The notes under the pieces were generated by a model. It made no database searches. It saw only the letters and a list, made by a program, of their open reading frames with translations, and was not told the DNA's origin. 59,569 nt of DNA from a virus (Duplodnaviria; Caudoviricetes). Location: positions 1 through 59,569 of the IMG/VR virus record IMGVR_UViG_3300047560_000779; one strand, given 5' to 3'. Positions within the stretch are counted from its first letter, which is position 1, and each line of letters starts with the position of its first letter. This document shows, piece by piece, positions 1 through 59,569 of this stretch. Both the position numbers and the translations under genes were made by a program.

Positions 1-24
1 GGGGGCGCAAGCCCCCGACCTTTT
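1..24 (+). terminator. Probable intrinsic terminator after ORF 58919..59437 (also at 59443-59466)
   Basis: GGGGGC-GCAA-GCCCCC hairpin with GNRA loop, followed by GACCTTTT, 5 nt after the stop codon across the junction. Confidence 0.65.
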
Positions 25-127
25 AGCGCACCTATCACGCCCCATAGTCGACAGCATCGGAGTACATCATGCGTACACATCTCGTGCCCAGCGGCACCAT
101 GCCCCAATCCATCAAGCGCGACAAGTT
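1..127. repeat. Terminal direct repeat, copy 1 (circular assembly overlap)
   Basis: Bases 1-127 are identical to 59443-59569. 127 is a common maximum assembler k-mer. Confidence 0.95.
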
Positions 128-289
128 CGTGCCACTTAGTTTGCCCCAGCGTTTCATGGGCGGCCCAGCCCAACGCTCTGGTGTCAGTCAAGCATCAAGC
201 TATGCGTCCATACCTGTGTTCGGGTTCAATGGCAGCCCGATGCGGTCGGGCGGCACCAACGGCGAAGTCCAAATTCTGTCACGCCGCAA

Positions 290-700
290 TGTATCTAAAT
301 TTACTACTGTATAAAGATACATGTCGAATTTGCTGGAATTGTCCAAAGTGCAAACCAGCAAAATACCCAGCAAATTCAAAGAATGGCTTAACCATGCGGG
401 TTAGCCAAGGGTAATTTTACGATTTTACGATTTGTTATGTATTTTGAGCCAGAAAGATATAGAAGAAGACAAGTCTATAAAGTGTATTACGCGGCGCGTA
501 ATACTCATGGTCACATACAACTCGCGTAACCCGTCTGACCCTCTGGAAAACCCAACAAATTGCAAAATTCAACGTAAGTCGTTGATTTATAAGGGTTTCA
601 AATTTTACGATTTTTTAGCCCCCTCAAATTCCAGCAAATTCACGTAGAAGAAAGATGTACAAAATGTTAATGCACCTTCAAATCCCGCAAAATCTCCAAG
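290..700. other. AT-rich non-coding region with repeats and palindromes, candidate replication origin or control region
   Basis: GAATTTGCTGG (326-336) is inverted to CCAGCAAATTC (367-377, 631-641). TTTTACGATTT is repeated. 21-bp palindrome at 484-504. No convincing CDS. Confidence 0.45.
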
Positions 701-855
701 ATCAGCCCATCGACCTGATGGATGACACCGAATACGTATTTGAGCTGCCCAGCGAGTCCGAGCTTTTGGATTCATTGGACGATGCAATACTTAATTCGTA
801 CAGAGCTATCTGGTCATAGCAACCACGTCACCTATCACGCCGCAGAGGTCTAAGC

Positions 856-1077
856 ATGTCGCATACACACAACTTAATCTGCACCCACTGTTACGCAGTC
901 CGTGTGGAACCACCACGAGCCCGCCTTGGATACACCACATGTATGGGATGCGGGGAAACCCTAGCCCGTAAGGTAAAGCACACATCGGTACCAATGCCCA
1001 AATCAAACTACATATTGGTGACAGACTTGTCTCTATTAAAGGGGCTCAACTCATCCCACAAGGGCGGGACATCGTGA
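856..1077 (+). CDS. DksA/TraR-like C4 zinc-finger protein
   Basis: CTHC-x16-TCMGC with a central R-A-R-L, matching TraR/DksA finger spacing. GAGG RBS upstream. Confidence 0.55.
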   Translation: MSHTHNLICTHCYAVRVEPPRARLGYTTCMGCGETLARKVKHTSVPMPKSNYILVTDLSLLKGLNSSHKGGTS

Positions 1078-1325
1078 ACTGGATAGAGCAGAATCCACAC
1101 GCCTATGCTTCCAACGCCAGACCACTGCATATATTAGTTAGCGATGACAAGTATGTAGCGTTCGTGTCCAAAGAAGACGATGGGTTCAAAGCGTTTGTGC
1201 CAAACCTGAAAGTACTACCCCGAGGCCAATCCAACTCACCTAGCTACCACTTCACACACGACACACTCCAAGAAGCCAAAGACTGGTGCATAGCGGAGCT
1301 GTGGAAACGGAGGTTAGAGCAATGA
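1074..1325 (+). CDS. Small early protein, paralogue family A
   Basis: N-terminal W; C-terminal TLQEAKDWCIAELWKRRLEQ; GTGA overlap with the upstream gene. Confidence 0.75.
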   Translation: MNWIEQNPHAYASNARPLHILVSDDKYVAFVSKEDDGFKAFVPNLKVLPRGQSNSPSYHFTHDTLQEAKDWCIAELWKRRLEQ

Positions 1326-1600
1326 CACCACTAATAGTAGAGGGCAAAACGCTACTGGCAGTCAAGTGCATCCCAAAGTTCGAGTGCACAGACTGTGCCT
1401 GCGGCAACAAGCGAGGTGGCGGGGACAAGTGCGTGCGTATCCATCCAAAAACCAAAGAGCTGTACTTCGAGTCACTCCAAGGCAACGACCGAAACGGGCT
1501 TCTGTACTGCATCAATGCCACCGAGCATGACTTGGTATTCATCAACGACACACCTGAGGACATTGCACGCTACGTAGCGGCAAGACTGGAGAACACATGA
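1322..1600 (+). CDS. Small Cys-rich early protein, paralogue family B
   Basis: ATGA-coupled start at 1322; CTDCAC; C-terminal DTPEDIARYVAARLENT. Confidence 0.75.
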   Translation: MTPLIVEGKTLLAVKCIPKFECTDCACGNKRGGGDKCVRIHPKTKELYFESLQGNDRNGLLYCINATEHDLVFINDTPEDIARYVAARLENT

Positions 1601-1833
1601 CCAAGTATCAGTTCGAGGGGCAGGTATTCGTGATGATGCCAGCAATACTGCTAAACGATTGCCTTGGCTGTTACTTCGAGGACGGTGTGAACCTACCAAC
1701 CAATGACAACGGGACAACACCATGCCCACACACAAAAAAAGCATATGTATGTGACAGCGGGGCACCCGTCCTCATCTTGGACACACCCGAGCACATAGCC
1801 AACTATGTTTCACTCAGACTGGAGAACACATGA
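1597..1833 (+). CDS. Small Cys-rich early protein, paralogue family B
   Basis: CLGCYF; C-terminal DTPEHIANYVSLRLENT; clear tandem paralogue of 1322..1600. Confidence 0.8.
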   Translation: MTKYQFEGQVFVMMPAILLNDCLGCYFEDGVNLPTNDNGTTPCPHTKKAYVCDSGAPVLILDTPEHIANYVSLRLENT

Positions 1834-2072
1834 GTTACATCATCGACAACGATGGCTTCTTCGAGGCCATAGAACAGGAGAGAGCTATGAACCCCAACAC
1901 AATCACAGTACGCATCAAGGATGTATACGGCACACAGAAGACATACCCCGTGTGCGACAAGGCCAAACTGTTCGCCAAGTTGGCAAACACGACAACGCTC
2001 ACCCATGACGCCCGCCAAATCATCCTAGCACTTGGATACAACATCGAGGTAGAGCCTCGTCACCTATCATGA
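1830..2072 (+). CDS. Hypothetical phage protein
   Basis: ATGA-coupled at both ends; possible alternative start at 1887 after AGGAG. Confidence 0.7.
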   Translation: MSYIIDNDGFFEAIEQERAMNPNTITVRIKDVYGTQKTYPVCDKAKLFAKLANTTTLTHDARQIILALGYNIEVEPRHLS

Positions 2073-2290
2073 CAACGACACACACGCTCAAAGACGGCAG
2101 AGTGCTTAAGTTGATAAACACTGATCGTGCTCATCCACGTAGTACATCTAATAGCTGTGCCTTTTGCGTAGCGTATCGAGCAGGCGAAGACACTGAGATG
2201 TGTGTCAGCTTACCGCCGTGCTCAGGGTTACGTGCATGGATGGATGACGAGGCGTGGGCTAAATATGTAGCGGAAGGGCTAATGAAATGA
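2069..2290 (+). CDS. Small Cys-rich early protein, divergent family B
   Basis: N-terminal TLKDGRVLK, CAFC, C-terminal WAKYVAEGLMK. Confidence 0.7.
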   Translation: MTTTHTLKDGRVLKLINTDRAHPRSTSNSCAFCVAYRAGEDTEMCVSLPPCSGLRAWMDDEAWAKYVAEGLMK

Positions 2291-2352
2291 AGTCGCACAT
2301 CACTGTTAAAGGTACTAAGTACCGCATAGCTAAACGATTGGAGAAAGCATGA
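2287..2352 (+). CDS. 21-aa mini-ORF MKSHITVKGTKYRIAKRLEKA, possibly an internally deleted array member
   Basis: Translated by hand. ATGA overlaps at both ends fill the gap exactly. Confidence 0.55.
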   Translation: MKSHITVKGTKYRIAKRLEKA

Positions 2353-2594
2353 AGTGGAAGAAGCATGGGCGTAACTCACGACGAGCTAACCACCTAGAGT
2401 TCTGGGACTTACTTAGTAATGGCGGTGCGCTACTCGCTTTCATTCGTATGGACACAAGGGCTGACCCACCTGCTATCTACACGTATGCAAACGATACGAA
2501 TGACCATGAGCTACAACGACGGTTTGACTCGGTTCGGGAGGCCAAGGACTACACAGTTGCGTACTTTGTAAACAAACGATTGGAGGAAGCATGA
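2349..2594 (+). CDS. Small early protein, paralogue family A
   Basis: MKW...FDSVREAKDYTVAYFVNKRLEEA. Confidence 0.78.
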   Translation: MKWKKHGRNSRRANHLEFWDLLSNGGALLAFIRMDTRADPPAIYTYANDTNDHELQRRFDSVREAKDYTVAYFVNKRLEEA

Positions 2595-2812
2595 ACATCG
2601 AATGGAGGCACAACAAAGCCCACCCATCGTGCTACGACATGTATATAAACGACAAGTACGCCCATGTATGGGTACAAGACGCTGGATTCTCATGGCATGC
2701 GTTGCAGTTCAGCCACTCTAATCAGCTCACATCACACCCAACAAAGAAAGAAGCGCAGGAATACCTGATTGCACAACTTGTACAAAGGAGACTCGATGGA
2801 AAAACCAACTGA
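2591..2812 (+). CDS. Small early protein, paralogue family A
   Basis: MNIEW...PTKKEAQEYLIAQLVQRRLDG. Confidence 0.78.
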   Translation: MNIEWRHNKAHPSCYDMYINDKYAHVWVQDAGFSWHALQFSHSNQLTSHPTKKEAQEYLIAQLVQRRLDGKTN

Positions 2813-2900
2813 CGACTTAACCGAATTCCAAATCATCTGGTGCATCGCGCTTGCCATAGTCATTGGCGTAGCACTGTGGGCGCACCTATCACAGACATAG
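2796..2900 (+). CDS. 34-aa single-pass membrane peptide
   Basis: MEKPTDDLTEFQIIWCIALAIVIGVALWAHLSQT; AAGGAG RBS. Confidence 0.6.
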   Translation: MEKPTDDLTEFQIIWCIALAIVIGVALWAHLSQT

Positions 2901-3076
2901 CGGGGGGTTCATGAATCACGGACGGACTAGCGTGGTTGATGTGACTGTCGTCTGTGGGTGCCTAGCTCCCCCCAAGGAAGTAATCAGCGAAGCACCTTGA
3001 CCCTACAACTGTGACGAGGGGCACAGTACGAATCAACCAACCCCTCACCACCCTCAACTTACTTAGAAAGACTCTC

Positions 3077-4081
3077 ATGAAATACTCTGACATCAAACGC
3101 TCCGTCTTGGCTAACTTCGCCAAAGGCAACAACCTCGTGCCATTCATCGTAGGCAAACCCGGCGGCGGCAAGTCGTCTCTCGCTCGTTCAATCGTTGCAG
3201 AGCTTGGCATTGACCCAGCCCGTGTGACAGAATTCAACCCCTCACTGCGCGACCCAGTAGACATCATGGGCTTACCCAAGACTGACGGTGACCATTCCTC
3301 GTGGTTGCCTCCTTCAGAGTTCTGGCGTATTCGTGACGACGGCACTGACCAACCATGTGCACTCATCGTCGAAGAAATGTCCGATGCGGCTGTGCCTATG
3401 CAGAACCCACTGTGCCGTGTGTTGCTTGACCGCTATGCTGGCGAGCTGAAGCTCCACCCCAAACTGCACATCATTGCAACAGGTAACCGTACCGAAGACA
3501 AGTCTGGTGCGACTCGCATGACTACCAAGCTGGGTAACCGTGTGCAGACGCTGACCTTCGACGAGAACTTGGACGACTGGTGTGACTGGGCTCTCGACAA
3601 CAATATCGCTGTGGAGATGGTGCAGTTCCTGCGCTTCCGACCAAACATGCTGTCTGACTTCGACCCCAACCGTGCTATCAACCCAACGCCTCGTTCGTGG
3701 GAAATGGCTAACCAAGTTGCCACTGACCTGCCTAGTGACTTGTACTTCGCTAACTTGTCCGGCTTAGTCGGCGAGGGTGCGGCGGCTGAGTACGCTGGCT
3801 TCAAGCGTATCTTTGAAAACCTTCCGGACATTGATGGGATACTAATGAACCCTGCCAAAGCCAATGTGCCTGACGACATGCCCGTGTTGTTTGCTCTGAC
3901 TGGTGCGCTTGCTCATCGTGTATCCAAGGACAACTTCGACCGAGTGTGTGAGTACATCAACCGCATCCCCGCTGAGTTCCAAGTGATGTGTGTGCTTGAC
4001 TCCAAGAAGCTCAAGCCTGAGATTGTCAACACCAAAGCCTTCGTGCAGTGGGCGGTCAAGAACGCCAATGTCCTCTCTTGA
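3077..4081 (+). CDS. MoxR-like AAA+ ATPase
   Basis: Walker A GKPGGGKS, Walker B LIVEE, sensor ATGNR, TPRSW. Start chosen at ATG 3077. Confidence 0.88.
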   Translation: MKYSDIKRSVLANFAKGNNLVPFIVGKPGGGKSSLARSIVAELGIDPARVTEFNPSLRDPVDIMGLPKTDGDHSSWLPPSEFWRIRDDGTDQPCALIVEEMSDAAVPMQNPLCRVLLDRYAGELKLHPKLHIIATGNRTEDKSGATRMTTKLGNRVQTLTFDENLDDWCDWALDNNIAVEMVQFLRFRPNMLSDFDPNRAINPTPRSWEMANQVATDLPSDLYFANLSGLVGEGAAAEYAGFKRIFENLPDIDGILMNPAKANVPDDMPVLFALTGALAHRVSKDNFDRVCEYINRIPAEFQVMCVLDSKKLKPEIVNTKAFVQWAVKNANVLS

Positions 4082-4334
4082 GTGGACAACGAATGTCTAC
4101 GTGACTTCATATCAAGCGGGTAGTGAGCCGACTACTTACCATGAATTGTGGTGGGTGGGTCAAGACCGCACCGCTTGGTACAACTTGCCTGCCGCAAGCA
4201 TACGCAAAGTCAGAGACCGCGTATGGGGGCTCACATTCCCTGACAAAAACGATGGTACCGAACTGTACTTTAAGACACTCAAAGAAGCCAAAGCAATGGG
4301 CATAGCCCTAGTAAGGATGGATGATGGAATATGA
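4068..4334 (+). CDS. Small early protein, paralogue family A
   Basis: MSSLEW...FKTLKEAKAMGIALVRMD; overlaps the ATPase stop codon. Confidence 0.75.
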   Translation: MSSLEWTTNVYVTSYQAGSEPTTYHELWWVGQDRTAWYNLPAASIRKVRDRVWGLTFPDKNDGTELYFKTLKEAKAMGIALVRMDDGI

Positions 4335-4590
4335 ATGGCAAGAGGCTAGGGGATTGGCCGACTGGGTGCTACGAGAAGCACCCAAGCAAGAAGGTGATGT
4401 CAAAGTCATCAACGGCTTATCTCATGGCTTCATCATGAAGTCAGGCCCCACGTCATACACGGCGTGGGTTCCCAACGATGCAGGCAACCGCATGGAGTTC
4501 TTCGATGTGGAGACTGCGAAAGCATGGGTATTTACCCAAGTAAGGATGAACGATGGCTCAGCGCTTCTACGTACAGATAGTGTTTGCTGA
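4321..4590 (+). CDS. Small early protein, paralogue family A
   Basis: MEYEW...FFDVETAKAWVFTQVRMN. Confidence 0.75.
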   Translation: MMEYEWQEARGLADWVLREAPKQEGDVKVINGLSHGFIMKSGPTSYTAWVPNDAGNRMEFFDVETAKAWVFTQVRMNDGSALLRTDSVC

Positions 4591-4771
4591 TAACGACGGG
4601 ATGATTATCAGTGGCCCTCTAGCGACAGGACAAAAGAGTAGTTCAGCTAGGACGGTACACGTAATCAGAGACCTTGACCCGACAGAGATTGGGAAAGCGT
4701 TCTTGGTTTTCTATACCGACATCAAGCTGGAAGGCAAGATGCCTATCGACCTAGACAACATTGAATTTTAG
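4553..4771 (+). CDS. Hypothetical protein
   Basis: 72-aa ORF that fills the gap between neighbours; AAGGA RBS. Confidence 0.65.
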   Translation: MAQRFYVQIVFADNDGMIISGPLATGQKSSSARTVHVIRDLDPTEIGKAFLVFYTDIKLEGKMPIDLDNIEF

Positions 4772-4779
4772 GAGGACAC

Positions 4780-5655
4780 ATGCAACCGACAACACTCTCA
4801 AGCAAAGCGATGCTAGTAAAGCTGACAGTACGCCGAGCAAACTTAACACGCCGTGATGTAACGGCTGAGCTCATCATTCAGAATCAGATGGACGACACAT
4901 CACTCGTGGTCAACCGCAAACTGTTTCGTGACAAGCTCAACCCAATCAATCGCATCATGCAAAAGGCGAGCGAGGTGTACAACTATCACAAAGCGCACAC
5001 GCTGGCATACGTTGACAAAGGGCCACGCCTGCTACCCAACAGTCAATACATGGACTACACATCTGAGATGCGCCAACGTATCCAAGAGGTAGACAACATG
5101 CTCGACAAGTACATGCCTGACTACGACAACTATGTGCAGTTAGACATCAAGGCTCGTGCATTGGGCAACACGGGTGCGGCTAAGGTTGAGGACTATCCAA
5201 CAGCGGATGACTTCCGTAGCAAGATGGGGTTTGACTTGCGCTTCACTCCACTGCCTGATGCCAAGCACTTCCTGTTCGACATTAGTGACGAGGACATGGC
5301 TGAGTTCAATGCTTCGATGGAGCAAGTATCACAGGGCGCTAGAGCAGAGGTTATTAAAGGCATGCTCGAACCATTGCAACACTTAGTCGAGAAGCTCAAC
5401 AAGCCAATCGGTACTGAGGGTGCGATCTTCCGTGACACTGCTGTGGAGAACGTAGTCGATGGACTCAAACGTGCCAAGGCATTGAATGTAAACGCTGACC
5501 CTGATGTGGATGCTATGGCTGACACGTTACTGCAAGCGATTGACATCTACAACTTCAACAAGGACTCACTGCGCGAGTCACCGATGGTGCGTGAGCAAGC
5601 TGCCTCTAAGCTCGATGCGATTGCCAAGAAGATGGCTGCGTATGGATTGGCTTAA
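4780..5655 (+). CDS. DUF3150-like protein
   Basis: AMLVKL...RKLF...HTLAY..GPRLLP...DYPTADDFRSK pattern; usual neighbour of AAA/vWA genes; AGGAGG RBS. Confidence 0.7.
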   Translation: MQPTTLSSKAMLVKLTVRRANLTRRDVTAELIIQNQMDDTSLVVNRKLFRDKLNPINRIMQKASEVYNYHKAHTLAYVDKGPRLLPNSQYMDYTSEMRQRIQEVDNMLDKYMPDYDNYVQLDIKARALGNTGAAKVEDYPTADDFRSKMGFDLRFTPLPDAKHFLFDISDEDMAEFNASMEQVSQGARAEVIKGMLEPLQHLVEKLNKPIGTEGAIFRDTAVENVVDGLKRAKALNVNADPDVDAMADTLLQAIDIYNFNKDSLRESPMVREQAASKLDAIAKKMAAYGLA

Positions 5656-5833
5656 CAGCTGGATACGTGACATGGTGTACATGGCGTCGGGATTGCTACT
5701 GGCTTTCCTGATTGCCATTACATACACCTTGTATCAGATAGCTAGCGACTGGCTCCAACGCAAGTACACACAACAGGCCAAGCAACCACAGAAAGTGGAC
5801 GGCAAGGTCAAACAACCAATGGGGTTCTTATGA
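5642..5833 (+). CDS. Small membrane protein
   Basis: Hydrophobic stretch GLLLAFLIAITY. Confidence 0.6.
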   Translation: MDWLNSWIRDMVYMASGLLLAFLIAITYTLYQIASDWLQRKYTQQAKQPQKVDGKVKQPMGFL

Positions 5834-6042
5834 CAGACTTTGACTTACTGATCGTAAGCCTCGGGCTCAACGTGTGCTTCCTTGCATACATGTATGGACA
5901 GCGCGTGAAGATTGCCATCATGACTGTGGCGTTACGTGAAGTCTCGTACCTCATGGGACACATCGCTGATGGTAAGGCAATGCCCAAGCGTGACAGCAAG
6001 GGTGAGATTCGTATAAAGGATTTACGCAATGAGACTAATTGA
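5830..6042 (+). CDS. Small membrane-anchored protein
   Basis: N-terminal hydrophobic helix; ATGA coupling. Confidence 0.65.
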   Translation: MTDFDLLIVSLGLNVCFLAYMYGQRVKIAIMTVALREVSYLMGHIADGKAMPKRDSKGEIRIKDLRNETN

Positions 6043-6364
6043 CATAGTGTTTCGACCAATCAAAACATCGCGCTTGATACTGCGCATCTTGCGTGAGAGC
6101 GAGATCAACATCGAGTTCAAACCCAAGCGGCCTCCATCAAAGATTGATAGCGGGTTCGTTGTCCTTGGTAGCAGTTACATGATGCCAGCATCGTCGTTCA
6201 AGTTAATTGCGCAAGACATTGTTAAGGTGGACTATGACGGATACGGCGATAGCCGCATATGGAGGCGACATAAAGATCAATCAATCAGCCCGACTACTGT
6301 GTCCTTCGAGCAAGCAGTAGCAATGTGTGTAAACGAAAAACTGGAGGCCGCAAATGGCAACTAA
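6029..6364 (+). CDS. Hypothetical protein
   Basis: 111 aa, ending SFEQAVAMCVNEKLEAA. Confidence 0.7.
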   Translation: MRLIDIVFRPIKTSRLILRILRESEINIEFKPKRPPSKIDSGFVVLGSSYMMPASSFKLIAQDIVKVDYDGYGDSRIWRRHKDQSISPTTVSFEQAVAMCVNEKLEAANGN

Positions 6365-7460
6365 ACTAGAAAAAGCAAAAGCACAGATCGTGCTTGACCA
6401 TCCCTTCTTCGCAGCAATCTTGTTGCGTCGCAAGCTCATCTGTGACAACAGCATCCCAACATTGGCAGTCGATGCTCGTGCCAACATCTACTACAACAAT
6501 GACTTCATCGAGTCGTTGACTGTGCCTCAGATTGTGTGGGGCTTGTGCCACGAGGTAGGCCATGTCATCGGTCAGCATGCTGTGCGTAAGGGTGCTCGCA
6601 ATCACAAGAAGTGGAACTATGCAGGTGACGCATGGATTAACGACACACTCGATGACTCCAACGTAGGCCAACGCATCCAAGGCTGTGTGGACATCAAGGG
6701 TAGCAAGGACAAGACGACTGAGACTATCTATGACGAGTTGCCTGAAGACCACGGTGACAACGGCTTAGGTGATGATGTCATCTATGGCATCGGCCCTGAC
6801 GGTCAAGGTAGACCACTGACACCTGATGAGATCAAAGAGATCGAAGGTCAAATCAAAATCGAGATTGCCGAGGCTGCCCAAGCTGCCAAGATGCGTGGCA
6901 AGCTGTCTGGTAAGTTAGCTGAGATGGTCGCTGCCTTGCTCGAGGTCAAGACACCTTGGTATGAGATTCTCGAGAAGCACATGACTGCGTGTGTTGCACA
7001 AGGTCAGAGCTGGCGTCGTCCTAACCGTCGCTTCGTTGACCACTATCTGCCAAGCGTAGACAAGTTGCCACAGATGGGTGAGCTTGTTGTTCAGGTCGAC
7101 GTATCAGGTTCTATCAGCAAGAAAGAGCTCGACTATTACAACGGTCACCTATCACGCATCATCGAGCAGTGCCGTCCTGAGAAAGTTCATGTGTTGTACA
7201 CCGACACAGAAGTTCAGAAGCACGTTGAGTTCGACTGTGGTGAAGCAGTTGCCCTTGAGTTCTATTCAGGCGGTGGCACTGACATGCCAGCAGGCTTCGA
7301 CTTCCTCGCCACACAGGGAATTGAACCGCAGGTCTTTGTCTGCCTCACAGATGGTTATACAGACTTCGGTGCTGACCCCGGCTATCCCGTTGTGTGGTGT
7401 ATCAGTTCTGATGTCGATGCTCCATGGGGCGAGAACATCCACTTCGAGTTAGAGCAGTGA
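6354..7460 (+). CDS. DUF2201-like metallopeptidase plus vWA domain protein
   Basis: HEVGH zincin motif, WNYAGDAWIN, MIDAS DVSGS, GGGTD, LTDGY. Confidence 0.88.
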   Translation: MATKLEKAKAQIVLDHPFFAAILLRRKLICDNSIPTLAVDARANIYYNNDFIESLTVPQIVWGLCHEVGHVIGQHAVRKGARNHKKWNYAGDAWINDTLDDSNVGQRIQGCVDIKGSKDKTTETIYDELPEDHGDNGLGDDVIYGIGPDGQGRPLTPDEIKEIEGQIKIEIAEAAQAAKMRGKLSGKLAEMVAALLEVKTPWYEILEKHMTACVAQGQSWRRPNRRFVDHYLPSVDKLPQMGELVVQVDVSGSISKKELDYYNGHLSRIIEQCRPEKVHVLYTDTEVQKHVEFDCGEAVALEFYSGGGTDMPAGFDFLATQGIEPQVFVCLTDGYTDFGADPGYPVVWCISSDVDAPWGENIHFELEQ

Positions 7461-7708
7461 TAACTTGGAAGCGTGTAGGCGAGGCTAGCCGTGACAGGGC
7501 TGGCCACGCTCAGTGGTATCTATGCGATACAAGCTACGCGACAGGCAGGTCGATAGTAGGCGAGGTCGTCCTTCAAGACCCTGATGGGCTACAAACCTAC
7601 TACGCTGCCTTGTTTAATGGGAGCGCTGTTAAGTACTTTACTGATGTAGAAGTTGCCAAGGCTTGGCTGTTGGCGCTATACACATTGGAGAAAGCATCAT
7701 GCAACTAG
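7457..7708 (+). CDS. Small early protein, paralogue family A
   Basis: GTGA-coupled start; MITW...FTDVEVAKAWLLALYTLEK. Confidence 0.75.
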   Translation: MITWKRVGEASRDRAGHAQWYLCDTSYATGRSIVGEVVLQDPDGLQTYYAALFNGSAVKYFTDVEVAKAWLLALYTLEKASCN

Positions 7709-7944
7709 AGTGGCGCACATTCATAAAAGACAACATGCTTGGAGGCTGGCGGCTATACGACGTAGAGCAAACTATTTGGTCTTCGTGGCGAATCTTGGCT
7801 ACTGTGCGCCTCGAGTTATGTGAGACCAAGCAACCAATGAAACTGTGGAGGTTCAAAGTGGAAAGTCTAGACAAAGGCCCAGTGCGGCGGTTCGACACAG
7901 AGGACGAAGCCAAGGCGTTTGCTATCGCTATGGTGCGGCTATGA
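7699..7944 (+). CDS. Small early protein, paralogue family A
   Basis: MQLEW...FDTEDEAKAFAIAMVRL. Confidence 0.78.
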   Translation: MQLEWRTFIKDNMLGGWRLYDVEQTIWSSWRILATVRLELCETKQPMKLWRFKVESLDKGPVRRFDTEDEAKAFAIAMVRL

Positions 7945-8183
7945 CTTGGTATTACGCATGGCAGAACACTCCGTACGACACCCAACGCTGGGACTATATG
8001 TACACCAATGGACACCAGTTCCGCAGGCTAGGGCAAGTAGCTCGAGTCATCCGAGCAAGACAAAGCTACGACGAACCATTGCATGAGTACCAAGCACATG
8101 CCTTTGGTATGAAACAGAAGATGGTATTCCCTACAAGAGTAGAAGCCGAGGCATGGGTAACAGCATGTGAAAGGATGGAGTGA
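7941..8183 (+). CDS. Small early protein, paralogue family A
   Basis: MTW...FPTRVEAEAWVTACERME. Confidence 0.75.
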   Translation: MTWYYAWQNTPYDTQRWDYMYTNGHQFRRLGQVARVIRARQSYDEPLHEYQAHAFGMKQKMVFPTRVEAEAWVTACERME

Positions 8184-8401
8184 TGAAGCTCGAATGGTAC
8201 GAGAGCAGAGATTTCCAATGGGTGCTTGAAGACAGCGAAGGCTATTTGATTGGGCAGATCAAACACTACCCGATTGGGTGGGAGCTTCAATGGAGACCGA
8301 ATACGGCTCGGCGCTCCCGCTGGAACGCACAGTGGTGGCCCGACACCCAGCTCGAAGAAGCCAAAGCATGGGCAATCGCAATGATAAGGATGAGCCAATG
8401 A
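8180..8401 (+). CDS. Small early protein, paralogue family A
   Basis: MKLEW...DTQLEEAKAWAIAMIRMS. Confidence 0.78.
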   Translation: MMKLEWYESRDFQWVLEDSEGYLIGQIKHYPIGWELQWRPNTARRSRWNAQWWPDTQLEEAKAWAIAMIRMSQ

Positions 8402-8682
8402 AAATGACTAGAGCAGAGAAACGGCGGCGCAAGATAGCCAAGCTCGTGGAGATGAAACTCGATGGACTCGAACCACCTGATGACTGGAGGACGATGAACT
8501 ATGAGGAGCTGTATCGCTACCATCAATTCGCACTACGAGAGGCGGATGTGTTCACCAACTACAAGTACTACGGTAAGAGTCTGGTGGACCACATCACGAA
8601 CCACAAAGCACAAGAGATACAACGCTCGATAGACAGAGCAATATTGGAGGAATTAAATGGCGAGCTTAGCAGACCAAGTTGA
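8398..8682 (+). CDS. Hypothetical protein
   Basis: ATGA-coupled start MKMTRAEKRRRK. Confidence 0.65.
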   Translation: MKMTRAEKRRRKIAKLVEMKLDGLEPPDDWRTMNYEELYRYHQFALREADVFTNYKYYGKSLVDHITNHKAQEIQRSIDRAILEELNGELSRPS

Positions 8683-8884
8683 AGAACTTGAGGAGAACTA
8701 CCAAGAGTCGCGCAATACAGTGCGAGAGCTTGAAGATCGTATTGAGGTAATGGACAACGTCATCTCAAATTTAAAGAGCATGGTGCATGACCTAGAAGAA
8801 CAGATCGACTGGATTCATACAACTTACCCAGACTTGGAGGTGGCCTTTGAAGTCAAACGAAGACTCGATTCAGCTGCGGTATGA
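8657..8884 (+). CDS. Coiled-coil protein
   Basis: Heptad-rich acidic sequence; GGAGG RBS; ends KRRLDS. Confidence 0.75.
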   Translation: MASLADQVEELEENYQESRNTVRELEDRIEVMDNVISNLKSMVHDLEEQIDWIHTTYPDLEVAFEVKRRLDSAAV

Positions 8885-9128
8885 GTGGGCTGACAGAGGG
8901 ATGCAACAGTATCTTCATCTCGTAGACCCTAATAAAGTGTGGAACTACCAACTAGCCAAGGTGTATTACCAAGGCGGGGAGATATGTAGCAGCACGAAGG
9001 CGCTGCCTGATTACGTTAACGCAAGCACAGTGGCAGAGCTAATACAAGAGCGCAAGCAATACCTCGAACAGAAAGTTGTTCAGTACGTTACCCGACGACT
9101 GGACGAAGCCAACACAGGAGAAATTTAA
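8847..9128 (+). CDS. Small early protein, divergent family A
   Basis: LRYEW...QERKQYLEQKVVQYVTRRLDEA; TTG start after GGAGG. Confidence 0.65.
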   Translation: MKSNEDSIQLRYEWADRGMQQYLHLVDPNKVWNYQLAKVYYQGGEICSSTKALPDYVNASTVAELIQERKQYLEQKVVQYVTRRLDEANTGEI

Positions 9129-10042
9129 TGGGCGCACCACTTACTTACAAATACACAGAAGCAATCTTCGCCACACGGCGCAAGAACAGAGACTTCAAGG
9201 CATACAAGACAGACACGCATCTCACCAAAGCAGATGACGGCACATTCACGTTCACGTACATGCAATTCAACTGGGAGCTGGACAAGAAGACCAACATGCA
9301 CAAGCGTAGTGATGCACGCGACGCGGTTCCATTGGTCAGCATTACACCGGATGACGTGGTAACTCTACTTGCACCTGAGACAAAGGCTTGGCCTAGTGTG
9401 CACCACATGACTATTCGCAATCGACTGCATGACATCACCGGCTTCGACATCTACTCAGATACTGGCCACCATCACAACAAAGAAACACCCATTCGCGTCA
9501 CGCATCGTTACTATGGACAGCATGGGTGGCAGAAGCCAGCATGGTGCGCAAACACCAACGACAAAACCATTCCATACAAAATGGGCACACAGTTCCGCAC
9601 CATTGATAGCAAATCAGGCCTCACCGAGTGCCTCAACACCCCTAAGGACATTAAGAGCGTCGTGAAGAATGAAGCAATCCAATCAGCCAAAGCTGACACA
9701 GTAATCATCCGCAAGCTGGCAATGGTTATGTTGCGTGTTGGCTTTGAAGAACACGTCGAGAAGAAGCTCAGCAGCTATTGGTATGCACCCCAGCAAATCA
9801 AGCTCATCAAAGACATTGACTACAAGAACCCAACGGGTGACGACGCAATGGCTGTGCTCGCTCATGGACTGCATATGGCGTCTCGTCCCGACACTCATGT
9901 ATGGAAGGATGGCAAGTACACCGAGCGCTCAAGGGAAGAACGTATCAGCCTGCTGCGTTCACGTACTCTTGAGAACGGTATGAAGGCACTGCGCCAGCAC
10001 ATCTATGCAACAACCAACGGTTATGAAAAGGTAGAGGTCTAA
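9128..10042 (+). CDS. Hypothetical protein, 304 aa
   Basis: Long ORF with AGGAG RBS; no family recognised. Confidence 0.8.
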   Translation: MGAPLTYKYTEAIFATRRKNRDFKAYKTDTHLTKADDGTFTFTYMQFNWELDKKTNMHKRSDARDAVPLVSITPDDVVTLLAPETKAWPSVHHMTIRNRLHDITGFDIYSDTGHHHNKETPIRVTHRYYGQHGWQKPAWCANTNDKTIPYKMGTQFRTIDSKSGLTECLNTPKDIKSVVKNEAIQSAKADTVIIRKLAMVMLRVGFEEHVEKKLSSYWYAPQQIKLIKDIDYKNPTGDDAMAVLAHGLHMASRPDTHVWKDGKYTERSREERISLLRSRTLENGMKALRQHIYATTNGYEKVEV

Positions 10043-10109
10043 TGAAAAAATAATCTATAGAACATACACACGTTTGATATATCATCAACTCACTTACTGA
10101 AAGAACACC

Positions 10110-10763
10110 ATGGCTTACGTAGCAATCTCCAATAACTTAATCGAATCCACGCAGTCCAACATCAACAAGATGCGTGACAAAGAGAAGGCCGCAGTCACTG
10201 CGCCTCCCGAGCGAATCAATGTGTCCAACAAGGACGCCAACCTCGAGCTCCTTATCTGGGGCAACCACTTGCACCTGCGTGACCAGATGCCTAACGAGTG
10301 GAAGAAGACATACAACCGCATCAATGCTCGCATCCAGTACGAGTGGGCACCTGAGAAGACATCCAGCTTCGAGTTCATCTTCGAGTCCGTTGACCCCATC
10401 GAAGTACCACAGTGCAATGAGAACAGCTACTACGGGCACAACATCAACGTACCTGAAGATAGCCACCTGCTGCCTAAGGCAGCTAAGGACGCGATAGAAC
10501 ACCAGAAGTTCTGCCGTCAGACTGACGCCAAGTGGAGTGGCATTAAGCAGCAAGTATCAGATTTCCTACGTGCAGCTAAGTCCTTGAACGAGGCACTCAA
10601 GCTGTGGCCAGCTCTGTCTTTGTATATCGACGATGACTATATTGACCGAGTTAACAACAACCCCAAGCGCGAGAAGACGGCATCGAAGGCCGAGGAAATC
10701 ATGGCGTCTATCTCAATCGACCAACTGACAGCAGCCGCTGTCGCATCTAAGCTAACTGTATGA
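10110..10763 (+). CDS. Nmad5-like (nucleotide modification associated domain 5) protein
   Basis: C-terminal LRAAKSLNEALKLWP resembles the Nmad5 signature. Confidence 0.55.
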   Translation: MAYVAISNNLIESTQSNINKMRDKEKAAVTAPPERINVSNKDANLELLIWGNHLHLRDQMPNEWKKTYNRINARIQYEWAPEKTSSFEFIFESVDPIEVPQCNENSYYGHNINVPEDSHLLPKAAKDAIEHQKFCRQTDAKWSGIKQQVSDFLRAAKSLNEALKLWPALSLYIDDDYIDRVNNNPKREKTASKAEEIMASISIDQLTAAAVASKLTV

Positions 10764-10773
10764 AAGACGACGA

Positions 10774-11010
10774 ATGTCAATACTCACACTCGAAGAACGT
10801 GCGAAACGAATCTTCGCCTCCTACAACGTCAGCCCCGAAGTCCGTGACCGTTACGAAAGGGATTGGACCCGTAGTGTTAAAGCCCTCGGTGACAAGTGGT
10901 TCTTTGCCAAACACATCGAACGACTCACAGCCGAGCAACAAGGACTTAGAGCTGCGGATGGCACGTATGGAGTCGCGCCTCGTACAACTGATGATTCACT
11001 TCGGACTTGA
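10774..11010 (+). CDS. Hypothetical phage protein, overlapped by alternative-frame ORF 10760..11035
   Basis: Protein-like helical sequence RDWTRSVKALGDKWFFAK. Confidence 0.55.
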   Translation: MSILTLEERAKRIFASYNVSPEVRDRYERDWTRSVKALGDKWFFAKHIERLTAEQQGLRAADGTYGVAPRTTDDSLRT

Positions 11011-11027
11011 CCCACAAGAGAAAAGAT

Positions 11028-11417
11028 ATGGCTGAATACTACCAACACATGAACCAATGCGACGCCACTGGATGTAAGTTTGACGAGGCCGATGTGTGCC
11101 CTGTCGTGCGTAACATCCGATTGGCAACAGGCATAAACGTAGAGCTTGCAGGTACAGCGTACCCATCCAAGTCACCTATCACGCAGCCAAGTCTGCGGCA
11201 AGTCGGCGGCGATCACTACAAGAGACTCGCGGTGCAACCGTGGGACGTGGTGGACACATGGCCTATCGACCAACAAATCGGCTACTACCGTGGCGGTGCT
11301 TTGAAATATCTAATGCGTATGGGGAGCAAAGATGAATCTATTCAAGAAATTGCAAAAGGGCTTCACTACTTGGAGAAGCTCATCGAGTGCCTCAAGCGCC
11401 AAAGAGAAGAAGCATGA
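11028..11417 (+). CDS. DUF3310 (SaV / T7 gp1.7-related) domain protein
   Basis: QVGGDHYK...QPWD...GYYRGGALKYLMRMGSK...EIAKGLHYLEKLIE. Confidence 0.85.
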   Translation: MAEYYQHMNQCDATGCKFDEADVCPVVRNIRLATGINVELAGTAYPSKSPITQPSLRQVGGDHYKRLAVQPWDVVDTWPIDQQIGYYRGGALKYLMRMGSKDESIQEIAKGLHYLEKLIECLKRQREEA

Positions 11418-11784
11418 TGACTATACGGACGCGATGGCGTATCTTAAGGAACGTGTCGCCCAAGAGGAATACAACAAGGCTCTTATGGAAAGGCACCCAC
11501 TAATGAACTCAGCAGCAAACATGGCAGGGCAGTCGTCAATATTGACAACGAACACAGGCGCTTCGATTGGTAGCGGAACATGGGCCCACCCCAATGCACC
11601 GTTACAGTTTGCCCCAAAAGGAGAAGGGTATGTAATCCCACAGCACCACTCTCAGTTTCATGTCGAGAAAGTCGACAACGGATTCATCATCCGCAGCGGC
11701 AAGTATTCAAAAATCTGCAAGGACATGACTGAGTTATCTGAGCAGTTCGTGGCCATCATGGTTGAAGCGCAACTGGACAAGTAA
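11332..11784 (+). CDS. Hypothetical protein, start uncertain and probably downstream
   Basis: C-terminal VEKVDNGFII...EQFVAIMVEAQLDK, related to the C-terminus of 12723..13016. Confidence 0.65.
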   Translation: MNLFKKLQKGFTTWRSSSSASSAKEKKHDDYTDAMAYLKERVAQEEYNKALMERHPLMNSAANMAGQSSILTTNTGASIGSGTWAHPNAPLQFAPKGEGYVIPQHHSQFHVEKVDNGFIIRSGKYSKICKDMTELSEQFVAIMVEAQLDK

Positions 11785-11786
11785 CC

Positions 11787-12395
11787 ATGCCTAGCCTACA
11801 AACTGAAATCTTCACAAAGGTATTACCCAAAATGCAATCACTTACTAACCTCACCTTCGACGACCCTGAACAACCAGAGGTGCCAGCTACACCAGCTAAG
11901 TTAACCAACAACGAGCTTATCTTTGAGTGGATCAAAGCAAATCCTGCCAAGTACGCCAAAGACATCTGCACTGCGTTTGCTGATGAGATCAACTATGACT
12001 CTGTGCAATCACAAGTACACGCATTGGCAGCTCGTGGCATCCTCCACAAAGTGGTGTGCAGTTCAACAGGCAAGCTGATGTATTCAGCAGCAGTGGACAC
12101 GTACCCACGTAGTCCTCGTATGCAAGCCATAGCCAAGATGAACGAAGCACGGGAGAAGCTAGGCAAAGAAGAAATGGCTCGGCGTATCAGTGAAGGCCAC
12201 AAGGCCAGCAAGCATGCTGAGGCAGAGAAGCAACTCGAACCAGTTAAGCGTAAGGTCGTGCTGATTAAGCGACGAGTCAATCCACCAACAGACGTTGCTC
12301 CCGCAGTACAGGTCACACCAGTGGACTTGAACAAACTCTCAATCGTGCAAGCTCGCAAGTTGTACGACGAACTGAAACAAATCTTTGGGGCTTAA
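11787..12395 (+). CDS. Putative winged-helix DNA-binding protein
   Basis: IFEWIKANP...KDI...SVQSQVHALAARGIL wHTH-like pattern. Confidence 0.55.
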   Translation: MPSLQTEIFTKVLPKMQSLTNLTFDDPEQPEVPATPAKLTNNELIFEWIKANPAKYAKDICTAFADEINYDSVQSQVHALAARGILHKVVCSSTGKLMYSAAVDTYPRSPRMQAIAKMNEAREKLGKEEMARRISEGHKASKHAEAEKQLEPVKRKVVLIKRRVNPPTDVAPAVQVTPVDLNKLSIVQARKLYDELKQIFGA

Positions 12396-12396
12396 T

Positions 12397-12726
12397 ATGC
12401 ACAGCTACACAACACAACCAATCATCACAGAGAAGATGTACGACAGCAGTGGTACAGCGCATACCATCGTCAACCCAAATCGGCTAGAGACTTTTAAGGC
12501 AACGCTTGAGTCACATATCTCGATGCTGACCATGGAAGTGCAGACCTTGCAAGCCCATGCCAATTGGATTGAGCCCCGCCTCAACGATTTCCACAAGTTC
12601 ATGGAGTGGATGCAACGCGTTCATCCTGATGTCATCACTGCGTACACCGAGGCGACCAAAGTTGAGAAAGTGTTGGACAAAGCTAATGACATCGGCGAAC
12701 AAGTCTATGCGGAGACGTCAGCATGA
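12397..12726 (+). CDS. Hypothetical protein
   Basis: Helical ORF within the operon. Confidence 0.65.
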   Translation: MHSYTTQPIITEKMYDSSGTAHTIVNPNRLETFKATLESHISMLTMEVQTLQAHANWIEPRLNDFHKFMEWMQRVHPDVITAYTEATKVEKVLDKANDIGEQVYAETSA

Positions 12727-13016
12727 GATGGCTCAAAAGAAAACTACGCAACTGGCTGCGTGACGACGAAATTTGCATCTCTGAGACTCAGCCATACGCT
12801 GCGCCTCATCACAACATGGGCGAGACACAAACGTCTGTGCAGATATTTAAAGCCATGAACGGAACAATACTTGTGCTGCATAGCCAGAACACACTAGGTA
12901 AAAACTTAGTTGGTGGCCGTCAGGCTGGCCCGACCATGTACGTCCTCAAGGATGGCGAGAGTGTCCAAGATGCTGTTGCCACGTTGTTAGTCAAAGCAAG
13001 ATTGGATTCAATGTGA
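12723..13016 (+). CDS. Hypothetical protein
   Basis: MRWLKRKLRNWL...KAMNGTIL...VATLLVKARLD. Confidence 0.7.
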   Translation: MRWLKRKLRNWLRDDEICISETQPYAAPHHNMGETQTSVQIFKAMNGTILVLHSQNTLGKNLVGGRQAGPTMYVLKDGESVQDAVATLLVKARLDSM

Positions 13017-13183
13017 CTTACCATTCCCTCTACAACATCTTGTGCGTCTGTGCCGCTGGCGCGTTCTTAATGGGCGCGTTCTCGATGGTGTTCTTCACCA
13101 TTGGTTATGCTATGTGCTTCTTTCTCATGGCTATCTTCCTCCAGCTCCAAGCTATGGTGGCGCGTAATGCGAAAGAGGAGTAA
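13013..13183 (+). CDS. Small two-helix membrane protein, 56 aa
   Basis: Translated by hand; GTGA-coupled; strongly hydrophobic. Confidence 0.55.
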   Translation: MTYHSLYNILCVCAAGAFLMGAFSMVFFTIGYAMCFFLMAIFLQLQAMVARNAKEE

Positions 13184-13682
13184 GTACAAGCCTAAAGGCG
13201 TACGCCTTGACACAATGACATGGGTGTTGAGTGGTATGAAGCCATTCACATCTGTGTCGTTAGCTGTGGACATCCGCATCAAGAACCATGTGGCTATTGA
13301 CCAACTCCGCAAGGGCGAGGCCAACAAGGAAGACATCGACATCATCATTGGCGCGTTCAATATGATGGAGGGCTTCGGTCGCATGGGTATTGGCAATGAT
13401 TGGGCTGAAGAAATTCGTCTGGGGCAGGATGCTCTGCTTGCCATAGCAAGACGTGGTGTTCGTATGAACATGCGTTTCGTGGCCACCGGCCCTGAGCTCA
13501 CAGCAATTAACTTAGCAATGGAAATTCATGATGCCCAACTCGACGTATGCACCGTCAGACAACTCGAGCAAGCGCTCGACATCGTCAAAGAAGACGTCAT
13601 CTATAAAAGAGCAAGAGCAATCAACGCCGAAGACGACTCTAGTACCGGGCGCACCTTGGCCGAGCTTGGAACCAGCAAATGA
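13167..13682 (+). CDS. Hypothetical phage protein
   Basis: MRKRSKYKPK...; helical; start chosen at ATG 13167. Confidence 0.75.
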   Translation: MRKRSKYKPKGVRLDTMTWVLSGMKPFTSVSLAVDIRIKNHVAIDQLRKGEANKEDIDIIIGAFNMMEGFGRMGIGNDWAEEIRLGQDALLAIARRGVRMNMRFVATGPELTAINLAMEIHDAQLDVCTVRQLEQALDIVKEDVIYKRARAINAEDDSSTGRTLAELGTSK

Positions 13683-13851
13683 CAAACCGCGCATCAAAAC
13701 CAAAAGACCCAAACCCCGACCCGTATTGGCCCTTCCCGGCAACGTGCTTGACTTCTTTGCAGAGACTCGTGAACAAATTGCCACGGGAAAAGCGCGGGGC
13801 AAAATCAAAAGCCCTGTCAACAACTTTATCAAACGTACCTGAAGCACTACT

Positions 13852-14049
13852 ATGAGACAAGCACACCGCACTACAAAAGAAATGTGGGCGATCGAGATCA
13901 GAGACAGTGCCTTCCACAAGGCAGCATGGAGCACAGTGGGCTACTCACTGTATGAATACAAGAGCGAGGCGCAGGCAGACATCGACAGCTTTAAGATTGA
14001 TGGCCGTCCGATCAAAGTACGCATCACCATCCAACGAGCAACAGCATGA
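13852..14049 (+). CDS. Hypothetical protein
   Basis: ATGA-coupled to the next gene. Confidence 0.6.
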   Translation: MRQAHRTTKEMWAIEIRDSAFHKAAWSTVGYSLYEYKSEAQADIDSFKIDGRPIKVRITIQRATA

Positions 14050-14390
14050 GAAAAGAAATCGGGTTGTCCACGCCATACAGAAAGATGACCGCGTCTGACA
14101 TTGGTAGTAAAGACTGGTGGATGGTTGTGCAGACTATGCCACCTGAGGAAGCTCTGACACAACTAACTGACTACCGAGCCTCCCTGCTGACCTACAACGC
14201 TGGGCATCCGCAGTACATAGCTGCTGGCGCTCAAATCGCTAAGATCAACGTGGAGATAAAACGCCTCAACAGAATCATTGACGACTCACGTTGGTACAAG
14301 GCATGCAAGAACGTGCTCGATCAAGAAATGTTTGATGCTGTGCTGATAGAGAAGCGTATGCTAGAAGACGCATCAAGGAAAAACAAATGA
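14046..14390 (+). CDS. Hypothetical protein
   Basis: ATGA-coupled to the polymerase gene. Confidence 0.7.
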   Translation: MRKEIGLSTPYRKMTASDIGSKDWWMVVQTMPPEEALTQLTDYRASLLTYNAGHPQYIAAGAQIAKINVEIKRLNRIIDDSRWYKACKNVLDQEMFDAVLIEKRMLEDASRKNK

Positions 14391-16279
14391 CCCAACTCAT
14401 CACCCTCGACTTTGAGACGTACTACAGTAAGGACTATGGACTCAAAAAATACACCACCGAACACTACATCCGTGACGAGCAATTCCAAGTCATCGGATTC
14501 GCCTACAAAGTTGACGACGGAGAAACCCACTGGGTCACGGGGTCTGACCGGCAGATTACCGAAGCGCTTCACGAACTCGGAATTCCTAATGCCTACCTCA
14601 TTTGCCACAACATGGCGTTCGATGGAGCAATCCTTGCATGGCGCTACGGCATCCGCCCCAAGTACTATCTCGATACCCTATCAATGGCCCGCCCGGTTAC
14701 GGGCCTCACGGTTGGTGGCTCACTAGCCGCACTCGCTAAGAAGTACCTGCTGGACGAGAAGGGTACCGAAGTTGTCAATGCACTCGGCCTGCGCCGCGAA
14801 GACTTCAGCCCTGAGCAGATGGCTCGCTATGGTGAGTACTGCAAGCACGACGTTGACCTGACGTATGGGCTGTACCACATCTTCAAACAGTGGAACCCAC
14901 CAAAGGAACTCTACATCCAAGACCTGATGCTCCGCATGTTTACTGACCCAGTGCTAGTGCTGGACAAGAACGTGCTGGTTGATCATCTGTTCAACGTGCA
15001 AGACAAGAAGGCCAAACTGATGGAGCGCATTGACGCTACTGTTGGTCGTGATGCCCTGATGTCTAACCCGAAGTTTGCTGTCGTGTTGCAGAAGCTCGGG
15101 GTTGAGCCGCCCATGAAGATTAGTCTTCGTACAAACAAGGAGACATATGCGTTTGGCAAAACAGATCAAGAGTTCAAGGCTCTCGCCGACCATCATGATC
15201 CAAGGGTGCAGGCCGTCGTTGCTGCGCGTCTCGGCGTTAAGTCTACGCTTGAGGAAACAAGAACCGAGTCGTTCATTGGCATTGCCGAGCGTGGCGGCTT
15301 ACCAATCCTGCTTAACTATTGGGGAGCGCATACTGGTCGAGCGTCTGGCGGCGACAAGATGAACCTTCAGAACCTGCCGCGAGGCGGGGCACTGCGCCGA
15401 TCAATTACTGTGCCAGAGAATCACTCATTGGTAGCAGTTGACTCAGCACAGATCGAAGCCCGTGTCGTTGCATGGTGGGCTGGCCAAGATGACTTGGTCG
15501 AAGACTTCCGCAACAACGTGGACATCTATTCATCGTTTGCATCCGTGGTGTATGGCAGACCAGTTGACCGCAAAGCCAAGGCGATTGACGAGAACGGCAA
15601 AGAGTACAACCCAGACAAGATCGAAGGCTTCGTTGGCAAGACCTGTATCTTGGGCCTAGGCTACGGCATGGGGCCTGACAAGTTCAAGGCAACACTGAAG
15701 ATCGGAATGGGCGGTATCTCCGTGGACATGCCCATCGAGGACGCACAGAACACAGTCAAGCTGTACCGCGCCAAGTACGACAAGATTGCTCAGATATGGA
15801 AGGACGCACAGAACGCACTGGCTACCATGGCTCGTGGTCACGAGTGTGAACTAGGTGTTGGCATCGCACTGCGCTGTACCCCTGAGGGTGTGCACCTGCC
15901 TAACGGCACGATGATTCGTTATCCCAACCTGCGCAAGAACGCAGACGGCTACGAGTACGACGGACGCTACGGCCCTGTTAAAATCTACGGCGGCAAGATG
16001 GTGGAGAACATCGTGCAAGCGCTGGCTCGTATCGTTGTGTTTGACCAGATGGCCAAGATCGACATTGAGTTGCGCAAGAACGACAACCCTGATGCTGACC
16101 GCCGATACAAAGTTGCATTGACAGTGCATGATGAGGTAGTATCGGTAGTACCAACCCCAGCCTCTAAGTGGTGTCTTGAATTCATGCTCGACGTGATGAA
16201 AGTTCCACCTAAGTGGTGCTCTGACCTGCCTGTCTCCTGCGAAGGTGACATCGGGAAGAACTACGCAGACGCAAAATAA
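14387..16279 (+). CDS. polA: Family A DNA polymerase with 3'-5' exonuclease
   Basis: Exonuclease motifs TLDFET and HNMAFD; HTGRASG; NLQNLP; motif A DSAQIEAR; motif B KTCILGLGYG; motif C VHDE. Confidence 0.95.
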   Translation: MTQLITLDFETYYSKDYGLKKYTTEHYIRDEQFQVIGFAYKVDDGETHWVTGSDRQITEALHELGIPNAYLICHNMAFDGAILAWRYGIRPKYYLDTLSMARPVTGLTVGGSLAALAKKYLLDEKGTEVVNALGLRREDFSPEQMARYGEYCKHDVDLTYGLYHIFKQWNPPKELYIQDLMLRMFTDPVLVLDKNVLVDHLFNVQDKKAKLMERIDATVGRDALMSNPKFAVVLQKLGVEPPMKISLRTNKETYAFGKTDQEFKALADHHDPRVQAVVAARLGVKSTLEETRTESFIGIAERGGLPILLNYWGAHTGRASGGDKMNLQNLPRGGALRRSITVPENHSLVAVDSAQIEARVVAWWAGQDDLVEDFRNNVDIYSSFASVVYGRPVDRKAKAIDENGKEYNPDKIEGFVGKTCILGLGYGMGPDKFKATLKIGMGGISVDMPIEDAQNTVKLYRAKYDKIAQIWKDAQNALATMARGHECELGVGIALRCTPEGVHLPNGTMIRYPNLRKNADGYEYDGRYGPVKIYGGKMVENIVQALARIVVFDQMAKIDIELRKNDNPDADRRYKVALTVHDEVVSVVPTPASKWCLEFMLDVMKVPPKWCSDLPVSCEGDIGKNYADAK

Positions 16280-16280
16280 T

Positions 16281-16934
16281 ATGACTATCCCCGCTTGGAC
16301 ATATAGCCAGCTCGACAAGTTCGAGACTTGCCCCCGACAGTTCTACCACGTTCGCGTGTTGAAGGACATCAAAGAACCTCCTACCGAGGCAACGATGTGG
16401 GGCGAGAAAGTCCACAGTGCGATGGAGTACCGCATCAAAGACGGCACACCGCTACCCGAGGGCATGACACAGTGGGAAGGTATCGCGGCTAAGTTCGCGG
16501 CTCTCCCCGGTGAGAAACTCTGCGAAGAACAGATGGCTGTGGACAAGAACTTTCAACCTGCTGAGTGGGGTAACGCATGGTCACGCGGTATCGCTGACTT
16601 GCTGGTCATCCATGGTGACAGAGCTGGCGTGTTCGACTACAAGACTGGTAAGCGCAAAGTAACTGAGCAGCTCGAGTTGTATGTTGGATACACGTTTGCT
16701 ATCTACCCACAGGTTAACTATGTAACGACTGGCTTCGTGTGGCTGCGGGACAAGAAGATTGACAAGGCCACCTATCATCGTGACCAAGTTGCTGGTATCT
16801 GGAACGGCTTCCTACCAAGGGTGCGCAAGCTAGAGAGTGCGTATGAACGCGACGCATGGCCATGCCGTCCTAGTGGCTTGTGCCGTGGCTGGTGCCCAGT
16901 TAAATCGTGTGACTTCTATAAGGACAAAAAGTAA
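16281..16934 (+). CDS. PD-(D/E)XK Cas4/RecB-like exonuclease
   Basis: YSQLDKFETCPR, RGIADL, DYKTGK, C-terminal C-x3-C-x4-C cluster. Confidence 0.88.
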   Translation: MTIPAWTYSQLDKFETCPRQFYHVRVLKDIKEPPTEATMWGEKVHSAMEYRIKDGTPLPEGMTQWEGIAAKFAALPGEKLCEEQMAVDKNFQPAEWGNAWSRGIADLLVIHGDRAGVFDYKTGKRKVTEQLELYVGYTFAIYPQVNYVTTGFVWLRDKKIDKATYHRDQVAGIWNGFLPRVRKLESAYERDAWPCRPSGLCRGWCPVKSCDFYKDKK

Positions 16935-17227
16935 TGGCTTCGACTCCTGAAGGCAAAGTCAAAGACGCAGTCAAGAAAGAACTGCGTAAGCGAGACATTT
17001 GGTACTTTATGCCTGTGTCTAATGGGATGGGGCAAGTAGGCATCCCTGATTTCATCTGCTGCTGGGAAGGAAAGTTTCTGGCAATCGAGACAAAGGCCCC
17101 CGGCAAGAGGGGTGACACCACGGCTAACCAAGACCGTGTCATCGCAGAAATCAAAGACCACTGGGGTAAGGCCATAGTGGTTGATGACGTATCTCAACTT
17201 ATTGAATTTTTGGAGTATCACAAATGA
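16934..17227 (+). CDS. VRR-NUC domain nuclease
   Basis: PEGKVK...GIPDFICC...AIETKAPG...Q. Confidence 0.88.
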   Translation: MASTPEGKVKDAVKKELRKRDIWYFMPVSNGMGQVGIPDFICCWEGKFLAIETKAPGKRGDTTANQDRVIAEIKDHWGKAIVVDDVSQLIEFLEYHK

Positions 17228-17487
17228 ACAAAGGCGGACCGAAAAAAGCAGCGTATGACAAAAGTTATAACGCACGACCAGAGCAAGTGAAGAAGCGCGA
17301 GATGCGCAACCAAGCCCGAGCTGAGCTGATGAAAGAAGGCAAGGTTAAGAAGGGTGACGGCAAGGACGTTGACCACAAGAAGATGCTGGACGGCAATGGT
17401 ACGAACGCCAAAGGCAATCTCCGTGTGGTTGACCAAACTACCAACCGAGGATGGAGAAAAACTCATGGCGCTAACTACGGTAAGTGA
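17224..17487 (+). CDS. Small HNH-like protein
   Basis: KDVDHKKML..GTN...NLRV...NR. Confidence 0.75.
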   Translation: MNKGGPKKAAYDKSYNARPEQVKKREMRNQARAELMKEGKVKKGDGKDVDHKKMLDGNGTNAKGNLRVVDQTTNRGWRKTHGANYGK

Positions 17488-17704
17488 CCCAATCAAGCAC
17501 GTCGATACCGGGCGATATACGTTCTTCGGGTACCCCCTACCCGATAACGTGGCGGCTGCGACTATGCAAGACGACCGTCTCAACAACATGCAGAAAGTCA
17601 GGTGGCGAGTTAAGGGAGACCCTGACATCCACGAGATTGACTTCCCGCATGCAACAGAAGAAAACATTCTGGCGGTGCTTGCAGCAATGAGACTCTCATG
17701 CTAA
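17465..17704 (+). CDS. Hypothetical protein
   Basis: GGAG RBS; ends ENILAVLAAMRLSC. Confidence 0.65.
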   Translation: MALTTVSDPIKHVDTGRYTFFGYPLPDNVAAATMQDDRLNNMQKVRWRVKGDPDIHEIDFPHATEENILAVLAAMRLSC

Positions 17705-19263
17705 TTAGAAAAGACAAAAAAGCCCTCATCTTTAAACTGCGCAATCCTTCAAGAGTTACCACTGTCATCCCAACGGCACGTATGGTTACTCATGAGGGAG
17801 ACACGCTAGTGGCTGTGCCGCACCGACCAGAGGAAGTCAAGGTGCTCCGTAATCTGGGGTTCGATCCACCAGACCCGATGGAGTACTACTACCAATGGCC
17901 GGGACGGTTCAAACCATTTGCTGCACAGGTTGAGACTGCCAACTTCCTAGCTATGCACGACCGTGCTTTCTGTTTGAACTCTATGGGTTTGGGCAAGACA
18001 GTCACGTCGTTGTGGGCATATGACTACATGCGTGAGTGCAAGCTAGTGAAGAAGGCTTTGATTGTCTGTCCGCTGTCCACGATGGAGCGCACTTGGGCTG
18101 ATGAAGTATTCAAGACGTTCCCACATCTGGATGCAACAGTACTGTATGGAACTCGTGAACGCCGCAAGAAGTTGTTGGCGCAAGACGCTGATCTGTACAT
18201 CATCAACACGGACGGCATCAAGACCATCTTGGAAGACTTAGAGCAGCGTGATGACATTGACCTCATCATCGTGGACGAGATCGCCATGTTCCGTAACTCT
18301 GGCACTGACCGCTGGAAGACATTGAACGCCATCTGCAACAAACAGTCTGCCAGACGTGTATGGGGATTGACCGGTGCACCAACACCACATGAACCAACAG
18401 ACGCATGGGCGCAGTGCCGCATCGTTGTACCAACGAGCCCCTCAGTACCTAAGTACTTTGGCAAGTTCCGCGACATGGTGATGAAGCAGTTGACTCAGTT
18501 CAAGTGGGTGCCCCGTGCAGATGCAGTGGACACAGTGAAGGCCATCATGCAACCAGCGGTGCGCTTCGCACTAGATGACTGTATTGACTTGCCCGAGCAG
18601 ACGTTCATTACCCGCGACGTTGAGATGACCACTGAGCAGAAGGCAGCGTACAAGAACATGCTGGACAAACTCAAGATGGAGTACGAGGGCGGCCAAGTGC
18701 TTGCTGTTAACGAAGCTGTAAAGGCTAACAAATTGGTGCAGATCGCTTGCGGTGTGGCGTATGGTGCGCAGGGCGAGTACATCCACATTCCGAACAAGCC
18801 ACGCATCGACGTGCTCAAAGAGATCATTGAAGAATCTGAAGGCAAGGTGCTTGTGTTCGTTCCGTTGACTGGTGTGCTTGAACATCTGATGGATGAACTC
18901 AAAGACGATTGGGAGTGCGCGGCTATCCATGGTGGCACTTCAAAAATTGACCGTGACGAAATCTTTGGAACCTTCCAAAAGACTGATCGTATCCGTGTGA
19001 TCGTGGCCAACCCATCCACCATGTCCCATGGCTTAACACTGACTGCGGCAACGACCATCATCTGGTATGCGCCGATACACAGCAACGACGTGTACGAACA
19101 GGCATGCGCCCGAGTACGCCGACCCGGCCAGACACGCACAACAGTCATCGCCCATATAGCTGGCAGTGATATTGAACGGCGTATCTATAAGAGATTGCAA
19201 GGTAAACAGAAGCTGCAAGGCTCGCTGTTGGAAATTATGAAAGGAATTGAGAGCGACCAGTAA
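17698..19263 (+). CDS. SNF2-family SF2 helicase
   Basis: MGLGKT, IVDE, LTGAP, HGLTLT, QACARVRRPGQ. Confidence 0.92.
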   Translation: MLIRKDKKALIFKLRNPSRVTTVIPTARMVTHEGDTLVAVPHRPEEVKVLRNLGFDPPDPMEYYYQWPGRFKPFAAQVETANFLAMHDRAFCLNSMGLGKTVTSLWAYDYMRECKLVKKALIVCPLSTMERTWADEVFKTFPHLDATVLYGTRERRKKLLAQDADLYIINTDGIKTILEDLEQRDDIDLIIVDEIAMFRNSGTDRWKTLNAICNKQSARRVWGLTGAPTPHEPTDAWAQCRIVVPTSPSVPKYFGKFRDMVMKQLTQFKWVPRADAVDTVKAIMQPAVRFALDDCIDLPEQTFITRDVEMTTEQKAAYKNMLDKLKMEYEGGQVLAVNEAVKANKLVQIACGVAYGAQGEYIHIPNKPRIDVLKEIIEESEGKVLVFVPLTGVLEHLMDELKDDWECAAIHGGTSKIDRDEIFGTFQKTDRIRVIVANPSTMSHGLTLTAATTIIWYAPIHSNDVYEQACARVRRPGQTRTTVIAHIAGSDIERRIYKRLQGKQKLQGSLLEIMKGIESDQ

Positions 19264-19325
19264 AAACCACTATACACACTCACTGATTTGATGGTAATCT
19301 CCGTCCCCCTCACTGGAACACAACA

Positions 19326-19706
19326 ATGAAAATATCAGAACTGGTAGCCAAATACATTGAGCTACGCGATAAAAAAGCTGAGTTCAAAGCTGCTTATGAA
19401 AGCAAAGTAGAGAAATTGGATACAGTCCTTGACCAGATTGAATCCGCTTTACTTAAGACCTTCGAGCAGACCGGTATGGATTCCGTAAAGACCGAGTTCG
19501 GTACGGCCTATACTACTGAACGCAGCACTGCTTCTGTGGCTGACAAGGACGCCTTTATGGCCTTCGTCAAGTCCCGTGAAGACTGGCACCTGATGGAAGT
19601 TCGCGCTTCTAAGACAGCCATCCAACAATACAAAGATGAACACCAAGACTTACCGCCGGGCATCAACTGGCGCTCTGAGCGCGTGGTCAACATCCGTAGA
19701 ACTTAA
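19326..19706 (+). CDS. Conserved phage replication-module protein
   Basis: N-terminal coiled coil, then SVKTEFGTAY and LPPGIN. Confidence 0.75.
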   Translation: MKISELVAKYIELRDKKAEFKAAYESKVEKLDTVLDQIESALLKTFEQTGMDSVKTEFGTAYTTERSTASVADKDAFMAFVKSREDWHLMEVRASKTAIQQYKDEHQDLPPGINWRSERVVNIRRT

Positions 19707-19728
19707 CCCTCAACCACTGGAGTAAACG

Positions 19729-20655
19729 ATGAGCAACATCATCCCTTTCGATACCGCATCTGGCAACCTGCCAGCCTACCTCAAACAAGCTAACCGCTCC
19801 GCAGTCAACGAAGACTTGACGGCTCACGCTGGCACGGGCTTCCCTGTCATGTCCATCAAGGGCAAGAACTTCACAGTCGTTCGTGATGGCGAGCGCACTG
19901 TACTGACCAAAGACGTGGACGGCGAGAAGATCGCAGTACCGTCAATCGAAGTCGTGTTGGTCAAAGCCAACAAGGGCACATCCAAAGTGTTCTACATGAA
20001 GGGCTACCAAGAAGGCAGCGAGGCCACTAAGCCTGATTGCTTCTCTAACACTGGCGACCGTCCTGACTCATCCGTGGCTGAACCTCAGTCTAAGTCCTGC
20101 GCAATCTGCCCACACAACCAATGGGGCTCCAAGATCGGCGACAACGGCGGCAAAGGCAAGGCTTGCCAAGACAGCGTCCGTATGGCTATCGCTACGGCTG
20201 ACCAGATCAACGACCCATACCTGTTGCGTGTGCCTCCAGCATCCATCAAGTCATTGGGTGAGTACGGCAAGATGCTCGCTAAGCGCGGTGTTGGATACAA
20301 CATGGTTGTTACCCGCATTGGTTTCGACATGGAGTCACCCACTCCTAAGCTGACCTTCAAGCCCACAGGTTTGTTGAGCGACGCTGGCTACGCTCAAGTC
20401 CAAGAAGTTGCAGTGTCCGACGTTGTGCAATCCATCTTGGGTGCTGACGGTATCGCTGCTGCTGCGGCTGCCGAGGCTTCTCATGACGAGGAGTTGCCAA
20501 CAGTGGAAGTCAAGGCTGCTGCCCCAGCGCCTGTCGCTGAGAAACCCAAGGCTGTTGCTAAGCCTAAGGCTGAACCCAAGCCCGAGCCAAAGCCAGCACC
20601 TGTTGAGGTTGACATCCCTGACCTTAACCTCGACGATTTGAACTTCGACGACTAA
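19729..20655 (+). CDS. Putative ssDNA-binding or annealing protein
   Basis: PDCFS, CAICPHNQWGS, GKAC core; Pro/Lys linker; acidic tail LDDLNFDD; position beside helicase and primase. Confidence 0.6.
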   Translation: MSNIIPFDTASGNLPAYLKQANRSAVNEDLTAHAGTGFPVMSIKGKNFTVVRDGERTVLTKDVDGEKIAVPSIEVVLVKANKGTSKVFYMKGYQEGSEATKPDCFSNTGDRPDSSVAEPQSKSCAICPHNQWGSKIGDNGGKGKACQDSVRMAIATADQINDPYLLRVPPASIKSLGEYGKMLAKRGVGYNMVVTRIGFDMESPTPKLTFKPTGLLSDAGYAQVQEVAVSDVVQSILGADGIAAAAAAEASHDEELPTVEVKAAAPAPVAEKPKAVAKPKAEPKPEPKPAPVEVDIPDLNLDDLNFDD

Positions 20656-20719
20656 TGGTTTTCGGGGGGCTACGGGCAATTCCGCCCGCTGTAAAGTAGT
20701 AGTCCCCCACCTTCTTTCC

Positions 20720-20741
20720 GGCCCTTCGGGGCTTTCATTTT
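20720..20741 (+). terminator. Possible terminator with cUUCGg hairpin
   Basis: GGCCC-TTCG-GGGCT followed by TTCATTTT. Confidence 0.5.
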
Positions 20742-20752
20742 CTGGAGAAATC

Positions 20753-21004
20753 ATGTCATATCAAGTTGACCAGCGCAAAGTCGCCGGTGTCGTAGTTGAA
20801 GCGAACCTTGCCCTCAGTGGCAAAGACTTTAACCACGGAGAAATCATCATCGGATTGGCAGAGCTGTTGGCCCGTGTCATCGTTGAGGCTTCGGATACAA
20901 ACATCCAAGCGAAGGAGTTGGTGAAGGTAGCCATGGCACACATGGATCGCACCATCACTATTGGGGCTCACGCCACGGGCAAATCAATCATCGCGCAGGC
21001 ATAA
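20753..21004 (+). CDS. Hypothetical protein
   Basis: GGAG RBS; 83 aa. Confidence 0.75.
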   Translation: MSYQVDQRKVAGVVVEANLALSGKDFNHGEIIIGLAELLARVIVEASDTNIQAKELVKVAMAHMDRTITIGAHATGKSIIAQA

Positions 21005-21005
21005 C

Positions 21006-23999
21006 ATGGACGCACTCACCTTCCTCAAAACAATCTTGCCGGAAGATGGGTATAAGTTCGTTGGCCTGAGTCGTGCCGGTACCCCCGGCATCGCCCACAA
21101 GGCGTATGAATCTTTGGAGCTGATGGCTGAGGCCATCGCTTCCTATGACAAGCAAACTAACTTAACTGTCTATCACGCATGCGCTGCGTACAAAGAGCCG
21201 TCCTACGAAGCCGTAGTGAACGGTGAAACAAAAAGGAAATACCGTGGAGAACCTAACTGGTACAAGGCCAAAGCTTTCTGGGCGGATATCGACTGTGGTG
21301 AATCAAAGGCAGCAGAAGGCAAAGGCTATGCGACTCAGAAGGATGCAGCACGAGCGATCCTTGGCTTCTGCCAAGCGAACCAGTTTCCTTCCCCTATGCT
21401 TGTTAGCTCTGGTGGTGGTCTTCACTGCTATTGGGTGCTTAGTCAACCTGTGGGCCCTAATAGTTGGCGACGAATCGCTAGCAGCTTTAAGTCAGTCTTG
21501 GCTGGAGCTGGCCTCATCGTTGATCCAACCCGCACTGCTGATCTGTCTTCTGTGCTTCGCCCTGTGGGGACTCATAACCGAAAGCCCGGACGAGACCCAC
21601 GACAAGTAAAGGTTGTGCGCGAAGGTGATGTTGTATCACCACAAGAATTCAATGCGGCAGTCCAAGCGGCTGTTGCTAAGTACGACGTCATCCCTCAACA
21701 ACTGATTAGCCGTGCCCCAGTGGAAGGCTTAAACGATGACTTGATCGGCCACCTTGGCCCACAGATTGAATCGTCTGCCCATGAAGTCGCAAACCATTGC
21801 GCTCAAGTTGGCAAGATGCGTGACACCAAAGGAGACGTTGACTATGAAACATGGCGCGGAGTCATTGGAATCATTAAGCACTGCGTCGAGGGAGAACCTC
21901 TGGCACATGAGTGGAGCGAACATAGAGCGGCTACTGGCCACTCTAATGTGGATGTTGATACCCGTTATAACACTTGGGATAGCGGCCCTGCTACTTGTGA
22001 ATTTTTTCAAAAGTGTAACCCGTCCGCCTGCGATGGCTGTGTTCATAAAGGAAACATCAAGTCACCAATCGTGCTGGGACGACTTCTGCCTGAACCAGCA
22101 GAATCAACGGTCGGAGTAATCGACGAAGCCAAGCCTGACCAAGTGTTGGAAGCCATCGTGCCTCCAATGCCTGAGGGGTATGAATACCAAGCAGACCACA
22201 TGCTGCGCTTCATCAAAGACAAAGATGGTGTGCTCCAACCCTACACGTTCTGCAACACGCTGTTCTATCCAATCCAACGGATCAAGAAGTCTGATGGGTC
22301 GTTCGCATCTACGATTCGTATGCACTTGCCTGACCAACGTATCCGTGACTTTGAGATGGACACTGCATCATTGGCGTCACCATCCGATCTGCTGAAGGCT
22401 TTGTCCAAGTACGAACTGATGCCGTCCAACAACAAGGATTCAACTATGCACATGACTGCATATTTGCGTGACTCTATTCGCAAGCTGATGGCCGAGCAAC
22501 GCGAGACAGATACATTAACTGCGTTTGGCTGGCGCGACAACATGAGTGGGGTGTTACTTGGAGACAGGCTCTATCACCAAGATGGTTCAATTCGTAAAGT
22601 GTTTATCGGTGGCGCTGCCGCTGACCACCGCAATGCTTATCCTGAACCTCGTGGGTCTCTTGCTGCTTATTCCGCTGCTGTTAATTACATCTACAACCGA
22701 GAAAACAGCCAAGCCGCTCAATACGTGTTCTGTAACGTCTACGGCTCACTCATCACACCCTTCGGAGAAGACAGTTATAACGGTGCTCTTGTCGCCGTAA
22801 ACTCTGGTGCGTCGGGCAAAGGCAAGACTTCTGTGTGGCGTTCTGCGCTGTACGGTATCTGCGATGCTAACAAGATGATCTTCGCTGGCAAGGAAGGCGC
22901 AACTCGCAATGCGCGGTGGGCAATCGTCGGCGCACACAAGAACATCCCAGTGGTGTTTGACGAGATGACTGACATGGATGCAGCCGAGGTATCGGCCATG
23001 GCCTATACAACATCGCAAGGTACTGACCGTGCTCGCTTGACTTCTGCTGGCGGTAAGGTTGGCTTCGCTGAACAGCACACTTGGAAGACTGTGGTTGGCT
23101 TAACTGCTAACGAAGACATGCACTCCAAGCTGGCTGGCCACAACGCCAACACACAAGCGGAAGCCGTGCGGATGATCGGCATTAACTTCGCCACCTACAA
23201 CGTGCCCATCATTGACCCAGCGGTTGAAGTGTCCAACGCCATCGACATCATGCGCGAGAACATGGGCAACGCAGGGCATGAATTCGTGAAGTACATCGTG
23301 ACCCACCAGCAGGAAGTCGCTGACCTCTACGCCAAGATCGAGAACAAGATGAGCCGCTTGATGCCGCAGTCTGAATATCGTTTCTTCCGTAGCCATGCGA
23401 CTTGCACATTGGTGGCTGCCAAGATTCTGGTGGATCACAACATCGTGGACTTTGACTTCCAAAAGCTGGAAGACTTCACTGTTACTCTGATGACTGACCT
23501 GACTGCTGCGGTATCCAAGGGTAACGTGACTGACCCGGGCGAAGCGATTAGCCGCATGATCCGTGAGATGTCTAGCCGCATCTTGGTGACTGTGGGCTAC
23601 CGCGACACTCGTGCTGATGCTCGTGGCCCTGAGGAATCTTTGTCCCGCATCAATGGCGTGGCGGTTGGTCGTCGCATACTGGGTTCACCCAACAAGAACT
23701 CTGGTGAGACTGTCGATCCCAAGCTGGTGGGCAAGCTGTTCATCGCCAAGAAGGACTTCTACGACTGGTGTTCCAAGAACCGCATGGAGCCCAAAGAAGT
23801 ATTGAAGTATGCCCAAGAGAAGAAGTGGGTCGGTAAGAACTCAGAGCGATTCAACATCGGTCGTGGCACTGCCCACTCAACAGGTGCGTGTGTCTGCTAC
23901 GCGTTTGATTTTGCTGCGATGGAAGGCGTTGTTGAGAAAACAAGTGGCCCGACTGTTGTCAGCTTGGAGACTGCTGCGGTATCATCCGCTGGCCAGTAA
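21006..23999 (+). CDS. Primase-helicase (AEP/RepB-like primase, PriCT-like region, DUF927 P-loop domain)
   Basis: WADID, SSGGGLHCYW, SVLRPVGTHN, C-x8-C-x2-C, FGW, Walker A GASGKGKT, VFDE. Confidence 0.88.
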   Translation: MDALTFLKTILPEDGYKFVGLSRAGTPGIAHKAYESLELMAEAIASYDKQTNLTVYHACAAYKEPSYEAVVNGETKRKYRGEPNWYKAKAFWADIDCGESKAAEGKGYATQKDAARAILGFCQANQFPSPMLVSSGGGLHCYWVLSQPVGPNSWRRIASSFKSVLAGAGLIVDPTRTADLSSVLRPVGTHNRKPGRDPRQVKVVREGDVVSPQEFNAAVQAAVAKYDVIPQQLISRAPVEGLNDDLIGHLGPQIESSAHEVANHCAQVGKMRDTKGDVDYETWRGVIGIIKHCVEGEPLAHEWSEHRAATGHSNVDVDTRYNTWDSGPATCEFFQKCNPSACDGCVHKGNIKSPIVLGRLLPEPAESTVGVIDEAKPDQVLEAIVPPMPEGYEYQADHMLRFIKDKDGVLQPYTFCNTLFYPIQRIKKSDGSFASTIRMHLPDQRIRDFEMDTASLASPSDLLKALSKYELMPSNNKDSTMHMTAYLRDSIRKLMAEQRETDTLTAFGWRDNMSGVLLGDRLYHQDGSIRKVFIGGAAADHRNAYPEPRGSLAAYSAAVNYIYNRENSQAAQYVFCNVYGSLITPFGEDSYNGALVAVNSGASGKGKTSVWRSALYGICDANKMIFAGKEGATRNARWAIVGAHKNIPVVFDEMTDMDAAEVSAMAYTTSQGTDRARLTSAGGKVGFAEQHTWKTVVGLTANEDMHSKLAGHNANTQAEAVRMIGINFATYNVPIIDPAVEVSNAIDIMRENMGNAGHEFVKYIVTHQQEVADLYAKIENKMSRLMPQSEYRFFRSHATCTLVAAKILVDHNIVDFDFQKLEDFTVTLMTDLTAAVSKGNVTDPGEAISRMIREMSSRILVTVGYRDTRADARGPEESLSRINGVAVGRRILGSPNKNSGETVDPKLVGKLFIAKKDFYDWCSKNRMEPKEVLKYAQEKKWVGKNSERFNIGRGTAHSTGACVCYAFDFAAMEGVVEKTSGPTVVSLETAAVSSAGQ

Positions 24000-24030
24000 G
24001 CAGTTGCTGGCTGTCTCCGATGAGGGTTTT

Positions 24031-24060
24031 CTCCCCGGCGTAAAACCCGGGGAGTTTTTT
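24031..24060 (+). terminator. Intrinsic terminator at the convergence of the two arms
   Basis: CTCCCCGG-n8-CCGGGGAG followed by TTTTTT. Confidence 0.75.
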
Positions 24061-24304
24061 ACTTACCCCAAGGCAGGCTGTGGATCACCTGAGTAAGAAC
24101 TGCCCCAAGAGCACCGCCTGCTCCGCCAATCATCATTAAGACTTTCCACCCGCCCTTGGCCTCAGACAACGTAGTGTTGATCTCGGCCAATGATTTTTGC
24201 ATGGCAGCCATGCTCTCAACGAGCTTGTCCATGTCATCTTGCAAGTGGCGGATGTCGGCAGCGTGGGTGGCCAACTCGCGGGCCGTTTCGATTGAGTCAG
24301 ACAT
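24059..24304 (-). CDS. Coiled-coil protein with C-terminal transmembrane helix
   Basis: Heptads then KGGWKVLMMIGGAGGALG. Confidence 0.75.
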   Translation of the reverse strand: MSDSIETARELATHAADIRHLQDDMDKLVESMAAMQKSLAEINTTLSEAKGGWKVLMMIGGAGGALGAVLTQVIHSLPWGK

Positions 24305-24559
24305 TTAGCAGTTCCAAGCGCGGAGAGATTTGTTGATACGGGAGTTCGGGTCTTTGGCCGTCTTCTCGCTGGTCAGCTTTTTCTTCATGCCTTCCATGCG
24401 AGCGCAGAACGAATCCTTGCGTGGGCCGCCCTCAGGTTGCGGAGCCTTCAACCCGGGCTTGCCGGGGTTTGCCTTGTTATAAGAAGCGCGACCCTTGGCG
24501 TTCAGACCGCCCTCTGGGTTCTTGCCTTCTTTGCGTTGCCATGCTGGTGATTTAGCCAC
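24305..24559 (-). CDS. DUF6321-like small basic phage protein
   Basis: GTG start after AGGAG; AWQRKEGKNPEGGLNAKGRASY...SFCARM...SLRAWNC. Confidence 0.8.
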   Translation of the reverse strand: MAKSPAWQRKEGKNPEGGLNAKGRASYNKANPGKPGLKAPQPEGGPRKDSFCARMEGMKKKLTSEKTAKDPNSRINKSLRAWNC

Positions 24560-24569
24560 GGGTTGCTCC

Positions 24570-27500
24570 TTAGATAATGCCAGCCACAAACTGTTTGTTG
24601 GCTTTGGTTGTCTCGATACCGCCGACCACTGAAGCTTCACGCTTCCTAGCAGCCACGATGGCTTTGAACAGGTCTGACATTGGCTGTCTAGTGTACCCGT
24701 TCTTAGCCCGAGCATCCTGCAATTCCTGCCAACTTTGGCGGGCTTCTGCCATGGCTGCGGTGTCACCTTCGCGGTTAGCTGCAACGTAGTCACCCTTGAT
24801 CTCAGATGCCTTGGTTGAGTAGAACTTGTCGAATTCTTTCTCCACGTTCTGGCGGTACTGACGTTGGGTAATGGTATTTGTTGGCAGACCAACAGCTTGG
24901 AACGCTGCATCCACCATGCTGACTTCTTCTGGGCTGAGCACGATGTCGCCGTTACGCATTGTGATGCCCTCGGTAGCAAACCGGTAGCCCTTCATGGCAT
25001 TGGCAAAACCTGTTGGCAGGGCTTGCTCCATACCTTTGTACAGCTCACCTTGGCCAACTAGACCCAGTGCATCGGCAAACTTCAAGCCAAGGGCAGCGGT
25101 TGGGCCCATCAAACCAACCAACATCTTCTCTGCGCCAGAACGGCTAGTCAGGTCAACGTCAGTAAATGGCAGGATCGAGGCAACGTTTTCCATAGCCAGC
25201 TTCTTGCCAATGGATTCAGCACCGAAGTATGCAGGCACACCGCGCAACAGTAAGTTGGCCAGCTCTGGATCACCGATGGCTTGACGCAGTTGGTACTCCA
25301 AGTCCTTGGGTTCGTCATCGTCGCCAAAGATATTGACCAGCAAGTTGCCGATCTGAGAAGCAAACGGTACACCCAGTGCACCGCCCAACACAGACATGTG
25401 AGCCGTGATGAACTTGAGGGAACGACGCGCCACCATACGTTCCTCAGCGGATGCACCCTTGAACGCGTTCTTGATGAGCTTGCCCAACATGGACAACTGG
25501 ATGATCTGGAAGCGCTTGAACTGACCGACCACCTTACCCACGTTGGAGTTCAGGATACGAGGTGTGTTGAAACCGTCGTATGAACCATGGGTGTTGGACA
25601 CAGTCTCAGCGGCAAACTTAGTAGCAGCTTCAGTGTTGTTGACTCCGTAGCGTTGGAGGTATCCGCGATAGGCAGCCACGGCAGCCGTTGCACGGTTGAC
25701 CGCTTCAATGCGGTTGTTGACTCCGTTGAGCTTGCGCATCACAGAGCTAGTCAGGGTACGCTCGTTGGCGTATACGACTGCGTCGGCATCAATACCAATG
25801 TCGATCTTGCCCATACGGACAAGTTTCAAGAGCATATCGCGCACGTCGGCTGGAGCTTTGGAGAAATCCAAGTGCTCGTTGACGTTGGTGTCTTTCACCA
25901 AGCTGACAACATCTTTGTATGCGGCGTTGATCGAACGCAGTGAACGGTGATAACCCAAACGGCCAGCCATGTAAGGCAGAGACAAGACGTAGGTCTGAGT
26001 CATCTGTTGCAGGTAGAACGCAGGGTTGAACGCCAAGAACCAAGTGTGGCCAAGTCGAGTCAATGCTCGTGCTAGTGGCGCTGGTGTCTTGTAGTTGATG
26101 TCGTTAGCGTAGCGCTTGAGCAACTCGTTCAGGTATGGACGAGCGTTGGTTGGATCGCCCTTGGCCTCGTCGCGCATGTTGCTGATGGCGTCAGTGATGT
26201 CACCGTTGTGCTTTAAGCTAGCCAAGAAGTGAGCGTCGGCACGGCCACGGGTGGCCAAGTTGCGCATCATGTCCTTGTCAGCACCGGAGATGTTCTTACG
26301 CTGCATTGCTGTGCGGTGGGCGCTAGCCTCAGACACAGTGGCCAAGTACAGGTCAGACACAGTCTTATTCAGAGCGGTCAGGACTTCTTGGTCAGCCATA
26401 GTGATCTCACCAGACTTGATGCGGCGAGTCAGCATGTTGCGCAGACGGGTGATACCCATGAACAAGTCGCTACCGCCGACAAAGGCTTCGCTGACTTCCT
26501 TCTCTGCACCGTACACCTGCTGGTAACGACCGGATGCTTTCCACTGCTCAGCCTTGTTCTGGGCTTCAGCCATGGTCTCAGCAAACTCAACGATGTAGTG
26601 GTTGGCGTCCGACTGGTTCTGCTCGAGCCACTTAGTAGCATCGAGGTCGCCTTGAGCGGCCAGCTTCTCAGCATCCGCGTAAGTCTCGGACTTGGCCACG
26701 GCCACGTAATCGCCATAACGACCGAGGTAGGCGTAAGGCATGTCGTTCTTGATGTTCATCAAGCGGTCGAACTTGGACTTCCATGCACTGCGGTCAGCAG
26801 CGATGTTGTTCAGTTGCTCTTGGTCGCCATTGGCATCCAGCTCGCGTTGAGAGAACTCTTTGTCCGCAGCAGCCGTGACGGCTTGCTGTTTTAAACGCAG
26901 GGATTGGTAGCCATGGTCAAACACCATCTTGATGACTTGCTGCGCGGCAGCAGGCATTGCGTCAAAGCGACGGGCCATCTCATCGTCAGGCTTGATGTTT
27001 GGGTTGTATGCGGGTACGTAGCCCCACTTGCTGTCTGAGGTGGAGTCAAAAATGAACTCGTTCACGCTACCACGGCCAGTGCCTTGCAGCTCTGTGGGCA
27101 GCTTCTCAAACGCTTCTTCAATCTTCTGGATGCGTTGCTCATGCTCAATGCGAGTACCTTGGCGCTCGTACTGGTTGGCCAGATAGTCTTGGGCCGAAGG
27201 CATGTACTTGCTAGCACCATTGACCACGTCTTCAGTAATACCAGCAGCCAACAGGATGTGCTTGACGTCCTCATTGCGGTTGACCAGTGCGTCTTTACCG
27301 GAGTTCATCAAGGTGTCCACAACTGTTTTGGTTGTGGGTTGGAGCGGCTTAGGCAGACCAGCAATCTTGCGAGCTATTACCGCACGGCCTTTGTACAACA
27401 GTTGGTTTTCAGCCGCAACATGCTCTGGAGCGATCTTAGCCAGCTCCGCAGCTGGGTAGTTAGCACGTAGCATGACGGTATTGGCTTCGGCTTCCCCGCC

Positions 27501-30500
27501 GATCATCTCGTACAGCTCTTGGCGTAACTGCATTACGAATCGGTTTCCACCTAGTGGAGCCCATGCGCGGCTTACTTTGTGCGACAGTGCCCCGGCAGCG
27601 TCAGCCAGTTTGTCATAGAGGTCTTCCATTTGCATGACTTGAGCATGCGTTGGGTTGTCCCCGCTCTTTTCTTCGAGCGCACTGACCTTGTCCTCCATAT
27701 CGCGGATGGCCTGATGCTCAGCTGCAAATGGTTTTAAGAGTTGAATGGCTCTACGGATGTTCTCGGAGTACTCTCCGCTGAACACGTCTTCTTTTTGGCG
27801 AGCAAGTTTCTCAAGAGCCTGTGGATCATATGGGTCCACAGCTTCTAGATTACCGCCTTTAGCAAAGCCTTCGCGTTCTTGGATTGCGTGTTGGACCTCG
27901 TGCAACAAAGTATGGAAAGCCCCCAGTTCGGCGGTGGGGCCAAAAACCTCGTCAGCACCGATCCGAATGACATCGTTAGCTGAGTCGTAAGACCCATGGC
28001 CAGCGGGCAAGTTGGAGCTACGGATAACTTCAATATCGCGCAGTGAAGGAATGGTCTTGAACAGCGTAGGGTGGTCGAGCACGTCGTCCAACATCATTGG
28101 GCGGTCTTCAGGGAAATCTTCCCATGTAACGCCACCTACAAACTTGGCATCTGTATCTGGCACTTCGTAGCGCCATTTACCTTCTGGGCCCTTGTACCAG
28201 CCCGTGCGATTCCAGATGTCCCAAGCATTGTCACCAGTACTATCCATGACTTTTGCTACTGCCAGACGTCCCTTGAACTCCGCTTTAGCGTCACGGTCCA
28301 TCTCATTTACACTGCGCACACCGGCCAGCATTGACTGGCTAGCTGTATCAGAGTCGACGTTCTTAGGTGCAATGATGAGCTTGCGGTCAGCCACTGAGTC
28401 CAAGAACTTCTTCATGGTCTCGGTTGGTAGATATTGCTGGCCTTTGAGCGAATAGTAGAACTTCTTCAAAGCAGCGCCAAGCTTGGCAAAGAATGTCTCC
28501 ACCACACCAACTGGTTTCTCAGATGTAGTCGCCCACTTGGACACTTGATCTGCGTACCACTCGGAGAAGCTTTTCCAGTATCCAGTGAGCTCTGACGCTT
28601 GGATATCGCCGGAAGACTTAGTTGTGCGTCCTGTTGTTCGAGCGCGAAGCGCAGTAATGAACTCACGCCCTGTCCCACCAATATTGGCCTTGATGAACTT
28701 GCTATGCTCATCACGAATAGCTTGCTTTAGTTCCGCAGGTGCATTCTCGAACGCTACCCGTTCATGGACGTGCCCAAGCTCGTGGGCCAATGTTTCAAGC
28801 ATCTTCAGGTAGCTAGTACCTTTGGTGAACGCAATGTAGTAGTCGTCACCCATCTTGCGCATAGAGCCAGCCTCGTTGGCGTCTAGTCCAGCAGAACTGA
28901 TAGCACGATGAGGCCCAGTGAACTTGTCTTTGTCCGCACGAGCATCTTCCATTGTCGTGACATAGACATTGGCTTTGATGTTTAGCAGGTTCTTCCAGCC
29001 AGCAATTACGCCACCAAGTCGGCGGTCAACACCGCTAGAAATTGCTATGCCATTACCACTGAACTTAATGAATGGATTGGCAGCATGTTGGGCTGCATCG
29101 GCAGTTTCAATTTCTTGTTTGGCAGCAAGCAGCTTAGCCCGCATGTCTTCAGGGATTGCCGCGACGTTGCCTAAGCTCCCAATATCCATACGCCAACGAG
29201 TAGTTCCATTTGCAGGAACGTAGACAGGCTGGCCAGACAGGATGGAATATCCACGGATCAAAGCCCATGGGCCTTCTTGCCATACAACAGAGCCGCCAGT
29301 TGCAGCAGCATGGTCTTCTGCATTCTTACGTTCTTCGTCGGTAGTGGCAGCTTTAATCGGCTGGGCAGCATTGAGCTTCTTCAGTTCAGCAACCACATCA
29401 GCACGAGTCCAGTTTTCCTCGCCGTACTCAATGAACGTCTCTTGCTCATCCTTGGTCAATGCCATGAACGGAGGCGCACCGGGGATGTCCTTAACGACAG
29501 AGTCCCATGCGTCAGCAGCTTTCTCTGCGTCGGTCTTTATTTCTTTGGCTTCTGCTTGGGCTTCACCTTCGGCGGCAGCTTGGCCCCCTTCGGCGTTTCC
29601 TTTGCCCACCGCTTTGCGACCTCCGGCTCGTTTGCGAACAGGAACTTTCTCTGTGCTTGGCTCTTGAACGGCATTTGGTTTCCCCTGTAGTTTCTTGGCG
29701 GCTTCACCTGCTAGGCGCTTCTCGTCCTTAGCAATTTCTTCTTCGGTCTGCTCAAAGTCAGCGCCGTACTCACCCTTGAGTTTGTTGCGGGCATACAACT
29801 GTTTGGCGTAATCCATCTCCACAGCCAGACGCGCTTCCAGTTCTTCCACTGGAGTCTTAGGAGTTTTGCCAGCCTCGACAGCCTCTTTGGCTTTCTCAAG
29901 GGCTTCCATCGTCTTCAGGATGCGGGCGTTGTTTGTCTCGATAGCGTTGTATCGTTCTTGGACACTAATGCTCTTACGAGTACGGATGCTCAGGTTAGGA
30001 GCAGCCTCTGCTTCGCTAGCAGTTTCAGGTGTTGGGCCTTCATCACGGCCACCTTCAGAAGTCAACTCGCCAACAGCGAATTCTTCCTCACCAGTGGTGT
30101 CAGACTCAACGGGTTCTTCAGTAGCAGATGTGCTCTGGCCGGTGTCTTCTTCCTCGCCAGTGGCTTGGGCAGCCGCAGTGGCTTTGGTCTGGCGCTTGGC
30201 TTCAATGCCTTCGAGCAGCTGCTCCAAGTCGCGCATGGTCATGCCTTGGCTCTCGGCCACGGTAGTGGCAGCCGCAATGATCTTGGCGCTGTTCTTCTCT
30301 AGGAAGTTGGGCAGTTCAGCATGCCATTTAGCCGCTTGGTCAGGAGTAATGTCCATGGCCTCTGCGATCTCAGGCAGCGAGTCGAGCTTAGCGCCACCCC
30401 AGAAGGCTTGGAAGAACTCACGTTTCTTCTGTGCAGAGGCTTCGTTCAAACGACCATATGGGCGGATGACCATCTGCAACACGCCAGCGATGAGGCGGTC

Positions 30501-32747
30501 GGCTTTGTTCTCTTGCTCACGGTCACCGGCTTGGTCCGCGATCTGCTCTTGGATGTCGCCAGTGGCTTGGTTGGTTTCGACAGCCCGCTCCCATGCTTGT
30601 TTGAGCGCAGGAGTGAGCGACGCGTACGGTGTATCCGTAGCGTCCATGTCGTTCCACAATTCCTCAGCCGGGCTTAGCTTGGCTTCTTGGCGTTGTGCTG
30701 CTTGAGGAGCTGGAGCAGGTGTTGGTTGAACACTTGGAGCCCCTTGTTTACCTGTTGCTTTAACTCTGACGGGTACGCCGAGTTTGGCTTTGGGCTTGGT
30801 AGGCTGAGCTTCTTCACTTGGTGTCTCGCTTACTTGCGCTTGCGGGGCATTGCCACCGCCAACATTGGATACATTTCCGGTGCTTGTCCGTACTCCGCCT
30901 GCTGGTGGCTGTCCAACTTGGAGGCCAAGCGGTCCCTCTCCGACACTTGCTGCTCCGACGGGTTGAACGCCAGTGGGTCGTACACCCCCATCTTCTCCAG
31001 CGACTGTTTCTGTTGTTCCGCCTGCGATTGGAACTTCTCGAATCCCGGCATTGTCTTGCAGTGGCAATTTTCCATTTTTAGCTCCTTTAGTAGCTTGGGC
31101 TTGTTGAGCGGCTGTGTAGCCAGTGGTATCTTCGCCGGTCAAGGCGTAGTGGATAGCGTTGAGCTGGTCTAGCTTAGCGCCCTTCTCGGTCTGAGACAAG
31201 GTCTCAAGAATCGTTGCGGCCTGCTGTACGTTCTGTACATGACCAATTTGAAACGCGTCGGCAGTCTTGGCCAATGCTTTCATGACTTTGTCTGCGGCAC
31301 CCACTGGATTGCCTGCGTCCAGCTTGACGCTAATTACTTTACCGCCTGTCAGCTCGTTGGCTTGCGCAATGGCGTCGGCCACAGTATGGGCAGTCTCTGG
31401 AAGCGCGTTGAACTTGGCAGCCAAGGTGTTACCGAACGCATTGATCTTCGCATCGTCAAACAGCGTAGCGCCAAAGATGTTGAGCTGGCCAGTGTTCTCA
31501 GGCGAGTACTGTGCGCCAAGTGTTTGGAATGTCTTGTCACGGGCAAGGCGGTTGGCGTCATCTTGCTGCTGACGCTGTTGGGCAGCAAACTCAGCCTGCG
31601 AAATACCTGTGGCCGCTTGGGCGACGTCAGTCGTGCCGCCTGTAACCGCTGGAGCCGTGATAGGTGTTTTTTGTGGAGGCAGCACTGGGAGCTCACCACC
31701 ATACATAGTCGAACGACCAGCCAATGGATCAGCCGCACGGCCAAGCAGACCAGCAATGCGGGAGTCAGGAGCAACCGTATCATTAGCTTGGAACGCCTGT
31801 GCTACATCGTTCGCTGGGGGTGCAACTTCACCAGCAGCTTGGCTACGACGCCATCCACCACCCACACCACCGGCCAGACCACCAAGGGTCGCGCCACCAA
31901 TGAAAGACTCTTTGAATCGCTCTTGGGCAGCATCGCTTAGGAACGCTTCATTTGGGTCGACCGACATGCGGCCAACTTGGTTCAGCATCTCTTGGCCAGT
32001 TTCCGAGGCACCTTCTTTGAGGCCAACGCCAGTAGCAGTAGCCGCAGTACGAGCAGCAGCACCAGTCAATCCAGTGCCACGGTCAAGGAGGTTTACTGTG
32101 TTCTTGAACGCAGTGCCCTTCATCAGAGCGCCTTCAACGCCAACAGCGTTTAGAGCGGCATAAGGTACGGCCAAGGCAGCAGCGACGCCGCCACGGGTCT
32201 CGCCGGATTGCTCACGTTGGTTGCTCAGCACATCGCCAACGGCAGATGGGTAAGAAGCCGCTGTACCTCCAGCCAATGCAGCACGGGCAGTACCGCCAAT
32301 GGCACGACCAGCAACACCGCCAACTAAAGCCTCAGCAGCATATGGGAGAGATTGAATGGCCAAGCCTTTGGCGTAGCTACCAAAGTCGCCTACACCACGA
32401 ACGTTTTCCCAAGAGTCAACTGCGCCCATTTCACGGGCACGTTGTGATGCGATGTCAGCGCGGAGTTCATTTTCCTGACGACCTTTGGTCATCCAGTTCG
32501 CCACCCCTTGTGCGCCCAATCCTTCAGCAGCCGCTTCGCCGACACCATACAAACCAGCTTGGTAGCGGTCAATGGAAGACGAGCCTTGCTGCTTTGTGAT
32601 CCCACCCTTTACTTCGCCAAATCCAAGTTTGCCTGCGATGTCTTTAGGGTCAGCGCCGATTAGTTTCGAGACTTCGTCAACGACATCGAAGTCTGACATT
32701 TTGCTCCCGTTGGGGAGCATCGCTCTTAATTGGTCAATCGACGCCAT
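24570..32747 (-). CDS. Giant internal virion (ejection) polyvalent protein, 2725 aa
   Basis: LPD23-like block (IWNRTGWYKGPEGKWRYEVPD...LDHPTLF...LLHEVQHAIQEREGF), a second zincin motif HELGH, and a C-terminal LLRGVPA/PLxRFG-LPD39-type region. Confidence 0.8.
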   Translation of the reverse strand: MASIDQLRAMLPNGSKMSDFDVVDEVSKLIGADPKDIAGKLGFGEVKGGITKQQGSSSIDRYQAGLYGVGEAAAEGLGAQGVANWMTKGRQENELRADIASQRAREMGAVDSWENVRGVGDFGSYAKGLAIQSLPYAAEALVGGVAGRAIGGTARAALAGGTAASYPSAVGDVLSNQREQSGETRGGVAAALAVPYAALNAVGVEGALMKGTAFKNTVNLLDRGTGLTGAAARTAATATGVGLKEGASETGQEMLNQVGRMSVDPNEAFLSDAAQERFKESFIGGATLGGLAGGVGGGWRRSQAAGEVAPPANDVAQAFQANDTVAPDSRIAGLLGRAADPLAGRSTMYGGELPVLPPQKTPITAPAVTGGTTDVAQAATGISQAEFAAQQRQQQDDANRLARDKTFQTLGAQYSPENTGQLNIFGATLFDDAKINAFGNTLAAKFNALPETAHTVADAIAQANELTGGKVISVKLDAGNPVGAADKVMKALAKTADAFQIGHVQNVQQAATILETLSQTEKGAKLDQLNAIHYALTGEDTTGYTAAQQAQATKGAKNGKLPLQDNAGIREVPIAGGTTETVAGEDGGVRPTGVQPVGAASVGEGPLGLQVGQPPAGGVRTSTGNVSNVGGGNAPQAQVSETPSEEAQPTKPKAKLGVPVRVKATGKQGAPSVQPTPAPAPQAAQRQEAKLSPAEELWNDMDATDTPYASLTPALKQAWERAVETNQATGDIQEQIADQAGDREQENKADRLIAGVLQMVIRPYGRLNEASAQKKREFFQAFWGGAKLDSLPEIAEAMDITPDQAAKWHAELPNFLEKNSAKIIAAATTVAESQGMTMRDLEQLLEGIEAKRQTKATAAAQATGEEEDTGQSTSATEEPVESDTTGEEEFAVGELTSEGGRDEGPTPETASEAEAAPNLSIRTRKSISVQERYNAIETNNARILKTMEALEKAKEAVEAGKTPKTPVEELEARLAVEMDYAKQLYARNKLKGEYGADFEQTEEEIAKDEKRLAGEAAKKLQGKPNAVQEPSTEKVPVRKRAGGRKAVGKGNAEGGQAAAEGEAQAEAKEIKTDAEKAADAWDSVVKDIPGAPPFMALTKDEQETFIEYGEENWTRADVVAELKKLNAAQPIKAATTDEERKNAEDHAAATGGSVVWQEGPWALIRGYSILSGQPVYVPANGTTRWRMDIGSLGNVAAIPEDMRAKLLAAKQEIETADAAQHAANPFIKFSGNGIAISSGVDRRLGGVIAGWKNLLNIKANVYVTTMEDARADKDKFTGPHRAISSAGLDANEAGSMRKMGDDYYIAFTKGTSYLKMLETLAHELGHVHERVAFENAPAELKQAIRDEHSKFIKANIGGTGREFITALRARTTGRTTKSSGDIQASELTGYWKSFSEWYADQVSKWATTSEKPVGVVETFFAKLGAALKKFYYSLKGQQYLPTETMKKFLDSVADRKLIIAPKNVDSDTASQSMLAGVRSVNEMDRDAKAEFKGRLAVAKVMDSTGDNAWDIWNRTGWYKGPEGKWRYEVPDTDAKFVGGVTWEDFPEDRPMMLDDVLDHPTLFKTIPSLRDIEVIRSSNLPAGHGSYDSANDVIRIGADEVFGPTAELGAFHTLLHEVQHAIQEREGFAKGGNLEAVDPYDPQALEKLARQKEDVFSGEYSENIRRAIQLLKPFAAEHQAIRDMEDKVSALEEKSGDNPTHAQVMQMEDLYDKLADAAGALSHKVSRAWAPLGGNRFVMQLRQELYEMIGGEAEANTVMLRANYPAAELAKIAPEHVAAENQLLYKGRAVIARKIAGLPKPLQPTTKTVVDTLMNSGKDALVNRNEDVKHILLAAGITEDVVNGASKYMPSAQDYLANQYERQGTRIEHEQRIQKIEEAFEKLPTELQGTGRGSVNEFIFDSTSDSKWGYVPAYNPNIKPDDEMARRFDAMPAAAQQVIKMVFDHGYQSLRLKQQAVTAAADKEFSQRELDANGDQEQLNNIAADRSAWKSKFDRLMNIKNDMPYAYLGRYGDYVAVAKSETYADAEKLAAQGDLDATKWLEQNQSDANHYIVEFAETMAEAQNKAEQWKASGRYQQVYGAEKEVSEAFVGGSDLFMGITRLRNMLTRRIKSGEITMADQEVLTALNKTVSDLYLATVSEASAHRTAMQRKNISGADKDMMRNLATRGRADAHFLASLKHNGDITDAISNMRDEAKGDPTNARPYLNELLKRYANDINYKTPAPLARALTRLGHTWFLAFNPAFYLQQMTQTYVLSLPYMAGRLGYHRSLRSINAAYKDVVSLVKDTNVNEHLDFSKAPADVRDMLLKLVRMGKIDIGIDADAVVYANERTLTSSVMRKLNGVNNRIEAVNRATAAVAAYRGYLQRYGVNNTEAATKFAAETVSNTHGSYDGFNTPRILNSNVGKVVGQFKRFQIIQLSMLGKLIKNAFKGASAEERMVARRSLKFITAHMSVLGGALGVPFASQIGNLLVNIFGDDDEPKDLEYQLRQAIGDPELANLLLRGVPAYFGAESIGKKLAMENVASILPFTDVDLTSRSGAEKMLVGLMGPTAALGLKFADALGLVGQGELYKGMEQALPTGFANAMKGYRFATEGITMRNGDIVLSPEEVSMVDAAFQAVGLPTNTITQRQYRQNVEKEFDKFYSTKASEIKGDYVAANREGDTAAMAEARQSWQELQDARAKNGYTRQPMSDLFKAIVAARKREASVVGGIETTKANKQFVAGII
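29537..29674 (-). CDS. Nested out-of-frame 45-aa basic protein MPFKSQAQRKFLFANEPEVAKRWAKETPKGAKLP...
   Basis: Translated by hand; AGGGG RBS 7 nt upstream; resembles a small stand-alone phage protein family (recalled, not searched). Confidence 0.6.
   Translation of the reverse strand: MPFKSQAQRKFLFANEPEVAKRWAKETPKGAKLPPKVKPKQKPKK
30830..31075 (-). CDS. Nested out-of-frame 81-aa ORF
   Basis: Strong RBS AAAGGAG-n6-ATG inside the giant gene; same alternative frame as 29537..29674. Confidence 0.45.
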   Translation of the reverse strand: MENCHCKTMPGFEKFQSQAEQQKQSLEKMGVYDPLAFNPSEQQVSERDRLASKLDSHQQAEYGQAPEMYPMLAVAMPRKRK

Positions 32748-32756
32748 GGAGGGCCT

Positions 32757-34211
32757 TTATTTCATCACTGGATTGGCGAGAATTTTATCTCTTTCTTGCG
32801 TCAGCGCTTGCAATTCTTGCGCAGCCTCTAGTCCGCCGCCCGAGCGAATTTTTCTCTGTGCTTGTTCAATAAGCGGAGTCAACTCAGTAAGGCGTTGGTA
32901 ATATGGAGCGGCGACGTTAGCCAAAGCAGCCGTCTGTGGCTTAGGAGCGACCGGTGCAGCGGGAGTAACTGGCACCGCAGCTGCGGGTTTATTACTTGTG
33001 TCAGGCTTATCTTTCTTCCCCGCTTCAGCCTTAGCCTTAGCTTCCACAGCTTCGCGAACTTGCTTGACCAGTGGGTCTTCCCCAAATACGTCTTGGTATT
33101 GCGATTTTGCAAAGTCAATTTTCTTCTGGTCGCCGGTCTCGATTGCAGCGTTGAGAGCAGCATGTGCCGCTTTATCTCGCTCAGGAGACACAGCAGCGCG
33201 ATCAGGTTTGCGAAGCATAGACACGATGCCAGACAAGTCCTTAGACTTCTGAGCACCAGCAGTAGCGCCCTTGAGTAGAACTGCTTGGCCTTTAGCCCCA
33301 GATTGTTCTTCTGGAGTCAGAGCAGCAAACTCGTCGAGATACGGCTTCATCGCTTCGCCAGCAGCCTTATTCTCTTTAGCAGTTGTGAGCAAGTTGTTGT
33401 ACACGTTAGCGTGGGCGTTAGCTTGGCTAGCCAATGCTTGGTTCTTAGCGATCTCGGATGGGACCAAGGCTTCCTTCGCACCAACTTCACGAGACTTGAG
33501 GTCTTCTTCGCGAGACTTCCACCAGCTAGCTGGGGATGACGAAGCCATCATTGCGCCAGCCCATTTCTGAGTCAGCGCTTGAATAGTGTCCACGTTCAGA
33601 GGGATAGTCTTAGTGACCTTGCCTTTTGCGTCTTTCAGTACAATGCTTTGCCCGCCAGTAGCCGCAGGGACTACTTCAGCGGTTTTGCCGTCGCCTAAGC
33701 CGGGCAGCTTGCCTTCGTTGTATTGCCCTTGGAAGTGTTTCTTAAATACAACGCCCAAGTCAGTTGGGTTGGCTTTGATGTCATCCATGACCTGCTGGCT
33801 AAAGCCGAGGGCCATTTCTTCTTTCTCAGCATACTTTTCAGCTCGCTGGGCGCTAGCCGTAGCAGTAACTTTTTGGAGGGGTACTCCAGCAGACAGAGCT
33901 CGTTGCTTGAAGTCTGCCATCTTTTGCTGGGGCGTATAGGCCTCCGTCTTAAGCGCAGGTTCCGCAGTGTCAATACCGCCAGTTACGCCGGTGTAGTCTT
34001 GGCCAGTTACACGGGTGTCACCCATGCCTAGAGTCTGGCTCGTAATCTCATTGAGCTTACGCTCTTGTTGGCGCAGTTCTTCTTGGTAAGCAGCTTCCTG
34101 CTTACGCATCGCCAGTTCTTCTTCCTGACGCTGAGCTTCGCCCATGCGGAAATATGTGTTGGCCCCGCCTTGTGCGAGACCGCCTGCGAACGCGCCTAGA
34201 TTAAATCCCAT
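32757..34211 (-). CDS. Internal virion protein
   Basis: N-terminal GAFAGGLAQG; Ala/Gln/Lys-rich helical; upstream of the giant protein. Confidence 0.7.
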   Translation of the reverse strand: MGFNLGAFAGGLAQGGANTYFRMGEAQRQEEELAMRKQEAAYQEELRQQERKLNEITSQTLGMGDTRVTGQDYTGVTGGIDTAEPALKTEAYTPQQKMADFKQRALSAGVPLQKVTATASAQRAEKYAEKEEMALGFSQQVMDDIKANPTDLGVVFKKHFQGQYNEGKLPGLGDGKTAEVVPAATGGQSIVLKDAKGKVTKTIPLNVDTIQALTQKWAGAMMASSSPASWWKSREEDLKSREVGAKEALVPSEIAKNQALASQANAHANVYNNLLTTAKENKAAGEAMKPYLDEFAALTPEEQSGAKGQAVLLKGATAGAQKSKDLSGIVSMLRKPDRAAVSPERDKAAHAALNAAIETGDQKKIDFAKSQYQDVFGEDPLVKQVREAVEAKAKAEAGKKDKPDTSNKPAAAVPVTPAAPVAPKPQTAALANVAAPYYQRLTELTPLIEQAQRKIRSGGGLEAAQELQALTQERDKILANPVMK

Positions 34212-35346
34212 GGTTCATCACCTTTGTATAATTGACCAGCTTGTAGCCGTCAGCGTGGAAAGATACGGCTATTGGGTCGATCAGCTCGACTTCATGTGCC
34301 ATAACGCCAATCTGTGGGCCGTGGCCCCATGTGTCGCGATACTCAGGCAAATACTGGTAGCTATAGAGGTTCAAGCCATTGTCCAGCTGACCGACGCGGA
34401 CTACATCTTGCTTGATGCGGATGTCAGAACCCTTCATAGCGTAGGCCATACCGATAGTACCGATAGCTTGACCCATACCGGCAGAGCTTGCAGCTGCTGC
34501 TTGGTTAGACGCATTAAACGCAGAAATGTCTGCACCGTACTTGCTAACACCGAGCTGGCCCATTGAGCCCCAGCCTTGGTTGGCTGTTTGTGCGGATTGG
34601 TTAGCAGCAGTATTGATACCCAGTGTGTTGCCAATAGCGGTCTGGCCACCAGCAATACCTTGTCCTGACGCGCCTAGAGCGATGCCTGTAGACGTGTTAC
34701 CTTGCGCTGGCAGACCTGCGTACATGTTGTACACGTTGGCTTGTTTTTGCAGGCCGATGTCCTTAGCAGCTTGGCGTGTTTGGTTAGCAGCTTGTGCTTG
34801 CATTAAGGCTTGCGTTGCTGCCATGGCGTTGCTATTAAACTGAGTAGCACCAGAAGTTGGATCAATCCCATAAGCACGTTGACGCATCTCTTGCTGCTGG
34901 CGTTGATTGTCCATTGCCGAAGCCACATCAGCACGAGCTCCTTCAGCTAAGCGCTCTTGTTCAGCTTGAGTGTTATAGAGATCAGCGTCAGCTTTGAGTT
35001 TCTCCATGGCTGGAATAGCACCAGCTTCATAGCGAGCGCGATCTTGATCGGCGTAAGCTTGTTGCTTCTTGACAATCTCGCTGGTTAAATCGTATTGATC
35101 TTGGGCACGAGCTTCTTGTGCTCTAGCCTGACGCATTAACTCTGGATACGTATCAGTCTTGAACGTGTTCCATTGGTCAGCCGTCACCTCGGCAATTTTC
35201 TTTTGCGCCTCTCCAATAGCGGGGTCAACCGCAGGCATAGATACGCTACTTCCCCCACCGAACAAGCCGTCGAGAAACCCAAGCGTAAACTTCTTGGTAA
35301 TATGTGTTGGGCTTACTAAGCTGAGTAATAGGTCTAAGTGTTTCAT
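34201..35346 (-). CDS. Virion/ejection protein with C-terminal peptidase S74-like chaperone domain
   Basis: Ala/Gln-rich body; GSDIRIKQD...YSYQY...GVMAHEV...DGYKLVNY. Confidence 0.75.
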   Translation of the reverse strand: MKHLDLLLSLVSPTHITKKFTLGFLDGLFGGGSSVSMPAVDPAIGEAQKKIAEVTADQWNTFKTDTYPELMRQARAQEARAQDQYDLTSEIVKKQQAYADQDRARYEAGAIPAMEKLKADADLYNTQAEQERLAEGARADVASAMDNQRQQQEMRQRAYGIDPTSGATQFNSNAMAATQALMQAQAANQTRQAAKDIGLQKQANVYNMYAGLPAQGNTSTGIALGASGQGIAGGQTAIGNTLGINTAANQSAQTANQGWGSMGQLGVSKYGADISAFNASNQAAAASSAGMGQAIGTIGMAYAMKGSDIRIKQDVVRVGQLDNGLNLYSYQYLPEYRDTWGHGPQIGVMAHEVELIDPIAVSFHADGYKLVNYTKVMNHGI

Positions 35347-35371
35347 GGGTGCGCCTCCATAGGGGGAGAGT

Positions 35372-35575
35372 TTAACCTGACTGGTTGATTCTGGAAAGAA
35401 TTGCGTTTAACTGCGTGATGACTTGCTCAAGCGTAGCTGTAGTGGCCAAGGGCGACAGCGCCGTAGACCCGGGACGAGCGCCTGACATGATTTCCACGTT
35501 GGCTTTGATCGGCTCCAAGACACGTGCCACATCAAGTGGCAACGTACTGGTTGGTGGGATAGCAGGCTTCTTCAT
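35372..35575 (-). CDS. Small virion-associated protein
   Basis: ATGA-coupled to the upstream gene. Confidence 0.7.
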   Translation of the reverse strand: MKKPAIPPTSTLPLDVARVLEPIKANVEIMSGARPGSTALSPLATTATLEQVITQLNAILSRINQSG

Positions 35576-37410
35576 ATCATTCGAAGCTCAGTGATGTCTG
35601 TGGCCATGCGGAACTCGCGCAACCCCACGTTGCCAGTGATCTTGACTTCCCAGATGTAGTCTTTTTCCGAGGCTGGCAGGCGTTGTGGTTCTTGGCTGGT
35701 CACACCGATGGAGTACACCTGAACACCGTTGGCGAACAGAAGAATTTGAACGTTTCTGACGTCTTGGAGTGTAGGGATTGGCTGCAAGATGCTGCCGTTA
35801 AGCGCGTATGTATTAAGCGGCGTCCGGTTTATCGTACTAAAACGAGTTGCTCCTGTAGCCCAGTAGGCTTGGTTTGCAGCAATGATCTCATCGACAACAG
35901 CGTTGTAGGCAGCCACGCTAGCAATAGCATCCCAGTCTGCTTGAGCCTTCATCACAGAGAAATTCAAGGGGGCTGGCAGCACAAACTTTTTGGACTTCCA
36001 CTCGTAGAACATGTTGTTCACAGGGTCGGCGTCAAGCTGGTAGATGTTGTTGTCCGAGGGATTAACCACGTACACGTTGGCCGTAGAGCGTTCCACGAAC
36101 ACCGCTTGGGCGGACACATCTAAGTTAACCAGAGGCGGGGTGTCCCCGCGCATCAGGATAAGGGCAGCCTTTGTGTCTCCGGCTTGGTAGAAACCGAGGT
36201 ACATGTTTTGGTAAATGACACCCACCAAGCTCGATGGGATGTATGTCTGCCATTCGTCACGGGTAAACAATGCACGACTGATAACGTCTTGCGTACCGGG
36301 AGCGATAGACACCAAGCCGTTAGGGCTGGCGTACAAGACACCAAACTGGTCAGAAGTGATGGACTTCTTGGAAACGCATGGCTCAGGCAGCGGCACCTTT
36401 TCCTGTGACATTGCACCGGGCTGAGAGCCGGTAATCAAGTATGGAGTCTGTGTCGTACAAACAACAAGGGTTTGCCCGAATACGCCAAGTCCGACGATGG
36501 GTGCACCCACTGTCATCATGTAGCCAACAGGCCAAGCATGCGGAAGATACGGCTCGCAGAACCATACTTCGTTGTTTGTGAAGCCCGCCAAGATACCGTT
36601 AGGCATGGCGATCAAGCCTTTGAGCGTAGCAGGAGGCGGTGTGTAGTACAGCGATGGTAGCGAGACACCCAGATTGGCTGCGAGCACCGTGTCAGCAAAC
36701 GAGCCAGAGGCCACGCCAGTCGAAGGAGTTACGGAGACAGTGCCCACATACAGATAGACTGCGCTAGTCGTGCTTGTCACCGAGCGGTATATGCGAATGG
36801 CAGTGATGTTGTACCCAGCAGCCGTTGTGGGGGCCGTAGCAAATGAGTCTACTGTGACTGTGGCGTCAGGTTCAACATGCACAACCGTATTTGCGGGGCT
36901 TGGGGCAGATTCTTCAAGTACAGAACCAAAGGTGCTGACATACGTATACACATAGGCACGGTCTTCCTGAACAGTGCCAGTACCGCCTGTCTTCACAAGT
37001 GAAGGAGCCGTAGTTGGGGCTGGAACGCCCATGTTGTATTGAGTATCAGGGAACGGCTTCGTGCCTGTTCCGCTTGTTGTGGCCAACGCCCAGTTAGTTT
37101 TCTTTGGGGCTACGCCGTCTGTGTAGTACACACGAAAGTCGGTCGTGTCAGCCACGGGGCCGGGAACAACGTCAACGTCGGTAGTCCATTCCAGCCAAGA
37201 GCTTAAGCCGAGAGTGGTGTTCTCCAGCTTGTAAATTGTTTGTACGTTGGAGTTGCCGGGGGTGTACGTAAAGTAGGGGTTGCGCCATGGGCGGATTTCA
37301 CCTGACTGCAACTTTACGTTTTTAGCAATCTGTGCCTGATTAGGCGCAAGGTTAGTCGGCCCAGTACGGGGCGAGAGCCCAGAGAAGTTATCTAGCTTCA
37401 AATATGGCAT
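35572..37410 (-). CDS. Tail nozzle / tubular protein B-like
   Basis: FSGLSPR...A.NV start, FCEPYLPHAWP, propeller-like YASPNGLV, WKSKKF. Confidence 0.7.
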   Translation of the reverse strand: MPYLKLDNFSGLSPRTGPTNLAPNQAQIAKNVKLQSGEIRPWRNPYFTYTPGNSNVQTIYKLENTTLGLSSWLEWTTDVDVVPGPVADTTDFRVYYTDGVAPKKTNWALATTSGTGTKPFPDTQYNMGVPAPTTAPSLVKTGGTGTVQEDRAYVYTYVSTFGSVLEESAPSPANTVVHVEPDATVTVDSFATAPTTAAGYNITAIRIYRSVTSTTSAVYLYVGTVSVTPSTGVASGSFADTVLAANLGVSLPSLYYTPPPATLKGLIAMPNGILAGFTNNEVWFCEPYLPHAWPVGYMMTVGAPIVGLGVFGQTLVVCTTQTPYLITGSQPGAMSQEKVPLPEPCVSKKSITSDQFGVLYASPNGLVSIAPGTQDVISRALFTRDEWQTYIPSSLVGVIYQNMYLGFYQAGDTKAALILMRGDTPPLVNLDVSAQAVFVERSTANVYVVNPSDNNIYQLDADPVNNMFYEWKSKKFVLPAPLNFSVMKAQADWDAIASVAAYNAVVDEIIAANQAYWATGATRFSTINRTPLNTYALNGSILQPIPTLQDVRNVQILLFANGVQVYSIGVTSQEPQRLPASEKDYIWEVKITGNVGLREFRMATDITELRMI

Positions 37411-37425
37411 GTCGCCCCCTACTTA

Positions 37426-37656
37426 TTACTCAGCAGCTTCGGCAGGAGCGTCAGCTTTTTTCTTGCGTGTAGCTTTCTCGGCAGGAGTGGCTTCCAATTC
37501 TTCAGCCAAAGCCTTGCCTTCGTCGTTCAAGTTGAACACCCCGTCGTCGCCCAAAGCGCCTACTTTTTTGCGGTCGCCCATGATGCCAACGATGATGTTG
37601 CCAGCGCACAGTTCTGCACCAGACGCTTCCATAAACTGCTCATAGCTTAGTGCCAT
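37426..37656 (-). CDS. Hypothetical protein
   Basis: GGAG RBS; 76 aa. Confidence 0.7.
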   Translation of the reverse strand: MALSYEQFMEASGAELCAGNIIVGIMGDRKKVGALGDDGVFNLNDEGKALAEELEATPAEKATRKKKADAPAEAAE

Positions 37657-37707
37657 TTAATTCTCCAGAGGGGTTAAACACGGGTTGATTGTATCCCCGT
37701 GCTGTGC

Positions 37708-38322
37708 TTACGCAAGTGCTGTTCCGTGGTCAATTAACCCTAAGGCCAACTGAGTGTGTTTCACGCGATCGTCTAGACCAATCGTGCCACCGTTAATTTT
37801 TTTAGTAAGTCCTACCCAGTCTCCGGCCTCGGCCAGAGCGTTGCAGTTATGCGTGCTCCAGAACCAGCCAGCAGTAAGCGCGGCGTACTTCGGTGTAGAC
37901 ACCAAGTCAGGGTTGGCTACAAAGTCCACCCCAAGAGCCTTACTAGCGTGGAAGTAATTAGCGTGGCCAGTGAGTTGGATACAGCCACGACCGCGAAAAC
38001 GCCAGCCATCACCAGAAGCTTCGTCACGATTTCCCATACGTGAGCTGTACACGTTGTTGGCGATTTTTCGTGGATTACCGGCGTAGGCATTTGCGACTTC
38101 AAGGGTAGGGAACCGTTTGGCCCACAGCTTCATCAGCGTGGCGGCTTTGTAGTTGAGGTTTTCTTCAAGGATACGGAATTGAGCGCACTCGTGGCCACAC
38201 TGGCCAATGAATGCTGCCTGTTTTTTAGGCGTGTCGATTCCGAATTTCTCAAAGGTATCGTTGAGCGCATCAACCCAGACTGGGTCAATGTGCATAGCTT
38301 TAAGTTGTTCAGCGGTTACCAT
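37708..38322 (-). CDS. Glycoside hydrolase family 19 endolysin
   Basis: AAFIGQCGHEC, EENLNY, FRGRGCIQLTG, TKKINGG. Confidence 0.92.
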   Translation of the reverse strand: MVTAEQLKAMHIDPVWVDALNDTFEKFGIDTPKKQAAFIGQCGHECAQFRILEENLNYKAATLMKLWAKRFPTLEVANAYAGNPRKIANNVYSSRMGNRDEASGDGWRFRGRGCIQLTGHANYFHASKALGVDFVANPDLVSTPKYAALTAGWFWSTHNCNALAEAGDWVGLTKKINGGTIGLDDRVKHTQLALGLIDHGTALA

Positions 38323-38767
38323 TTGCGGCCTCCCTTACTTGCTCGTAGGCTGCGATGCAGGCGTTGAGCTGGTTGATGGCGCGGTCCCCGTCTGCTGCGA
38401 TTTGAGCAATAAGTCGGAGAGTCTCGATGTCAGATTCGCTTCCCGCTTGGTTCCCACTTCCACTGGGAGCGGGGGCACCTGCAACGGCTTGTATGCAACC
38501 TGAGGAGGGGAGGCGCACCCGGCCAGCGTTGATAAGGCGATCAAGGTCAGACTGTTTTTTAGCGATAGCATCATTTGCATCCTTCAGTTCGGTTGAGGTA
38601 GCGCTGAGTTGTTCATTCAGCTTGTGCTCGGCTTGGCGAACTTGTTCGTTCTTGAGAGCAATCTCCGCTTGCATCTCTTGATCTCGTTGCTCAAAACCGG
38701 CATGGTGGCCATAGAAGTAAGAGGCGATCGCTAGAAAGATCGCCCCCAGAATTAAATGGGGGTTCAT
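38309..38767 (-). CDS. Rz-like inner-membrane spanin
   Basis: N-terminal transmembrane helix, coiled coil, GRVRL, C-terminal GDRAINQLNACIAAY. Confidence 0.85.
   Translation of the reverse strand: MNPHLILGAIFLAIASYFYGHHAGFEQRDQEMQAEIALKNEQVRQAEHKLNEQLSATSTELKDANDAIAKKQSDLDRLINAGRVRLPSSGCIQAVAGAPAPSGSGNQAGSESDIETLRLIAQIAADGDRAINQLNACIAAYEQVREAANGNR
38335..38580 (-). CDS. Rz1-like outer-membrane spanin lipoprotein, nested in Rz
   Basis: Signal peptide with LAGC lipobox and Pro-rich mature part, embedded in an alternative frame of Rz. Confidence 0.75.
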   Translation of the reverse strand: MQMMLSLKNSLTLIALSTLAGCASPPQVAYKPLQVPPLPVEVGTKREANLTSRLSDLLLKSQQTGTAPSTSSTPASQPTSK

Positions 38768-39270
38768 GCTGCCTCCTGCTTAGCGGCTGCTCGTTCGTGG
38801 GCAATTTCCTCTACGGCAGGGTCGATGAAGTCAGGTGGGGTTGTTGGCGGTGGGGGCGCACGCCATGTCTCATCCAGCTCAGGGTTCTTGAACCCATTGA
38901 AGCTGAAGTCGAACATGCCCGAAGAAGCCGTAGGCGCGGGGCTAGGACTTGGCGCTACGGCTTGGGGCTGTGGGGGTGGAGTCACCGGATGGGCAGCCAA
39001 TTTCTCAGCTGCGGCCTGTACACCTTTACGGCTCATCACACCACCGATACCACCGACGACCAACAACACAATGTCATTGAGCATCTTGGCAAAGGCTTGG
39101 TCCATTGGAGCCATAGACTTCAATGGCTGGACGACAAACGCCAAGCTGTACAACATGAAGGCCACGATGCCAGCCAAGATCAGCGTGACAACGATTACGA
39201 CGAAACCCCAGATACGGGTCTCAAATTCTTCAGCGGTCAGACGACGCTGGGGGTGCTGGTTGTTGGACAA
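38764..39270 (-). CDS. Two-helix membrane protein, holin candidate
   Basis: Two hydrophobic helices; position in the lysis cassette. Confidence 0.55.
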   Translation of the reverse strand: MSNNQHPQRRLTAEEFETRIWGFVVIVVTLILAGIVAFMLYSLAFVVQPLKSMAPMDQAFAKMLNDIVLLVVGGIGGVMSRKGVQAAAEKLAAHPVTPPPQPQAVAPSPSPAPTASSGMFDFSFNGFKNPELDETWRAPPPPTTPPDFIDPAVEEIAHERAAAKQEAA

Positions 39271-39448
39271 TTTGTTTCTCCAATACAGGGGCTACGAGGT
39301 AATCTGGGCAGTCTTGAGTGAACAGACAGTCAGGACGTTGGCATCGTTTCTGCGGCCAATTCGCAGGGTCTTGGCAATGGTACCGGTATCGGTCATCACA
39401 GCCCGCGATGCTAATCAGCATCAATAGGGTCAACACGAGGTTTCGCAT
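39230..39448 (-). CDS. Small Cys-rich lipoprotein
   Basis: IAGC lipobox; RYRYHCQDP.NW...C..P.C....CP. Confidence 0.75.
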   Translation of the reverse strand: MRNLVLTLLMLISIAGCDDRYRYHCQDPANWPQKRCQRPDCLFTQDCPDYLVAPVLEKQIVQQPAPPASSDR

Positions 39449-39596
39449 TACGTTTCTTCTCCTTTTCTTCGAGACGTTGGATCATGGCTTCCGCCTTCTT
39501 GAGTTGCTTGTCCGTATGGATGACCACGAACGACAGCATCATGATGCAGAAAATGATGAGCGTCACGATAGCAACCCAAAACCAAAATTCCCTCAT
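39411..39596 (-). CDS. Small membrane protein
   Basis: ATGA-coupled start at 39596; one transmembrane helix. Confidence 0.65.
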   Translation of the reverse strand: MREFWFWVAIVTLIIFCIMMLSFVVIHTDKQLKKAEAMIQRLEEKEKKRNAKPRVDPIDAD

Positions 39597-40327
39597 AGAG
39601 TGAAATACATTCCAATCACTTGCAGGAACCCCATTGCCACTGCTACCACGTAGGTCGCCTTGGCTACCAGAATTTCGTTGCGGTGCTCTAGTCGCCATCT
39701 GTTGTCCCGTTCCCTTTTTGCTTTCAGTTCACGAGCAACTTCCTGCTCCTCAAGAATCTCATCGTACTTAGCCAGAAACTCTTTGTACATCGACCCCAGC
39801 CCCAGAGACTCTGGCGTGCCGTAGATCATGGCTTGCTTCAGCTGGGCAGACAGTTGGTTCATCTGCCATTGCATCTCAATCCTGTCAATCGCACTATCGG
39901 CAACTCGGTCTGTAGTCAACGCTTCTTCCTCAAGTTCCCGGCAGTGGGCTTTGAGCTGGCGCATAGCCTCAAAGTAGACCTTTAAATTCTCACAGATGTC
40001 GTGCACCGCACGAGCCTGAAATTCCTCGTAGCTCAGCTCTGGTTCTGGCTCTTGCTTTTTCTTTTTGGCTGGCTTGGGGGCTTCGACGATTGCGGCTGGC
40101 TTGGGAGCAGGGCTTCCATTATGTTTAGCAGGCGCTCCCAATAAACCCTTAATCCATCCCCAGATTCCAGTGACTTCTGCATAGATCGCTTTAGCGTCCG
40201 CAATTCCGCCTTCAACTTGCTTTTTGAATTTTCCAATTTCTGCCTTCCCTTCTGAAAGCATCTGGCAACCGGCGCGAATAGCACCGACTGCGCTTTGAGC
40301 CATAAGAAGGAGACTGATTGGGTCCAC
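39593..40327 (-). CDS. Helical protein with C-terminal transmembrane helix
   Basis: MDPISLLLMA...; coiled coil; C-terminal hydrophobic anchor. Confidence 0.75.
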   Translation of the reverse strand: MDPISLLLMAQSAVGAIRAGCQMLSEGKAEIGKFKKQVEGGIADAKAIYAEVTGIWGWIKGLLGAPAKHNGSPAPKPAAIVEAPKPAKKKKQEPEPELSYEEFQARAVHDICENLKVYFEAMRQLKAHCRELEEEALTTDRVADSAIDRIEMQWQMNQLSAQLKQAMIYGTPESLGLGSMYKEFLAKYDEILEEQEVARELKAKRERDNRWRLEHRNEILVAKATYVVAVAMGFLQVIGMYFTL

Positions 40328-40330
40328 ATC

Positions 40331-40729
40331 TTACGCCTTTTCTTTTTGGTGGGGGCAATAGCCATACCACCCGTGAGCACAGTTGCAGTTATGGCATAAG
40401 ACTCTGTATTTTGCAGGGAATCCTTCATTTACAGCGCGTCGTGCTATCTGCGCAGTTGAGAGCGTTTTTCTTTCTTCACGTCCACCGCCATTAACATGGT
40501 CAAGCGCTAGAAACTCAAACCTCTTTTCCCCGCAACAGCTGCACGCGCCACCATATCCTGCAAACAGCTTTTCACGTATTTCACGGTGTTGCTCAGCACG
40601 TCTTTGACGAGTTGTTGGGAGCTTGTTTCTTTCACTAAGATACTGTTTACGGCACAGCTTACACCGAACTGCGTCTGATCTAGACGCAGCGAATACAACC
40701 CCACAAAAATTGCAGGTGCAGTTTTTCAT
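40331..40729 (-). CDS. HNH endonuclease with zinc fingers, homing-endonuclease-like
   Basis: CSCCG, LALDHVNGGG, VLCHNCNCAH. Confidence 0.85.
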   Translation of the reverse strand: MKNCTCNFCGVVFAASRSDAVRCKLCRKQYLSERNKLPTTRQRRAEQHREIREKLFAGYGGACSCCGEKRFEFLALDHVNGGGREERKTLSTAQIARRAVNEGFPAKYRVLCHNCNCAHGWYGYCPHQKEKA

Positions 40730-41643
40730 GAAACCCTATTCCACATATACACAACGACGTATGGCTGCAAGTTAGCGCCAGTCGCGGATACACCGGTCGA
40801 AGTCACTGTGGTTGCGGCGGTGATGCCGGTTGTTGCACTGTTGGTGCTCATTGTCACTGGGTTATTAAACGAGTCGCCGGAAGGAGTGCTCGTCACATGG
40901 TCGTAACCGCCACCATAGCCGTTGATAGTGTGGTAGTGGCCGGGGTCAGTAATTGCAGTAGTTGCTGTGTGCGTGTGGGCGGGGACAATTGCATCTGCGC
41001 TACCGCCTGTGCTTCCAGCAGTGTAGGTACTACCATCAGTACCCATCAAAACACGACCAGCGCCAAAGGCCACCCATGTGCCAAACCCAAACAACGTTGC
41101 CGGGCTAGTACTTACCGTGCTGGTGTAGATGGAGCCTACGGGATAAATAGTAGCAAGAGTCAAAGCAGCTGCTTGTACGAATGCAGTAGTAGCCACCTGA
41201 GTTGTATTTGTCCCGGGGGAAGCAGTAGGCGCGACAGGAGTTCCCGTCATCGTTGGGCTTGCAAGCGAGGTAGCCCCAGAAAATGTACTCGTGCCAGAAA
41301 ACGTATTTGCACCAGAGAAAGTCTGGTCAGCGGCCAGCTGAGGCAAGCTAGTCATTACAGCAGCAGTTACACGAAGTTCCAGCTTGTCAGCAGCGGCGTA
41401 AGCACGGCCAGTTGTGCCTTCCTGCGCACGAACCACAGTCAACACGTCAGTCGCACGAGCAGTGACTTTCACGATCTCCAAGTTGTTGGATGAATCGGTC
41501 AGCGTAGCGTAGAAGTAGTTACTACCAGAGATAGCAGGGAACTGAGCGCCAGCGCCTGTAGTCAATGTAATTGTGGTTGCGGTCGAAGTGATCGACGAGG
41601 CAAGCGCCCCGGATGCGTTATTGGAAAAGAGTATGGAAGCCAT
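40726..41643 (-). CDS. Tail fibre-like virion protein
   Basis: EIVKVTA...VVRAQEGT N-terminal module; YPVGSIY...NLQPYVVVYMWNR C-terminal module. Confidence 0.8.
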   Translation of the reverse strand: MASILFSNNASGALASSITSTATTITLTTGAGAQFPAISGSNYFYATLTDSSNNLEIVKVTARATDVLTVVRAQEGTTGRAYAAADKLELRVTAAVMTSLPQLAADQTFSGANTFSGTSTFSGATSLASPTMTGTPVAPTASPGTNTTQVATTAFVQAAALTLATIYPVGSIYTSTVSTSPATLFGFGTWVAFGAGRVLMGTDGSTYTAGSTGGSADAIVPAHTHTATTAITDPGHYHTINGYGGGYDHVTSTPSGDSFNNPVTMSTNSATTGITAATTVTSTGVSATGANLQPYVVVYMWNRVS

Positions 41644-41652
41644 GGCCGCCCT

Positions 41653-42012
41653 TTACTTGAGGTTCTTGAGTTTGTACAACGTACTGAGATACAAAGCCAC
41701 GGCTTCGTCAATCAGGTTCTGAATCGCCGTTTCGTCTTTGCCTACAGCTGTGTAGCGAAGTTTCTCGATGGCTGCCAGTTGTTTCTCTAGTACGGAGATG
41801 ATGTCACCGCCAGAGGTTTCCGTCAACATTGGGATGCTGTCAATAATTCCGTTGCGACCTTGGTAGGCTTCAGCGATGGAGTCAGCAATGTCCACAATGC
41901 CGTCGTAAAACGAACCGAGCGCAGAGTGCTGCGCGAATGATTTTGTGCGTAGGTGTTCACGGTGAGCCAGCTCACGGCCCAAGAACAGCAAAGCGATTAG
42001 ACGTCCAATCAT
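41653..42012 (-). CDS. Ferritin/Dps-like protein (DUF5856-like)
   Basis: AHREHLRT.SFAQH.AL..FYD....AD..AE.YQG...YKLKNL. Confidence 0.75.
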   Translation of the reverse strand: MIGRLIALLFLGRELAHREHLRTKSFAQHSALGSFYDGIVDIADSIAEAYQGRNGIIDSIPMLTETSGGDIISVLEKQLAAIEKLRYTAVGKDETAIQNLIDEAVALYLSTLYKLKNLK

Positions 42013-42047
42013 GGTAACTCCTTAGTTTGTCCGATTGTACCGGCGGC

Positions 42048-42836
42048 TTACGCAGCCTCCAAGTACGTTGCATACTCCACTGACTCAACTGTGGCGTAGA
42101 TGTTTGAATCATTCCACGAAACGCTGATCTCACCCGACGTGTGCGTGACATACACACATCCAGACTGCGTAACACTGCCATAGATGGTCTTGTCAAGCCA
42201 TGAAATATCTGGGTAGACGACTTCTGCGGTTGCAAAAATCTGTGTGTAGGAGGCCTCAAACGAAGTCTGAGTGCTGTGATTTACGTCGTTTAGATGACTG
42301 TAGACCAGCGGAGCGTTAGGTACAGTAGCAACTGCGGTGACTGCCGAAGCGAAGTGCAGGCCTAGTTTTGCGTTACCGACCAGTGTGGCCGTGGCCAGCG
42401 CAATTACAGACAGCGGGACATCCAGCTTCACGGCGGATGCTGTAGTTGCAGTACCGGCAAGATCGCCAACCAAGTTTTTGCTGAGAGATAGGGGCGCGAC
42501 AACGGTAGCCGTAGTGTTTACGGCAGCAGCAATACTTAAACCTAAGCTGACATTTGCGCTAGCAGTTGCAAGCGTTGTAATGGCCGCAGCCAATGGCTTG
42601 ACAATCTGAATATCACCGGTCGCAATAACCGTGGTGTTTGTAGCGTCAGCTAAGTTATCTGTTTTAGCAAGTGCAGCAGTAGCAGTAGCTGAGACGTTGA
42701 TCGCCCCAGCGAAATGCAAGTCACTTACAAGCGACGCATCAGCGGTCGCTGTTACATAAACACTCGCAGTAATATACGCCGCACTCCCAGCTAACGACGA
42801 GAACGGTGCTTGGGATAACGCGGACGAGCCGAGCAT
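42048..42836 (-). CDS. Ala/Thr-rich structural protein
   Basis: MLGSSALSQAPFSSL start; repeated beta-strand pattern. Confidence 0.7.
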   Translation of the reverse strand: MLGSSALSQAPFSSLAGSAAYITASVYVTATADASLVSDLHFAGAINVSATATAALAKTDNLADATNTTVIATGDIQIVKPLAAAITTLATASANVSLGLSIAAAVNTTATVVAPLSLSKNLVGDLAGTATTASAVKLDVPLSVIALATATLVGNAKLGLHFASAVTAVATVPNAPLVYSHLNDVNHSTQTSFEASYTQIFATAEVVYPDISWLDKTIYGSVTQSGCVYVTHTSGEISVSWNDSNIYATVESVEYATYLEAA

Positions 42837-42858
42837 AGCGAGTGTTTACTAAGTTAGA

Positions 42859-43128
42859 TTACGCGTCTTCAGCGCCTTCGAACTCAGGGCGTTGCTTGAT
42901 GACGGCGTACAGAGCAGCACGATCGGCGCCAGCCACGTATTCTTCACCAGTGATCTGTGCCTTGCCTGCGGCCAAAGGTTGCTTGCCGTCTTCGCGGGCT
43001 GCTTTACTTGCGTAGCCGTAGAAGGTCACTTCTGTGCCTTGGCCTTTGAAGTCTTCTTGGACAGCACCAATGTTCCAGTAGGTAGCTTGGATGCCGAAGT
43101 CTGTATCGACTGCTTTGATGAGAGCCAT
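42859..43128 (-). CDS. Tail fibre-associated small protein, paralogue of 45007..45276
   Basis: MAL...Y.S..AR..G...LY..IK..PEF.GAED. Confidence 0.7.
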   Translation of the reverse strand: MALIKAVDTDFGIQATYWNIGAVQEDFKGQGTEVTFYGYASKAAREDGKQPLAAGKAQITGEEYVAGADRAALYAVIKQRPEFEGAEDA

Positions 43129-43169
43129 TGGGGTTTCTCCGTTATGAAAATAAATTTAGTTGCGTTTGT

Positions 43170-43430
43170 TTACACGGCTTCCTGATTATTCATTTCGTCA
43201 ATGAACGTCGGGTGTACCGTGTTTGGATTATAGGCGTCAGCGCCGCTAGGCGTAGTCCAAGTTTCTACGCCATTTTCGTCGGTATCAACGACCGAGTAAA
43301 AAACGTCATGCGTATGTGACTTGTAAAATTTAAGCGCTAACTGTGCGATCAGCGTGTCTCGTCCTGTTTCCGTATCGGAAAACTCGTAGCCACCAGTTGT
43401 TGGATCAAGTACAGCAAATTTTTTAGTCAT
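43170..43430 (-). CDS. Hypothetical protein downstream of the adhesin
   Basis: AGGA RBS; 86 aa. Confidence 0.65.
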   Translation of the reverse strand: MTKKFAVLDPTTGGYEFSDTETGRDTLIAQLALKFYKSHTHDVFYSVVDTDENGVETWTTPSGADAYNPNTVHPTFIDEMNNQEAV

Positions 43431-43440
43431 GTTTTGTCCT

Positions 43441-44430
43441 TTAACTTACAGCGCCGTATGTTGTGCCTGAGCCAGATGTTGAAGCAGAGTAGCCGTTAAG
43501 CGCAATGGCCTTACCACCAGAACCACCAGAGATGTTAGTCGCTCCGCTTGCACCACCTGCACCACCAGAAGCCCCCCAACCACCGCCGCCGCCGCCAGCA
43601 CCGCCGCCAGCAGCACCTGACACCCTAGCCCCATTACTGCCACTCGATCCAGCAGAACCGCCTGTACCGCCTTGGTATTCTCCATAGTTCGTAGGAGATT
43701 TAGAAACACCGCCACCACCACCAGAACCTCCGCCAAGACCGGGGTTAGTACCACCTTGGCCGTTAATCAAATTAAGATAACCTCCAGCGCCGCCAGTTCC
43801 GGGCAAGATCCTGCCGCCTCCACCGCCTCCGTTGCCTGTACCGTTTGCGCCTGATGAACCAACTGCACCGCCAGCAGCACCGCTTGCGCCTGAGCCTACT
43901 CCTCCGCCAGCTCCGCCACCGCCAAGATAACCGCCACCGCCACCGCCACCAGCAATATAGCCGTTGTTGACAACTGTGGAATTTATCTGTAGGTTAATCG
44001 CTGGGCCTCCGCTTGCACCTGCGGATGAAATAACGCCATTACCACCTTTGCCGATAATGTTTCCGTTGTTTGTGATGGCGACTGTTCCGCCTGACAAAGC
44101 ACCAGTATCAAACGCTGGCGTAGCTGTGGAATCTGACCACACATAAACACCACTGTTAACAGTGACTGTCGCAGTAAACGCCCCAGAGCCTGAATATCCA
44201 GCGGCGGTCATCGCTGTGAGCAGGTTGTAGTTTTGTGTGTTAGATGAAATAGTCGCGCTGAAACTGAACGCACTAGATTTACTTTGTAGGTTACTCATCG
44301 AGATAGCGCCAGAAGCTACTGACGCAAGTGAACGCACCGAAGCATCGTTCATGGTAATCACCGCAGTAGAGGAATACCCTAGTTCAGTGTTTATGTCTGA
44401 CAGTGATATTTGCCCAGATGGTGTTGTCAT
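43441..44430 (-). CDS. Glycine-rich adhesin, T-even gp38-like
   Basis: N-terminal SGQISLSDINTELG, ITNNGNIIGKGG, NNGYIAGGGGGG, poly-Gly motifs, terminal YGAVS. Confidence 0.75.
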   Translation of the reverse strand: MTTPSGQISLSDINTELGYSSTAVITMNDASVRSLASVASGAISMSNLQSKSSAFSFSATISSNTQNYNLLTAMTAAGYSGSGAFTATVTVNSGVYVWSDSTATPAFDTGALSGGTVAITNNGNIIGKGGNGVISSAGASGGPAINLQINSTVVNNGYIAGGGGGGGYLGGGGAGGGVGSGASGAAGGAVGSSGANGTGNGGGGGGRILPGTGGAGGYLNLINGQGGTNPGLGGGSGGGGGVSKSPTNYGEYQGGTGGSAGSSGSNGARVSGAAGGGAGGGGGGWGASGGAGGASGATNISGGSGGKAIALNGYSASTSGSGTTYGAVS

Positions 44431-44438
44431 GCTAGTGG

Positions 44439-45005
44439 TTACTTACCAAGTGTGCTGGCCAAAGAATCTACCTTTGCGTCGAGCGCTTTTATGGCTTCGA
44501 TCAACAGAGGCACAAGTCGCTCATAGCGAACCGTTAAATATTTGTCGTCGATGGGAGCTGGAGCAACCGTGTGTGGCTGCACCTTTTGTACAGACTGCGC
44601 ATCAAGGCCAACTTCAATAATAGAAGCGTCATACCCAAGAGAAACAGCAAGCTCGTTGGCGTGATAAATCAGAGTTTTAATCTGGTGTACCTGCTCCAAC
44701 GGATTCTCGATGTCACCAATCTTTGTCTTCAGGCGGTTGTCCGAATAATACGCAGTGATGTTGTTAGTTGCACGAATCTCTCCCGAAGTGCCAGAAGCCG
44801 CAGTGCCGACACCGAATGACCCAAACTGGACATTACTGGTTGTATCAATAGCTTGCCCAGAGAAGGAAAGCGTGCCCGATCCATTGGTGGATAAAACCTG
44901 TCCACTTGTACCGTCAGCACCGGGAAGGGTGTACGTCACCGCGCCGCTAGTCGGCGACTTTAACGTAACCGACCCAGCACCAGCATGGTTTATTGGGATT
45001 GGCAT
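44439..45005 (-). CDS. Short tail fibre segment with peptidase S74 intramolecular chaperone
   Basis: ITAYYSDNRLKT...GLDAQSVQKVQP...YERLVPLLIEAIK. Confidence 0.85.
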   Translation of the reverse strand: MPIPINHAGAGSVTLKSPTSGAVTYTLPGADGTSGQVLSTNGSGTLSFSGQAIDTTSNVQFGSFGVGTAASGTSGEIRATNNITAYYSDNRLKTKIGDIENPLEQVHQIKTLIYHANELAVSLGYDASIIEVGLDAQSVQKVQPHTVAPAPIDDKYLTVRYERLVPLLIEAIKALDAKVDSLASTLGK

Positions 45006-45006
45006 C

Positions 45007-45276
45007 TTAGATGTCCTGTGCGCCTTGGTAGGGAGTCAGCGTCTTCAGAACGCCATAGATTGCAGGGATTAAGTCGCCTTGCAGGTCTTCCATGTTGATG
45101 TAGTGGGCGTGTTGGGCAACTGAAGGCCAGCCGGATTGGCGAGCTTGCTCAGTAGCGTGGACTTCCACTTGTACTTGCAGTTGGTCTTTTGTACCAAAGA
45201 AGTTGGTGATGCGTGCGTATGCAGCGGGTTCGGTTTGGCCGTTTGTGTTGTTCACGGCTGAGATTACGAGTGCCAT
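45007..45276 (-). CDS. Tail fibre-associated small protein
   Basis: Paralogue of 42859..43128. Confidence 0.7.
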   Translation of the reverse strand: MALVISAVNNTNGQTEPAAYARITNFFGTKDQLQVQVEVHATEQARQSGWPSVAQHAHYINMEDLQGDLIPAIYGVLKTLTPYQGAQDI

Positions 45277-45285
45277 ATTAGCTCC

Positions 45286-48200
45286 TTAGAAAGTCATTTC
45301 GGTTGTTTCGATTTTGGCAACCCAACGAATTGTTGTGGAAGCCTGTCCTGTAACTGTCACTGCAAGTCCACCGTTGGTGGTGTCTGCTGTCAATGCAACA
45401 ACCCATGTAGATGCACCTGAGTCTTGCCCAATAAGGTTAAGCACTGGCGTACCAACAAGAGCTGTTGATGCTGCGTTAGCGCCTCGCTTGATTGTTCCTT
45501 CAAAGCTCCAAGACGATGTGTTACCCGCACCAGTTACACCAGCAACCACAGTTCCTCTGAAATAATAGGCTGAGTTGTTGGGTAGGATTACTTGGTTGGT
45601 TGTACCCGCTGCACTTCCATCAGAACAAAGAACTGTTGCTGTTGCGTCTGTGGTTTGACGAGCCAAAATTAACAGGGCGCCTTGAGATGCCCCGTTTATC
45701 GTAGACATTGGTTGGTTACAAGATGGGAAAACTGAGTACCCAGATACGCCTCTTGTGCTTCCATAACGGCCGCCATTTATTGTGGCTAATGTTGAGTTTG
45801 CACCGTTGTTGTACCCGCCTGTAATTGTTGAACCTACTCCACTTGCAGTGTTTGATGTTCCTCCAGAAACAACAGACAATATTCCAGACGCTGTATTGCC
45901 GCTAATAAAACTTCCATCAAAACCACCACCAGCCACAACAGATGCTGTGCCTGTTGCTTGATTTTTTAAACCACCCGCAACAGTAGACCAATCCCCACTA
46001 GCCACGTTCCTATTCGCAGCAGTACCAGCATCACCACCACCACCGATGAAACTGTAAGAGCCTGTGGCTTGGTTGTTACCTCCACCTACTACTACTCCGT
46101 GAGGGGTGTAGAAAGATAGGGTTGGTGTACCGCTTGCTGCGGCGTTTTGACTAAGCGTCAGGGATGTGCCGCTAATGGCTGCAACATAGGTTGGCGTGTT
46201 TATTCCTGTGCCTGAAATTAACTGACCAACCTTAATGTTGGCGTTTGAGCCACTCAATGTAACAGCAGTTGAGCCAGAAGTTACTGTAGTTGTGGCTTGT
46301 GTAGTTACTGTTGTACCACTTGTTGCTGAATTGGTAAATCCGCCTCCAACAAAGTTAAACCAACCACCAGCAGCGTTGGCTTGCCCGCCGACAACTACAC
46401 CACCATACTGAGATACGCTGTTTGCGGCTCCTCCAGATATAACGGCGTATTGACCAGACAGGCCGTTAAAACCGCCACCAGCAAGTACTGACAGAGCGCC
46501 AGAAAGTACGTTGTCTCTACCGCCGCCAAGAACCGAAAGCTGACCCGAAGAAACTTGGTTTGCCGCACTTCTCAGTGTCTGCCAATCAACAGCATTAGCA
46601 CCCCTAGCATTACCACCTGTGGCTGTAGAGTCTGTCTGTTGGGCTTGTAAGGCTCCTGTGCCTTTTGGTTGAAGGACTAGGGGGATGTTTGTGTCTGAGC
46701 CAACAGCTTCTAAAGCGGGGCCAGTACCAGCAGCATTACCTCTAGCATTTAAATAGTTGACAGCAGAACTTGTACCTCCAGCAGAGAATTGAACTGTTGT
46801 TCCAGCGTTTCGCAAATAAATAAAACTTGTACCCTTGCTTGCAATGCTTAAACCAACAGTAGTGTCACTTCCTTGAGCTGTAATGTATGGTTGCCCACCA
46901 GTAGCCGCACCAGTAACCTGTACGTAGTTCACAGCAGAGGCTGTGTGGGTAATACGGAGTTGTTCTAAGCTGGTACTTGTTTTAAATTGAATTGGAACAG
47001 CACTAGCGGTTTCTATTGAACCAGAAACTGCTGAAACAGCCCTTAATGAAGGCGTGGAAGACGTCCCGTAAGCAGTCCAATAAGATGTTGATGTAGAACC
47101 CCCATCTTGAACTCTAAAACCTTCTCCGTTAGGTGTGTAAAACGAAACTTGCGCCCCAAGAGCGCGAACAATAGTTTGTCCACCCACAGTAGCATAAGCA
47201 GCAGCACCAGAGCCACCACCACCTGAGAAGGTCACTGTTGGTTGTTCTACGTAGCCACTACCTGCGTTGGTGATGACAAACGTGCCTGAACGCATAGTCC
47301 ATTGCATTGTCAATGTAGCACCAGAGCCTGTGCCGCCTGTTACAGATGCAGGACTTGATGGAACAACAGAATAATTACCAGCAACCGTCTGTGTCAAACT
47401 TGTAATAGCACCAGCAGAAACAGTTGCAACGCTAAATTGCGCCTGAGTAACAAAAGTTCCACCGCTAACAGTAATAACGTCTCCAACTGTGTAGCCAGAA
47501 CCTCCAGATGCAAGAGTTGTCCCCGAAGTGGCCTGAACACTTACTGTGGCTGTTGCTTGTACGCCACCAGCCGTAGTAGGGGCTGAAATTGCAACAGTAG
47601 GGATTGACGTATAAGACCCGCCTGAAGTTTGAGTCAAAGCAGTAACAGTACCGCCGTTACTAATGTTCACACCGCTTGAGCCAGCAGCTAGGTCAATGGC
47701 TCCTGTGCCTTTGCTTTGGAATACTTGGGAGATGTTGGTGTCTGTGCCAGTAGCAGATAAGACGGGAGAAAGAGTTGTGGCAGAACCTTGCGCTTGAAGG
47801 TTGTTTACAACTGTTGCTCCTGCGTAACCAACGGCTCTAAAGTTAACGCCGAAAGGAGAACCCAATACAACACTACCTGCGCTACCTTTTGCAATTACAG
47901 TCAAAGGAATAGTCGCATCGCTGCCTTGAGCAGAAATTGTTGGCCCGTTTGCGTTAGCAGTAGCAGCACCTGTTACTTGAACATAGTTGACTGCCGATGC
48001 TGTGTTGGAGACACGAAATTGCTCGCTGCCTGAAGACGATCCAATTGTGGCGGCAGTATTAAAACTTAATATGTTCCCGCCTATGTTAGAAATAGCCGAT
48101 GTACCGCCAGAAGATTGAAAGAATAAACGAGCAGCGTTTGCCGCAGTCCCTGCATTTGATAAAACTAATCCACTTGCACTGTTCTGCCCTTGGTTTATAA

Positions 48201-48975
48201 AAACACTTCCACTTCCTTTTGTGTTTATACTAAAGTTAATATTTGTGTCGCTACCTTGAACAGAAACGATAGGGCCAGAGCCTGTGGCTCCGCCTGTTAC
48301 TTGAACATAGTTGACTGCGGAGGCTGTGTGGGAGACGCGCATTTGATCTATACCTGCATACCCCAAGGTAGATGCAGTTTGAAAAATCAAAGGCGATGTG
48401 TTACCTGTGGTAATAAAAAGTTGCGTAGAAGAACGCAAAATACCAGCGCCATAACCAGATTGCGGTGGGATAAATGATAATGCTGGAGCCGTGAAAGAAG
48501 TAGTTTGACCTGTGATCGTATTGTCTTTGTAGACGCGAACAACATCCGTATTATCGCTAGAACGACCACCCAAAGATGTCTGACCAGTAGCAGTCAACGT
48601 AGTAAACGTGCCAGCAGCAGGGGTTGTTTCACCGATGGCAGGTGGATAGGCCAGAGTATCAGTCGTTACAGCTTTACCTGCGGCGTAGTCAACCCAGACG
48701 TCTTTAGTGCCGGATGAAAACGTAACCAGTGAACCTGAGTTGCTTGACGACAAGACTGTGTCGCGGCTGAGCGTGTTACTTGCGGACGTGTATGTACCAA
48801 TGCCGACTTCCCACTCGGAAGTACCTTGGCCCGCAATAACGTAGTACGTGGTATTGCCGTCACCGACAGTCGAAAGGAATGTTTGAAAGCCAGCCGAAGC
48901 GCCAGCAAGTGTTACGGCACCCGTACCTGCTGTTGTCGTAGTCTCTTTAACCCGGTCCGCGAGTACAAGCGCCAT
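45286..48975 (-). CDS. Long tail fibre with internal repeats, 1229 aa
   Basis: N-terminal LADRVKETTTT..WEVG.GTY; five SAVNY.QVTG..GSD repeats; GSGY and GGxxN repeats. Confidence 0.88.
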   Translation of the reverse strand: MALVLADRVKETTTTAGTGAVTLAGASAGFQTFLSTVGDGNTTYYVIAGQGTSEWEVGIGTYTSASNTLSRDTVLSSSNSGSLVTFSSGTKDVWVDYAAGKAVTTDTLAYPPAIGETTPAAGTFTTLTATGQTSLGGRSSDNTDVVRVYKDNTITGQTTSFTAPALSFIPPQSGYGAGILRSSTQLFITTGNTSPLIFQTASTLGYAGIDQMRVSHTASAVNYVQVTGGATGSGPIVSVQGSDTNINFSINTKGSGSVFINQGQNSASGLVLSNAGTAANAARLFFQSSGGTSAISNIGGNILSFNTAATIGSSSGSEQFRVSNTASAVNYVQVTGAATANANGPTISAQGSDATIPLTVIAKGSAGSVVLGSPFGVNFRAVGYAGATVVNNLQAQGSATTLSPVLSATGTDTNISQVFQSKGTGAIDLAAGSSGVNISNGGTVTALTQTSGGSYTSIPTVAISAPTTAGGVQATATVSVQATSGTTLASGGSGYTVGDVITVSGGTFVTQAQFSVATVSAGAITSLTQTVAGNYSVVPSSPASVTGGTGSGATLTMQWTMRSGTFVITNAGSGYVEQPTVTFSGGGGSGAAAYATVGGQTIVRALGAQVSFYTPNGEGFRVQDGGSTSTSYWTAYGTSSTPSLRAVSAVSGSIETASAVPIQFKTSTSLEQLRITHTASAVNYVQVTGAATGGQPYITAQGSDTTVGLSIASKGTSFIYLRNAGTTVQFSAGGTSSAVNYLNARGNAAGTGPALEAVGSDTNIPLVLQPKGTGALQAQQTDSTATGGNARGANAVDWQTLRSAANQVSSGQLSVLGGGRDNVLSGALSVLAGGGFNGLSGQYAVISGGAANSVSQYGGVVVGGQANAAGGWFNFVGGGFTNSATSGTTVTTQATTTVTSGSTAVTLSGSNANIKVGQLISGTGINTPTYVAAISGTSLTLSQNAAASGTPTLSFYTPHGVVVGGGNNQATGSYSFIGGGGDAGTAANRNVASGDWSTVAGGLKNQATGTASVVAGGGFDGSFISGNTASGILSVVSGGTSNTASGVGSTITGGYNNGANSTLATINGGRYGSTRGVSGYSVFPSCNQPMSTINGASQGALLILARQTTDATATVLCSDGSAAGTTNQVILPNNSAYYFRGTVVAGVTGAGNTSSWSFEGTIKRGANAASTALVGTPVLNLIGQDSGASTWVVALTADTTNGGLAVTVTGQASTTIRWVAKIETTEMTF

Positions 48976-48991
48976 AAAATCCCTTTAAGCA

Positions 48992-49426
48992 TTAAGCAAA
49001 CGTGACAGACAAGGAAGCGGCGGGGAAAGAAACTGTGTCGCTGATGTTAATTGTCTTAGCAATAGTCAGTGCGCCCCAGAACAGCTCGTTGCCGCCCGTT
49101 GATGCGTCATAGATCGCAAAGTGAGTCACAGTACCCCAAGTACCAGTAGGTGTTGGGAATGTAATTGAGCTATTGTTTGATGTAGCGCCGCTTGTTCCAG
49201 TCGAAACAGTTGTCGAACCCGCTGCCTGAGTACCGGCCCAAGCTGTCAAGCTAGAGGGCACAGCAACGCGGGAATAGCTGCCGCCAGATACTTCAGTACC
49301 GCCGCCTGTGTCATTAGGAGCGGCAGTGTACAAAGCAATGTACAACGTAGACGTTGTGGGGGCGGCCTGAGCGCGGAACAACTGGTCAACCAGCTTGTTC
49401 TCAAGATAATCTGACATTGCTGACAT
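48992..49426 (-). CDS. Conserved virion structural protein
   Basis: MSDYLENKL...LYT..P.D...EVSGGSY.R...WGTVTHF.I.DA.TGGN. Confidence 0.8.
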   Translation of the reverse strand: MSAMSDYLENKLVDQLFRAQAAPTTSTLYIALYTAAPNDTGGGTEVSGGSYSRVAVPSSLTAWAGTQAAGSTTVSTGTSGATSNNSSITFPTPTGTWGTVTHFAIYDASTGGNELFWGALTIAKTINISDTVSFPAASLSVTFA

Positions 49427-49437
49427 AGCAAATTCCT

Positions 49438-49764
49438 TTAAGCAAATTGTTCACGAACTTGGAACTTAAGCACATCATAAACCGTTTGGTTTTCTGCGCC
49501 AAAGTCAATTTCAATTTCGCCTTCGTAAGACCCTGCTGGCACGTCAAGAGTAGTACCGGGAAAATTAAACGTAACCTGTCCCGTTGTACCGCCACTGACC
49601 AGTGAGCAGGTCAATGTAGCTAGGACAGTTGTTGTGCCAGAGGCACGGAAATAAATCCGCACTGTGGTCCCCGACAGATTGATCGGAGTGCCGTCGGCGT
49701 CCTTCAATGTCAGTGTGATGTAAGGGCGGTTGTCGCCCGAGACAAGCTTAATTTTGTCACTCAT
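49438..49764 (-). CDS. BppU-N-like Ig-fold structural protein
   Basis: GDNRP..TL.D..G.PINLSG...G.Y.GEIEI. Confidence 0.7.
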   Translation of the reverse strand: MSDKIKLVSGDNRPYITLTLKDADGTPINLSGTTVRIYFRASGTTTVLATLTCSLVSGGTTGQVTFNFPGTTLDVPAGSYEGEIEIDFGAENQTVYDVLKFQVREQFA

Positions 49765-50411
49765 GCGAACCTCTGGAATTCCACTCGTGCGGCTGCACGG
49801 GTAAGGCCTTTGTACACGCGGGTACGAACTTCAGCCATATTGTCGTTGAAGCGCTTGGTGTAATCCATTGCTGTCTTCGGATCGTAGTATGGCTGGTTTG
49901 GTGTGTTGTACAAACGGGCGCGTGCGCCGTGTGCGATGTACTCAAGGAACACCTCGAACAACTCTGAATCTACAGTGGTAGAAGCACGAGATGGGGCAAC
50001 CGCTGCTTTGATCTTTAGCTTGTTGGCCTCAGTGATGACAGGCTTTGTAACAAGACGGATCACGCTCACCCGAGGGCGATAGTAATAGTAGGGATTACCC
50101 GTAAGGTCTTCCCAGTTTGATGTGCGGTAAATCTGGTTCAGTTCTTCCTGCGCCTTAGGGATCAACAACTGATCGCCATAGTACGCCTGCATGATCTCCA
50201 CTACTTTGTAGTTAGAGTCATTGGCATCCAAGTCGTACTCGCCTACATCTTCTTGACCTGTGATTGGGTCAAGGTTCTCTTGCAGGTAGTGTGTCTCGGT
50301 GCAAAATTCGATGCACGCATTGCGGATAGCCTGCACGGCAACCGTGTCGGGCACGTCCTGAACGTACGGCAGAACCTCTGGCAGAAAGACTTCGTAGGAA
50401 ACGGCGGTCAT
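49761..50411 (-). CDS. Head-tail adaptor / tail tubular A-like protein
   Basis: AIRNACIEFC..T, I.HGA.ARL...P..P pattern; position after the capsid gene. Confidence 0.7.
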   Translation of the reverse strand: MTAVSYEVFLPEVLPYVQDVPDTVAVQAIRNACIEFCTETHYLQENLDPITGQEDVGEYDLDANDSNYKVVEIMQAYYGDQLLIPKAQEELNQIYRTSNWEDLTGNPYYYYRPRVSVIRLVTKPVITEANKLKIKAAVAPSRASTTVDSELFEVFLEYIAHGARARLYNTPNQPYYDPKTAMDYTKRFNDNMAEVRTRVYKGLTRAAARVEFQRFA

Positions 50412-51094
50412 TGTGCGCTACCTCGGGCTGGTGGGTTACGTGGGCCAAGAGACATGGAGGGGTTACCCGAGATTTCCGACACGTTCTTACCTTGAATGGC
50501 AGCCACGAAAGAAGCAGAATACTGCGAAGCCAGCTGAAGGCCCGGCGCGTACTCAGCATCCTTGCTACAAGCACGATACAGAATGTAGTCGAGCAATGCA
50601 GTCTGGAAGACGTCAAAAATTGGGATAGGCTGCGTTTCCGCAGTCAGGTCAGCAGGCTGAACTGAGTAGTTCAACTCAATATACTGAGTGCCAGTGTTTG
50701 GCGGGTAGACGTAGAACGCGGTCTGGTCTTGGTCAGTATAGATGTAGTTACGGACTTCAGCTTTCGCTGTGTCGGTGTGCCAGTTAGGGTTAAAGCCATC
50801 GAGAACTTCACGCGAAATAATACGAATAGCTCGCCCGGGCGTAGTACCAGCGGTGCCCATGTTGCGGTAGATAGACAGCAACAGCCATCCATCGGTTGGA
50901 ATAGTCTGGCGGGTTCCAACCACCAACTGCTTTACTACAGTGGTGGAGGAAGCGCTCGGCTGAATGGTCACGATTTGGCGCATGCCGTCGTTGAGCCAGC
51001 CTAGCAACTCGGCTCGAGTCCAACGGATGTTGGCTAAGTCGATCAGCTGAATCGTAGCTTTGTCGATGATGGCTTTTGCTGTTACCGTGCCCAT
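50408..51094 (-). CDS. Adaptor protein, DUF6682-like
   Basis: RWTRAELLGWLNDG, GTRQ.IP, FYVYPP, YILYRA.SKD.E. Confidence 0.75.
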   Translation of the reverse strand: MGTVTAKAIIDKATIQLIDLANIRWTRAELLGWLNDGMRQIVTIQPSASSTTVVKQLVVGTRQTIPTDGWLLLSIYRNMGTAGTTPGRAIRIISREVLDGFNPNWHTDTAKAEVRNYIYTDQDQTAFYVYPPNTGTQYIELNYSVQPADLTAETQPIPIFDVFQTALLDYILYRACSKDAEYAPGLQLASQYSASFVAAIQGKNVSEISGNPSMSLGPRNPPARGSAQ

Positions 51095-51101
51095 TTTTGC
51101 C

Positions 51102-51344
51102 TTACGGTGTTACTGCCAATGCGGCGGTAATTGCGGGAACTTGCGTGCCTGCCCACAAACCTTGAACAACGAGGTTGTTCTCAGTTGCAGTACCTGCATC
51201 AAGACCAGTGATTCCCAAAGCTTGAGTGTATGTAAAACCTGCGGAAACCAAGCCATCAATGTTGGCGGTGGTGTCTTCAGCGATTACAGCTTGAGCTTGA
51301 GGGAGTGATAAGCCGCTGGCGATCAGATCGTCAATAACTGCCAT
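51102..51344 (-). CDS. Small capsid-associated protein
   Basis: AGGAG RBS; three short L..G...QA repeats. Confidence 0.7.
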   Translation of the reverse strand: MAVIDDLIASGLSLPQAQAVIAEDTTANIDGLVSAGFTYTQALGITGLDAGTATENNLVVQGLWAGTQVPAITAALAVTP

Positions 51345-51362
51345 GTCGTTCTCCTAAAGGTT

Positions 51363-51387
51363 AAAAAGTAGGGGCCGGAGCCCCTAC
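51363..51387 (-). terminator. Intrinsic terminator after the major capsid gene
   Basis: Minus strand reads GTAGGGGC-TCCG-GCCCCTAC-TTTTT. Confidence 0.85.
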
Positions 51388-51404
51388 GACGCTTGGGGAA
51401 GCGA

Positions 51405-52427
51405 TTAACCTGCGGCGACCAACAATGCCAAGCCTTTGGCTTGAGCAACTTGAGTACCGTACACGTTCAAGCCGCGCACCAGAGTACCGAAGTCGTTGGG
51501 GTTTTGCAGGCTTTCCACTTTGGCGATTTGCGAAGCGAAAGTGATTGCAGACTTGTGGCCAGCGATAACAGCGTGACGCTTGACAGCGGATGTCAAAGTA
51601 GCGTCAGTGCCAGTGTTGGGGTTCATCCAAGTCTTGCCAGCTGCACCGCGTGGAACCAAGTTCGACACGTACACAGTGAAACGGTCGATCATGCCGATCT
51701 TGCCGTTGCGCAAAACGCTAGACGAGTCACCCATGAACTGGGCTTGAGCCAAGTTCGATTGCATCAAGATTTGACGCTCTGTTGGAGTGATGATCAACCA
51801 GCGGTCTGTCTCAGGCACGTTGGCTTCGTCCAACACGCTTGACAAAGCAGTGATGCTAGACAAGATGTTAGAAGCAGTCAAAGTCACGGCAGCCAAGTCG
51901 GTACCGAGGTTGTAACCACCAGAGATCGCACCAGCGGTAGCGCCTTGGTTAGCTGCGTCGCCTTGGTTGAAAGTCGAATACAACACGTCTTTGTCGATGT
52001 TGATCTTCATTTGCATTGCAGCGTCGTTGGTGAACATGTCCATCAACTTAGGCTTGGCTTGCAATTCCAACACGTTGTTCACGTTCACGCCGAAGTACTT
52101 ACCCTTGTTAATCACCAAAGTGATGGTCGAAGGAGCTGGAACTTCGTAAGCCAAGTTTTGGCCAACAGAGTAGCTGTTGATGGTGATCGAAGGGATCGTG
52201 TTGATGATGACGGTATCACCCATGCCGGTGATGTCGCCTTGCCAGTCGGTGTTAGCGATTTCGCCGAACACTGTGGCTGCGTAGAACTTCTGAGCCAACT
52301 TGCCAGACCAGAGGGCTGGGATGAAGGAACCAGAATAGGCCGTGCCGGAATAGGCTACTTGGCCGCCGGGGGTGTTGAAACCACCGGAGTTAATGGGATA
52401 GGCTGCTGCTGCGGTAATAGTAGACAT
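51405..52427 (-). CDS. Major capsid protein
   Basis: FIPALWSGKL, NTDWQGDI..GDTV.I, VRGL.VYG; follows the scaffold gene; GGAGG-like RBS and downstream terminator. Confidence 0.9.
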   Translation of the reverse strand: MSTITAAAAYPINSGGFNTPGGQVAYSGTAYSGSFIPALWSGKLAQKFYAATVFGEIANTDWQGDITGMGDTVIINTIPSITINSYSVGQNLAYEVPAPSTITLVINKGKYFGVNVNNVLELQAKPKLMDMFTNDAAMQMKINIDKDVLYSTFNQGDAANQGATAGAISGGYNLGTDLAAVTLTASNILSSITALSSVLDEANVPETDRWLIITPTERQILMQSNLAQAQFMGDSSSVLRNGKIGMIDRFTVYVSNLVPRGAAGKTWMNPNTGTDATLTSAVKRHAVIAGHKSAITFASQIAKVESLQNPNDFGTLVRGLNVYGTQVAQAKGLALLVAAG

Positions 52428-52487
52428 GGAGGTCCTCTTTCAGTTAAAAAACGGTTTGGTTTGAACCGCCATGTCTAGGTTGCTTGC

Positions 52488-53444
52488 TTAGTAGCGAATG
52501 CGTCCTTCGACGGTGGCGGCATGGATATCTTTTTCAATCTGCACCGCTTCTGCCTCGTCGATGAACCCACGTCTCCATTCAGCGTAGAACGTATCAATAT
52601 CCTGCTGGGTATAAACACGTTTGTCCAAGTTTGGATTCGTAGGAGCTGGCGACGTACGCGAGCGGGTCGGTGCTACTTGACGCTGAAGATCGGCACGGTT
52701 GTTCGACTGAGCTGGTGGTGCTACAGACTTCTTGTACTGGTTAAAAATCGTGGCGGTACGGACTGCATCTAGTGCTTCATACGCGTTTGTGAGCGCGTAC
52801 TGGCGAGGCATGCCGTAGACGGGGTCCACTTCTGCTAACCAATTCAAGAAACCTTGGTCCACATTCAGGGCTTGCCAATCTGGTACTGCGGTTGTCAAAG
52901 CGCTTTCGTAGCGGTCTTTATCAGACACCACTTGACGCTCAGTCACATTACCTAGCTTGCCCTTCAGTTCGGCGATCTCTGCGGTCAACTTAGCTTCCAG
53001 ACTGCGGCTTCCCGCCATCTTCGCTTCAGTTGCTCGCTCAATCAAGTCGATCAAGTCGGAGCCAAATGCTTCTTTGTCTTGTTCAGTGATTAGAGACGGA
53101 GTCGAGGCCGGTACAGGTTGCGCCGCTTGTGCATTGGCTACAGCGAGGTCTGATGTCAACTGAGTCACTTGCGTGTTCAATTCACGGACTTGCGCGTATA
53201 GGCGAGGCACTTCAGCATCAAACTTGCCCTTCAGAGTGTGGTACTTCTGTTCCCACGTTTCTTCGGACACCGCTGGCTTCGGTTCTGGCTCTGGCGAAAT
53301 ATCCTGCGGTTGTGGCTCAGGAGCGGGTTGAGGGATTTCAATTGGTTCACCAGTATCCGGGTTAACAGGCTGGGTTCCATTTAACTGCGCGACAAGCGCG
53401 TCAGCATCTTCAACTTGCTGTTGAACAGCACGAGGCAATGACAT
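52488..53444 (-). CDS. Capsid scaffolding protein
   Basis: WEQKYHTLKGK..AEVPRL, coiled coil, VPDW..N.D.GF..WL, C-terminal EGRI. Confidence 0.8.
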   Translation of the reverse strand: MSLPRAVQQQVEDADALVAQLNGTQPVNPDTGEPIEIPQPAPEPQPQDISPEPEPKPAVSEETWEQKYHTLKGKFDAEVPRLYAQVRELNTQVTQLTSDLAVANAQAAQPVPASTPSLITEQDKEAFGSDLIDLIERATEAKMAGSRSLEAKLTAEIAELKGKLGNVTERQVVSDKDRYESALTTAVPDWQALNVDQGFLNWLAEVDPVYGMPRQYALTNAYEALDAVRTATIFNQYKKSVAPPAQSNNRADLQRQVAPTRSRTSPAPTNPNLDKRVYTQQDIDTFYAEWRRGFIDEAEAVQIEKDIHAATVEGRIRY

Positions 53445-53560
53445 TTCTATCTCCTTCGCTCCGACTACGCTGGAGGGCTCCAGTTACGGTGTGCCCACTC
53501 ACGCTTACGGTCAGCTACTACGGTTAATTTTGAATCCAAGCGCCCTTGCGGGTGAGCCCT

Positions 53561-53791
53561 TCATCGGCGGGTTTTAGTTAACAAAGTGCTACCTTCGTCA
53601 ACAAGGTCAAGGAACTCCTTAACCTGCAACGCCCGACCTTGCAGTCGGAGCATTTCATCTTTGTCTCTCGCTTCACACAGGCGCATTAGCGTGTCTGCGT
53701 GTTGCTTTTGCATGAATTCTACCAGTGGCTGGAACTCTTGCGTTTTCAATAGTGTAAGGCAACGAGCAACTCGCTCGTCAACTCGCACCAT
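53561..53791 (-). CDS. Conserved small head-module protein
   Basis: RLQGRA..KEFL motif, between portal and scaffold. Confidence 0.7.
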   Translation of the reverse strand: MVRVDERVARCLTLLKTQEFQPLVEFMQKQHADTLMRLCEARDKDEMLRLQGRALQVKEFLDLVDEGSTLLTKTRR

Positions 53792-53793
53792 TT

Positions 53794-53985
53794 TTATTTA
53801 CACATGCCGTCAGTCTTTGCAGACTCTTGGGCAACTTCTTTACCGCCGCGCTTCAGGGTACCGAAGATACCGCCGTCGCTGCCGCCGTTGCCTTGCTGGG
53901 CTGGGCCCTTAGACATGCCGTCGGTCTTGGCTGAAGTCTGAGCGTACTCTTTAGAGCGTGACTCGTTTGGATTGATTGCTTGCAT
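53794..53985 (-). CDS. Small protein with internal repeat AQxSAKTDGMxK
   Basis: GGAG RBS; duplicated motif. Confidence 0.65.
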   Translation of the reverse strand: MQAINPNESRSKEYAQTSAKTDGMSKGPAQQGNGGSDGGIFGTLKRGGKEVAQESAKTDGMCK

Positions 53986-54034
53986 AGGATTACTCCGTTA
54001 AGTTGATGCGATTATGTACAACATTTTACTGTTG

Positions 54035-56170
54035 TCAAGAGCTAACTCCACTCATAGGAGCAAAGTTATTTGTGACCGGGGCTCCAGTTTCAAGTGTAGC
54101 ACCGGGTTGTGGGGTTGGTGGTGTACCACCGGCTTGAGCTTGACCGTTCTGTTGTTCAAGCATTAGCTGCTGTTGCTGCATGGCTTGCGCCTGCTGTTGG
54201 GCCATACGTGCCTTAATGATCTCCACTGGAGGTACGATGTTGTCTGGGTTGAGGTCAAGCGTCTTAGCTGCTTGGCGCAACAGTTCTGCGATGCCTTCAA
54301 CACCGACGATCTGCTGAGTGAGCGGGTTAGACAACGCGATCTGCAAGAACTGGTTCTGGCGCATCTGGGCTTGTTCTTTCACCAACAGTGAGGTCGCGCC
54401 GCGTGCAACGATATTGACGTCGCCCTTCAAGTCTGGGTCATCACCGTAACGCATGTTGTAGAAATACAACCGTTCGATCGCAAGACGGATGACGTTCTCG
54501 TCGATGTTGGCGATAACCTGCTTGATGGCCTTGCCAGCGTTGGACATCATCATGCTCATGCCGGAGGCTGTACGGCCTGCGCCGCCTGCCATGCTCTCGC
54601 CGGTCATGTACTTGGGAATACCGGTGTACTCGTCAGCCAACGTAGCAAACTTCTCGTACACGTTCATGAGTTCAGCAGACAAGCTCGATGGTTGGAAGAA
54701 CTGCATAGGAGCAGCGCCACCGGCCATTGGATCGCTCGTGACTTGCCATACCTTCCATGGGTACATCTGCGTGATGTTCTCGCCTTGGGGCAAGCGGTCA
54801 ATGTTGTAGACCACCTGAGGACCCGAGGCAATAGACATGTTGTTTACCAGCGCACGTGCAGCTGCATTGCAGATGTCCTGCGCATCGCGACACAGATCAG
54901 CAACAGAATTACCCCAATACGCGCCCGGAACTTCTTCATAGGATGCCTTGTAGTAAGGTTTGCGACCCAATGGATCGGGATTGATAACGGCCTTGATGAC
55001 CCAGTGCCCAATGACCCAAGCCTCGATGGGATAGTCCATCAGTGGGTCAGGAACTTCTTCCTCAGTCATGCCCCAGTCACGCAGGAGCTGACCTTGCACG
55101 TTGCCCCAGTACTGGAGAGCGTCGATCAACTGCGATGGGTTCTGTTGCACGCCCATAGTCGACTTGCCTTCAGCCGCAGCCTTGTTCATGTCAACGTAAA
55201 TCCAGTCGCGCAGACCGCCCTTGCCGTACTCCTCGAGCACCATGCGGATCGCGCCGTCGCTGTAGCCTTCAACACCGAGCAGAGCTTGCAAGTCAGCACG
55301 ATGCAGTTTGTGCCGCTCGATCAGAGCACCGTCGTCAACGGTAGATGCGTCAGCAGCGGGGTAAATGTTGAATGGGTCAACGCGTTCCCACTCTAAGCAC
55401 AACTCATCCTGCACATCAAGCGTGTACTGGCCGTTCTGGCCGGGCACCCAGTTCATCTTAGGGCGCTTACGTACAACTGGGCCTTTGATGAAGGCAGATG
55501 GGAATGTGGTGATGTCATCTAGAAAGTCGCTGAACGCTTTTTGCCAGTTACCTTCTTGCAGCTGGTCAGTCATCTTGACTTCCATGCGCTCTGCGGTACG
55601 GCCAGCTAAGTCCTTCAAGTGAGACATCGCCATGTCTTTCATCTCAAGCAAACGCTCACGCACTTGTTGATCTGTTGGAGGCTGCCCCATCGCATATAAC
55701 TGGGTAACTTCTTGCTGAGCCTGAGCCATGATTGACTCAACTTGATTTGGAGGCAGATCAGGGATCGCTCCGGGTTTGATGGTCCAAGGCTTCTCATCAG
55801 CAGCCGTAACCAGCGTGTCGCGCAACCAGCTCGATGCAGCACGGCATTTGTTCGATGTCAACATCATGTAGATGGTGGAACTGCCTTGCTCCCGAAGCTG
55901 AGCGAGCTTATCGGGGTCATACTCTCCGCGACGTGCGCGAACAGATTTGAGCATTTTGATTTCTGAAGTCATCTGCTTCGCCATCATTGAGCTCATCCAC
56001 GTCTTGCGGATAAACCCGGCTAGGGCTTGCACTACAGGCTGAGAGTTCTGCTCTTGAGCTTTCGCTCTCTGCTCCTCTTGTAGCGCCTTCAGAGATTTGA
56101 TCGTGACCATACCACCCGTGGTAATAGTACCCGGGGCGTTTGAATTGGTAATGTTCAAGCCAAGTTGCAT
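54035..56170 (-). CDS. Portal protein
   Basis: 711 aa after TerL; VDPFNIYP, ASGPQV, RTASGMSM, Gln-rich tail. Confidence 0.88.
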   Translation of the reverse strand: MQLGLNITNSNAPGTITTGGMVTIKSLKALQEEQRAKAQEQNSQPVVQALAGFIRKTWMSSMMAKQMTSEIKMLKSVRARRGEYDPDKLAQLREQGSSTIYMMLTSNKCRAASSWLRDTLVTAADEKPWTIKPGAIPDLPPNQVESIMAQAQQEVTQLYAMGQPPTDQQVRERLLEMKDMAMSHLKDLAGRTAERMEVKMTDQLQEGNWQKAFSDFLDDITTFPSAFIKGPVVRKRPKMNWVPGQNGQYTLDVQDELCLEWERVDPFNIYPAADASTVDDGALIERHKLHRADLQALLGVEGYSDGAIRMVLEEYGKGGLRDWIYVDMNKAAAEGKSTMGVQQNPSQLIDALQYWGNVQGQLLRDWGMTEEEVPDPLMDYPIEAWVIGHWVIKAVINPDPLGRKPYYKASYEEVPGAYWGNSVADLCRDAQDICNAAARALVNNMSIASGPQVVYNIDRLPQGENITQMYPWKVWQVTSDPMAGGAAPMQFFQPSSLSAELMNVYEKFATLADEYTGIPKYMTGESMAGGAGRTASGMSMMMSNAGKAIKQVIANIDENVIRLAIERLYFYNMRYGDDPDLKGDVNIVARGATSLLVKEQAQMRQNQFLQIALSNPLTQQIVGVEGIAELLRQAAKTLDLNPDNIVPPVEIIKARMAQQQAQAMQQQQLMLEQQNGQAQAGGTPPTPQPGATLETGAPVTNNFAPMSGVSS

Positions 56171-56219
56171 ATGTGCGTCACTTTGTGCGAATGGGATGTA
56201 CTATGGCACAGTCTCGGCG

Positions 56220-57620
56220 TCACGTCCATACATAGTTGGATTTGTGCACCTCAACCGCCTTGCGGCCCCAAGCATCGCCTGTGACGTTTCCATCAGCGTG
56301 CAGACACGCGTACTGATGGGCATCTGCAATGTGGGAATGTGAGTTCTTCTCGGGCTTATCGTCCGTCTCACCATTTTGACGGATTTTATACCTATATCCG
56401 CCTCGTAGTGCAGCAATTAGTTTTGTACAGCACGGATCAATCAAATGACCGGGTTTGCCGTCGACCGTGCGCGTGAGCATTTTGTCCACCGCGTTCACCC
56501 GTGCAACCACGCTGTTCGTCTTGGCTGGAATGACTCGAAAGCCTTCCTGTTTCAGAATATCGAACACCGAGCGCTCGTCAGTCTGAGCCCGCTGCTGCCC
56601 TGCCGGGTCACCAATAATCAACACGTTCATCCCCGGGAAACGGTTAGCCAGTAAGGGTTTCAACTTCTCGCGGCAAAACCGCAACGTCCCCATACCGTCT
56701 GACGTCAGGTCTGCGAATGTGAGCAATCGTCCTTGTGCGTCGACTTGGTTGATCGTGCATGCAGGTGTGAGACCGAAGTCCATCCCGATGATGAGGGGGT
56801 GGGTCTGGAGTTTGATGTGATTGAGAGTCTGGCTGGCAACGTGAGTATCTCGATCAAAAGCTCGGAATACAGGCTGTCCCGAGAGCGATCTCCCAAACTT
56901 CCCGTGCACGTAGACGTCGATCCAGTCTTCACTTTTGCCCTCACACAAGTTCTCGTAGTAGCCGTCAGGCAGGTACTGCACCCAGTCTGCTTCCGTAGCC
57001 AGTCCGCTAGGCTGGATGGTAACGTGCATGTTGTCAGGCGGATCGTTGAGCAAGTTCTCCCAGAACGTATCAGCATCGGGTGGGTTGGTAGCGCCCCACA
57101 CCTTGTGAATCTGTTTGCCTGCGTCATCGCAAGCACCCACACCGTTCATCGTCTTGTCCGGATAACGACCAAGGCGACCAGTAAGAGCATTGTAAATGTC
57201 AGGGTTGATTTCTCGAAATTCGTCCATGACGCCGAAGGTGAGCTGCAAAGACAACAGGCGACGAGCATCATTAGCATCATCCAGACCACGGAAAAGCACT
57301 TCGCACTCCACGTCGTCGAACTTAAGAAGAAACTTTGAGTTGGTTTTTTCAAGGACACCGGCTTCTCCGTCTGGGTACCACTTCAGGAAGTCTGGGATGG
57401 TCGTGTCCCACAGCATCTGACGGGTGTTACGAATAACAGCGCAGCGCGAACGACGTATGCCGTCCGGACTGGCCTTGATGCGTGCAGCCTCGTAGCCGAT
57501 CTTAATCAGCGACGCGGTTGTCTTTGTCGAACCCACCGGCCCCACGATGAAGTTCGCAAACTTGTCTGACGTGAGGAATGGGACCACCGACAGGGGCGGT
57601 GTGTAGACTAGGTTAGCCAT
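56220..57620 (-). CDS. terL: Terminase large subunit
   Basis: GPVGSTKT, VIRNT, MDE, ATNPP, nuclease GMDFG, SHIADA.QY. Confidence 0.93.
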   Translation of the reverse strand: MANLVYTPPLSVVPFLTSDKFANFIVGPVGSTKTTASLIKIGYEAARIKASPDGIRRSRCAVIRNTRQMLWDTTIPDFLKWYPDGEAGVLEKTNSKFLLKFDDVECEVLFRGLDDANDARRLLSLQLTFGVMDEFREINPDIYNALTGRLGRYPDKTMNGVGACDDAGKQIHKVWGATNPPDADTFWENLLNDPPDNMHVTIQPSGLATEADWVQYLPDGYYENLCEGKSEDWIDVYVHGKFGRSLSGQPVFRAFDRDTHVASQTLNHIKLQTHPLIIGMDFGLTPACTINQVDAQGRLLTFADLTSDGMGTLRFCREKLKPLLANRFPGMNVLIIGDPAGQQRAQTDERSVFDILKQEGFRVIPAKTNSVVARVNAVDKMLTRTVDGKPGHLIDPCCTKLIAALRGGYRYKIRQNGETDDKPEKNSHSHIADAHQYACLHADGNVTGDAWGRKAVEVHKSNYVWT

Positions 57621-58104
57621 CTATGGTTATTGGTGTTGGCCCGCCTGTCTGCGGGATGTTGATCGTAATACTGAACTTCGGAGCCGACGGCGCACTGGCT
57701 GCCTCAGCCTTCTTGTCGGGCTTCAAGCCTGCGACGTCCACCAGACTGTTGAACACGCTCAGCTTCTGCATGATTGACGTGTCGTTAGCGATGGCCTGCT
57801 TGAACATCTGGCTCATCATCTCCTCAGCCATCAGTCCAGCCTTGAGCCGGAACGTCATGCCATTACGCTCAAACTCTGCGCGTTGCTGTTGCACGGCTTG
57901 AATGAACGGGGGCCACTGCTTGAGCCGCTCCCATTTGGCGTCGGTGAAGTTGAACCGTGCTGCGATGGAGTCAGGGTCTTCCAATCCTGCGGCGCACTCC
58001 CAGACTAGCTGGGGTGGCACATCCAACGTGACATGAGCCTCGGGTGCTTGAGGCGCAAGCGCAAACTCTGTGTGGTCTGCGAAGTGTTCGAGGTCGTCAT
58101 TCAT
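57613..58104 (-). CDS. Terminase small subunit, putative
   Basis: Immediately upstream of and overlapping TerL; helical; C-terminal FSITINI strand. Confidence 0.65.
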   Translation of the reverse strand: MNDDLEHFADHTEFALAPQAPEAHVTLDVPPQLVWECAAGLEDPDSIAARFNFTDAKWERLKQWPPFIQAVQQQRAEFERNGMTFRLKAGLMAEEMMSQMFKQAIANDTSIMQKLSVFNSLVDVAGLKPDKKAEAASAPSAPKFSITINIPQTGGPTPITIDG

Positions 58105-58228
58105 ACTTCTTCAGCCCGTCGATCAGGATACGGCGAATCAGCTCAGACATGGTTAGCCCAGTGCGCTCCGCTTCTTTGCGCAAAGCATCCACGACCTGTT
58201 CGGGTAGGAAGAAGTTGTACCGCTTCAC
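58097..58228 (-). CDS. Ribbon-helix-helix (CopG/Arc-like) regulator, 43 aa
   Basis: Translated by hand: MKRYNFFLPEQVVDALRKEAERTGLTMSELIRRILIDGLKKYE; GTGA-coupled. Confidence 0.8.
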   Translation of the reverse strand: MKRYNFFLPEQVVDALRKEAERTGLTMSELIRRILIDGLKKYE

Positions 58229-58374
58229 TTCTTTTTGGCCTTAGGCATTTCTTTTTCGTACTTAGCTTCGGCCTTCTTGTAGCCAGCTTTTGTCGGGAAC
58301 GCTTTCTTCTCAGCTTTTTCTTCCTTCTTGGATTCTTTACCTTTGAACAGGAAGGACGGTTTCATAGTGGCCAT
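58225..58374 (-). CDS. Small Lys/Glu-rich protein, 49 aa
   Basis: Translated by hand: MATMKPSFLFKGKESKKEEKAEKK...; AAGGAG RBS. Confidence 0.65.
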   Translation of the reverse strand: MATMKPSFLFKGKESKKEEKAEKKAFPTKAGYKKAEAKYEKEMPKAKKK

Positions 58375-58918
58375 TGCAAGCTCCTTGTGGTTGATGTGTG
58401 TATGTTACACCCGATTAAGTTTACAACGCAAGTTTTTAAGTATTCAATGCCCGGGGTAGGTGTGGCGATTATACACACCTAGTAATTTTTTACCTTTGAT
58501 GGATGAGCGATACGTAAGGATGGGCGCGGGGTGCTCTGGACCGTGTCCCTCCCCCCGTCCCCCCTACCCCCATTGGCATGATGCGGGCTGTATATGGAAG
58601 AACCGATATCCAGCACGAAATAATGCGAACAATCGGGTTGCGAGTAGGTCACACCACCGAAGGGGAATCCACGCCCTGTAAGCGGTCGACAGCCGAGGCA
58701 TCATGGTACGGACGTGCAAAACACCCGAAATGGGTGACACCAGCCTAATCCATACACTACTCAGTAGACGCAAAGCGCATGAGCGCGCCAAAGGGTTCAG
58801 TCCCAAGGTGCATATCGAGGATTGACGAGTCCTACCAACAAAAAGACGTTGCGCCAACAACACGGGGCGCAAATTCCGTGCACCAAATTCATTCACTTAT
58901 TTAACCGGAGTAATCATC

Positions 58919-59437
58919 ATGGATAAAGCACAAATCTTGAAGAATATCGGCGCAATCGGTAAAGCCGCAAAAGCACTGACCGCCAATATTCAAATCACCG
59001 CAGTTGGCTGTGTTGAACACGCAGTCAAGCATGGCGACATCACGCTGTGCGATCAACTGGTTGAAGCACTCGGCAAGGGTATGCGCCGCGCATCACTCCG
59101 CGCTTGGTTCGAGACCAATGGCCCAATGTATTTGCCCAAAGGCAAAGACAAATTTGCGTTCGATAAAGAACGCCGTGGCGAGTGGTCACAAGACCGCGAA
59201 GACGCGTTACTGGCAACACCTTGGGAAGAAGCCAAGCCCGAAGAAGCCGTTGTTAGCGTGTTCGATGTATCCGAAGCGTTTGACCGCTTCATGAAGCGCA
59301 TCGAGGCAACCGTCAAGGATGCCAACATCACAGTCCGCAACCGCGAACTCATGGAGTTGCTTGGTCAACAAGCGGCTATCTACCATGCCGAGAAGGTGCT
59401 TAGCCAGCGCATCGACACACCAGCCGATGCAAAGTAA
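58919..59437 (+). CDS. Conserved early phage protein
   Basis: GGAG RBS; HA..HGD...L..AL...R..L..W pattern; followed by a terminator. Confidence 0.8.
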   Translation: MDKAQILKNIGAIGKAAKALTANIQITAVGCVEHAVKHGDITLCDQLVEALGKGMRRASLRAWFETNGPMYLPKGKDKFAFDKERRGEWSQDREDALLATPWEEAKPEEAVVSVFDVSEAFDRFMKRIEATVKDANITVRNRELMELLGQQAAIYHAEKVLSQRIDTPADAK

Positions 59438-59442
59438 GGGAA

Positions 59443-59569
59443 GGGGGCGCAAGCCCCCGACCTTTTAGCGCACCTATCACGCCCCATAGTCGACAGCATC
59501 GGAGTACATCATGCGTACACATCTCGTGCCCAGCGGCACCATGCCCCAATCCATCAAGCGCGACAAGTT
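59443..59569. repeat. Terminal direct repeat, copy 2
   Basis: Exact copy of 1-127. Confidence 0.95.

What the first reader, a model, noticed from the sequence alone, without database searches (positions are those of the whole stretch)
29537..31075. Up to three small genes overprinted in one alternative frame inside the 2725-aa virion gene
Seen: three ORFs lie in the same shifted frame within the low-complexity linker of the giant protein. They are 30830..31075 (81 aa, AAAGGAG RBS), 30674..30817 (47 aa, GTG start, amphipathic ELKQQVNKGLQVFNQHLLQLLKQH, weak RBS) and 29537..29674 (45 aa, MPFKSQAQRKFLFANEPEVAKRWAKETPKGAKLPPKVKPKQKPKK, AGGGG RBS). The last resembles a small stand-alone phage protein family as I recall it. 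The main frame over these stretches reads like off-frame sequence. Inference: the giant gene absorbed or reads through a cluster of small genes that may still be translated. Standard callers would miss these.
Basis: partly seen in the sequence, partly recalled or inferred. Interest (0 to 1): 0.72.

Follow-up and report, generated by a model that had tools for sequence, protein, structure and literature searches.

The report
Two hidden genes inside giant gene
Two of the three small reading frames are real, conserved genes written one base out of step inside a freshwater phage's giant virion-protein gene, a layout that gene callers miss, while the third is unsupported.

Summary
The three ORFs exist as described, all on the minus strand in the +1 frame of the 2725-codon gene 24570..32747. 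Their length is not unusual: that frame holds 16 ORFs of 40 aa or more. Conservation is what separates them.

ORF3 (45 aa, 29537..29674) belongs to a large unnamed phage family. Members are usually stand-alone 40-57 aa genes. In 21 of 80 fetched loci the gene lies inside a giant ORF, always at the same +1 offset.

ORF1 (81 aa, 30830..31075) has 56 relatives in viral contigs, all nested the same way. Its ATG and the AAAGGAG before it are conserved.

In both, variation peaks at the nested frame's third codon positions. Close pairs show 3-4 times more changes silent only in the nested frame than silent only in the giant frame. Of 166 alternative-frame segments, only these two beat the main frame in every locus hit, 133/133 and 60/60.

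ORF2 (47 aa, GTG) recurs only in one near-identical relative and is unsupported.

Function is unknown. I infer small basic virion- or DNA-associated proteins translated from internal starts. No report of this layout appeared in five literature searches.

The parts
24570..32747 (-). Host gene: a 2725-codon giant virion (polyvalent, DarB-like) protein gene, the last gene of the structural operon.
   Evidence: ORF and translation are. Pfam LPD23 scores 49.2 bits against a cutoff of 27. The C-terminal 700 aa match phrog_10089 (DarB-like) at 3.9e-50 and phrog_11358 at 8.7e-49. Upstream lie an internal virion protein and virion structural genes. Of the 40 strain variants listed for 24603-27135, 38 fall on main-frame third codon positions.
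30830..31075 (-). ORF1: nested gene of 81 aa in the +1 frame. It has a hydrophilic Q/E/S-rich body and a short hydrophobic stretch followed by a basic C-terminal end.
   Evidence: All 56 relatives in viral contigs are nested at the same offset. In metagenome contigs 49 of 50 are nested and 1 is cut by the contig end. Nucleotide entropy at nested-frame positions 1/2/3 is 0.87/0.69/1.04. Amino-acid identity is 0.597 in the nested frame against 0.415 in the giant frame, and the nested frame is higher in 898 of 903 pairs. Among close pairs, 321 changes are silent only in the nested frame and 96 only in the giant frame. The nested frame scores above the main frame in 60 of 60 loci.
31082..31088 (-). 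Shine-Dalgarno AAAGGAG, 6 nt before the ORF1 ATG. The giant frame reads it as T-K-G-A-K.
   Evidence: Sequence. The same motif stands before the ATG in L005, L028 and L054 and in most of the 56 loci listed.
29537..29674 (-). ORF3: nested gene of 45 aa in the +1 frame. It has an invariant MPFKS N-terminus, a predicted helical hairpin and a Lys-rich tail.
   Evidence: It matches phrog_1375 at E 7.4e-5. In 21 of 80 loci it lies inside an ORF of 1261 codons or more, always at the same offset. It is also nested in MW202828 and in Flavobacterium elemo phages. Entropy at positions 1/2/3 is 0.75/0.55/1.01 in nested copies and 0.71/0.56/1.47 in stand-alone copies. Among nested close pairs, 265 changes are silent only in the nested frame and 70 only in the giant frame. 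The nested frame scores above the main frame in 133 of 133 loci. AF2 gives helices 6-15 and 17-26 at pLDDT 77.7.
29681..29686 (-). Shine-Dalgarno-like AGGGGA before the ORF3 ATG.
   Evidence: Sequence. An SD-like motif lies 7-16 nt upstream in 37 of 50 nested copies, against 9.4% of flanking positions.
30674..30817 (-). ORF2: 47 aa, GTG start, +1 frame. It is not supported as a gene.
   Evidence: It recurs only in L087, at 93.6% identity in the nested frame against 89.8% in the main frame, which is too close to discriminate. Other relatives carry unrelated sequence at this place. A profile of the ORF that follows ORF1 in the L085 group does not hit it. No family match was found.
29352..29519 (-). 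Giant-frame module (W..P.AP.F..L..EQ..F...NW) directly after ORF3. Together with ORF3 it forms a conserved island between swapped cassettes.
   Evidence: A strict pattern finds the module after ORF3 in 23 of 47 nested loci and in none of the stand-alone loci. Strain contigs of X3 and X11 rejoin the window at 29359 and 29374. Contigs of X3 and X6 diverge right after 29674.

Best explanation
ORF1 (30830..31075) and ORF3 (29537..29674) are real protein-coding genes that lie wholly inside the giant virion-protein gene, in its +1 frame.

Each has its own Shine-Dalgarno sequence and ATG. The likely mechanism is that ribosomes start internally on the late structural mRNA and make two small proteins with basic tails alongside the giant protein. 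The giant frame reads the same DNA only as a floppy, low-complexity linker.

For ORF3 the small gene is the older one. It is a widespread stand-alone phage gene, and the giant reading frame was extended across it.

ORF2 is most likely just an open stretch in a hydrophilic linker.

Shown here: both frames stay open, the nested frames are under stronger purifying selection than the host frame, the starts and ribosome-binding sites are conserved, and ORF3 has stand-alone homologues.

Inferred: translation itself, and function. My best guess for function is small virion- or DNA-associated proteins of head assembly or ejection, at about 1 in 3.
For: Same offset everywhere.
- ORF3 lies in an ORF of 1261 codons or more in 21 of 80 loci, always with the giant codon starting at small start +2.
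- It has the same offset in two GenBank phage groups.
- ORF1 is nested in 56 of 56 viral-contig loci and in 49 of 50 metagenome loci, with 1 cut by the contig end.

Start codons.
- An ATG begins 79 of 80 ORF3 copies; the other begins with GTG.
- An ATG lies within 60 nt of the match start in 55 of 56 ORF1 copies; the remaining locus is cut by the contig end.

Codon periodicity follows the nested frame.
- ORF3 entropy at positions 1/2/3 is 0.75/0.55/1.01. Positions 1 and 2 are as constrained as in 30 stand-alone genes, at 0.71/0.56.
- ORF1 gives 0.87/0.69/1.04.

Changes in close pairs (15% nt divergence or less).
- ORF1: 321 are silent only in the nested frame and 96 only in the giant frame.
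- Nested ORF3: 265 against 70.

Internal control. Of 166 alternative-frame segments of the giant gene, only these two score above the main frame in every locus hit, 133/133 and 60/60. Outside the two regions the count is 0, except for three small segments with 1-2 loci each.

Host frame kept open. 22 of 30 stand-alone ORF3 genes have a stop in the giant-equivalent frame, and no nested copy does.

Ribosome-binding sites. AAAGGAG is conserved before ORF1. An SD-like motif precedes 37 of 50 nested ORF3 copies, against a 9.4% background.
Against: - There is no direct evidence of translation. The only RNA-library contigs cover 30529-30890 and may be DNA.
- By length the ORFs are unremarkable.
- Sequences in the pair counts are related, so the counts are not independent events.
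- The viral and metagenome collections overlap, since several contigs have equal lengths.
- ORF1 folds poorly alone, at pLDDT 67.8. It has no stand-alone homologue and no family match.
- 13 of 50 nested ORF3 copies lack an SD-like motif.
- The functional guess rests on heterogeneous neighbourhoods. Only about 8 of the 26 stand-alone loci examined place the gene near portal, terminase or scaffold genes. Others lie near tail-sheath, replication or lysis genes.
Confidence: 0.85

Rival explanations
1. All three ORFs, ORF2 included, form a cluster of nested genes. ORF2 would be a fast-evolving third gene that starts right after the ORF1 stop.
For: After the ORF1 stop the +1 frame stays open for 40 codons or more in 28 of 42 loci, against 17.7% of 2280 background intervals. 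A start codon often lies within the first 5 codons. In the L085 group, a 46-53 aa ORF at this place is conserved between L085 and L115/L109, where the main frame is not.
Against: The window's ORF2 recurs only in near-identical L087. It is not hit by the L085-group profile at E up to 10. In the 'MNKP' group the two frames are equally conserved in the first half (amino-acid entropy 0.93 against 0.94), and the main frame wins in the second half (1.03 against 0.60). Stops in a +1 frame need T at the host codon's second position. Hydrophilic linkers therefore keep that frame open without any selection (reasoning from the genetic code). ORF2 has a GTG start and a weak RBS.
Confidence: 0.2
2. The +1-frame segments are C-terminal extensions reached by programmed ribosomal frameshifting from the giant frame. 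That would give truncated giant-protein variants rather than independent genes.
For: Phage structural genes do use programmed frameshifts (recalled: T7 10A/10B, lambda G/GT; the review PMC5009743 was seen in a search listing only). In the window the nested frame is open for 21 codons before the ORF1 ATG and 10 codons before the ORF3 ATG.
Against: In 12 of 21 giant-embedded ORF3 copies a nested-frame stop lies 5 codons or fewer before the ATG. The ATG and SD are conserved. Stand-alone homologues begin exactly at MPFKS. Upstream of the ATG the main frame is the better conserved one, 0.299 against 0.235 for ORF1 and 0.135 against 0.120 for ORF3.
Confidence: 0.03
3. The conservation reflects a nucleotide-level element, such as an RNA structure, a recombination site or a regulatory site, and not a second protein.
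For: ORF3 sits on a conserved island between swapped cassettes, and strain contigs break exactly at its ATG. Antisense and +2 frames over the same DNA also score above the main frame in some loci.
Against: Variation has three-base periodicity in the nested sense frame. The sense +1 frame is the best-scoring frame in all loci. The ORF3 protein is homologous to free-standing genes, which have their own stops in the other frames. I ran no RNA-structure test.
Confidence: 0.03
4. The nested ORFs are relics of absorbed genes that are no longer expressed.
For: The giant frame runs through them. Public annotation and proteome-free records give no product.
Against: Positions 1 and 2 of nested ORF3 are as constrained as in stand-alone genes. 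ATG, stop and SD are retained across lineages whose giant proteins no longer match by BLAST: only 6 of the 23 loci with nested ORF3 have tblastn hits to the window's giant.
Confidence: 0.05

Closest known systems
Embedded two-component spanin genes (lambda Rz1 inside Rz, +1 frame). For PMC6139136 and PMC5295617 I saw the search listing and the start of the abstract only.
   Same: A small same-strand gene lies wholly inside a larger gene, one base out of frame, with its own start. This window carries a classic example at 38335..38580 inside 38309..38767.
   Different: Rz1 is a lipoprotein with a signal peptide and lipobox, and it is the functional partner of its host gene. ORF1 and ORF3 have neither feature. 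They sit in linkers of a giant virion protein. ORF3 is far more often a free-standing gene, and no partnership with the host protein is shown.
phrog_1375 (PHROGs family of unknown function) and the unnamed stand-alone MPFKS small-protein family.
   Same: ORF3 matches phrog_1375 at E 7.4e-5 and 24.1 bits. It shares the invariant M-P-F-(K)-S...Q N-terminus, the helical hairpin and the basic tail with 88 aligned relatives. Examples in cultured phages are the MW574966 39-aa CDS, Streptomyces phage FlowerPower gp48, and unannotated ORFs in S-CBS2, P-RSP2 and OQ984151.
   Different: Here the gene is nested and unannotated. The family has no Pfam, NCBIfam or PDB relative and no known function.
Overprinted genes of small viruses (phiX174 E in D, K, B in A). 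Review PMC8227390 was seen in a search listing and abstract start only. The phiX174 details are recalled.
   Same: One DNA stretch encodes two proteins in two frames. One of the two frames is compositionally odd and poorly conserved.
   Different: In the textbook case the nested gene is the young one. For ORF3 the nested gene is the old, widespread one, and the host's linker frame is the newcomer (inferred). The genome is a 60-kb dsDNA phage and not a size-limited microvirus.
Large polyvalent proteins of phages (Iyer et al. 2017, PMC5512222). I ran a term search of the full text only. This comparison is for the host gene.
   Same: It is a giant multidomain virion protein with an LPD23 domain and a DarB-like C-terminus. 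Cassettes are swapped between strains.
   Different: The paper's text has 0 occurrences of 'overlapping' or 'frameshift'. Nested out-of-frame genes are not part of the description.
DUF3008 (PF11450).
   Same: The protein-atlas feature search names it as the nearest named cluster, at score 0.87, which is a lead only. It is a small basic viral or bacterial protein family.
   Different: None of the 89 family members matches it at E up to 1. ORF3 is not a member.

Membership tests
Embedded same-strand overlapping gene (Rz1-in-Rz type architecture) | The ORF lies wholly inside a longer same-strand ORF in another frame. | tested here: met
   Searches show this for the window. The same offset is seen in relatives.
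Embedded same-strand overlapping gene (Rz1-in-Rz type architecture) | The nested ORF has its own start codon and ribosome-binding site. | tested here: met
   ATG with AAAGGAG for ORF1. ATG with an SD-like motif in 37 of 50 nested ORF3 copies, against 9.4% background.
Embedded same-strand overlapping gene (Rz1-in-Rz type architecture) | The nested frame is under protein-level purifying selection. | tested here: met
   Met for ORF1 and ORF3. Not met or inconclusive for ORF2.
Embedded same-strand overlapping gene (Rz1-in-Rz type architecture) | The host frame is kept open by selection across the nested gene. | tested here: met
   No stop occurs in any nested copy. 22 of 30 stand-alone ORF3 genes have a stop in that frame.
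Embedded same-strand overlapping gene (Rz1-in-Rz type architecture) | The protein product has been detected. | not testable with these tools
   No proteomic or ribosome-profiling data are on hand. RNA-library contigs cover only 30529-30890 and may be DNA.
o-spanin (Rz1-like lipoprotein) | N-terminal signal peptide with a lipobox Cys, and a Pro-rich mature part. | tested here: not met
   ORF1 begins M-E-N-C-H-C-K and ORF3 begins M-P-F-K-S, with no hydrophobic signal in either. The true Rz1-like ORF of this window has L-A-G-C.
phrog_1375 | Significant match to the family profile. | tested here: met
   ORF3 scores E 7.4e-5 and 24.1 bits, profile positions 17-56 of 70. Seven of the eight longer family members scanned (five locus ORFs and P0134, P0135) match at 6.6e-5 to 5.9e-3; P0136 has no match. 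PHROGs has no curated cutoff.
DUF3008 (PF11450) | Match to the Pfam model. | tested here: not met
   0 of 89 members match at E up to 1. The window peptide has no Pfam hit.
Programmed-frameshift product | The alternative frame is open from a slippery site, with no independent start needed. | tested here: not met
   A nested-frame stop lies 5 codons or fewer before the ATG in 12 of 21 giant-embedded ORF3 copies. ATG and SD are conserved. I ran no formal slippery-site scan.
Large polyvalent protein (host gene) | A giant protein that carries LPD-type domains. | tested here: met
   PF18838 LPD23 at E 4.6e-13 and 49.2 bits, against a cutoff of 27. DarB-like phrog_10089 at 3.9e-50.
Large polyvalent protein (host gene) | The protein is packaged in the virion and delivered to the host. 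| not testable with these tools
   The only support is its position after internal-virion and structural genes.

The most novel reading that the evidence does not exclude
Giant phage virion (polyvalent) protein genes routinely hide a layer of conserved small genes in the +1 frame of their linkers. At least some arose because the giant frame was extended through pre-existing small genes, so the host frame is the younger one there. The nested genes would encode virion or DNA-associated microproteins. They would also serve as conserved DNA islands at which effector cassettes are swapped between strains. ORF1 would be a gene family that exists only in nested form.
Probability: 0.3. Interest if true: 0.8.

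Novelty: new variant of a known kind. Interest (0 to 1): 0.66.

Why it matters
Out-of-frame nested genes in dsDNA phages are textbook rarities, with Rz1 the standard example.

Here two unrelated small-gene families are kept nested, at one fixed offset, across lineages whose giant host proteins have diverged beyond BLAST recognition. None of it is annotated in the public records I checked.

This points to a systematic blind spot of gene callers in the largest genes of phage genomes. It gives a clean natural case in which the nested gene is older than the frame that covers it. It also supplies two testable microproteins: one is very widespread, and the other is so far seen only in nested form.

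Earlier unchecked notes of this same scan report similar +1-frame genes in other giant virion genes. The layout may therefore be general.

Tried and rejected
There is no result.
- DNA search of the region against GenBank phages found no match. ORF1 by tblastn against the same collection found no match.
- Pfam, NCBIfam, PDB-sequence and atlas searches gave no family for ORF1. ORF3 got only phrog_1375 and a weak DUF3008 lead.
- The AF2 model of ORF1 is too weak (pLDDT 67.8) to be worth a fold search. I did not fold-search the 45-aa hairpin.
- Fused forms gave no functional hint. The 926-aa and other N-terminal fusions, and the 4 longer database proteins, carry no informative domain.
- I looked for the un-fused ancestor, meaning a stand-alone ORF3 flanked by homologues of the giant's halves. 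No stand-alone locus has a tblastn hit to the giant or to the module that follows ORF3.
- A microdiversity test on laid contigs was not possible. The variant table shows only 40 of 753 places, all outside the nested genes.
- I tested the idea from earlier notes that nested genes are tied to the enzyme domain before them. For ORF3, strain contigs diverge directly upstream of its ATG while ORF3 is kept, so the idea is not supported here.
- On a 45-aa tree, nested and stand-alone copies need 9 state changes, against 28-32 in the 10 of 200 shuffles that I printed. This fits few origins, but the tree is too weak to say one.
- Literature: and a term search of PMC5512222, found no description of genes nested in giant virion-protein genes. 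This covers only the held library.
Full report
WHAT IS THERE

The window is a phage genome of about 59.6 kb and 52% G+C. Its structural operon lies on the minus strand: large terminase, portal, major head protein, tail fibres, Rz-like spanin, endolysin, an internal virion protein (phrog_511) and two further virion genes. The operon ends with a 2725-codon ORF at 24570..32747.

That giant protein carries a Pfam LPD23 domain, at 49.2 bits against a cutoff of 27. Its C-terminal 700 residues match 'DarB-like' phrog_10089 and phrog_11358. It is therefore a large polyvalent, probably virion-borne protein.

The nearest cultured relatives by major head protein are Rhizobium phages, at 44% identity. Near-identical DNA occurs in freshwater and aquatic metagenome runs.

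THE OBSERVATION

All three ORFs exist exactly as described, on the minus strand and in one frame, one base downstream of the giant frame. The stated ribosome-binding sites are present.

Length alone means nothing here. The +1 frame of this gene holds 16 ORFs of 40 aa or more and 5 stop-free runs of 102 codons or more. A +1-frame stop needs T at the second position of a host codon, so hydrophilic linkers keep that frame open for free.

ORF3 (45 aa, 29537..29674)

The peptide matches phrog_1375 at E 7.4e-5. tblastn against GenBank phages found two kinds of hit.
- Small free-standing genes, for example a 39-aa CDS in MW574966.
- The same peptide inside the giant CDSs of MW202828 and of Flavobacterium elemo phages.

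Translation showed that in those giants it also lies in the +1 frame and starts with ATG-MPFKS.

A pattern scan of IMG/VR found at least 428 relatives. Of the 80 kept, 79 start with ATG. In 21 the gene lies inside a same-strand ORF of 1261-3138 codons, and in 4 more inside ORFs of 289-701 codons. The giant codon starts at small start +2 in every one of these. The rest are 40-57 aa stand-alone genes or N-termini of longer proteins.

Several tests point to selection on the nested frame.
- In 21 nested copies, nucleotide entropy at nested-frame positions 1/2/3 is 0.75/0.55/1.01. In 30 stand-alone genes it is 0.71/0.56/1.47. The protein is therefore as constrained when nested as when free, and only its silent positions pay for the overlap.
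- Amino-acid entropy is 1.04 in the nested frame and 1.60 in the giant frame.
- 22 of 30 stand-alone genes have a stop in the giant-equivalent frame. Its openness in nested copies is therefore selected.
- Among 36 close nested pairs, 265 differences are silent only in the nested frame and 70 only in the giant frame.
- An SD-like motif precedes 37 of 50 nested copies, against 9.4% of flanking positions. The 13 without one are AT-rich genomes.

The host giants are diverse. Several share the phrog_11358 C-terminus with the window, others belong to phrog_32588. Only 6 of the 23 loci with nested ORF3 still match the window's giant by tblastn.

ORF1 (81 aa, 30830..31075)

I did not expect this one to be conserved. 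A tblastn of each nested peptide and of its main-frame counterpart showed the nested frame ahead: 124 against 75 bits in L005, 80 against 31 in L028 and 64 against 24 in L054.

A scan with an alignment found 56 relatives in IMG/VR. All 56 lie in the +1 frame of a giant ORF. An ATG lies near the match start in 55 of them, and the remaining locus is cut by the contig end. A basic C-terminal end and a stop fall at the same place, and AAAGGAG-type sites stand upstream. The giant frame reads those sites as T-K-G-A-K. In 40 of the 56, ORF3 follows 0.94-1.7 kb downstream in the same frame.

Results from other collections:
- In metagenome contigs, 49 of 50 are nested and one is cut by the contig end. 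This collection overlaps IMG/VR, so it is not an independent count.
- Among 185,579 species genomes there is one hit, on a 1261-nt contig.
- Among 1.84 billion representative proteins there are 12 hits, all 55-142 aa.
- In GenBank phages there is none.

On 43 distinct sequences, entropy at positions 1/2/3 is 0.87/0.69/1.04. Mean pairwise identity is 0.597 in the nested frame and 0.415 in the giant frame, and the nested frame is higher in 898 of 903 pairs. In 29 close pairs, 321 changes are silent only in the nested frame and 96 only in the giant frame.

INTERNAL CONTROL

I cut all five alternative frames of the giant gene into 166 stop-to-stop segments of 25 aa or more. I compared each, and its main-frame counterpart, with all loci then held.

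Only the ORF3 and ORF1 segments beat the main frame in every locus hit, 133/133 and 60/60. Other frames over the same two stretches do so in part. Everywhere else the count is 0, except for three small segments with 1-2 loci each.

Upstream of each ATG and downstream of each stop, the main frame is again the better conserved one. In the C-terminal domain, 38 of the 40 listed natural variants fall on main-frame third positions.

ORF2 (47 aa, GTG, 30674..30817)

It recurs only in L087, which is nearly identical there: 93.6% in the nested frame against 89.8% in the main frame. All other relatives carry unrelated sequence at this place.

There is a hint of something general. After the ORF1 stop, the +1 frame stays open for 40 codons or more in 28 of 42 loci, against 17.7% of background intervals. 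One lineage, the L085 group, has a 46-53 aa ORF there that is conserved where the main frame is not.

Against this, that profile does not hit the window's ORF2. In another lineage the frames tie, or the main frame wins. I rate ORF2 at about 0.2.

HOW IT MOST LIKELY WORKS

Shown: two frames are kept open and the nested one is under stronger protein-level selection. ATG, stop and SD are conserved. ORF3 has free-standing homologues.

Inferred: ribosomes start internally on the late mRNA and make the two small proteins.

Frameshifting is unlikely. In 12 of 21 giant-embedded ORF3 copies a nested-frame stop lies within 5 codons of the ATG.

For ORF3 the direction of overprinting is unusual. The small gene is widespread and free-standing in many phage types, while the covering giant frame is a low-complexity linker. 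The giant frame is therefore probably the newcomer (inference). On a weak 45-aa tree, nested copies cluster, needing 9 state changes against about 30 when shuffled. This fits few origins.

FUNCTION

Function is unknown. ORF3 is predicted as a helical hairpin (residues 6-15 and 17-26) plus a Lys-rich tail, at pLDDT 77.7. FlowerPower gp48 extends the tail with AKKAA-type repeats. ORF1 is mostly disordered alone.

Of the 26 stand-alone loci examined, about 8 place the gene beside portal, terminase or scaffold genes. The clearest is L011, with the portal ending at 5989, the small gene at 6001 and the scaffold gene at 6206. Others lie near tail-sheath, replication or lysis genes.

My best guess, at about 1 in 3, is small basic virion- or DNA-associated proteins, in the manner of T7 gp6.7 and gp7.3 (recalled).

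Strain data add one fact. Contigs of two other runs follow the window up to the ORF3 ATG and then diverge. In two runs the 2 kb downstream of 29359 is replaced. ORF3 and the giant-frame module after it (29352..29519, found after ORF3 in at least 23 of 47 nested loci) therefore form a conserved island between swapped cassettes.

COMPARISON AND NOVELTY

The architecture is that of Rz1 inside Rz. The window has its own example at 38335..38580. ORF1 and ORF3 are not spanins, are not in Pfam, NCBIfam or the PDB, and are unannotated where I looked.

Five literature searches and a term search of the polyvalent-protein paper found no description of genes nested in giant virion genes. This covers only the held library.

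Unchecked earlier notes of this scan describe similar +1-frame genes in other giant virion genes. None shares sequence with these two.

VERDICT

I classify the finding as a new variant of a known kind.

Noticed in passing
window 38335..38580 (-), inside 38309..38767 (-): A classic Rz1-like o-spanin of 81 aa, with a signal peptide, L-A-G-C lipobox and Pro-rich body. It is embedded in the +1 frame of the Rz-like i-spanin gene. With ORF1 and ORF3, the phage would carry three nested +1-frame genes.
   Followed up: partly
window 27355..29374 and 29674: Cassette swapping in the giant gene between strains. Runs X3 and X11 replace about 2 kb (27365..29359 and 27355..29374) with 787 and 2054 other letters. 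Contigs of X3 and X6 diverge exactly upstream of the ORF3 ATG.
   Followed up: partly
L085 6247..6384; also L089, L092, L093, L144, L115, L109: A further +1-frame ORF of 46-53 aa starts right after the ORF1 stop. It is conserved between distant members where the giant frame is not. It may be a third nested gene in that lineage. It is not detectably related to the window's ORF2.
   Followed up: partly
L144 (1261-nt contig binned with an Actinomycetota MAG): A one-base frame difference upstream of ORF1 puts the giant's N-terminal part in ORF1's frame, with a stop 13 codons before the ORF1 ATG. This is either a real split of the giant gene or an assembly error. The binning is a weak hint at the host.
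   Followed up: no
L142 2501..2608 (Synechococcus phage S-CBS2), L141 2501..2620 (Prochlorococcus phage P-RSP2), L001 1501..1602 (phage C75C1): Members of the MPFKS small-protein family lie unannotated between annotated genes of cultured or GenBank phages.
   Followed up: no
L143 2501..2719 (Streptomyces phage FlowerPower gene 48): A 72-aa family member with an AKKAA-rich tail sits between genes annotated as 'peptidase' and 'holin'. This context does not fit the head-module neighbourhood seen elsewhere.
   Followed up: no
window 30529..30890: Two short contigs of a metatranscriptome library (X20) cover the ORF2 region and the 3' end of ORF1, and nothing else of the giant gene. They may be DNA carry-over, so they are not evidence of an internal transcript.
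   Followed up: no
L034 3472..3600: One ORF3 copy overlaps the extended N-terminus of a large-terminase ORF at the same +1 offset. Most likely the terminase starts further downstream and the small gene stands alone in front of it.
   Followed up: no
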